Shown here: in pieces, positions 1-32,000 of the stretch | How the letters are laid out: every line of letters starts with the position of its first letter | Position numbering within the stretch: position 1 is the stretch's first letter | Assembly (NCBI RefSeq): GCF_001457595.1 | Contig: NZ_LN831039.1 | Location: 3,660,001 to 3,692,000, forward strand | Direction: 5' to 3' | Length of the DNA stretch: 32,000 bases | Origin: Mycolicibacterium smegmatis | GTDB taxonomy: Bacteria; Actinomycetota; Actinomycetes; Mycobacteriales; Mycobacteriaceae | The notes under the pieces: generated by a model | What the model was told of the DNA's origin: nothing | Seen by the model: only the letters and a program-made list of their open reading frames with translations | Databases searched by the model: none | Program-made: the position numbers and the translations under genes

Positions 1-204
1 AGCGCCGACCTCTTACGCATGGTCCGGCAGTTGTGTCACCGCCACGACGTGGCCGGCGTCGACGTGGTCGAGGTCGCGCCCGCCTACGACCACGCCGAAC
101 TGACAGTGAACGCCGCGCACCGCGTGGTGTTCGAGGCGCTCGCGGGTATGGCGGCGCGCAGGCGTGACGCGGCACAGGCCCAGCCGGGGCCACCCGCGCG
201 ATAG
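1..204 (+). CDS. C-terminal fragment of an arginase/agmatinase (ureohydrolase) family protein; the 5' end lies outside the window
   Basis: Frame 1 is open from base 1 to TAG at 202-204. The tail ...DVAGVDVVEVAPAYDHAELTVNAAHRVVFEAL... resembles the conserved C-terminal block of ureohydrolases. Strong GC3 bias. Confidence 0.6.
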   Translation, partial: SADLLRMVRQLCHRHDVAGVDVVEVAPAYDHAELTVNAAHRVVFEALAGMAARRRDAAQAQPGPPAR

Positions 205-283
205 CGCCTGAAGCGTCGGCTGCATAGGTTTCCTCAGTTTGGGTATTCCCTAGCCCGATTCGTCACGGGCGAGGAGGCAGCCG

Positions 284-2158
284 ATGAGTTCAGGAGTGCA
301 GACGGGCACCATCACCACACAGGTGCCCAGTCGGTTGGATCGGTTGCCGTGGTCGCGGTTCCACTGGCGGGTGGTGCTCGGACTCGGCGGGGTGTGGATC
401 CTCGACGGCCTGGAAGTCACCATGGTCGGCAACGTCGCGTCCCGACTCACCGAGAGCGGCAGCGGGATCGAGCTCAGCGCGGGCCAGATCGGTATCGCCG
501 CAGCGGTCTACATCACCGGAGCATGTCTGGGCGCGTTGTTCTTCGGTCAGCTCACCGACCGGTTCGGCCGCAAGAAGCTTTTCCTCCTCACCCTCGCTGT
601 CTATCTCGTCGCCACGGTCGCAACGGCTTTCGCGTTCGCGCCGTGGTTCTTCTTCGTCTGCCGCTTCTTCACCGGAGCCGGCATAGGCGGCGAATAAGCC
701 GCGATCAACTCCGCGATCGACGAGCTCATCCCTGCGCGGGTGCGCGGACGTGTCGACCTCATCATCAACGGCTCCTACTGGCTGGGCGCCGCAGGCGGCG
801 CCCTGGGCGCACTGCTGCTGTTGAACACGGCGATCTTCCCGGCCGACATCGGGTGGCGCATCGCGTTCGGTATCGGCGCGGTCTTCGGCCTGGTGGTGCT
901 GGTGGTGCGACGCCACGTGCCGGAGAGCCCACGATGGTTGTTCATCCACGGCCAGGAAGACGAGGCCGAGCGCGTGGTCGGTGAGATCGAGCGTGAGGTG
1001 GAACGCAGCACCGGCAGGCCCCTCGACGAGCCCGAAGGATCGCTGACGGTGCGTCAGCGCAAGACGATCTCGTTCGTCGAGATCGCGAAGGTCGCGTTCA
1101 CCAAGTACCCGAAGCGGGCGGTGCTCGGGCTCGCCCTGTTCATCGGGCAGGCATTCATCTACAACGCGTTCACCTTCAACCTCGGAACGCTGTTGAGCGG
1201 TTTCTTCGACGTCGCCTCGGGTGCGGTGCCGATCTTCTACGCGGTGTGGGCGTTGAGCAACTTCGCCGGGCCGATCCTGCTCGGCCGGCTGTTCGACACC
1301 GTCGGCCGCAAACCGATGATCGCGCTGGCCTACCTCGGCTCGGCCGCGGTCGCGGTCATCCTGACGGTCCTGTTCGTCAACGAGATCGGCGGCGTGTGGC
1401 TGTTCATGCTGGTGCTCGGCGTGTGCTTCTTCCTGGCGTCGTCGGGCGCGAGCGCGGCGTATCTCACGGTCAGCGAGATCTTCCCCATGGAGACGCGTGC
1501 GCTGGCCATCGCGTTCTTCTACGCGATCGGCACGGCCGTCGGCGGCATCACCGGTCCCCTGCTGTTCGGCCAGCTCATCGAGTCCGGCGAGCGCGGACTG
1601 GTCGCGGTGTCGTTCCTGATCGGCGCCGCAGTGATGGCGGTCGGCGGTGTGGTCGAACTGATCCTCGGGGTCAAGGCCGAGGGCCAGAAGCTCGAGGACC
1701 TCGCGATGCCGCTCACCGCCGATGAGGGCGACGGGGAGTCGGGCGGAGATGCCGAGAACGCCGATGATCAGGCCGACGAGCGGGCGCGGGCGCGCAAGGA
1801 ACGCGAAGCCCGCATCGCCGCACGTGTCGAGCGTCAGAGGGCCGCGCAGAGTCGTGCCCGGCGGTACCGTCCCGGCCCGCCCCCGGGTTGGGAGGGCGCT
1901 TGGCGCGAGCCGCCGACGCCCGGTGTGCCGGAGTCCGCGCTGGACCACGAGATCGACGCGATCGCGCGGGCCGTCGCCGACAATGAGTCGATGACGGTTC
2001 GTGAACTGCACCGCGCGGTCGGCGCACAGTATTGGGGTCCGGGCGAGTTCCGCAAGGCGTTGCGGGAAGCCTTGGCGGAGAACTGGATCGCCCGGAAGGC
2101 GCGGGGGCGCGTCGGTCCCCCGAGCGGGATGGCCGAGCCCGGGACCCCGAATCGGTGA
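284..2158 (+). pseudogene. MFS transporter (12-TMS metabolite/sugar-porter-like, long charged cytoplasmic tail) interrupted by one in-frame TAA at 695-697
   Basis: ORFs 284-697 and 740-2158 are in the same frame. Read-through gives ...[38 protein letters not shown]..., a continuous MFS loop 2-3/TM4-5 motif in which homologues, as I recall them, carry Tyr (GIGGEY). SD gaggagg lies upstream of ATG 284. MFS motif [11 protein letters not shown] is present. Confidence 0.7.
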
Positions 2159-2165
2159 CCGGTCG

Positions 2166-2405
2166 ATGACCCTGGCCTGCCGGGTGTTCGGACACGACCC
2201 CACGTTCCGCGTCGACGGCCGCACCATGCGGTGGGAGTGTGCGCGCTGCGGCGAGGCGCGCGGCGCCAAGGATTACGCCTCCGAGGCGGACGCACGTCGC
2301 TTCGCCACCGCGTTCAACAAGCGTGACACCGACGACATGGGCAAGCGCGCACCTCTGCTCGGCCTGTTGCCGCTGCGACTGTGGCGGATGCTGAAGCGGC
2401 GTTAG
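2166..2405 (+). CDS. small (79 aa) Cys/His zinc-ribbon-like protein with a basic hydrophobic C-terminal helix; DUF1660-like N-terminus
   Basis: ATG at 2166 lies 8 nt after the MFS stop. Very high GC3. MTLACRVFGHD...RWECARCGE gives a C-x4-H...C-x2-C pattern. The tail is APLLGLLPLRLWRMLKRR. Confidence 0.5.
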   Translation: MTLACRVFGHDPTFRVDGRTMRWECARCGEARGAKDYASEADARRFATAFNKRDTDDMGKRAPLLGLLPLRLWRMLKRR

Positions 2406-2417
2406 TCCGGGATCAGA

Positions 2418-3302
2418 TCAGGCCTTGACGAGGGTGAACTGGCAGACGTCGGTGTAGCCCTCGCGGAAGAGGTCCGCACAACCGGTGAGGTACTTCATGT
2501 ACCGCTCGTACATCTCTTCGGATTGCACCGCGATGGCCTCGTCCTTGCGGCCGCGCAGCGTCTCGGCCCAGATGTCGAGCGTCTTCGCGTAGTGGGGTCG
2601 CAGCGACTGCACGCGGTCGACCCGGAACCCCGCGCGCTGCGCGTGCTCGGAGACCTGCGCGACGTAGGGCAACTCCCCGCCCGGGAAGATCTCGTCCATG
2701 ATGAACTTGAAGAACCGCAGCTTGCGCATGGTCAGGGGAAGCCCGCGCTGCGACATCTCGTCGCCGCTGGGCTTGACGATGGTGTGCAGCAGCATCACGC
2801 CGTCGTCGGGCAGAGCGGTGTGGGCCATCCGGAAGAAGTCGTCGTAGCGGTCGGCACCGAAGTGTTCGAAGGCACCGATCGAGACGATCCGGTCCACGGG
2901 TTCGTCGAACTGCTCCCACCCCTGCAGCAGCACGCGGCGGGACCGCTCGGTGTCGGTCTCGGCGAACGACCGCTCGACGTGGGCCTGCTGGTTCTTGCTG
3001 AGTGTCAGCCCCACGACGTCGACGTCGTAGCGCGACAGTGCGCGCCGCAACGTCGCGCCCCATCCGCAGCCGATGTCGAGCAGTTTCATGCCGGGCTGCA
3101 GCCCGAGTTTGCCCAAGGACAGGTCGATCTTGGCGAGCTGGGCCTCTTCGAGGGTCATGTCGTCCCGCTCGAAGTAGGCACAGCTGTAGGTCTGTGTCGG
3201 GTCGAGGAACAGACGGAAGAACTCGTCCGACAGGTCGTAGTGGGACTGGACGTCCTCGAAGTGCGGTTGAAGTGCCACGTCTTCTCTGGTGTTTCTGGGC
3301 AC
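2418..3302 (-). CDS. mycolic acid cyclopropane synthase/methyltransferase family (CMAS, CmaA/MmaA-like SAM-dependent methyltransferase)
   Basis: HFEDVQSHYDLSDEFFRLFLDPTQTYSCAYFERDDMTLEEAQ, LLDIGCGWGA (SAM motif I), VSIGAFEHFG and YMKYLTGCADLF closely follow my recollection of M. tuberculosis CmaA1. The track ORF extends to 3398, but codons 3303-3398 have poor GC3. The likely start is GTG 3302 (SD aaagg) or GTG 3278 (giving MALQPHF). Confidence 0.85.
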   Translation of the reverse strand: MPRNTREDVALQPHFEDVQSHYDLSDEFFRLFLDPTQTYSCAYFERDDMTLEEAQLAKIDLSLGKLGLQPGMKLLDIGCGWGATLRRALSRYDVDVVGLTLSKNQQAHVERSFAETDTERSRRVLLQGWEQFDEPVDRIVSIGAFEHFGADRYDDFFRMAHTALPDDGVMLLHTIVKPSGDEMSQRGLPLTMRKLRFFKFIMDEIFPGGELPYVAQVSEHAQRAGFRVDRVQSLRPHYAKTLDIWAETLRGRKDEAIAVQSEEMYERYMKYLTGCADLFREGYTDVCQFTLVKA

Positions 3303-3341
3303 GAGCGCCTTTGGCTGGTCGAAGGTGATGTATGTGATGGC

Positions 3342-3359
3342 GTTCCCGAAAACGGGAAC
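3342..3359. promoter_or_regulatory. perfect 7-bp inverted repeat GTTCCCG-aaaa-CGGGAAC in the divergent region between the CMAS gene and the acidic small gene; candidate operator or leader hairpin
   Basis: Read directly from the sequence. The right arm can alternatively pair with the following ttcccc (3361-3366). Confidence 0.25.
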
Positions 3360-3478
3360 ATTCCCCGTCGATCGCGCGATGACCGGACCATACCTCATGG
3401 ACCTGTGAACGTTGAATCCCCTGTCGGCCGGGAGGACAATCGACGGTGCCGACGCCGTTCGCGCAGAAAGGGACGATC

Positions 3479-3703
3479 ATGACGCAAGCCAGCGACCGCC
3501 CATTCGATGACTTCGCACCCGAGGCCGATGCCGTTGACCAGCTTCGATCGGTGCGGGTCGACGACGACGAGGCAAACCTCGACACTGCGCTCGCCGACGT
3601 GCAGCTTCGGGTGTCGGCCCAGCCCGACGCCAACGAGGCAGATCTTTTGGAGCAGGCGATCGTGGTGCCGGTCGACGACGACGATCTCGACTTCGAGCAG
3701 TGA
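3479..3703 (+). CDS. small (74 aa) highly acidic hypothetical protein
   Basis: ATG 3479 is preceded by SD aaaggga. GC3 bias is acceptable. The product is D/E-rich (…VRVDDDEANLD…VPVDDDDLDFEQ). I recognise no family. Confidence 0.45.
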   Translation: MTQASDRPFDDFAPEADAVDQLRSVRVDDDEANLDTALADVQLRVSAQPDANEADLLEQAIVVPVDDDDLDFEQ

Positions 3704-3745
3704 TCCGCCCCGTACCTGAATCGATGCGAGGAATTCCCCACGACG

Positions 3746-4072
3746 ATGGAGACACGCGCAGTGCCGATACGTGATGCCCTCGACCGTCTGACCGACGACA
3801 CCGACGCCTCCAGGGTGTTCGGTGAGCCGTACGTGACCCCGGACGGGGCCACCGTGATCCCTGTCAGCACAGTGGGGCGTCACGGTGCGCGCCCGGCCGG
3901 GGTGTTCGTCGTCACGGACGGCAAGCCGGTGTGGGAGCCGGCGGTCGATTCGACGCGGATCGCGATGCTGGGCGAGCTGATCGGCCTCGTGGCGGCCACG
4001 CTCGCCACGGTCGCTATGGTGCGTCGTCCGCCATGGCCCGACGTGCGGGTGACCGTCTCGCGGAAATCCTGA
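3746..4072 (+). CDS. GerW/YtfJ-like (sporulation-protein YtfJ family) small protein with a C-terminal hydrophobic helix
   Basis: VFGEPYVTPDGATVIPVSTV matches the YtfJ/GerW core motif as I recall it. SD gaggaa lies upstream. It sits next to the Mpt53/CcdA pair, as I recall for Rv2876 in M. tuberculosis. Confidence 0.65.
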   Translation: METRAVPIRDALDRLTDDTDASRVFGEPYVTPDGATVIPVSTVGRHGARPAGVFVVTDGKPVWEPAVDSTRIAMLGELIGLVAATLATVAMVRRPPWPDVRVTVSRKS

Positions 4073-4907
4073 CACGCCAGAGCAGGCCGAGACCGATCAG
4101 CACCAGCAGCCCGATCGCCCACGGCAGCGCACCGTGCTGGTGCACCCACCCGGCCAGGGTGCCCTGGATCTTGCCCGCTGCCGCGATCACCGGGTCGTAG
4201 GGATCGCCGCTGCCGCTGAACAATCGGACCTCGTAGAGCCCGTAGTAACCGACATACGCACCTACCAGGATCAGCAGTGCTCCGCTGATCCTGTTGGCGT
4301 ACGGCAGGATCCGGCGCATGCGGTCGATCACGACGGTGCGGGCCAGTGCGGTCGCCACCGCCAGCACTCCGACGACGAGCGTGAATCCCGCTGCGTAGGA
4401 GGCGAAAACCCCGACGCCGCGCAGCGGTGTGCCCGATCGCAGCCCCGCCCCGGTGACCGCCAGGAACGGTCCGATCGTGCACGACAACGACGCCAGCGCA
4501 TAGCCGACGCCGTACCCGAGCATCGAACCCATGCGCGCGGTCGGTGCCCAACGCGGGTTGTCCGCAAGCGAGTTCGGCATCAGCACACCGAGACGACGGC
4601 CCGCGAGCAACCAGATGCCGAGGCACACCAGGATCAGGCCGATGACCACCGTGACGTAAGGCAGATAGCGCTGCACGGTGCTCGCGGTGGCCACGGTCAG
4701 CGCGGTGAACGTGCCGAACACCGCGACGAACCCGGCGGCCATCGCGACTGTGGCCAGGGCCGCGCGGCCAAGGGCCCGCGCTCCTGTCGCGGCGTTCTCA
4801 CCACGCACCACGAGTGCGAGATATCCGGGCAGCAGCGCGAATCCGCAGGGATTCAGCGCGGCGACCAGACCTGCCCCGAAGGCCAGCCCCAGGAGGTCCT
4901 GTTCCAC
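4014..4907 (-). CDS. cytochrome c biogenesis CcdA/DsbD-family membrane thiol-disulfide electron transporter
   Basis: The N-terminus is GLVAALNPCGFALLPGYL. A second Cys lies in LASLSCTIGPFLAV, the paired membrane-embedded cysteines typical of CcdA. The protein is polytopic and hydrophobic. Its start is 4 nt downstream of the mpt53 stop, so the two form an operon. Confidence 0.85.
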   Translation of the reverse strand: MEQDLLGLAFGAGLVAALNPCGFALLPGYLALVVRGENAATGARALGRAALATVAMAAGFVAVFGTFTALTVATASTVQRYLPYVTVVIGLILVCLGIWLLAGRRLGVLMPNSLADNPRWAPTARMGSMLGYGVGYALASLSCTIGPFLAVTGAGLRSGTPLRGVGVFASYAAGFTLVVGVLAVATALARTVVIDRMRRILPYANRISGALLILVGAYVGYYGLYEVRLFSGSGDPYDPVIAAAGKIQGTLAGWVHQHGALPWAIGLLVLIGLGLLWRVRISARRSPARRAMADDAP

Positions 4908-4911
4908 CCGA

Positions 4912-5442
4912 TCAGCTGTTCAGCGCCGCGACGCGGTCCGACAACTCCTGCTTCGACATGGCCGACGTGGGGTTGTTGACGAAGGTGGACGATCCGTCGG
5001 CGCGGTAGAACACGTAGGCCGGCTGCCACGGCACGTTGTAGCGCGCCCAGATGGAGCCGTCGGCGTCGTTGAGGTTGGTGAAGTTCAGGTTGTACTTGTC
5101 GACGAATCCCTGCATCGCCGCGACGTCCGAGCGGGCCGCCACACCGACGAACGTGACCTCCGGGTTGGCGGCGGCAACCTGACCGACCGAAGGCGCCTCG
5201 GCGTTGCAGAACGGGCACCACGGCGTCCAGAACCACAGCACGGCCGGTTTCCCGGCCAGGCTCGAACCGTCGAACGACGCACCGGAGAGCGTCGTACCCG
5301 TGAACTGCAGTCGGTCGTCGGCGACCGCCGACGGCGCCAACACCAGCGCGGTTGCCAGCACCACCGTGGCGACCACCGCCGACAACGTGCCGAGCACGCC
5401 CGGCCTGGCCGTTGCACCCGTCCGCAGGAACCCCATCTTCAT
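4912..5442 (-). CDS. mpt53: secreted thioredoxin-fold disulfide oxidoreductase Mpt53 (DsbE)
   Basis: DDRLQFTGTTLSGASFDGSSLAGKPAVLWFWTPWCPFCNAEAP...KYNLNFTNLNDADGSIWARYNVPWQPAYVFYRADGSSTFVNNPTSAMS is near-identical in pattern to M. tuberculosis Mpt53 as recalled. It has a signal peptide, a CPFC active site, and SD AAGGAG 8 nt before ATG 5442. Confidence 0.9.
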   Translation of the reverse strand: MKMGFLRTGATARPGVLGTLSAVVATVVLATALVLAPSAVADDRLQFTGTTLSGASFDGSSLAGKPAVLWFWTPWCPFCNAEAPSVGQVAAANPEVTFVGVAARSDVAAMQGFVDKYNLNFTNLNDADGSIWARYNVPWQPAYVFYRADGSSTFVNNPTSAMSKQELSDRVAALNS

Positions 5443-5469
5443 GACACCATCTCCTTCGCTGCAGGGTCA

Positions 5470-5488
5470 GCGCGCACGCGGTGCGCGC
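5470..5488 (-). terminator. GC hairpin GCGCGCAC-gcg-GTGCGCGC between the LLM stop and the mpt53 start
   Basis: Perfect 8-bp stem with a 3-nt loop, seen directly. There is no U-tract, which is common in mycobacteria. Confidence 0.3.
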
Positions 5489-5560
5489 ACACCCTGTGGC
5501 ACGACGGTAGGAACCGTGCGGTTCAACCGGGCAGTTTGCCGATGTCCTCGGGTCGAGGGA

Positions 5561-6436
5561 TCAGTTCTGCCGAGGCAACAGTTCCCCGACGAAACGCTCC
5601 AGAAACGCCTCGCGGTCACCGGATCCCACCGGCCGCACGACGAATTTGGTGAGCCCCGCGTCGACGTAGGCGTCGATGCGGCGGTGCAGCGTGGGCCAGT
5701 CGGCCGCGATCAACTCGGCGGGGTCGACCTCGGGTCGGCGCCGGCGCGCCATGTCATAGACGTCGTCGGGGATGTCCCCGGCCGCCACCGCGAGACTGAT
5801 GCCGTAGTGGTCGGGTTCGATCTCGCGGCCCGCCGCTTGTGCCTCGCGCTCGATGGTGCGACGTGCCGCGCCCGCCTCGACAGGTGTGAGGAAGCTGCCC
5901 AGCCATCCGTCGGCCAGACGCCCGATCCGTGCCAGCGCGACGGGTCCTGACCCGCCCAGCCAGATGTCGACCGGCTTCGCGGGCACCGGTTGCACGTCGG
6001 CGGATCGCACTTTGAAGAACTCGCCGTCGAAGCTCACGTCACGCCCACGCAGGACCGCGTTGAGCAGTTCGAGGGATTCGTCGAACACCGCCCCGCGCCG
6101 CCCCCGCGGCACGGTGAACACGTCGCGCTCGGCGGTCAGGGCCGAGTGCAGGCCGAACGCCGGCAACACCCGCCTGGGCGCGAGGGCGGCCAGCGACGCC
6201 ACCTGCTTGGCCACGAGGACGGGGTGACGGCCCGGCAGGATCGCCACCGAGGTGCCTGCCTTGAGTCGCGTGGTGCGGGACAACGTGTACGCCATCCCGA
6301 TGAACGGGTCGACCGCCGGGCTGTAGACCAACTCGCTGAACCAGACGGAGTCGGCTCCGCTGCTCTCCAGGTAGTCGACGATGCCGGGCAGGTCCTCGGG
6401 CGTGGTGTCCGCTCCGAGGCCGACCCCGAAGCGCAC
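5561..6436 (-). CDS. luciferase-like monooxygenase (LLM) class oxidoreductase, probably F420-dependent
   Basis: VRFGVGLG...DSVWFSE...GTSVAILPGRHPVLVAKQVASL...IWLGGSGPVALARIGRLADGW is typical LLM/TIM-barrel sequence. I prefer GTG 6436, which is preceded by SD gaggggaag. The alternative ATG 6457 lies 1 nt from a 16-bp hairpin and has no SD. Confidence 0.85.
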   Translation of the reverse strand: MRFGVGLGADTTPEDLPGIVDYLESSGADSVWFSELVYSPAVDPFIGMAYTLSRTTRLKAGTSVAILPGRHPVLVAKQVASLAALAPRRVLPAFGLHSALTAERDVFTVPRGRRGAVFDESLELLNAVLRGRDVSFDGEFFKVRSADVQPVPAKPVDIWLGGSGPVALARIGRLADGWLGSFLTPVEAGAARRTIEREAQAAGREIEPDHYGISLAVAAGDIPDDVYDMARRRRPEVDPAELIAADWPTLHRRIDAYVDAGLTKFVVRPVGSGDREAFLERFVGELLPRQN

Positions 6437-6458
6437 CTTCCCCTCGATCGATGTCATG

Positions 6459-6495
6459 CCGGGCACAACGCGCGATCGCCGCGCGTTGTGCCCGG
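6459..6495 (-). terminator. 16-bp perfect GC-rich hairpin (CCGGGCACAACGCGCG-atcgc-CGCGCGTTGTGCCCGG) downstream of the Gly/Pro-rich gene
   Basis: Arms at 6459-6474 and 6480-6495 are exact reverse complements. The hairpin starts 24 nt after the stop at 6519. Confidence 0.5.
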
Positions 6496-6518
6496 TCAGC
6501 CGGATCAGACCGGTGCGG

Positions 6519-7139
6519 TCAGTTGAACCCGACGCCGAAGATCGGGATCCAGATACCGAACAGCCACACACCCCACTGACGGAAACCGTCGTGCCACACG
6601 GGGTTCAGGTTGTATCCCCAGTAATTGATGGTGTGTGGCAGCGGTCCGCCGTTCCAGTGCACGGGCGGAGGTGGACCCCAGCCCCACGGTGGCGGTCCCT
6701 GGCGGTCGTCCCACCAGTCGTGGCGGTTGTTGGCCCACCATGGTCCCTTGTCCGGACCGTGGCCGGGATCGTGCCAACCGGGGCCTCCTGGCCCTCCGGG
6801 CCCGTCGTGCCTGCCGGGGCCGCCCGGCCCGCCGGGTCCCGGGCCGTCATGCCTACCGGGGCCACCGGGGCCCTCGTGCCCACCGGGGCCGCCCGGGCCA
6901 CCGTGCCCAGGACCACCCGGCCCACCCGGTCCACCGTGTCCTGGACCACCCGGCCCACCGGGTTTACCCGGCCCGCCGTCACAGAACGGGAAACACCCAC
7001 CGTCGCCGGGTTTCAGCGGGACCGGCGCCGCCGGACCTGCCGATGCGACGGGCGTACCGAACGCCGTGGCACCGAAGCCGAGCGCACCGACGGTCAGTGC
7101 CGCGGCCACGAACCTCGTCGTCGTCGTTTTCACAATCAT
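6519..7139 (-). CDS. secreted Gly/Pro/His-repeat protein with a Trp-rich C-terminal domain (206 aa)
   Basis: SD AGGAGAG lies 6 nt before ATG 7139. The signal peptide MIVKTTTTRFVAAALTVGALGFGATAFGTPVASA|GP has an AxA cleavage site. The mature protein has CFPFC, then about 80 aa of GGPGGPGH / GPGRHDGPG repeats. Its C-terminal region has 15 Trp and ends WGVWLFGIWIPIFGVGFN. Confidence 0.7.
   Translation of the reverse strand: MIVKTTTTRFVAAALTVGALGFGATAFGTPVASAGPAAPVPLKPGDGGCFPFCDGGPGKPGGPGGPGHGGPGGPGGPGHGGPGGPGGHEGPGGPGRHDGPGPGGPGGPGRHDGPGGPGGPGWHDPGHGPDKGPWWANNRHDWWDDRQGPPPWGWGPPPPVHWNGGPLPHTINYWGYNLNPVWHDGFRQWGVWLFGIWIPIFGVGFN
6741..6977 (-). repeat. degenerate tandem coding repeat (GGC/CCN-rich) encoding the Gly-Pro-His low-complexity segment
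   Basis: Reiterated ggnccnggnggncc units with periodic His codons. The opposite strand reads as a PGPPGPPGP shadow ORF. Confidence 0.7.
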
Positions 7140-7323
7140 CACCAACTCTCCTGATGTTCAGGACCCGGGTGCCGGCGATCCCCCCATCTCCGGCACCGCA
7201 GCGTCTTCGGCATACCGGCCACGAACGGGACGCGGGTTTCCTGCATCAGACGTGCACCCCGGTTGGCTTATCGGACCGACTCGCGTCGACGTTACCGATC
7301 CGCGCCGGGATAACCTGGGCCGG

Positions 7324-8772
7324 ATGGCAGTTCTCGGGGGCGGCGACGTGTCACGACCGGCGCCACCGTTCGCTGCTGCCGCGGTCCTGCCGATAGCCGC
7401 GTTGACGGCGTTAGCTCATTGCGCCGCAGCGCTGTTGGGCAAGGGCTACTGGTTCGACGAGGTGTACATGCTGGCGATCGGCCGCTTCCACCTGGATTGG
7501 GGTGCGGCCGACCAGCCGCCCGTGACGCCCGCACTGGCCGCACTGGCCGGCACCGTGGCGCCGGGGTCGCTGGTCACCCTGCGGGCTCCCGCTGTGCTGG
7601 CCACCGGATGCGCCGTGGTGCTGGCGGCGCTCATCGCACGGGAGCTCGGTGGACGGCGCCGCGCCCAGGCCGTCACCGCGCTGGCGCAGGCCACGGCGCT
7701 GTTCTCGACGTTCGCCGGGCACTGGCTGACGCCCTACACGCTCGAACCCGCCCAGTGGCTGTTGCTCATCTGGCTTCTGGTGCGCTGGATTCGCACACGC
7801 GATGACCGCCTGCTGGTGGCGGCGGGAGCGGCCACCGGCCTGGCCGCGATGACGAAGTTTCAGGTGTTGCTTCTGTGTGCGGTGTTGCTGTTGGGCATCG
7901 CTTGGTGCGGACCGCGTGCGCTATTGAGGCGCCCGCTGTTGTGGGTCGGGGCCGCGGTCGCTCTTGCGATGGTGAGCCCGACGCTCGTGTGGCAGCACGT
8001 CCACGGATGGCCCCAGCTCCAGATGACCACGGTGGTCGCCGGTGAAGCCGAGTACCTGTACGGCGGCCGAGCCGGGGTCGCGGTCCAGCTGATCCTGTTC
8101 GCAGGTGTGCTCGGCGTGGGCCTGGGCGTGTACGGCGCATGGTGTCTGTTGCGCCACGCCGAATTCCGCGAGTATCGCTTCCTGCCGGCCGTCGGCGTCG
8201 TGCTCTACGTCGTGTTCGTCGCGACGGCCGGGCGGCCCTACTACCTGGGCGGGCTCTATGCGCCGTTTGTCGCCGCGGGTGCGGTTTGTCTCGAATCGGT
8301 GTCGCCTGGGACGGTCCGACGCTGGGCACTGCGGGTCGGAACGGTCACCGCTGTCGCGGCGACGGTTGCCATCTTGGTCCTGTCGGTGAACATCACCCCT
8401 CCTGACGTCGGGGACCGGATCGCGAAAGCCGCCGCCACGGCCTATCGCGACCTTCCCGAGGACGAGCGCGACCGCACGGTGCTTCTGGGCGAGTCGTACA
8501 TCACGGCCGCGTACCTGGACGGCGCCGCGCCGCGATACGGTCTGCCGCAGGCGTACGGCACCAACCGCAGTTACGGGTACTTCACTCCCCCTCCCGACAC
8601 GGCCGACGAGGCGTTGTACGTCGGCGCCGAACCCGACGGCATGCGCGAACATTTCGTGACGGTGCGCAACCTCGCCACGATCGACGGGGATCTCAAACTC
8701 TTCCTGTTGCGGGAGCGCAGGCACCCGTGGCCGCAGATCTGGTCCGAACAGCGGTCGCTGACGGTGTCGTAA
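7324..8772 (+). CDS. GT-C fold membrane glycosyltransferase (PMT_2 / ArnT / GT39-like, polyprenyl-phosphate-sugar dependent)
   Basis: GYWFDEVYMLAIGRFHLDWGAADQPPVTP matches the first-loop DE..Y / pP motif of ArnT/PMT-type enzymes. About 10 or more hydrophobic helices are followed by a soluble C-terminal domain. The real start is ATG 7324 (or GTG 7348); upstream ORF sequence is antisense to the Gly/Pro gene. Confidence 0.8.
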   Translation: MAVLGGGDVSRPAPPFAAAAVLPIAALTALAHCAAALLGKGYWFDEVYMLAIGRFHLDWGAADQPPVTPALAALAGTVAPGSLVTLRAPAVLATGCAVVLAALIARELGGRRRAQAVTALAQATALFSTFAGHWLTPYTLEPAQWLLLIWLLVRWIRTRDDRLLVAAGAATGLAAMTKFQVLLLCAVLLLGIAWCGPRALLRRPLLWVGAAVALAMVSPTLVWQHVHGWPQLQMTTVVAGEAEYLYGGRAGVAVQLILFAGVLGVGLGVYGAWCLLRHAEFREYRFLPAVGVVLYVVFVATAGRPYYLGGLYAPFVAAGAVCLESVSPGTVRRWALRVGTVTAVAATVAILVLSVNITPPDVGDRIAKAAATAYRDLPEDERDRTVLLGESYITAAYLDGAAPRYGLPQAYGTNRSYGYFTPPPDTADEALYVGAEPDGMREHFVTVRNLATIDGDLKLFLLRERRHPWPQIWSEQRSLTVS

Positions 8773-9048
8773 GCGGCGCCGGCGTCATGTGACGAGGGCA
8801 CATCCGAATCGCCCTGGAAGGGACGCCGTTCCCTCGACCGCGCCACACATGTTGCCCGAGTTGCCGATCCGAGGCTTCTCTGTTAACGCCGCGAGCCGGG
8901 CCACCCCGAACGACTCGGCGGCAACGACGAATTCTGCGGAATTCTGGTTAACCGCCAGAACCACCGTTCGCCGCGATTGACTTGTCGGTTGCCCCGACGT
9001 CGTTGCTCCCCGCAAACACCTTCGGCGTGAACCCGACCGAGATGATTG

Positions 9049-9077
9049 TTGACAATCCTACCGACCCTCGTTAGTTT
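9049..9077 (+). promoter_or_regulatory. SigA-like promoter candidate for the ABC importer operon: TTGACA-17 nt-TAGTTT
   Basis: -35 TTGACA at 9049-9054, a 17-nt spacer, and -10 TAGTTT at 9072-9077. It lies in a lower-GC 370-bp intergenic region about 80 nt upstream of the SBP start. Confidence 0.4.
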
Positions 9078-9145
9078 TTCGGGCAATCCGAGCCGTCGAA
9101 CATCTGTACATCGATTTGCCTGGCCATCGAGACAACGGACCATGA

Positions 9146-10045
9146 TTGGAGCCGAGAGTGCCTCATGATCTGTCCAGGCGGCAATTGCTGCGTGGCGCTG
9201 GGGCTTTGGCTGTCGGCGTCCCCCTGGCAGCAGCGCTGGGCGCCTGCACCTTCACCGAACCCGGCACCGGCGCACCGAAAGGCAGTGTGCTCGACCGCGG
9301 GCGGCGACAGGGCTACCTGCGCGTCGCGGTCTTCAACGAGCCGCCGTACACCAAACTCGAAGTGGACGGCACCGTGACAGGCGCCGAGCCGGACGTTCTC
9401 CGTGCGGTGTTGCAACGCCTGGGCATCGACGACATCCGAGGCGCCAGAATCGAATACGACGCGATGATCCCGTCGCTGAAATCGGGGCAGGTCGACGTCA
9501 TCGCCGCGGGCCTGTTCATGAAGCAGTCACGCTGCGCCGAGGTCGCGTACTCCGAACCGGTGATCGTGTCGACCGAATCCTTCGCCGTGCCACCCGGCAA
9601 CCCCGCGGGCATCACCACCATCCGCGACGTGCTGGACAACCCCGGTATGAAGATCGCTGTGCTGCCAGGCGGTTTCGAGGAAGGAATCCTCATCGCGGCC
9701 AAAGTGCCGCAGTCACAACGGGTCATCGTCCGCGACAACGTCAGTGGCGTCGAGTCACTTGCCGCAGGCCGCGTCGACGCCTTCCTGCTGCCCACCCTCT
9801 CGCTGCGGGGCATGGCTCAGGTGAACAAGAGCTTCGAGGTCACCGACCCCATCGAGGACGCACCCGCCACGGGCTCCGGTGCGGCGTTCGAGCAGTCCCA
9901 GACCGACGACGTCGCGAGGTACAACGAGGTGCTCGACGAGTTCAAGAAGGGCCCGGAATTCGCCGACATCATGCAGAGATGGGGTTTCGATGCCGAGGCG
10001 GCGCTAGGCGTCACCACAGCGGAACTCTGCGAGGCAGAGGGATAG
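9146..10045 (+). CDS. ABC transporter substrate-binding lipoprotein, family 3 (polar amino acid/opine/ectoine type), Tat-type signal
   Basis: SRRQLLRGAGALAVGVPLAAALGAC has a twin-Arg motif and a lipobox Cys. The body resembles PF00497-type binding proteins. The likely true start is GTG 9158 (GGAG 6 nt upstream); TTG 9146 is the longest ORF. Confidence 0.85.
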   Translation: MEPRVPHDLSRRQLLRGAGALAVGVPLAAALGACTFTEPGTGAPKGSVLDRGRRQGYLRVAVFNEPPYTKLEVDGTVTGAEPDVLRAVLQRLGIDDIRGARIEYDAMIPSLKSGQVDVIAAGLFMKQSRCAEVAYSEPVIVSTESFAVPPGNPAGITTIRDVLDNPGMKIAVLPGGFEEGILIAAKVPQSQRVIVRDNVSGVESLAAGRVDAFLLPTLSLRGMAQVNKSFEVTDPIEDAPATGSGAAFEQSQTDDVARYNEVLDEFKKGPEFADIMQRWGFDAEAALGVTTAELCEAEG

Positions 10046-10055
10046 AGCCGAACCG

Positions 10056-10769
10056 ATGAACCAACTGCTCCAGTACCAGAGTCTGCTGTGGGAAGGGCTC
10101 TGGACAACGGTCCTGGTGACCGTGTTCGGCATCCTCATCGCCGTCGTGGTGGCCTTCGTCGTCGGGTTCATGCGACTCTCGCGACACCGGATCGTGCGGG
10201 CCCCGGCGTACGTGTTCGTCGAGTTCTTCCGCGGCACGTCGATCCTGGTCCAGCTGGCATGGGTGGTGTACGCGCTGCCGTTCCTGGGTGTGCGTTTCAC
10301 CGACAACCTCGTCGCGGGCATCGTCGTCCTCGGCCTGAACGAGGGAGCCTACGCGGCCGAGATCGTCCGCGGCGCAATCGCATCCCGGCCACGCGGACAG
10401 ACCGAGGCGGCCGTGGCGCTCGGCATGAAACCCGCGCAGCGGATGCGCCGCATCCTGGTGCCGCAGTCGATCCCGGTGATGCTGCCGTCTTTCGGCAACG
10501 TCGCGGTCGACCTGTTGAAGGCCACGCCGCTGGTGTACTTCATCGGCGTCGCCGACTTCACGGCCAACGGTCTGGCCATCCGCACCGAAACACAGGACAC
10601 CACAACGATCCTGCTCACGCTGCTGGTCGTCTACTTCATCCTCGCGCTGATACTCGCCGCGATCACACGATGGCTCGAGAACCGGTTCGGCCTGGAGCAC
10701 CGGCGCCGCGGCCTGCTGCGCGGCTCACCGCGGCCGGTGTTCCGCCCGATGATCGGCAGCACATCATGA
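10056..10769 (+). CDS. amino-acid ABC transporter permease (His/Glu/Gln/Arg/opine family)
   Basis: EAAVALGMKPAQRMRRILVPQS is the EAA loop motif. There are about 5 TM segments. The gene follows the SBP gene by 10 nt. Confidence 0.9.
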   Translation: MNQLLQYQSLLWEGLWTTVLVTVFGILIAVVVAFVVGFMRLSRHRIVRAPAYVFVEFFRGTSILVQLAWVVYALPFLGVRFTDNLVAGIVVLGLNEGAYAAEIVRGAIASRPRGQTEAAVALGMKPAQRMRRILVPQSIPVMLPSFGNVAVDLLKATPLVYFIGVADFTANGLAIRTETQDTTTILLTLLVVYFILALILAAITRWLENRFGLEHRRRGLLRGSPRPVFRPMIGSTS

Positions 10770-11446
10770 CAACCACCTACGTCGCGGCCCAGATCTGGGA
10801 CAACCAGTTCGCGCTCGAGATCTTCCCCAAACTGCTCGACGCGTTCTGGCTCACCATCCGGCTCACCATCGTCGGCATGGCCATAGCGCTGGTCCTCGGC
10901 CTGTTCGTCGCGGTGATCCGCTATCCACGCATACCTGTGGTGTCGCAGCTGTTCGACTTCTACGTGCTGTTCGTCCGCGGCACACCGTTGTTGGTGCAGA
11001 TCTTCGCGGTGTACTTCATCCTGCCCGAGTACGGGATCACGCTGTCCAACTTCACCGCGGGCGTGCTGGTCCTCGGCATCAACTACAGCGCCTACACCGC
11101 GGAGGTCTACCGCGCAGGCATCGAAGCGCTGCCGAAGGGCCAGTGGGAGGCAGCGACCGCGTTGAACCTGTCGCGCGCACGCACGTGGTCGAGAATCGTT
11201 CTTCCGCAATCGATCGCGATGATCATCCCGGTCCTGGGCAACTACCTGATCCAGATGTTCAAGGACACCGCGCTGCTGTACGCGATCGGCACACTGGAGG
11301 TGCTGACGACGGCCCGTTCCATCGGACAGAGCACGGGACAGTTCCTCGAGCCCCTCACGATCGCCGGCCTGATGTACCTGATCATCAGCTACGTCTCCTC
11401 GCTCGCGATCAGGCAGATGGAGCGGCGCTATGCACCAGTTCACTGA
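10766..11446 (+). CDS. amino-acid ABC transporter permease (second subunit)
   Basis: ATG 10766 overlaps the upstream stop (ATGA). EAATALNLSRARTWSRIVLPQS is the EAA loop. The long track ORF starting at 10088 is an out-of-frame upstream extension. Confidence 0.9.
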   Translation: MTTTYVAAQIWDNQFALEIFPKLLDAFWLTIRLTIVGMAIALVLGLFVAVIRYPRIPVVSQLFDFYVLFVRGTPLLVQIFAVYFILPEYGITLSNFTAGVLVLGINYSAYTAEVYRAGIEALPKGQWEAATALNLSRARTWSRIVLPQSIAMIIPVLGNYLIQMFKDTALLYAIGTLEVLTTARSIGQSTGQFLEPLTIAGLMYLIISYVSSLAIRQMERRYAPVH

Positions 11447-11476
11447 CATCCGTGCATGTAACGACGGGAAGGCCTG

Positions 11477-12232
11477 ATGATCACATTCGAGAACGTCAGC
11501 AAGAGCTGGGGCGACAACCGCGTCCTGCGCTCACTCAACTTCGAGGTCGCGCGCGGAGAGAAGGTCTCCATCATCGGACCTTCCGGGTCGGGCAAGACCA
11601 CCATTCTGCGCATCCTCATGACACTGGAGACCCCAGACGATGGACTGGTGACGATCGACGGTGAAACACTGTGGGACGCCCGCGACGGCAAGAAGTGCAA
11701 GGAGACCAGGGCGCTACGCGCCACCCGGAGCAAGGTCGGCATGGTCTTCCAGCAGTTCAACCTGTTCCCGCACATGACCGCGTTCGAGAACATCATCGAG
11801 GCACCGGTGCACGTTCTCGGCATGTCGAAGGCCGAGGCCTCCACACGCGCCCGCGACCTGCTGGAGATGGTCGGGCTGAGCGAACACGCAGACCACAAGC
11901 CGCACAAGCTCTCCGGCGGACAGCAGCAAAGGGTCGCGATCGCGCGTGCCATGGCGATGCGCCCCTCGGTGCTGCTGTTCGACGAGCCGACGTCGGCACT
12001 GGACCCCGAACTGATCGGCGACGTGCTCGGCGTGATCCGCGACCTCGCCAACGACACCGACATGACGATGCTGATGGTGACCCACGAGATGCGCTTCGCC
12101 GAGGAGATCTCCGACCGGGTGGTGATGTTCGATTCGGGAACCGCGATCGAGACCGGCCCGCCCGCGCAGGTGCTGAGAAATCCGACGCACGAGCGCACCC
12201 AGCGTTTCCTGCATGCCGTGCTCGACCGCTGA
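11477..12232 (+). CDS. amino-acid ABC transporter ATP-binding protein
   Basis: Walker A GPSGSGKTT, signature LSGGQQQRVAIARA, Walker B LLFDEPTSALD and H-loop VTHEM are all present. SD gggaagg. An insertion before VGMVFQ resembles the opine/ectoine-type ATPases. Confidence 0.95.
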   Translation: MITFENVSKSWGDNRVLRSLNFEVARGEKVSIIGPSGSGKTTILRILMTLETPDDGLVTIDGETLWDARDGKKCKETRALRATRSKVGMVFQQFNLFPHMTAFENIIEAPVHVLGMSKAEASTRARDLLEMVGLSEHADHKPHKLSGGQQQRVAIARAMAMRPSVLLFDEPTSALDPELIGDVLGVIRDLANDTDMTMLMVTHEMRFAEEISDRVVMFDSGTAIETGPPAQVLRNPTHERTQRFLHAVLDR

Positions 12233-12287
12233 CCGTATTTCCGCCGGGATTCCACCCGTCGGCGCCGCGGCGCTCTACCCTGGCGGC

Positions 12288-13565
12288 ATGGGTATCGCAC
12301 CGCGGGTCAACGGGGCGGCTCCGCCCGATGTGCCGTTGTCGGAGATCAACCTCGGGTCGTGGGACTTCTGGGCACTCGACGACGACATCCGCGACGGCGC
12401 GTTCGCCACGCTGCGCCGTGAGGCCCCCATCTCGTTCCACCCGGCGTTCGACACCGAGGAGGGTTTTCCGCAGGGTGCGGGCCACTGGGCGCTCACACGC
12501 CACGACGACGTGTTCTACGCCAGCAGGCACCCCGAGTTGTTCAGTTCGGCGTCGGGGATCGTCATCGGTGATCAAACCCCGGAACTCGCAGAGTATTTCG
12601 GCTCGATGATCGCCATGGACGATCCGCGACACACGCGGCTGCGCAACATCGTCCGCAGCGCGTTCACCCCGCGGGTGCTCGCCGTCATCGAGGATTCGGT
12701 GCGTGACCGGGCCCGCAGGCTCGTGGCCGGCATGGTCGATCGCAATCCCGACGGCCACGCCGAACTGGTCACCGAACTTGCCGGACCGCTGCCGCTGCAG
12801 ATCATCTGCGACATGATGGGCATCCCGGAGAGCGACCACCAACAGATCTTTCACTGGACCAACGTGATCCTTGGCTTCGGCGACCCCGATCTGACAACGG
12901 ATTTCGACGAGTTCGTCACCGTCGCGATGGACATCGGCGCATATGCCACCGCGCTGGCCGACCAACGTCGCTCGGCGCCGGCCGACGACCTGACCACAAG
13001 CCTGGTGCAGGCCGAGGTCGACGGGGAACGGCTCACCTCGGCCGAGGTCGCGTCGTTCTTCATCCTGCTGGTCGTCGCGGGCAACGAGACCACCCGCAAC
13101 GCGATCAGCCACGGCGTTCTCGCACTCACCCGCTACCCCGAACAACGCCGGTTGTGGTGGTCACGCTTCGACGAACTCGCCCCCACCGCGGTCGAGGAGA
13201 TCGTGCGCTGGGCATCGCCGGTGAGCTACATGCGCCGCACCGTGACCCGCGATACCGAACTGGCCGGCACAGCGCTTCCGGCCGGGTCCAAGGTCACGCT
13301 GTGGTACGGCTCGGCGAACCGCGACGAGACGAAGTTCGACAACCCGTGGATGTTCGACGTGCAGCGCCATCCCAATCCGCACGTGGGATTCGGCGGCGGT
13401 GGCGCCCACTTCTGCCTGGGCGCCAACCTCGCGCGGCGCGAGATCACCGTGCTGTTCTCCGAACTGCACCGCCACCTGCCCGACATCGTCGCCACCGAGG
13501 AACCCGACCGTCTGCAATCGGCATTCATCCACGGCATCAAGCGCCTTCCGGTCGCGTGGCGCTGA
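12288..13565 (+). CDS. cytochrome P450 (CYP124/CYP125-like clade)
   Basis: Heme loop FGGGGAHFCLGANLAR, I-helix VAGNETTRN and EEIVRW (ExxR) are present. The overall pattern resembles mycobacterial CYP125 as recalled. ATG 12288 is chosen; the upstream ORF part overlaps the ATPase gene. Confidence 0.9.
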   Translation: MGIAPRVNGAAPPDVPLSEINLGSWDFWALDDDIRDGAFATLRREAPISFHPAFDTEEGFPQGAGHWALTRHDDVFYASRHPELFSSASGIVIGDQTPELAEYFGSMIAMDDPRHTRLRNIVRSAFTPRVLAVIEDSVRDRARRLVAGMVDRNPDGHAELVTELAGPLPLQIICDMMGIPESDHQQIFHWTNVILGFGDPDLTTDFDEFVTVAMDIGAYATALADQRRSAPADDLTTSLVQAEVDGERLTSAEVASFFILLVVAGNETTRNAISHGVLALTRYPEQRRLWWSRFDELAPTAVEEIVRWASPVSYMRRTVTRDTELAGTALPAGSKVTLWYGSANRDETKFDNPWMFDVQRHPNPHVGFGGGGAHFCLGANLARREITVLFSELHRHLPDIVATEEPDRLQSAFIHGIKRLPVAWR

Positions 13566-13583
13566 GCCGGCTGCTCGGGATTT

Positions 13584-14816
13584 CTAGTCGGAAACTGCCG
13601 CCAATTCCGGCGCAAGCGCCACCAGGACACGCGCCGAGTCTTTCGGTACCGTCATGTCCAGCCCGGTGAGTTCCTTGAGCCGACGGATTCGTTTCATCAC
13701 CGTGTTCCGGTGGCAGAACAGTTCGGCCGCAGTCGCACTCACATCGCCATTCCCGGCGAAGACACTGATCGTCTCCATCAAGACTTTCAACTCGGCGGGT
13801 CGGCAGTCGCGTAGCGGACCCCGAATCGATTCCTCCAGCACGGGCAGACGAGAGTGCAAGGCGGCTCCCGCCACCAGAGGCCAGACATCCGCGGCAGTTG
13901 CGGGACCGATGTGGTCAGGATGCATGGACAGGGCTATCTCGCAGGCGATCTGAGCCGCGGACCTCAGCTGAGAGACTCCCCGGTGGAGCGGCGAAACGCC
14001 GCATCGCACCGGTTTCAGATCCGCGTACTCCGGGTCCGAAGTGCATCCATCGGGTACACCGTCGAGCTCGCTACCGACGACGTCGGCCACCCACACCGCC
14101 ACGATGCACTGGCCCATCGCATAGGTGTAGGCCAGCCTGCCACGCCGACGGAGTCGCTCGGCAAACTGCTGTAAGGGCGTGCCCTCAGACGCCAGAGCCG
14201 CAGCAACCCAGATGCCGTCGGTCTCGCGGATCGAGAGCGCCTGCCCCGCCCGTGCGATGAATGTCAACGACGGGTACTCGTCGGTGACCAACTTCGCCAA
14301 CAGCGATTGCACGCTCAGTGACCGTTCCTGGGCGATGGCGATCACCTCGTCGAAGTAAGCTGCGTGGATACGCCCGGCGAATCCGTCGACCACACGCCAC
14401 ACATCTTCGGCGTGTTCGGCCAACACGGCAGCGTCGTCATCCTCCGCCAACTCGCGAAAAGCCGCCCACAGCACCGAGAAATCCCGGTGTATGGCGGCGG
14501 TCAGTTTCTCCGACTCGACGCCCTGCGAGGCGCGCCGCACGCCGAGCTCACGGGTGATGCGGAGATCCTCCTCGCTGGTGGGTGTGCCTCGAAGCTGTCT
14601 GAGCAGCATCGTGAAGGCGGCGCGCGAACTCTCACGGAGGTCAGCGGTCTCCACCTTCGAGTCATAGAAGCGCCGCCCGTCATCGACCTGCGCCATGAAC
14701 GCATCGACCAGTTGGTCGCGGTGGTCGGTCACGCTGTTGATCAACTCCATCCAGCGGCTGCGTGACCACTGGCCGGCATCGGACGATTTGCGCATGAACG
14801 TCACCGTAGTGGTCAC
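13584..14816 (-). CDS. PucR-family transcriptional regulator
   Basis: The C-terminal ...SATAAELFCHRNTVMKRIRRLKELTGLDM... is the PucR C-terminal HTH. It is divergent from the dihydropyrimidinase operon. Start is GTG 14816 (alternative ATG 14795). Confidence 0.85.
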   Translation of the reverse strand: MTTTVTFMRKSSDAGQWSRSRWMELINSVTDHRDQLVDAFMAQVDDGRRFYDSKVETADLRESSRAAFTMLLRQLRGTPTSEEDLRITRELGVRRASQGVESEKLTAAIHRDFSVLWAAFRELAEDDDAAVLAEHAEDVWRVVDGFAGRIHAAYFDEVIAIAQERSLSVQSLLAKLVTDEYPSLTFIARAGQALSIRETDGIWVAAALASEGTPLQQFAERLRRRGRLAYTYAMGQCIVAVWVADVVGSELDGVPDGCTSDPEYADLKPVRCGVSPLHRGVSQLRSAAQIACEIALSMHPDHIGPATAADVWPLVAGAALHSRLPVLEESIRGPLRDCRPAELKVLMETISVFAGNGDVSATAAELFCHRNTVMKRIRRLKELTGLDMTVPKDSARVLVALAPELAAVSD

Positions 14817-14817
14817 A

Positions 14818-14831
14818 TGTGCACGTGCACA
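14818..14831. promoter_or_regulatory. perfect 14-bp palindrome TGTGCACGTGCACA abutting the PucR-type regulator start; candidate operator
   Basis: Read directly from the sequence. Related GTGCATCA elements recur at 14851-14858 and 14878-14885 in the same 240-bp divergent region. Confidence 0.35.
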
Positions 14832-15059
14832 CGGATAACTCGCATTTTCGGTGCATCATGCGGCTGGTTCGATGCGCGTGCATCACATACATTGTGACCG
14901 GGCGCAGTTTTCAGGAAACACCAAGGCGCACCACACCATTCTTCAAAGATCGCCTACACCGCATCGCGCGATATGACCCAGTGCCGTCGGCTGTCAACCG
15001 GGCGACCGATGGATGACTCGACCGAGCTTTTACAGCAGACGAGAGTGAATGAATTGGTA

Positions 15060-16472
15060 ATGAGCAGCACCTTGATCACCGGAGGCACGATCGTCAACGC
15101 CACCGGCACCTGTACCGCGGACGTACTGGTCGATGGCGAGCGGATCGCGGCCGTCTTCGCCCCTGGGACATCGCTGGGTAATCACCCTCCGGTGGTAGAC
15201 CGCACCATCGACGCCACCGGCAAGTACGTCATTCCCGGCGGCGTGGACGCCCACACCCACATGGAGATGCCATTCGGGGGCACGAACGCTTCCGACACCT
15301 TCGAAACGGGGACGCGGGCCGCGGCCTGGGGTGGCACCACGACGATTGTCGACTTCGTCGTCCAGAAGGCCGGGGAGAACCCTCTGGTTCAGTACGAACG
15401 GTGGCAGGAGAAAGCCGCCGGAAAGTGCGCCATCGACTACGGATTCCACCAGATCCTCAGCGACGTGGACGATTCCTCGTTGTCCGCCATGGACGAACTG
15501 GTCCGCGAAGGAGTCACCAGCTTCAAGTTCTTCATGGCCTACAAGGGCGTCTTCCTGTCCGATGACGGTCAGATCCTGCGTGGCATGCAGAAAGCGAGAG
15601 ACAACGGCGCCTTGATCATGATGCACGCCGAGAACGGCAGTGTCATCGATGTCTTGGTCCAACAATCCGTCGCACGCGGTGACACTTCGCCCTACCACCA
15701 TGGGTTGACCCGGCCGTGGCAGGCCGAGGCCGAGGCGACACATCGCGCCATCATGCTCGCCGACATCACCGGCGCCCCGCTCTACATCGTGCACGTCAGC
15801 GCAAAACAAGCAGTCGAACAGATCGCCATGGCACGCGACAACGGGCGCAACGTCTTTGCCGAAACCTGCCCGCAGTACCTCTACCTGTCGCTCGAAGAAC
15901 ACCTCGGGGCGCCTGGTTTCGAAGGCGCGAAGTGGGTCTGCTCGACACCGTTGCGATCTCGCGCCGAGCACCACCAGCAGCACATGTGGCAGGGCCTGCG
16001 GACCAACGACCTGCAAGTTGTCTCGACCGACCACTGTCCGTTCTGTATGAGGGGGCAGAAAGAACTGGGGCGCGACGACTTCTCCAAGATTCCCAACGGA
16101 ATCGGCTCAGTCGAGCATCGGATGGACCTGCTCTACCAAGGTGTCGTGCTCGGCGAGATCTCACTCCCCCGGTGGGTCGAGATCTGTTCGACGACACCGG
16201 CGCGCATGTTCGGTATGTACGGCAGGAAGGGCGTCATTCAACCGGGCGCCGACGCCGACATCGTCATATACGACCCGAAGGGCAAGACCCGCATCAGCGC
16301 CGAGACCCACCACATGAACATCGATCATTCTGCCTGGGAGGGTTTCGAGGTCGACGGGCACGTCGACACCGTCTTGTCGCGGGGACGGGTCATCGTCGAC
16401 GAGAACAGTTTTCACGGCCAGGCGGGCCACGGCGAGTATCTCAAGCGCAGCCTCAGCCAGTACCTCATCTAG
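15060..16472 (+). CDS. dihydropyrimidinase / D-hydantoinase (cyclic amidohydrolase)
   Basis: GGVDAHTHMEMPFGG (HxH), SFKFFMAYKG (carboxylated Lys), MMHAENG, YIVHVS and VVSTDHCPF (Asp) give the full binuclear metal-site signature. ATG 15060 gives the family-typical N-terminus MSSTLITGGTIVN. Confidence 0.9.
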   Translation: MSSTLITGGTIVNATGTCTADVLVDGERIAAVFAPGTSLGNHPPVVDRTIDATGKYVIPGGVDAHTHMEMPFGGTNASDTFETGTRAAAWGGTTTIVDFVVQKAGENPLVQYERWQEKAAGKCAIDYGFHQILSDVDDSSLSAMDELVREGVTSFKFFMAYKGVFLSDDGQILRGMQKARDNGALIMMHAENGSVIDVLVQQSVARGDTSPYHHGLTRPWQAEAEATHRAIMLADITGAPLYIVHVSAKQAVEQIAMARDNGRNVFAETCPQYLYLSLEEHLGAPGFEGAKWVCSTPLRSRAEHHQQHMWQGLRTNDLQVVSTDHCPFCMRGQKELGRDDFSKIPNGIGSVEHRMDLLYQGVVLGEISLPRWVEICSTTPARMFGMYGRKGVIQPGADADIVIYDPKGKTRISAETHHMNIDHSAWEGFEVDGHVDTVLSRGRVIVDENSFHGQAGHGEYLKRSLSQYLI

Positions 16473-16512
16473 CCACAACCGGTCGCGCTTTCACGCAAGG
16501 AAAGGTCTGTCA

Positions 16513-17532
16513 ATGCATTTCGGCATCGTGCTCCAACCCGATCCGCCTGCGTCACGCGTGGTGGAGCTGGCGGTCGCCGCTGAGAACAGAGGGTTCGATT
16601 ACGTCTGGACCTTCGACTCGCACCTGCTGTGGCAGGAGCCTTACGTCATCCACAGCCAGATCCTGTCGGCCACGCGCAACATCATGGTCGGCCCCATGGT
16701 CACCAATCCGCTGAGCCGCGACGTCACGGTCACGGCTTCGACCCACGCCACCTTGAACTCGATGTTCGGCAACCGCACCGTGTGCTCCATCGGACGCGGG
16801 GACAGCGCCGTACGGACCTTGTCCGGAAAGCCGTCGTCACTGGCGACCCTGCGAGCAGCGGTCAAGGTGATCTCGGATCTGGGGAATGGACGCCCGACCG
16901 AGATCAACGGCACCACAGTGCAAATCCCCTGGGCGTCGAAGTCGACCCTCGATGTGTACGTCGGTGCGTACGGTCCCAGGGCACTCGATCTGTGCGGTCA
17001 GGTAGCCGACGGCTTCCTCCTCCAGCTGGCCGACCCCGACATCACCAAATGGATGATCGAACGGGTCAAGAACGCCGCGGCAGATGCCGGACGCAACCCC
17101 GATGACATCAAGGTCTGTGTCGGCGCACCGGCCTACATCGGCGACGACCTCGAACACCAGCGCGATCAATGCCGCTGGTTCGGTGGGATGGTCGGCAACC
17201 ATGTCGCCGACATCGTCGCCAGGTACGGCAGCAGCGGGGCAGTCCCCCAGGCGCTCACCGAATACATCAAAGGTCGCGTCGGTTACGACTACAACGAACA
17301 CGGCCGCGCCGGTAACTCCCACGCCGATTTCGTACCGGACGAGATCGTCGACCGGTTCTGCATCCTGGGACCCGCACCGTCTCACATCTCGAAACTGCAG
17401 GAACTGCAGAAGCTCGGTGTCGACCAGTTCGCCATCTACCTGCAGCACGACGGCCAGGACCACACGCTGGCCGAGTACGGCAGAGCGATCATCCCCGTGA
17501 TCAACCGCCCCGCCGACGCCATCCTCACCTAG
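16513..17532 (+). CDS. LLM-class oxidoreductase of the Mer / F420-dependent type (339 aa)
   Basis: MHFGIVLQP..., GPMVTNPLSRDVTVTASTHATLNSMFGNRTVCSIGRGDSAVRTL resembles the methylene-H4MPT reductase/F420-LLM core (GVTNP..R.P...AS..ATL...GR...GIG.GD) as recalled. SD aaggaaagg. It is embedded between the hydantoinase and the carbamoylase. Confidence 0.85.
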   Translation: MHFGIVLQPDPPASRVVELAVAAENRGFDYVWTFDSHLLWQEPYVIHSQILSATRNIMVGPMVTNPLSRDVTVTASTHATLNSMFGNRTVCSIGRGDSAVRTLSGKPSSLATLRAAVKVISDLGNGRPTEINGTTVQIPWASKSTLDVYVGAYGPRALDLCGQVADGFLLQLADPDITKWMIERVKNAAADAGRNPDDIKVCVGAPAYIGDDLEHQRDQCRWFGGMVGNHVADIVARYGSSGAVPQALTEYIKGRVGYDYNEHGRAGNSHADFVPDEIVDRFCILGPAPSHISKLQELQKLGVDQFAIYLQHDGQDHTLAEYGRAIIPVINRPADAILT

Positions 17533-17559
17533 ACATTCGACGAGACAGGTAACCCCCCG

Positions 17560-18408
17560 ATGACCGTGATCAGAGCAGCAATCACTCAGGTTGAATGGAC
17601 CGGCGACGAGGAGTCGATGGTCGCCAGGCACGAGGCCCTGGCCCGCCGCGCCGCCGAGGCCGGCGCGCAGATCATCTGTTTTCAGGAGCTCTTCCACGGG
17701 CCGTACTTCGGTATCGTGCAAGACGCCAAGTACTACGAATACGCGCAGGCGGTTCCTGGCCCGCTCACCGAGCGGTTTTCAGTACTCGCCAAAGACCTCG
17801 GAGTCGTACTGATCCTGCCGGTCTACGAAGAAGAGATGCCGGGCGTCTACTACAACACCGCAGCTGTGATCGATTCCGACGGAACATATCTCGGAAAGTA
17901 CCGAAAGAACCACATCCCCAACGTCGATCGGTTCTGGGAGAAGTTCTACTTCAAACCCGGCAACCTCGGTTATCCGATCTTCGACACCGCGGTCGGCAAG
18001 GTCGGCGTGTACATCTGCTACGACCGGCATTTCCCCGAAGGCTGGCGCGAATTCGGCCTCGCCGGAGCCGAAATCGTCTTCAACCCTTCGGCCACCAAAC
18101 CCGGTTTGTCCAACCGCCTCTGGGAACTCGAACAGCCCGCTGCAGCCGCCAACAATCAGTACTTCGTGGCCGCCAACAACCGGATCGGTACCGAGAGCGA
18201 AGAATTCGGCGATGACGCCGTCACGTTCTACGGCAGTTCGTACTTCGTGGACCCCCGCGGCAACTACGTCGGCGAGGTGGCCTCGGAGAACGCCGAGGAA
18301 ATCGTCATCCGCGACCTCGACCTCGCGATGGTACGAGCGGTGCGCAACGATTGGCAGTTCTATCGCGATCGCCGCCCCGAATCCTACGAGACCATCCCGG
18401 CGCGTTAG
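17560..18408 (+). CDS. beta-ureidopropionase / N-carbamoyl-beta-amino acid amidohydrolase (nitrilase superfamily)
   Basis: The Glu-Lys-Cys triad context is CFQELF, YRKNHIP and VYICYDRHFPEGW. This resembles the animal/plant-type beta-ureidopropionase segment (…KNHIPRVGDFNES…ICYGRHHP…) as recalled. Confidence 0.85.
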   Translation: MTVIRAAITQVEWTGDEESMVARHEALARRAAEAGAQIICFQELFHGPYFGIVQDAKYYEYAQAVPGPLTERFSVLAKDLGVVLILPVYEEEMPGVYYNTAAVIDSDGTYLGKYRKNHIPNVDRFWEKFYFKPGNLGYPIFDTAVGKVGVYICYDRHFPEGWREFGLAGAEIVFNPSATKPGLSNRLWELEQPAAAANNQYFVAANNRIGTESEEFGDDAVTFYGSSYFVDPRGNYVGEVASENAEEIVIRDLDLAMVRAVRNDWQFYRDRRPESYETIPAR

Positions 18409-18421
18409 GACGAGCGGACAG

Positions 18422-19993
18422 ATGGCCTCCCCAATTGCCCTCGACGCACACGGGCACACCCTGGAACCTTCGTTGTACAACGAGGATCTGCGGCCCATCC
18501 ATCCTCACATGCGCACCTGGACGAGTCGCGTCTATCTGACCCTGTGGGTCGCGATGTGCATGAACCCGGCCACATGGACGCTCGCGGCCTCGCTCATCGC
18601 GTTGGGGATGAACTGGATTCAGGCCCTGCTCACCATCGTGTTGGCGAACCTCATCGTGCTGATTCCGATGCTGCTCAACAGCCACGCCGGCGCCAAGCAC
18701 GGGATCAGCTTTCCGGTGTTCGCCCGTGCGGCCTACGGCGTGCGCGGGGCGAATCTTCCTGCCGTGATGCGCGGGCTCGTTGCGTGCGGTTGGTTCGGCA
18801 TCCAGACATGGTTCGGCGGTCTCGGTCTCAACCTCGCGCTCGGTGCAGCGATCGGACCGTCCTGGTCGCAGGCCGAACCGGTCGACCTCGGATTCATCGG
18901 AACGGTTCCGATCACGACCTTGGTGTGTTACGCCATCTGCCTCGTCGTCCAAGTGGCGGTCATCTACAAGGGTTTCGAATCCCTGCGCCGATTCCAGGCA
19001 ATCGCCGCGCCGATCGTGGTCGGCGCCGTGATGATCCTGATCGTGGTTCTCCTGTTCAAGACCGGCGGCAACCTCGGACCCGTCGTGTCGCAGCCCTCGC
19101 ATCTGGGCTGGGGAGCGCATTTCTGGCTGGCGGTGTTCCCGATCAGCCTCATGGCCAATATCGCCTTCTGGTCGACGCTGTCGCTCAACATGCCTGATTT
19201 CACCAGGTTCGCCGAGAACATGAAGGCACAGCGGCGTGGCCAGTCCTGGGGCCTGCCCACAACCATGCTCGTCGTGTCACTGATGGCGATCATTGCCACA
19301 TCGCTCGCCGCGCAGCACTACGGAGTACCTGCCGGGGACCTGTGGAACCCTGATGTCCTGGTGTCCCACTTCGGCAGTCGCATCGCCGTTTTCGTCGGCG
19401 CACTGGCCATCGTCGTCTCCAGCGTGCAGACCAACATGGCGGCCAATCTGGTCAGCCCGGCGTTGGACTTCGCCAACGCGTTACCCAAGCTCATCACCTT
19501 CCGTCGAGGAGTAGTGGTGTCGGTGGCTCTCGGCACGCTCTTGCTGCCCTGGAAGCTGCTTGCCAGCCCCGAGACCTACGTGTTCGTCTGGCTGGGCTTC
19601 TACGGCGGCATCATGGGTGCCGTGGGAGGCGTGCTGGTGTCCGACTACTGGCTCGCCCGCAAAACCGAACTGCGCGTGCCGGAACTGTTCACGCTCGAGG
19701 GGCACTACCACTTCACCAGGGGGTGGAACGTCCGCGCGGTGATCGCAACGGCCGTAGGCGCATTCGTCGCGGTGGGCGGAGCCTACTCAGCGCTCGGCCC
19801 AGACGGGAAGAAGACCGGCCCCTTCCCCGCCGACGGAGTGGTCCCGCTGCTCAGGCCGCTCTACGACTACAACTGGGTGGTGGCCTTCCTGGTTGCGATG
19901 TTCGTCTACTGGTTGTTGGCGGCACACCGACGGAAACGCCACAGCACCGTGCCGTTTGACGCCGCACCCGAACCGGCGACTGTCAGATCCTGA
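18422..19993 (+). CDS. NCS1-family nucleobase/hydantoin/allantoin:cation symporter
   Basis: YNEDLRPIHPHMRTWTSRVYLTLWVAMCMNPATW is the typical NCS1 N-terminus (N.DL.P....R.W). There are 12 hydrophobic segments. ATG 18422 lies 13 nt after the previous stop. Confidence 0.9.
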   Translation: MASPIALDAHGHTLEPSLYNEDLRPIHPHMRTWTSRVYLTLWVAMCMNPATWTLAASLIALGMNWIQALLTIVLANLIVLIPMLLNSHAGAKHGISFPVFARAAYGVRGANLPAVMRGLVACGWFGIQTWFGGLGLNLALGAAIGPSWSQAEPVDLGFIGTVPITTLVCYAICLVVQVAVIYKGFESLRRFQAIAAPIVVGAVMILIVVLLFKTGGNLGPVVSQPSHLGWGAHFWLAVFPISLMANIAFWSTLSLNMPDFTRFAENMKAQRRGQSWGLPTTMLVVSLMAIIATSLAAQHYGVPAGDLWNPDVLVSHFGSRIAVFVGALAIVVSSVQTNMAANLVSPALDFANALPKLITFRRGVVVSVALGTLLLPWKLLASPETYVFVWLGFYGGIMGAVGGVLVSDYWLARKTELRVPELFTLEGHYHFTRGWNVRAVIATAVGAFVAVGGAYSALGPDGKKTGPFPADGVVPLLRPLYDYNWVVAFLVAMFVYWLLAAHRRKRHSTVPFDAAPEPATVRS

Positions 19994-20038
19994 CCTCCGT
20001 TCGAGTGGCGAGGTACGCACGCTCGTCCTGGGCCGCAG

Positions 20039-20060
20039 GCGCCTGGGCAGCATCAGGCGC
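20039..20060. terminator. weak 7-bp hairpin GCGCCTG-ggcagcat-CAGGCGC between convergent permease genes
   Basis: Seen directly. It overlaps the APC permease stop codon. There is no U-tract. Confidence 0.2.
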
Positions 20061-21498
20061 GCGGTGTCCGATCGGGCGCCGCACGCCCTCCCACCCGAGC
20101 GCCCACCACCACACCCGCGGCGAACGCGGTCACCAAGAGCACGACGATCACCCAGGCCAGCACGCTGGATCTGCCGACGAGGTCACTGAGGTTGCTCAGG
20201 ATGAGTACGAGCGCGCCCACGAGCCCGATCAGGCCGAGCGCCGGTGCGATGCGCACCCGCCACAGCGACTGACCGCGGCGGTCGCGTGCGAAGAACACCA
20301 GCACCGCGACGCTGGTCGCCGTCATCAGCACCACGATGCCCACGGTCGTGGTGCCCGCGAACCACGTGTAGAACTGTGCGGCCGGGTCGAGGCCGAACAC
20401 CACGGCGAGCAGAACACTGAGCGCCACCACGCCGGAGATCCACAGCGAGGCCGCGTGCGGCGACCCGTGTCTGCTGTGCGGCACACTCAGCGAGGCGGGT
20501 AGCACGTCGCGCTGCGACAACGCGAAAACGTAACGCGATGCGACGTTGTGGAACGCCAGGATGCACGCGAACAGGCTCGTGAAGTACAGCACCGTGATGA
20601 TGTCGGCGCCGACGACGCCGATGTAGCGCTGCGCGGTGTCCCCCAGGAACGTGTCGCCGTCGTCGGTGGCGCGGGCGACGGCTGCGTCGTCACCCCAGCC
20701 CGAGATCAGTGACCAACTGGTGACGGCGTAGAACACGCCGATGAGGATCAGCGCGGCATAGGTCGCGCGGGGAATCGTGCGCTCGGGGGCGTGTGCCTCA
20801 TCCCGGAAGATCGCCGTCGCCTCGAACCCAACGTAGCTGATGATCGCGAACAACAGGCCGATGCCCAACGAGCCGGAGAAGATTGCGCCCGGATTGACGA
20901 TGCCAGACGACAGACCGTGATCACCGCCGCGGGCGACGATCACGAGATCCAGCACCAGAACGATCGCGATTTCCGCGGTGAGCAGCACCCCGAGCACCCG
21001 GCTCGACAACTCGATGTTGCGGTATCCGAGGTAGGTGGTGAGCGCGAATGCCGCCGCGGCGAACAGCCACCACGGCAGTGCGGGCCCACCGAGCAGTTCC
21101 ACGACACTGGCGCCCGCCGGCCCCAGCAGGCCGTACACGCCCGCCTCCAACGCGACATAGCTGACCAGGGCGACGAAGGCGATGCCGATACCGGCAGGGA
21201 AGCCCAGCGCCTGCCGAACGTAGGAGAAGAAGGCCCCGGCCTCGTCGACGTACGGCGTCATCGCCGTGAAACCGACCGCGAACAGCAGCAACACCACCGT
21301 CGATGCGATGAAGGTGGCCGGAAATCCTGCGCCGTTGCCCGCGGCGAGCCCGAGCGGCACAACACCGCCGATCACGCCGAGCGGCGCGGCGGCGGCCACG
21401 ACCATGAAGACGATCGCGGTCACGCCCAGATTGCCGCGCAACTGGCGTGAGGATGGTGGCTCGCCCAGGGATTCTGGAACCGTGGTGGTCTCGGACAT
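20053..21498 (-). CDS. APC-superfamily amino acid permease
   Basis: MSETTTVPESLGEPPSSRQLRGNLGVTAIVFMVVAAAAPLGVIGG... with about 12 TM segments. SD AAGGA precedes ATG 21498. The 742-aa track ORF is an Arg-rich upstream extension that overlaps the next gene. Confidence 0.9.
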   Translation of the reverse strand: MSETTTVPESLGEPPSSRQLRGNLGVTAIVFMVVAAAAPLGVIGGVVPLGLAAGNGAGFPATFIASTVVLLLFAVGFTAMTPYVDEAGAFFSYVRQALGFPAGIGIAFVALVSYVALEAGVYGLLGPAGASVVELLGGPALPWWLFAAAAFALTTYLGYRNIELSSRVLGVLLTAEIAIVLVLDLVIVARGGDHGLSSGIVNPGAIFSGSLGIGLLFAIISYVGFEATAIFRDEAHAPERTIPRATYAALILIGVFYAVTSWSLISGWGDDAAVARATDDGDTFLGDTAQRYIGVVGADIITVLYFTSLFACILAFHNVASRYVFALSQRDVLPASLSVPHSRHGSPHAASLWISGVVALSVLLAVVFGLDPAAQFYTWFAGTTTVGIVVLMTATSVAVLVFFARDRRGQSLWRVRIAPALGLIGLVGALVLILSNLSDLVGRSSVLAWVIVVLLVTAFAAGVVVGARVGGRAAPDRTPRA

Positions 21499-21653
21499 CG
21501 TCGACCGTCCTTTGTCGGCAGCGTGAAGGGACGCGCGCAACATTGGTCCGTTCGCGCACCGGTCACCAGATCTCGGTTCAGCGTGCGCAAAACTCGGTCG
21601 TCGTCGCGAGCCCGCTGTCGGGTACCGATCGGCCGCGAGCTCCCGGACCTCAC

Positions 21654-22589
21654 TCAGGCGAGGTGCGTGGTGAACCACTCCTGGATGCGTCGCCACGCGT
21701 CGGCCGCGGCCGTCGGGTCGTAACGGTCGCCGGTGTCGTTGAAGAACGCGTGATTGGCACCGGGTTCGGTGACCAGTTCGTGCACCAGGCCGGCCTTCTC
21801 CAGCGCCGCCCGCGCGACCGGTTCGGTGGCGTTGACCCGCTGGTCGAGCGCACCGTAGAACGCGAGCACCGCGACGTCCTTCGAACCGGCGAAGTCCGGG
21901 TCGTCCGGGGTCGGACCGTAGAACGGTACGGCGGCGGCCAATTGCGGTGTGCCCGCGGCGAGCAGGCGCCATACGAGTCCGCCGCCCATGCAGAAGCCGA
22001 CCGCGGCGAGCTTGCGGTCGGGCGCGCGACGGGACAATTCGTCGATCCCGGACCGCAGGTTGGCGACAAACTCCTCCGGCGGGATCTTGCTCAACGCGGC
22101 GGTGGCATCGGCCGGGTCGGCGAACTGTCCCGTGCCGCCCTGCCCCGAGAGCAGATCGATCGCCAGCGCCGAGTACCCGATGCCGGCGAAGCGGCCTGCC
22201 ACCGAGCGGATGTGGTCGGTGAGTCCCTTGTTCTCGTGGATCACGAGCACAGCGCCGCGGGCGTCGGGGGCCTCGGCCCATGCGCCCTGCAGTTCACCGG
22301 TCGGTCCGGCCCACGTCACCGCCGCGGTGGGCAGCGCAGTCTGCATGCCCGGCGGTTCCGCCGACGGCGGTTGCGTCTCGGTTGTCGGCGGACCTGCGGT
22401 GTCGGTGGTGTTCTCGGTCGTGGCCGTCGTGGTCTGTTCGCGTTCACTGCACGCGGCGATGACGGCGGTGGCCGCGGCCGTGCTCAGTCCGAGCAGGCCG
22501 AGCCTGCGCAGTGCTTCGCGCCGTGACATCAGTCCGTCGAGGTGATCGGTGGCGATTTCTTCTGCGATGTATCGCTGCAGCGGAGTCAC
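21654..22589 (-). CDS. exported dienelactone hydrolase family protein (Tat signal, lipobox, Thr/Pro linker)
   Basis: SRREALRRLGLLGLSTAAATAVIAAC is followed by the TTTATTENTTDTAGPPTTETQPP linker. The alpha/beta-hydrolase body has the GFCMGG nucleophile motif and a late H (GANHAF). Start is GTG 22589 (LQRYIAEEIA... N-terminus seen in homologues as recalled) or ATG 22529. Confidence 0.8.
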   Translation of the reverse strand: MTPLQRYIAEEIATDHLDGLMSRREALRRLGLLGLSTAAATAVIAACSEREQTTTATTENTTDTAGPPTTETQPPSAEPPGMQTALPTAAVTWAGPTGELQGAWAEAPDARGAVLVIHENKGLTDHIRSVAGRFAGIGYSALAIDLLSGQGGTGQFADPADATAALSKIPPEEFVANLRSGIDELSRRAPDRKLAAVGFCMGGGLVWRLLAAGTPQLAAAVPFYGPTPDDPDFAGSKDVAVLAFYGALDQRVNATEPVARAALEKAGLVHELVTEPGANHAFFNDTGDRYDPTAAADAWRRIQEWFTTHLA

Positions 22590-22670
22590 TCTTGCGAGTA
22601 TGCGCCGATATACCGCATCTCGGCTGTCAAACGGGAACTGTGAGACGCCTGGGGGGTTGATACTCGGTGG

Positions 22671-23597
22671 ATGCGGTGGACACCGGATCCCGAGGCGCTT
22701 CGTGATCGCATCGCGGTGGTTGCCGGAGCCACGCGCGGAGCGGGCCGTGGCATTGCCGCGGCGCTGGGCGAAGCCGGCGCGACGGTGTACTGCACGGGCC
22801 GCAGCAGCAGGACCGGAACCTGTCGGTCGGACTACGATCGTCCCGAAACCATCGAGGAGACAGCGGAATTGGTGTCCTCCCTGGGCGGGAAAGGCATCGC
22901 CGTGCCGGTGGACCACCTCGAGGTTGCGCAGGTGCGCGCACTCGCCGAACAGATCGGCGAAGAGCAGGGCCGCATCGACATCCTGGTGAACGACATCTGG
23001 GGTGCGGAGATCCTCAAGGGTCCCCCCGCGACGTGGGGCAGGCCGATGTGGGAACACAACCTCGAAAACGGGTTGCGCCTCCTACGTCTCGGTATCGACA
23101 CGCATCTGATCACGTCGCACTGCCTGCTGCCGCTGCTGGTCACTCGCCCGGGCGGACTGCTCGTGGAGATCTCCGACGGGACAACGGAATTCAATGCCGA
23201 CAACTACCGGCTGTCGGTGTTCTACGACCTGGCGAAGACCGCGGTGAACCGCCTGGCCTTCAGCCACGGGCACGAACTCGCCGCGTACGGCGGCACCGCC
23301 GTCTCGGTGACGCCCGGCTGGTTGCGGTCGGAGATGATGCTCGACAACTACGGCGTGTGCGAATCGAACTGGGAGATGGCGCTCAACCCCGCACGCGGCG
23401 ACGGTCAGCCGATCGCTCCCCCGGGCTTCTCCGAATCCGAGACACCCCGGTTCGTCGGCCGCGGTGTCGCCGCGATCGCCGCCGACCCCGCCCGGACGCG
23501 GTGGAACCAGCAATCGGTGACGTCGACGGAGCTGGCGCGCTGCTACGGGTTCACCGATGTGGACGGGCGCCTGCCCGACGCGTGGGCGCCCATGTGA
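22671..23597 (+). CDS. SDR-family (atypical short-chain dehydrogenase-like) oxidoreductase
   Basis: The Rossmann motif is VVAGATRGAGRGIAAALGEAGATVYCTGR. There is an NDIW segment and a YDLAKTAV (YxxxK) catalytic motif. Confidence 0.8.
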   Translation: MRWTPDPEALRDRIAVVAGATRGAGRGIAAALGEAGATVYCTGRSSRTGTCRSDYDRPETIEETAELVSSLGGKGIAVPVDHLEVAQVRALAEQIGEEQGRIDILVNDIWGAEILKGPPATWGRPMWEHNLENGLRLLRLGIDTHLITSHCLLPLLVTRPGGLLVEISDGTTEFNADNYRLSVFYDLAKTAVNRLAFSHGHELAAYGGTAVSVTPGWLRSEMMLDNYGVCESNWEMALNPARGDGQPIAPPGFSESETPRFVGRGVAAIAADPARTRWNQQSVTSTELARCYGFTDVDGRLPDAWAPM

Positions 23598-23601
23598 AGT
23601 T

Positions 23602-23964
23602 TCAGGTGTTGTACACCAGACAGAACGGGTGACCGGCCGGATCGCGGAAAACCCGGAAGTCGTCCTCGCCGATGGCGTCGGTGACGCGGGTCGCGCCCAG
23701 CTCGAGTACCTGACGTTCGGCGGCGTCGGGATCGTCCACCAGGATGTCGAGGTGCAACTGCTGGGACCCCCGCGGGTCGGGGAACGTCGGCGGTTGGTGC
23801 TCGGGTGAGAGCTGGCAGGCCAGCCGTCGGCCCTGCGGATCTGTCACCACCACCCAGTCGCCCTCGTCGGCGGTGATCTCGCCGCCGATCAACCTGACGT
23901 AGAACTCGGCCAGACTGCGTGGGTCCCGGCTGTCGAGAACCACGGTGCGAAGAGTACCGATCAT
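23602..23964 (-). CDS. VOC (glyoxalase/bleomycin-resistance/dioxygenase) family protein
   Basis: 120 aa. LRTVVLDSRDPRSLAEFY...HLDILVDD...FRDPAGHPFCL is the typical VOC beta-alpha-beta-beta-beta repeat pattern. Confidence 0.8.
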   Translation of the reverse strand: MIGTLRTVVLDSRDPRSLAEFYVRLIGGEITADEGDWVVVTDPQGRRLACQLSPEHQPPTFPDPRGSQQLHLDILVDDPDAAERQVLELGATRVTDAIGEDDFRVFRDPAGHPFCLVYNT

Positions 23965-24004
23965 GGGTTCCGGGTTACCTCAACTTTCGCGGCGCAAACG
24001 TCGG

Positions 24005-25375
24005 TCATACGCTCCAGGCCAACCGGAACCGATCGGCGAGTTCCTCGGGCGGGAGCTCACCGAAGTTCTTCTGCTCGTACCGGCGAACGGCCAACACCGC
24101 GTCGACGATCTCGTCGCCGAGAATCCCCCGGATCAGTGGCGAGGCGTCCAGGGCGGGCAGGGTTTCGGCCTGGCCGCACGGCAGCAGTTCGGCGCCGGAC
24201 TCGGTGCGTTGTGCGTCGGTGAGTGCCGACGGATCGACCGACACCTCGCGCGGCAGCGGAAGCCGGTTATCGATGCCGTGCAGGGCAAGGCCGAGGATCG
24301 TCGCGGTGGCCAGGTACGGATTGGCCGATGGGTCGATGACCTTGACCTCGACGTTGGCGCCGTGCGGATTGCTCGGTCCGCCGATGATGAATCGCACGGC
24401 GGCCTCGCGGTTCTCGGTACCCCAGCAGTTGTGTGCGCCGGCCCAGTGTCCCGGCTGCACGCGCAGACCCGACAGGACCGAGCCGCACAACACGCCCTGC
24501 GCGGCGGGTAACCCGGCCAGCAGACCTGCCACCGCGGACTCGCCTTCCTCGGTCATGCCGCGTGCGCCGTTGCCGCCGGAGAGCAGCGGTGTGTCGTCGC
24601 GGCACAGCGAAAAGTGCTGGTGGGAACCGGATCCCACGCCGCCGGCGAACGGTAGCGGCGACAGGCTGGCCCGCAGCCCGTGACGTCGCGCCACCCGCGC
24701 GACGATGATGCGCATCAAAATCAGCTGATCGGCCGCCGCCACCGGCGGCAGCGGCGCAAGCGAGATCTCGAACTGGTTGGCGCCGTACTCGGGGTGGAAC
24801 TGCTCGATCGCCACCCCGGATGCGTTGGCCGAGTCGGTGACCTCGCGGACGAAACCCTCGAACTCGAGCAGGCCCGCGAGGCCGTACTGGGCCCACATCA
24901 GCGAGGGCAGGCGGGAGCCGTCGGGCCCGACGAGGACGAACTCCATCTCGTGGCCGACCTGCGCGGTGAGCCCGGCCGTCTCGAGCCGGTCCGCGACGCG
25001 CTGCAGGGCATATCTGCTGCAGTAGGGGTCGGGCGCGCCGTCCTGATCGAAGAAAGCGCCGGGCGCCCAGGCCAATCCGTCCCCGAGGATGCGCAATGCG
25101 CTGAGGTCGATGCGGATGCGCTGATCACCGACGACGCTGATCGCGTCGCTGAAGACGATGCCGACCTGGTCGATGGTGAAGGCGTGGAAGACCGGGCTCG
25201 CGCCCAGGCCCGGCTCGGCGAATGTGCTCATGCGCCGTAGCGGAACTGTTTTCGCGTGGATCAGCCCGGCCGGGTTGACGACCGTGCCGATCAGCGTCGC
25301 GACACCGTCGGATTCGAGCTGGGCGATGGCCGCTGCAGCGAGAGGTTTGCCTGACCGCGAAGTCACACAAGCCAT
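24005..25375 (-). CDS. glnA3: glutamine synthetase family protein, GlnA3-type (gamma-glutamyl-amine ligase-like)
   Basis: The GS catalytic region reads HPEYGANQFEISLAP...GSGSHQHFSL...WGTENREAAVRF...NVEVKVIDPSANPY. The order bfrA, 686-aa MFS, GS on the same strand matches my recollection of M. tuberculosis Rv1876-Rv1877-Rv1878. The symbol rests on synteny and memory only. Confidence 0.8.
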   Translation of the reverse strand: MACVTSRSGKPLAAAAIAQLESDGVATLIGTVVNPAGLIHAKTVPLRRMSTFAEPGLGASPVFHAFTIDQVGIVFSDAISVVGDQRIRIDLSALRILGDGLAWAPGAFFDQDGAPDPYCSRYALQRVADRLETAGLTAQVGHEMEFVLVGPDGSRLPSLMWAQYGLAGLLEFEGFVREVTDSANASGVAIEQFHPEYGANQFEISLAPLPPVAAADQLILMRIIVARVARRHGLRASLSPLPFAGGVGSGSHQHFSLCRDDTPLLSGGNGARGMTEEGESAVAGLLAGLPAAQGVLCGSVLSGLRVQPGHWAGAHNCWGTENREAAVRFIIGGPSNPHGANVEVKVIDPSANPYLATATILGLALHGIDNRLPLPREVSVDPSALTDAQRTESGAELLPCGQAETLPALDASPLIRGILGDEIVDAVLAVRRYEQKNFGELPPEELADRFRLAWSV

Positions 25376-25408
25376 TCTGCCGCGCCGCGGCGGGCGGCAC
25401 AGCGCGAA

Positions 25409-25891
25409 CTACAGAGTGATCTTGCAGCTCTGCCCAATGTCGAGGGTGCGCAGCATGCGGCCCATTCCCAGCCACATCGCGCACGACAGGGCCAGATCGG
25501 TCAGCAGCTCGGGGTCGAAATGCTCACCGGCGCGCGCCCAGAAATTCTCGTCGTCACGCAGCGCGGTGTGTTCGGTGGCGAAGCGGTGGGCGAACTCGGC
25601 CGCGACGCGCTCGGCCGGGCTGTACCCCGGCCAGGTGCGCCACTCGGCGGCGTGCACGTAGAGCTCCTCGTCGACGCCGGCGGCCGCACCCTCGCCGTCG
25701 CGGGTGTTCTGGCACACCACGCATTCGTTGTCGAGCGCGATCACCATGCGGGCCAGTTCACGCACCCGCATGGGGAGCCTGCCCTTGGTGTAGACCGCGT
25801 GGGTGTAGTTGGCCATGGCGGTGCCGATGTCGGGTGAGCGCTGAATCCAGCCCGCCACGTCGTCGTCGGGGAAATCTCCGATCCGGCTCAT
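25409..25891 (-). CDS. carboxymuconolactone decarboxylase (AhpD-like) family protein
   Basis: It has an ECVVCQN CxxC motif in a helical protein of about 160 aa. ATG 25891 is chosen because the codons between 25892 and 25942 are AT-ending (aaa cta gaa cct gtt cca gat), which is atypical for this genome. Confidence 0.8.
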   Translation of the reverse strand: MSRIGDFPDDDVAGWIQRSPDIGTAMANYTHAVYTKGRLPMRVRELARMVIALDNECVVCQNTRDGEGAAAGVDEELYVHAAEWRTWPGYSPAERVAAEFAHRFATEHTALRDDENFWARAGEHFDPELLTDLALSCAMWLGMGRMLRTLDIGQSCKITL

Positions 25892-26001
25892 GACCGGATC
25901 GTACGCGCGTCTCTGCCGATCTGGAACAGGTTCTAGTTTCATGCGCGCTCGATCGGCGCGAGCGTGCGCGAACTGCTGAGATTCTGCGGCGTGGCGGGGT
26001 G

Positions 26002-26060
26002 CAGACGCGCACGTTCGCGGTGCCAGGTGAGGTGCCCAGACCCGCGCACGTTCGCGGTGC
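26002..26060. repeat. two direct copies of CAGA(CC)CGCGCACGTTCGCGGTGC spaced 37 nt apart, immediately 3' of the MFS stop
   Basis: The exact 18-mer CGCGCACGTTCGCGGTGC occurs at 26006-26023 and 26043-26060. Confidence 0.6.
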
Positions 26061-26063
26061 GGG

Positions 26064-28124
26064 TCAGGCGGCGGGGCCGGCGGCGGAGGCGAGTTCGGCG
26101 CGGTCGTCGGACCAGTCACGTTGGACGAGCATCCGGTGGGCGATGCGTTCGAGCGCGGCCTCGACCTGGACGCGGTCGGGGCGACCTTCGAAGGACGGGG
26201 ACTTCTCGAGCTTTTCGATGATGCGCCCGACGAGTGCGGTGGAGACCGCGTCGACCTGGCTCAGGCCGGCCTGGGTCAGCCACAGCCGATCCCCCGTGCG
26301 CAGCGCGTATCCGCCCGTGACGAGACGGTCGAAGATCGGCTCGAACACCTCGTAGGGAACGCGCAGGCGTTCGGCGATCGCGGTGAGCGTGGCCGAGCCG
26401 AACACCTGACTGTGCCGGTAGATCTGCAGCAGTGCCCACAGTCCCGCGACGTCGAGATCGCAGCCCGGGCAGCCCGCGACCGTGCGCAACCGGATCTCCG
26501 GAGAGTGGCGCATGATCCGGCTGATCGCGGTCTCCAGGACCTTCTCGGCAGGCTCGGTGCTCGGCATGCCGAATCCCTCGCCCAGGTCGACCGCTGCGGT
26601 CGGATCCAGCTCCTGCAGCGGCACCTCCTTGAGGAACAGCGACACCACGAAACCCAGCAGCGCGACCGGCGCGGCGCACAGGAACACCAACCCGAGCGAG
26701 TCGGCATATGCCTCGACGATCGGGGCGGCGATATCGGGTGGCAACTCGTGCAGCACCTTGGGCGACTCCCCCGCCGCGGGCGGTGCGCCGCTTTCGGCGA
26801 TGGCCGTGACGAGCCTGCTCGAGAGGAAGTTGGCGAACAGCGACCCGAAGATCGCGGCGCCGAACGAGCTGCCGATGGTGCGGAAGAACGTCACACCTGA
26901 GGTCGCGACGCCGAGATCGTCGAAGCGCGACGTGTTCTGCACCGTGAGGATCAGCACCTGCATGCACAGGCCGATGCCTGTGCCGAGGATGAACAGGTAC
27001 AGCGACTGCAGCACGAACGGGGTGGTGGCGTCCATGCGCGACAGCAGCAGGAAGCCCACCACCATGATCGCCGTGCCCATGACGGGAAAGATCTTGTACC
27101 GGCCGGTGCGGCCCACCAGGGCGCCGCTGCCGGTCGAGGTGATGAGCAGGCCGGCCACCATGGGCAGGGTGCGCAAACCGGACTCGGTGGCCGACACGCC
27201 GTCGACGAACTGCATGAACGTCGGCAGGAACGTGAGTGCGCCCAGCATCGCGAAACCCACGATGAACGACAGCACACAGCACACCGTGAACACCGGGCTG
27301 CGGAACAGGCGCATCGGCAGGATCGGTTCGGCCGCACGGGTTTCCGCACGGACGAACAGCACCAGCGCGATGATCGAGCCGATGAACAGGCCGATGATCA
27401 TCGGCGAGGTCCATGCGTATTCGCCGCCGCCCCAGCTGGTGGCCAGCGTGAGGCCGGATGCACCGAGACCCACGAACAGGATCCCGACGTAGTCGATCGC
27501 GGGCCTGCGGCCCGAGCGCACCAGCGCCGGGATGGCGCCTGCGGCGATGACCAGCACGAGGATGCCGACGGGAACGTTGATCCAGAACGCCCAGCGCCAG
27601 GACATGTGGTCGGTGAAGAACCCGCCGAGCAGCGGCCCGATCACGGTCGTGACGCCGAACACCGCCCCGAGCGCCCCCTGGTAGCGCCCGCGGTCGCGCA
27701 ACGGGATCACCTCACCGATCAGCGCGGTCGCGGTCACCATCATCGCGCCGCCGCCGATACCCTGCAGTGCGCGTGCGGCCACGAGCATGGTCATCGAACC
27801 CGACAGACCGCACAGCACCGACCCGGCGAGGAAGAACAGCACCGCGGCCTGGAACACCACCTTGCGGCCGAACAGATCGCCCACCTTGCCGACCACCGCG
27901 GTGACAATGGTCGAGGCCAGCAGATAGCTCGTCACCACCCAGGACTGATGACCTGCTCCCCCGAGGTCGGCGACCACGGTCGGCAGCGCGGTCGCGACGA
28001 TCGTCTGGTCGAGGGCCGCCAGCAGCATGCCGAACAGCACCGCGAGGAACACGAGGTTGCGCCGACGCGGCGTGAGCAGCAGCTCCGGCGGCTGCGGCGG
28101 GGCACTCGCTGGTGAGCTCGTCAT
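26064..28124 (-). CDS. DHA2-family (EmrB/QacA-like, 14-TMS) MFS efflux transporter with a C-terminal cytoplasmic MarR-like winged-helix extension of about 190 aa
   Basis: The N-terminus LFGMLLAALDQTIVATALPTVVADLGG and GKVGDLFGRK are DHA2 motifs. After the last TM, LDVAGLWALLQIYRHSQVFGSATLTAIAERLRVPYEVFEPIFDRLVTGGYALRTGDRLWLTQAG looks like a MarR-type wHTH. SD AAAGGA precedes ATG 28124. The size matches M. tuberculosis Rv1877 (687 aa, from memory). Confidence 0.9.
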   Translation of the reverse strand: MTSSPASAPPQPPELLLTPRRRNLVFLAVLFGMLLAALDQTIVATALPTVVADLGGAGHQSWVVTSYLLASTIVTAVVGKVGDLFGRKVVFQAAVLFFLAGSVLCGLSGSMTMLVAARALQGIGGGAMMVTATALIGEVIPLRDRGRYQGALGAVFGVTTVIGPLLGGFFTDHMSWRWAFWINVPVGILVLVIAAGAIPALVRSGRRPAIDYVGILFVGLGASGLTLATSWGGGEYAWTSPMIIGLFIGSIIALVLFVRAETRAAEPILPMRLFRSPVFTVCCVLSFIVGFAMLGALTFLPTFMQFVDGVSATESGLRTLPMVAGLLITSTGSGALVGRTGRYKIFPVMGTAIMVVGFLLLSRMDATTPFVLQSLYLFILGTGIGLCMQVLILTVQNTSRFDDLGVATSGVTFFRTIGSSFGAAIFGSLFANFLSSRLVTAIAESGAPPAAGESPKVLHELPPDIAAPIVEAYADSLGLVFLCAAPVALLGFVVSLFLKEVPLQELDPTAAVDLGEGFGMPSTEPAEKVLETAISRIMRHSPEIRLRTVAGCPGCDLDVAGLWALLQIYRHSQVFGSATLTAIAERLRVPYEVFEPIFDRLVTGGYALRTGDRLWLTQAGLSQVDAVSTALVGRIIEKLEKSPSFEGRPDRVQVEAALERIAHRMLVQRDWSDDRAELASAAGPAA

Positions 28125-28158
28125 GACGTCCTTTCACGCATCCGGCAAACCGCCGGCT

Positions 28159-28176
28159 CGATATGGAGTCATATCG
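28159..28176. promoter_or_regulatory. AT-rich inverted repeat CGATATG-gagt-CATATCG, 35-52 nt upstream of the DHA2 MFS start; candidate operator
   Basis: Perfect 7-bp arms, seen directly. It lies in the 156-bp bfrA-MFS spacer, which is locally AT-rich. Confidence 0.3.
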
Positions 28177-28280
28177 TTAGTTCAGCTATGGAAGTTACAG
28201 CACGCATGACACCGCCCCGGGCAACCGGCGGTCTACCGGCTACCCGAGGCGGTGATGGGCGAAACCGAGCGAGTTCTCGG

Positions 28281-28766
28281 TCAGGCGCTACCCGGAGGCC
28301 GGGAAACGCATTGCGCGGCATAGAGCGCGTCGCCGAGCTTGTCCATGAGCTGCAGTTGGGTCTCGAGGTAGTCGATGTGCGTCTCCTCGTCGGCGAGGAT
28401 CTGCTCGAGGAGCCGGGCCGACGTCGCATCCTGCTTCTCGCGGCACAGCACGATGCCGGGCTTCAGACGCTCGAGCACCTCGTACTCGATCGCCAGGTCG
28501 GCCTCGAATTGTTCACGGAGCGTCTGACCCACGCGCAGCGAAAACAAGCGCTGGTAATTCGGCAACCCGTCGAGCAGCAGAATTCGATCGGTGATCGTTT
28601 CCGCGTGCCGCATTTCTTCGAACGATTCGGCACGCGTATGTTCGGCCAGTTCGGTGAATCCCCAGTTGTCCTGCATTTTGGAATGAAGAAAATACTGGTT
28701 GATGGCCGTCAGTTCGCTCGTCAATTGCTCGTTGAGCAATTTCAGAACATCCGGGTCCCCTTGCAT
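28281..28766 (-). CDS. bfrA: bacterioferritin BfrA
   Basis: MQGDPDVLKLLNEQLTSELTAINQYFLHSKMQDNWGFTELAEHTRAESFEEMRHAE...DYLETQLQLMDKLG is near-identical in pattern to M. tuberculosis BfrA as recalled. It carries the ferroxidase ligands and the heme-ligand Met (HSKMQ). SD AGGAG precedes ATG 28766. Confidence 0.95.
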   Translation of the reverse strand: MQGDPDVLKLLNEQLTSELTAINQYFLHSKMQDNWGFTELAEHTRAESFEEMRHAETITDRILLLDGLPNYQRLFSLRVGQTLREQFEADLAIEYEVLERLKPGIVLCREKQDATSARLLEQILADEETHIDYLETQLQLMDKLGDALYAAQCVSRPPGSA

Positions 28767-28943
28767 GGTCACTCCTAGACACCTTGAGGGCTGATCAAGT
28801 GGTGCTGTTTTGCCGTGCACTCTCAATGTAGTGCAGAAAGCCCTTTGTGAGGCAACGCTTAACGCCGTTGTCGGCGAGTCCCGGCCGCGGTGCGCGGTCA
28901 CCGGACGGCGCGCGACTGGGCCGAGAGGGCTGTGGCCACGAAG

Positions 28944-28982
28944 GCTGGACTGCCTTGCCTAAGTAAGGTTAGACTCCGCTAA
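28944..28982. promoter_or_regulatory. two abutting candidate IdeR iron boxes in the bfrA / tandem-domain-gene divergent region
   Basis: 28964-28982 TAAGGTTAGACTCCGCTAA matches the degenerate IdeR consensus TWAGGTWAGSCTWACCTWA at 15/19, with a perfect left half. 28944-28962, read on the minus strand as TTAGGCAAGGCAGTCCAGC, matches at 12/19 with a strong left half. The first box overlaps a TAGACT -10-like hexamer about 40 nt upstream of ATG 29017. Confidence 0.45.
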
Positions 28983-29016
28983 CCATGACTCAGGCAGGTG
29001 TGGAAAGGCCCGGTGA

Positions 29017-29649
29017 ATGAGCGAGTACGATTTGCACTCGCTCATCCTTGCCTGCGATTTCCGCGTCGATGATGTCGACGACATGTGGAAATGGATGAAC
29101 AAACACCGCGACGGCCTCAAATCGATCGGGGCGCACCATGTGGTGCTCTACAAATCGATCTGGGAACCGGGCCGCGTCCTTGTGACCATCGGCATCCGGC
29201 AGGCACGTTCGATACGCGAATTGCTGCGATCGCCCGAAATCTTCGAATGGTTCGACAAGTCCGGCGTCCAAGACATACCTCCCATTTTCGGCGGCGAGGT
29301 GGTCGAGAAAATCGACCTCGGTGAACCGACCCCGGAAACGCACGTCGCCGGTGTCATCGTCGGCGCGGTCGCACCCGTCGACGACGTCTCCACACTCATG
29401 CGGAAAGTGCACGACGGCCTCGCGCGATTCGCCGGCAGCGGCATCCGCAAGATCTGGGTCTACCGGGCGCTCGACGACGGCAACGAGGTCATGATCCTGC
29501 AGGAGATCGAGAACGAGGTCAGCGCACGCCAGTGGATCTCGCATCCCGACGCGGCCGCGGAGTGGATGACCAACGCCGGATTCGGCCCGTACCCCAGCCT
29601 GTTCGTCGGGAAGCTGGCGCACATCATGACCGTCGAAGGGCAGGTGTAG
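29017..29649 (+). CDS. uncharacterised 210-aa protein built from two homologous ~100-aa modules (possibly alpha+beta barrel / ABM-like)
   Basis: SD ggaaagg precedes ATG 29017. An internal duplication is visible by eye: DDVDDMWKWMNKHRDGLKSIGAHHVVLYKSIWEPGRVLVTIGIRQARSIRELLRSPEIFEWFDKSGV versus DDVSTLMRKVHDGLARFAGSGIRKIWVYRALDDGNEVMILQEIENEVSARQWISHPDAAAEWMTNAGF. The bfd gene follows 5 nt later. Confidence 0.75.
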   Translation: MSEYDLHSLILACDFRVDDVDDMWKWMNKHRDGLKSIGAHHVVLYKSIWEPGRVLVTIGIRQARSIRELLRSPEIFEWFDKSGVQDIPPIFGGEVVEKIDLGEPTPETHVAGVIVGAVAPVDDVSTLMRKVHDGLARFAGSGIRKIWVYRALDDGNEVMILQEIENEVSARQWISHPDAAAEWMTNAGFGPYPSLFVGKLAHIMTVEGQV

Positions 29650-29654
29650 CGGTC

Positions 29655-29864
29655 ATGTTCGTCTGCCTGTGCACCGGCACCACCAGCCACGTGGTCAACG
29701 AGATCGTGGCGGGCGGCGCGACCACCTCGAAGGAGGTGGCCGAGGCGTGTGGGGCCGGCGGTGACTGCGGCCGCTGCAGGCGCACCATCCGCGCGATCAT
29801 CTCCGCGCATCTGGGCGGCCACACGGCACACCACAACGGCTGCCCGACGCGCGCGAGCGGTTAG
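29655..29864 (+). CDS. bfd: bacterioferritin-associated ferredoxin (BFD-like [2Fe-2S] protein)
   Basis: MFVCLCTGTT...ACGAGGDCGRCRRTI shows the C-x-C...C-x2-C ligand pattern of Bfd. The product is 69 aa. The gene lies close to bfrA. Confidence 0.85.
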   Translation: MFVCLCTGTTSHVVNEIVAGGATTSKEVAEACGAGGDCGRCRRTIRAIISAHLGGHTAHHNGCPTRASG

Positions 29865-30628
29865 CTGCCTGCCGCACCCTTGCGGCCGGTGAACGCCGCG
29901 AGCGCCTCAGCGTTGGCCGCGGCGCCCACGAGCTCGACGAACAACTCGCTCTCGCGGCGGGTGGCCGCCGCGATGGCCTCACGCACCGGGGCGACCATTG
30001 TCTTCTTGACCGCCTGCAGGCTGGTAACCGGTTTGGCGGCAAGGATTTCGGCGTGCCTGCGGGCCTCGGTGAGCAGATCGCCCGGTGTGCAGACCTTGAA
30101 CACCAGGCCCATCTCCTTGGCCTCCGCGGCGCTGATCCACTCCGAGGACATCAGCAGCCAGGCCGCGTTCTGCCTGCCGATCAGGCGCGGCATGAGATAG
30201 GACGACGCCGCCTCCGGCGCCACCCCCAGGCTGGTGAACGGGCATTTGAGCCGCGCGGTGTCGGCCATGAACACCAGGTCGGCGAAACCGAGGATCGTCG
30301 CGCCGATCCCCACGCCCACGCCGTTGACCGCACACAGCAACGGCTTGGGGAAATCGGCGAGCGCCTCGATCATGCCGTAGAACCCGTGCTCCCCCGGTGT
30401 GAAATCCGGGTTGGCGATCCGTGTCTGCATCTCGACCAGGTCGTTGCCCGACGAGAATGCCCGTCCGGCGCCGGTGAGCAGGACCACCGAGACCTCCGGA
30501 TCCCCGCCCGCGGCCAGCAGGGCGTCGGTCACCTCGTCGTAGAGCGCTTCGTTGAACGCATTGAGCGCGTCGGGACGGTTGAGGGTGAGCGTGCGAACCC
30601 GGTTGCTGTCGTCGATCTGCAGGTTCAA
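29861..30628 (-). CDS. enoyl-CoA hydratase/isomerase (crotonase) family protein
   Basis: LTLNRPDALNAFN...VVLLTGAGRAFSSGNDL...AVNGVGVGIGATILGFADLVF is the crotonase oxyanion-hole pattern. TTG 30628 is preceded by SD GAGGAG at 5 nt. Its stop overlaps the bfd stop (TTAG). Confidence 0.9.
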   Translation of the reverse strand: MNLQIDDSNRVRTLTLNRPDALNAFNEALYDEVTDALLAAGGDPEVSVVLLTGAGRAFSSGNDLVEMQTRIANPDFTPGEHGFYGMIEALADFPKPLLCAVNGVGVGIGATILGFADLVFMADTARLKCPFTSLGVAPEAASSYLMPRLIGRQNAAWLLMSSEWISAAEAKEMGLVFKVCTPGDLLTEARRHAEILAAKPVTSLQAVKKTMVAPVREAIAAATRRESELFVELVGAAANAEALAAFTGRKGAAGS

Positions 30629-30687
30629 CGTTTCTCCTCGGGTGGGCTCGTCGACGGCTGAAGAATCGGTGCCTGTGAAGCAGCAGC

Positions 30688-31431
30688 CTAACTAGAACAC
30701 GTTTCACTCGCGGCGGCGGGTGCGGAGAACGGCGAGCGCCAGACATAGCGACTCGTCGGCACCGTGTCGATGTTGCTGCTCGCGCCGAACGCGTCGGTGC
30801 TCGCCACCATGGCCTGCATGCGCCGGGACAGGTCCTCGTCGTCGGCCGCGCCGAAGAACGCGTGCAGATCCGCCACGGCCTGCGGTGGGAACAACTCCTC
30901 GACGATCCCGTCGATCGCCGGTGCGTCCGCGGTGAGCGCGCGCACCACGGTGTTCTGGACATAGCCGAACGTGGCCTGGGTTTCGATGGCCACCGGGGTG
31001 TGGTCGACGTGCCAGCGGTGCAGCCAGGTCGCGGCGTCGAGGTCGGGGGGCCTGCGCAGCAGCGCGATGTTGGCCAACGCGTCGGTACGGCGCCCCGGCG
31101 TCAGGCCCGCCCGGAGGTCCGGTGGCGGCAGCGGCTCCGATTCGGTCACCAGATACGCTGCGGCCGAGTCGCATTCGGCACCGAGGAGGTCAAGCGCGGC
31201 ACGCAGCTGTTCTCCGTGATACTGCTGCACCCATACGCTGGCGAGTGCCACGACCGGAGGATCGAGCGTCGTCAGGGTCATCAGCGAATCGCGCACCGGT
31301 GCGTCACGGATGTTGAGAACCAAGCCGGGAAGCCCGATTTCGAGCAGTTCGGCGCTGACGTCTTGGACCATCCGCGCACACCAGGCGTCGTCAGCGCGCG
31401 CGGACCGCATTGTCACGATGACCTTTTCCAC
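30688..31431 (-). CDS. conserved hypothetical protein (possibly EthD-like)
   Basis: Good GC3 bias over 247 codons. WLHRWHVDHTPVAIE is loosely reminiscent of EthD-domain proteins. The start is uncertain (GTG 31431 or ATG 31410). Confidence 0.65.
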   Translation of the reverse strand: MEKVIVTMRSARADDAWCARMVQDVSAELLEIGLPGLVLNIRDAPVRDSLMTLTTLDPPVVALASVWVQQYHGEQLRAALDLLGAECDSAAAYLVTESEPLPPPDLRAGLTPGRRTDALANIALLRRPPDLDAATWLHRWHVDHTPVAIETQATFGYVQNTVVRALTADAPAIDGIVEELFPPQAVADLHAFFGAADDEDLSRRMQAMVASTDAFGASSNIDTVPTSRYVWRSPFSAPAAASETCSS

Positions 31432-31467
31432 GCTGCGAACCTAGCCCACCGCGCCGCGTGAGCGCCG

Positions 31468-32000
31468 ATGCCCCACTTCCGGTCGCGCTCAGGCGAGAAT
31501 GGTCACGTGCAGACGGGCGGACCAGCAGCCGACGCTTTGCGGTTGAGCACGCCAGACCCCGGTGCGGTGGCGCGCAGCCTCGTCGGTGCCCTGGCGATGA
31601 CCGCGGCGGCCCTGGCGCTGGCATCCCCGCCCGCAGCGATGTGGACGCTGGGCGCCGGGGTGATCGCAGGTGCGGTCGCGCTGCAGCGCAGCCCCGGCGG
31701 TCGAGTACCGCTGGTGGTGACGGCGTCGCTGGAGATGGCCATCGTCGTGGCGCTCGCGGTACTGACCGGATCGCACGACGTCGTGTTCGTACTCGCGGTG
31801 GCCGCATGGTGTTTCGCGGCGGGCATGCAGTGGTCAGTCGGGGCGAACGCCGGGTTGATCGCCTCGGCGGCGAGTTCGTTGCTGGTGATCGCACCTCCCG
31901 ACGGGCACGCGACGGCGCCGACCGCTTTCGACGGGCTGCTGGCACCGTTGCTGGTCTTCGGTGCGGGCGTGCTGCAGGCCGTGCTGATCGCGACCCTGCC
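31468..32000 (+). CDS. partial integral membrane protein (FUSC/aromatic-acid-exporter-like?); the 3' end lies outside the window
   Basis: This ORF is not in the track because it has no stop in the window. Frame 1 is open from ATG 31468 (alternative GTG 31507) to base 32000, with strong GC3 bias and hydrophobic segments (LVGALAMTAAALALA, VVTASLEMAIVVALAVL, VFVLAVAAWCFAAG, LLAPLLVFGAGVLQAVLIATL). The Arg/Pro-rich minus ORF 31391-31945 is its shadow. Confidence 0.55.
   Translation, partial: MPHFRSRSGENGHVQTGGPAADALRLSTPDPGAVARSLVGALAMTAAALALASPPAAMWTLGAGVIAGAVALQRSPGGRVPLVVTASLEMAIVVALAVLTGSHDVVFVLAVAAWCFAAGMQWSVGANAGLIASAASSLLVIAPPDGHATAPTAFDGLLAPLLVFGAGVLQAVLIATL

Follow-up and report, generated by a model that had tools for sequence, protein, structure and literature searches.

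Bacterioferritin iron release in described systems

In Pseudomonas, the ferredoxin Bfd docks on bacterioferritin above the heme, and its electrons reduce the ferric core, with Fe2+ leaving the protein. To our knowledge, bacterioferritin iron release is understood mechanistically only in Pseudomonas, where it involves Bfd and a general reductase.

The role of Bfd in mycobacteria is still called speculative in PMC5218490, which states, citing Gold 2001, that the bfd gene of Mycobacterium tuberculosis is divergent from bfrA, is regulated by IdeR, and is induced at low iron. According to bioRxiv 10.64898/2026.07.13.738276, bfrA is activated by upstream tandem boxes, and boxes that overlap promoters repress. 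In addition, PMC7029489 reports an M. tuberculosis antisense transcript between Rv1875 and bfrA that is induced by iron limitation.

We analyzed a 32,000-nucleotide stretch of the Mycolicibacterium smegmatis genome (the window, whose numbering is used below) that contains bfrA, bfd, and a gene for a 210-amino-acid protein that we designate X. We consider it rather probable that this region is the M. smegmatis IdeR-controlled divergent bfd/bfrA locus with one extra gene, X, whose product works with Bfd.

Gene content of the M. smegmatis locus

The gene bfrA (MSMEG_3564; positions 28281 to 28766, minus strand) encodes a heme-containing bacterioferritin. Met52, which we take to be the heme ligand of bacterioferritin, was found in the BfrA sequence. 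The protein matched the TIGR00754 equivalog model at 243.6 bits (cut-off, 125.55), also matched PF00210, and was identical at 161 of 161 residues to the M. smegmatis Bfr of PDB 3BKN, by which we assign the window to M. smegmatis mc2155. The position given for MSMEG_3564 by Li 2017 (PMC5741613), 3626184..3626669, agrees with the window coordinates of bfrA when 3597903 is subtracted from the genome coordinate.

Divergent from bfrA, across a 250-bp spacer (28767 to 29016), the gene for X (probably MSMEG_3566; 29017 to 29649, plus strand) is followed after a gap of 5 nt by bfd (probably MSMEG_3568; 29655 to 29864, plus strand), which encodes the bacterioferritin-associated [2Fe-2S] ferredoxin. Bfd matched PF04324 (Fer2_BFD; E=6e-11, 43 bits against a cut-off of 26) and P. 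aeruginosa Bfd (4E6K_G; E=7e-8 over residues 1 to 53), with C4, C6, C38, and C41 all aligned. Table S6 of Martini 2019 gives MSMEG_3566-3568 as a plus-strand operon. The coordinates of bfrA, the spacer, the 210-amino-acid open reading frame, and bfd in the first-pass annotation all hold, and both the 250-bp spacer and the 5-nt gap were reproduced. An Rfam scan of the window gave no matches.

Tandem IdeR-like boxes in the divergent spacer

The first-pass annotation had noted two abutting IdeR-like boxes in the spacer. The box nearer to X, box B (TAAGGTTAGACTCCGCTAA; 28964 to 28982), overlaps the predicted X-bfd promoter and agrees with the IdeR consensus TTAGGTTAGGCTAACCTAA at 14 of 19 positions. 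It is the only site with five or fewer mismatches to the consensus in the 32-kb window, where 100 Markov shuffles gave an expectation of about 0.03 sites. Of 36 genome loci, 35 had a site of this type, and it was the sole such site in 307 kb, save for one extra in locus L035. The bfrA-proximal box A (GCTGGACTGCCTTGCCTAA; 28944 to 28962) agrees with the consensus at only 10 of 19 positions, which by itself is not significant, yet it is conserved. The left half-site, previously described as perfect, is not, as TAAGGTTAG agrees with the consensus half-site TTAGGTTAG at 8 of 9 positions.

Conservation across species is strongest over the two boxes. The sequence TGGACTGsCTknCCTAA of box A was invariant in 35 species, and common box A variants in metagenomes, e.g., TCTGGACTGGCTACGCTAA, reach 12/19. 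Boxes A and B are separated by 1 nt (19+1+19) in a register that is fixed across species, and 29 of the 39 columns of this tandem block were invariant, compared with 16 of 205 in the remaining spacer (35 species). An IdeR-like site with six or fewer mismatches was found in 78 of 79 metagenome loci. Tandem IdeR-like boxes with 19+1+19 spacing also precede the bfd-bfr-bfd-X cluster of the distant loci L038 and L039. No IdeR-like box was found within the 83-bp spacer of X-bfd loci of the L041/L044 type.

Read on the bfrA strand, box B (TTAGCGGAGTCTAACCTTA) and the M. tuberculosis bfrA/bfd iron box (TTAGTGGAGTCTAACCTAA) agree at 17 of 19 positions, and the M. avium tandem boxes match box B at 17/19 as well. 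The M. tuberculosis and M. avium boxes themselves have 4 to 5 mismatches to the IdeR consensus. Scored against the consensus, box B reached 14/19 and the M. tuberculosis bfrA/bfd boxes 14/19 and 15/19. From the 17/19 identity to reported M. tuberculosis IdeR targets we infer metal-dependent binding of IdeR to box B in M. smegmatis.

Mapped bfrA start and predicted X-bfd promoter

The bfrA transcription start was mapped experimentally by Li et al. 2017 (PMC5741613), whose supplementary file 4 places it at genome position 3626720 with an untranslated region of 51 nt, corresponding to 28817 (minus strand) in the window. The bfrA -10 element, TACATT (28825 to 28830, minus strand), is located at -13 to -8 from this start. 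Most relatives and M. tuberculosis have TAGATT at this place, and the surrounding AAT[C/G]TAG block is conserved in 35 species. Boxes A and B are 127 to 165 nt upstream of this start, the only one mapped for bfrA, which is unusually far. Activation of bfrA from boxes at -127 to -165 is suggested by analogy only.

The predicted X-bfd -10 element, TAGACT (28970 to 28975, plus strand), is contained in box B, 41 nt ahead of the ATG at 29017, matching the earlier estimate of about 40 nt. This hexamer is of the mycobacterial TANNNT type and does not vary among the loci, and the bfd-proximal box of M. tuberculosis holds the same TAGACT on the bfd strand. A Shine-Dalgarno-like GGAAAGG can be read from the sequence 8 nt before the X start codon (29002 to 29008, plus strand), and its AAGG is conserved in the alignment. 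A scan of the sequence for E. coli-type sigma-70 promoters and terminators found nothing, the model being of the E. coli type and uninformative for mycobacteria.

Comparison with M. tuberculosis and Pseudomonas

The M. smegmatis locus has the main features of its M. tuberculosis counterpart. Both have an Rv1877-like MFS gene after bfrA, a divergent unit ending in bfd that is iron repressed (a prediction for M. smegmatis), tandem iron boxes of the form TTAG(T/C)GGAGTCTAACCT(A/T)A, the bfd-side one containing TAGACT, and a bfrA -10 of the TAGATT type that follows these boxes more than 100 nt downstream. Judged on sequence, the window boxes are the fast-grower counterpart of the M. tuberculosis bfd-bfrA tandem iron boxes. 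The geometry of IdeR activation and repression that the first-pass annotation had proposed fits the published M. tuberculosis model (PMC5218490; bioRxiv 10.64898/2026.07.13.738276). The regulatory part of the locus belongs to established biology (Gold 2001, as cited in PMC5218490), and the IdeR boxes add no new principle.

The differences are in the box arrangement and in X. The bfrA-proximal box is degenerate in M. smegmatis (10/19, compared with 14/19 to 15/19 in M. tuberculosis), and the boxes are spaced 20 nt apart, start to start, rather than the 24 nt of M. tuberculosis. In M. smegmatis and other fast growers, X lies between the promoter and bfd, whereas M. tuberculosis and M. avium have no X in their bfd-bfrA locus. 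The region upstream of bfrA at the M. tuberculosis locus has no 1.7-kb gap able to hide X.

The BfrB-Bfd system of P. aeruginosa (4E6K) likewise combines a heme bacterioferritin with an adjacent Fer2_BFD ferredoxin that has a C-x-C...C-x2-C cluster. The P. aeruginosa ferredoxin is induced at low iron, as we would expect for its M. smegmatis counterpart. However, the P. aeruginosa system consists of two components plus a general reductase, is regulated by Fur, and has no X-like partner. In M. smegmatis the regulator would instead be IdeR, and translation of Bfd is coupled to that of a tandem ABM-like protein.

Linkage of X to bfd and bfr

A bfd-like open reading frame directly followed X in all 37 genome loci (the window included) and in 70 of 73 metagenome loci. 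The metagenome loci are close relatives only (69 to 83% identity) and add counts, not diversity. Among the genome loci, the arrangement of the window, with bfr divergent from X-bfd, is found in mycobacteria and in loci L040, L041, L044, and L045; other loci have, with all genes in one direction, the order bfd-X-bfr (L037 and L043), bfr-bfd-X (L038 and L039), or X-bfd (L047). The linkage of X with bfd is kept at 24 to 50% identity in three gene orders, and X abuts bfd even at 24 to 27%. X and bfd overlap by 4 nt (start/stop) in many relatives. X accompanies bfd and bfr across Actinobacteria; the bfr gene is nearly always adjacent to X-bfd, and bfrA was divergent in 57 of the 57 metagenome loci with enough flanking sequence. 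No X-Bfd fusion proteins were found among the homologs, where longer matches were frameshifted or chimeric gene calls.

The suggestion that X is an undescribed component of the Bfr-Bfd system had been tied to conserved linkage with bfd and bfr. Such linkage is present in other genomes and is retained in distant homologs with rearranged gene order, in support of the suggestion. X would be an accessory partner of Bfd/Bfr. It is neither obligatory nor universal, because the bfd locus of M. tuberculosis and that of M. avium have no X; because both run bfd-bfrA in this way, X is also not essential to Bfd-Bfr chemistry in general.

Sequence family and predicted fold of X

The earlier statement that the 210-amino-acid protein belongs to no recognized family was borne out, as X had no match in Pfam, NCBIfam, or PDB sequences. 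A match to 7uek, a designed protein, was spurious. The first search recovered 818 homologs, and the family forms only 177 clusters at 50% identity among 1.84 billion representatives. X is new, and its domain family is unnamed and has no Pfam or NCBIfam model. A search under the box sequence and under MSMEG_3565, MSMEG_3566, and MSMEG_3568 found no published discussion of X. The internal duplication previously proposed for X is real, as its halves match each other by BLASTP (E=1e-6) and hhalign (probability 99.3%, E=2.3e-20). A neighboring EthD-like protein is unrelated to X, and Rv1874 is not an X ortholog (hhalign probability 0.2%) and is instead the ortholog of the EthD-like protein.

The AF2 model of X (pLDDT 80.4, pTM 0.81) has a beta-alpha-beta-beta-alpha-beta topology twice. 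Foldseek matched the model to tandem ABM structures with a probability of 1.00, the best match being 5f9p (E=4.7e-10, TM 0.70). These results agree with the first-pass guess of an ABM or dimeric alpha+beta barrel, and on the model X is a tandem (pseudo-dimeric) ABM-like alpha+beta barrel. The Pfam ABM model (PF03992) had no match at E<=10 to X, whole or in halves, and gave only subthreshold matches (E 0.03 to 0.08) in three single-domain relatives of X. Tandem ABM proteins (anthrone-oxidase-like 5F9P, PenE 9KDP, 3F44, 3MCS, and 2PGC) have the two-domain architecture of X and match it with Foldseek E values of 5e-10 to 1e-7 and TM up to 0.70, but they are only 10 to 15% identical to X and occur in polyketide or unknown contexts, not beside bfd/bfr. 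The fold of X alone does not specify a function.

Invariant positions in the family hold Tyr, Trp, Gly, Pro, Phe, Asp, or Glu. In X alignments A1 and A2, neither His nor Asn is invariant; the His with the highest conservation reaches 79%, and Cys is not conserved among 42 diverse members. The hint in the first-pass annotation of a heme degrader like MhuD or IsdG does not agree with this lack of a conserved His or Asn. X is not an IsdG/MhuD-type heme oxygenase, because no His or Cys is conserved. X likewise has no conserved His corresponding to the proximal His heme ligand that chlorite dismutase, HemQ, and DyP (CDE) proteins carry in their C-terminal ferredoxin-like domain, and with these proteins its fold similarity is TM 0.50 to 0.57.

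Proposed function and alternative explanations

Under the reading that we favor, Fe2+-IdeR would sit on the tandem operator (28944 to 28982) when iron is plentiful. With the predicted -10 (TAGACT) of the rightward promoter and its likely start both covered by box B, the X-bfd operon would be off. The analogy with M. tuberculosis suggests that the same bound IdeR would aid bfrA transcription. Once iron becomes scarce, IdeR would leave, and X and Bfd would be made together. Bfd would then pass electrons to the ferric core of bacterioferritin, leading to Fe2+ release. X is acidic (pI 5.2) and Bfd is basic (pI 8.3), their charges are complementary, and X may act directly with Bfd in iron release. 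The most likely role for X would be that of a stoichiometric partner that binds Bfd and either stabilizes or docks it or accepts the Fe2+ that is released. In any of these roles, X probably helps to release stored iron. A bolder proposal, which we make tentatively and with some doubt, is that X founds a new family that is a dedicated third component of bacterioferritin iron mobilization in many Actinobacteria, coupled 1:1 with Bfd, which docks or stabilizes Bfd on BfrA, relays electrons, or receives Fe2+, and which was lost in slow-growing pathogens, among them M. tuberculosis and M. avium.

It is highly improbable that the invariant 39-bp block is a mere X-bfd promoter or the site of another regulator rather than an IdeR operator. 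The weak match of box A to the IdeR consensus (10/19) and the predicted -10 within the block would fit such an explanation, but a promoter has no need for 37 invariant bases, and box B agrees at 17/19 with M. tuberculosis and M. avium boxes that are reported in the literature to be bound by IdeR. Furthermore, natural variants shift toward the IdeR consensus, e.g., TTAGGTTAGACT... in three metagenome loci, and a distant lineage has the 19+1+19 tandem as well.

X might also be an ABM-type enzyme or binder of a small molecule (e.g., a quinol, siderophore, or polyketide-like ligand) that is regulated by iron starvation and does not act on Bfd or BfrA, its adjacency to bfd reflecting shared regulation only. 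The best fold matches are to anthrone-oxidase-like and PenE monooxygenases, the C-terminal domain has conserved Trp, Tyr, Arg, Asp, and Glu that could line a pocket for a ligand, and slow growers manage without X. However, because some X-bfd loci have no IdeR box, common control by IdeR is not enough to account for the X-bfd linkage. We consider this explanation unlikely also in light of an adjacency to bfd that outlasts three independent gene rearrangements and divergence to 24 to 27% identity, often with the 4-nt start/stop overlap, and biosynthetic genes are not consistently nearby. A heme-binding or heme-degrading ABM protein (IsdG/MhuD/HmoB or HemQ type), induced at low iron to recover heme iron or to load or unload the heme of bacterioferritin, appears quite improbable. 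Like X as we picture it, IsdG, MhuD, and HmoB are ferredoxin-like alpha+beta barrel proteins that take part in iron-starvation biology, BfrA is a heme protein, and co-regulation with an iron-starvation gene would fit. The Foldseek matches include heme-bound HmoB (4fvc), LmHde (4kia), TT1485 (1vdh), and HemQ/chlorite-dismutase-like proteins (E 1e-6 to 1e-5), and one JGI record names an X homolog "heme-degrading monooxygenase HmoA." However, the 42 diverse members have no His conserved above 79%, no conserved Cys or axial His, and nothing that corresponds to the IsdG Asn-Trp-His triad. The best structures are cofactor-free tandem ABM oxygenases (5f9p and PenE; TM 0.66 to 0.70), compared with 0.45 to 0.57 for heme proteins (0.45 to 0.49, normalized to the query, for IsdG/MhuD/HmoB), and the Pfam ABM model does not match X.

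Implications and annotation of X homologs

If X works with Bfd as we propose, the genetically tractable M. smegmatis has a conserved partner of Bfd that is co-transcribed and translationally coupled with it. X thus offers a testable handle on what further needs the actinobacterial iron-release pathway may have and on iron homeostasis in fast- versus slow-growing mycobacteria. The iron switch by bfrA in M. smegmatis would cover Bfd, as in M. tuberculosis, and X in addition.

The analysis also defines a family for which there is no Pfam or NCBIfam model and corrects a misannotation that has propagated in RefSeq, where X homologs are named "fatty-acid--CoA ligase." X has 210 amino acids and no AMP-binding match (PF00501/PF13193), whereas about 500 amino acids or more would be expected of such a ligase. 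The probable origin of the name is chimeric entries (e.g., P0163) or loci with an AMP-binding gene before bfd-X.

Gene organization and identities

Reading of the sequence together with an ORF listing placed bfrA (28281-28766, minus strand) and an internally duplicated 210-aa ORF, here called X (29017-29649, plus strand), on either side of a 250-bp spacer (28767-29016). X is followed after 5 nt by a 69-aa ORF (29655-29864, plus strand). The divergence of bfrA from an X-bfd pair, as described in the first-pass annotation, agrees with these coordinates. The flanking minus-strand genes encode a DHA2-type MFS transporter (26064-28124), an enoyl-CoA hydratase that is convergent with the 69-aa ORF and overlaps it by 4 nt (29861-30628), and an EthD-like protein (30688-31431). 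BfrA matched TIGR00754 (243.6 bits) and was identical to M. smegmatis bacterioferritin, PDB 3BKN, at 161/161 residues, which assigns the window to M. smegmatis mc2155. Judged by its sequence, the 69-aa ORF is a Bfd, because it matched PF04324 over the cut-off (E=6e-11) and because its 4/4 cluster cysteines aligned with those of Pseudomonas aeruginosa Bfd in the BfrB-Bfd complex 4E6K (E=7e-8). The Bfd proteins of fast growers carry a C-terminal extension outside the core Fer2_BFD domain, in which an additional cysteine is conserved (NGCP[ST]R; 29832-29864).

The MFS pump is MSMEG_3563 (PMC6015033), the hydratase is MSMEG_3567 (bioRxiv 10.64898/2026.02.26.708182), and a minus-strand operon MSMEG_3569-3567 was confirmed by RT-PCR (PMC5741613). 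MSMEG_3569 is the EthD-like protein, an orthologue of Rv1874 (62% identity); it is entered as leaderless in Li 2017 (PMC5741613), and its gene is shifted by 1 nt against bfrA when positions are compared with the published NC_008596 coordinates. Table S6 of Martini 2019 lists MSMEG_3566-3568 as a high-confidence two-gene plus-strand operon and includes number swaps where convergent gene ends overlap, for example MSMEG_1880/1881. Because such swaps are known and X and bfd are the sole plus-strand gene pair at this place, X is most probably MSMEG_3566 and bfd MSMEG_3568. The RNA-seq-based operon listing thus supports cotranscription of X and bfd. A literature search found no discussion of either number in main texts and no mention of X in the searchable literature.

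Candidate IdeR operator between bfrA and X-bfd

Two abutting IdeR-like boxes had been proposed in the spacer. Box B (28964-28982, TAAGGTTAGACTCCGCTAA) matched 14/19 positions of the published consensus TTAGGTTAGGCTAACCTAA (text confirmed in PMC4598388). No other place in the 32-kb window came within 5 mismatches of that consensus, and 100 first-order Markov shuffles gave an expectation of about 0.03 sites this good per window. Box A (28944-28962) matched at only 10/19 positions, or 12/19 in its common variants, yet it was invariant across species and kept a constant 1-nt distance from box B. Among 36 Mycolicibacterium and Mycobacterium genome loci (307 kb), the orthologous box was found in 35, with a single further ≤5-mismatch site. 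That site is an extra, better box in Mycolicibacterium arenosum (TTCGGTGAGGCGAACCTTA, 4 mismatches; L035:3872-3890), 129 nt upstream of X on the bfrA side. Alignment of 35 spacers gave 29/39 invariant columns in the block 28944-28982 versus 16/205 in the remaining spacer, with the conserved pattern TGGACTGsCTknCCTAA-s-TAAGGTTAGACTnnnCTAA. In 80 further loci from metagenomes, a ≤6-mismatch site was present in 78 of the 79 with sufficient upstream sequence, and rare variants shifted toward the consensus, e.g. TTAGGTTAGACT....

The M. tuberculosis and M. avium loci were reached via their BfrA proteins. The M. tuberculosis spacer contains TTAGTGGAGTCTAGCCTAA, 5 nt, and then TTAGTGGAGTCTAACCTAA, with 5 and 4 consensus mismatches, respectively; the M. 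avium spacer contains TTAGTGGAGTCTAACCTAA in two copies. On the bfrA strand, box B reads TTAGCGGAGTCTAACCTTA and shares 17/19 positions with the M. tuberculosis box. This agreement, with a consensus score like that of literature IdeR targets, indicates that box B is the orthologue of those accepted boxes. In M. tuberculosis (L128:4695-5207) and M. avium (L129:4465-5003), bfd is directly divergent from bfrA, and M. tuberculosis bfd is reportedly IdeR regulated and induced by low iron (PMC5218490). M. tuberculosis already offers a known example of an IdeR operator that separates bfrA from a divergent bfd unit. M. smegmatis adds a member with a degenerate second box and another spacing: the slow growers have two strong boxes (4-5 mismatches) 24 nt apart start to start, whereas in fast growers the distance is 20 nt and the box nearer bfrA is degenerate. 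In two distant actinobacterial loci, tandem IdeR-like boxes with 6 mismatches each and the same 19+1+19 layout (L038:3913-3951 and L039:2949-2987) lie upstream of a cluster in which bfr is flanked by two bfd genes and followed by X.

The -10 pattern of mycobacterial promoters is TANNNT. A -10-like TAGACT overlapped by the better box had been noted, and TAGACT (28970-28975) does lie within box B, on the strand opposite to bfrA, and is invariant. It fits the pattern and would predict an X-bfd start site near 28982, inside the box; GGAAAGG is found 8 nt ahead of the X ATG. The M. tuberculosis bfd-side box also embeds TAGACT. No start site for MSMEG_3566 appears among the rich-medium entries listed in Li 2017 (PMC5741613), which is weakly consistent with repression.

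For bfr (MSMEG_3564; 3626184..3626669, minus strand), supplementary file 4 of Li 2017 (PMC5741613) gives a start site at 3626720 and a 51-nt UTR. Subtracting 3597903 from genome positions places this start site at 28817, so that TACATT (28825-28830) occupies -13 to -8 and both boxes lie at -127 to -165. Most relatives, as well as M. tuberculosis, have TAGATT there. A block of the bfrA leader (28772-28799, minus strand) was near-invariant in 35 species beyond the Shine-Dalgarno sequence; the iron-sparing sRNA MrsI represses bfrA in M. tuberculosis (PMC7029489), and this block might be its target. In M. tuberculosis, iron limitation induces an antisense transcript located between Rv1875 and bfrA (PMC7029489), which is probably the bfd mRNA. 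A strong antisense start site at genome position 3625672 (plus strand) in Table S4 of Martini 2019, inside MSMEG_3563, corresponds to about 27769 within the MFS gene.

Linkage of X to bfd and bfr

A bfd-like ORF directly followed X in 36/36 genome loci, mostly with a 4-nt overlap, and bfrA was divergent from X in 35/35 of those having upstream sequence; the corresponding metagenome counts were 70/73 and 57/57. The linkage extended to homologues with only 24-50% identity and different gene orders: bfd, X, bfr behind an AMP-binding gene (L037, L043); bfr, bfd, X, with a 4-nt overlap and an optional leading bfd (L038, L039); and X-bfd divergent from bfr, either alone (L040) or followed by a PNPOx gene (L041, L044, L045). 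X-bfd also occurred with bfr absent from the available flank (L047), and one locus (L046) was seemingly degraded. The best evidence that X acts together with Bfd is that the gene stays next to bfd, on one side or the other, through these rearrangements. X is nevertheless an accessory component rather than a universal one, because M. tuberculosis and M. avium have bfd-bfrA with no X gene within 5 kb either side of the locus. Rv1874 was rejected as an X orthologue, being the orthologue of the EthD-like neighbour. X is a point of difference between fast growers and slow growers among the mycobacteria.

Family and predicted fold of X

X is undescribed, with no family model and a wrong database name. 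Pfam and NCBIfam searches of X and of its separate halves gave zero matches at E<=10, and a 42-member profile had no genuine match among PDB sequences, which bears out the impression that X belongs to no recognised family. A first homologue search returned 818 proteins, every named one from a fast-growing mycobacterium. The family is narrow: among 1.84 billion representatives, exhaustive searching with HMMER recovered no more than 177 clusters at E<=1e-3, of which 30 reached E<=1e-30. The RefSeq/UniRef name "fatty-acid--CoA ligase" (homologues P0002-P0116, P0274) is wrong for a 210-aa protein without an AMP-binding domain; it probably came from chimeric entries such as P0163, in which a FadD C-terminus is joined to X, and loci with an AMP-binding gene ahead of bfd-X (L037, L043) may also have seeded it.

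The two halves of X are homologous by BLASTP (E=1e-6) and by hhalign over 98 columns (E=2.3e-20, probability 99.3%), in keeping with the two repeats noted at first pass. The suggested ABM, or dimeric alpha+beta barrel, fold was also recovered: an AlphaFold2 model (42-sequence alignment; pLDDT 80.4, pTM 0.81) has a beta-alpha-beta-beta-alpha-beta unit twice, and tandem ABM proteins ranked first in Foldseek against the PDB. The anthrone-oxidase-like 5F9P (E=4.7e-10, TM 0.70) was followed by PenE 9KDP, 3F44, 3MCS, and 2PGC (E about 1e-8 to 1e-7, TM 0.51-0.68) and by HmoB, LmHde, and HemQ/chlorite-dismutase-like proteins (E about 1e-6 to 1e-5, TM 0.45-0.57). Three single-domain relatives of X gave sub-threshold ABM matches (E 0.03-0.08). 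Both repeats contain the motif W-x4-5-G-x4-P-x2-F-x-G, and Y45, G83, P88, F91, G93, V121, G142, W147, Y149, A151, D153, E157, A170, and G198 are invariant.

Proposed mechanism and alternatives

Core reduction by Bfd through heme has been shown for Pseudomonas BfrB-Bfd. In the mechanism proposed here, Fe2+-IdeR on 28944-28982 would repress X-bfd and, by analogy, aid bfrA; iron limitation would release the operon, and Bfd would then reduce the BfrA core via heme. In the published model, a box overlapping a promoter leads to repression, and bfrA and bfrB are activated from tandem boxes upstream of them (bioRxiv 10.64898/2026.07.13.738276). Homology and geometry make the predicted repression of X-bfd well supported, and activation of bfrA from boxes so far upstream would follow by analogy only. 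The regulatory part of the mechanism is highly probable, and a non-IdeR site in the tandem block, with its weakly matching box A beside a box B like accepted IdeR targets, is very improbable.

X would most likely be a stoichiometric Bfd partner that stabilises or docks Bfd, relays electrons to it, or accepts released Fe2+. A function in the Bfd/Bfr pathway is somewhat favoured. The computed pI values are 5.2 for X (acidic), 8.3 for Bfd (basic), and 4.6 for BfrA (acidic). X might instead be a small-molecule ABM enzyme of unrelated function that has only its regulation in common with bfd. However, L041/L044-type loci keep X next to bfd with no IdeR-like box in their 83-bp spacer, so IdeR coregulation alone does not account for the adjacency, and we regard such an enzyme as rather unlikely. 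The ABM fold had also prompted the idea of heme handling in the manner of MhuD and IsdG. This did not fare well: X alignments contained no conserved Cys and no His conserved above 79%, a pattern that speaks against a heme site of the IsdG/MhuD/HmoB or HemQ type and leaves a heme-handling X quite unlikely. With X as a Bfd partner, the whole locus would be an IdeR-controlled Bfr-Bfd system extended by a conserved partner, a finding that would not overturn present understanding but can be tested directly in M. smegmatis.

A PNPOx-like (split-barrel flavin/F420) gene adjoins bfd in several lineages (L041:6035-6493, L044:4209-4772, L129:3201-3644), including Rv1875 in M. tuberculosis (L128:4246-4689), and its product is a possible candidate for the electron donor to Bfd.
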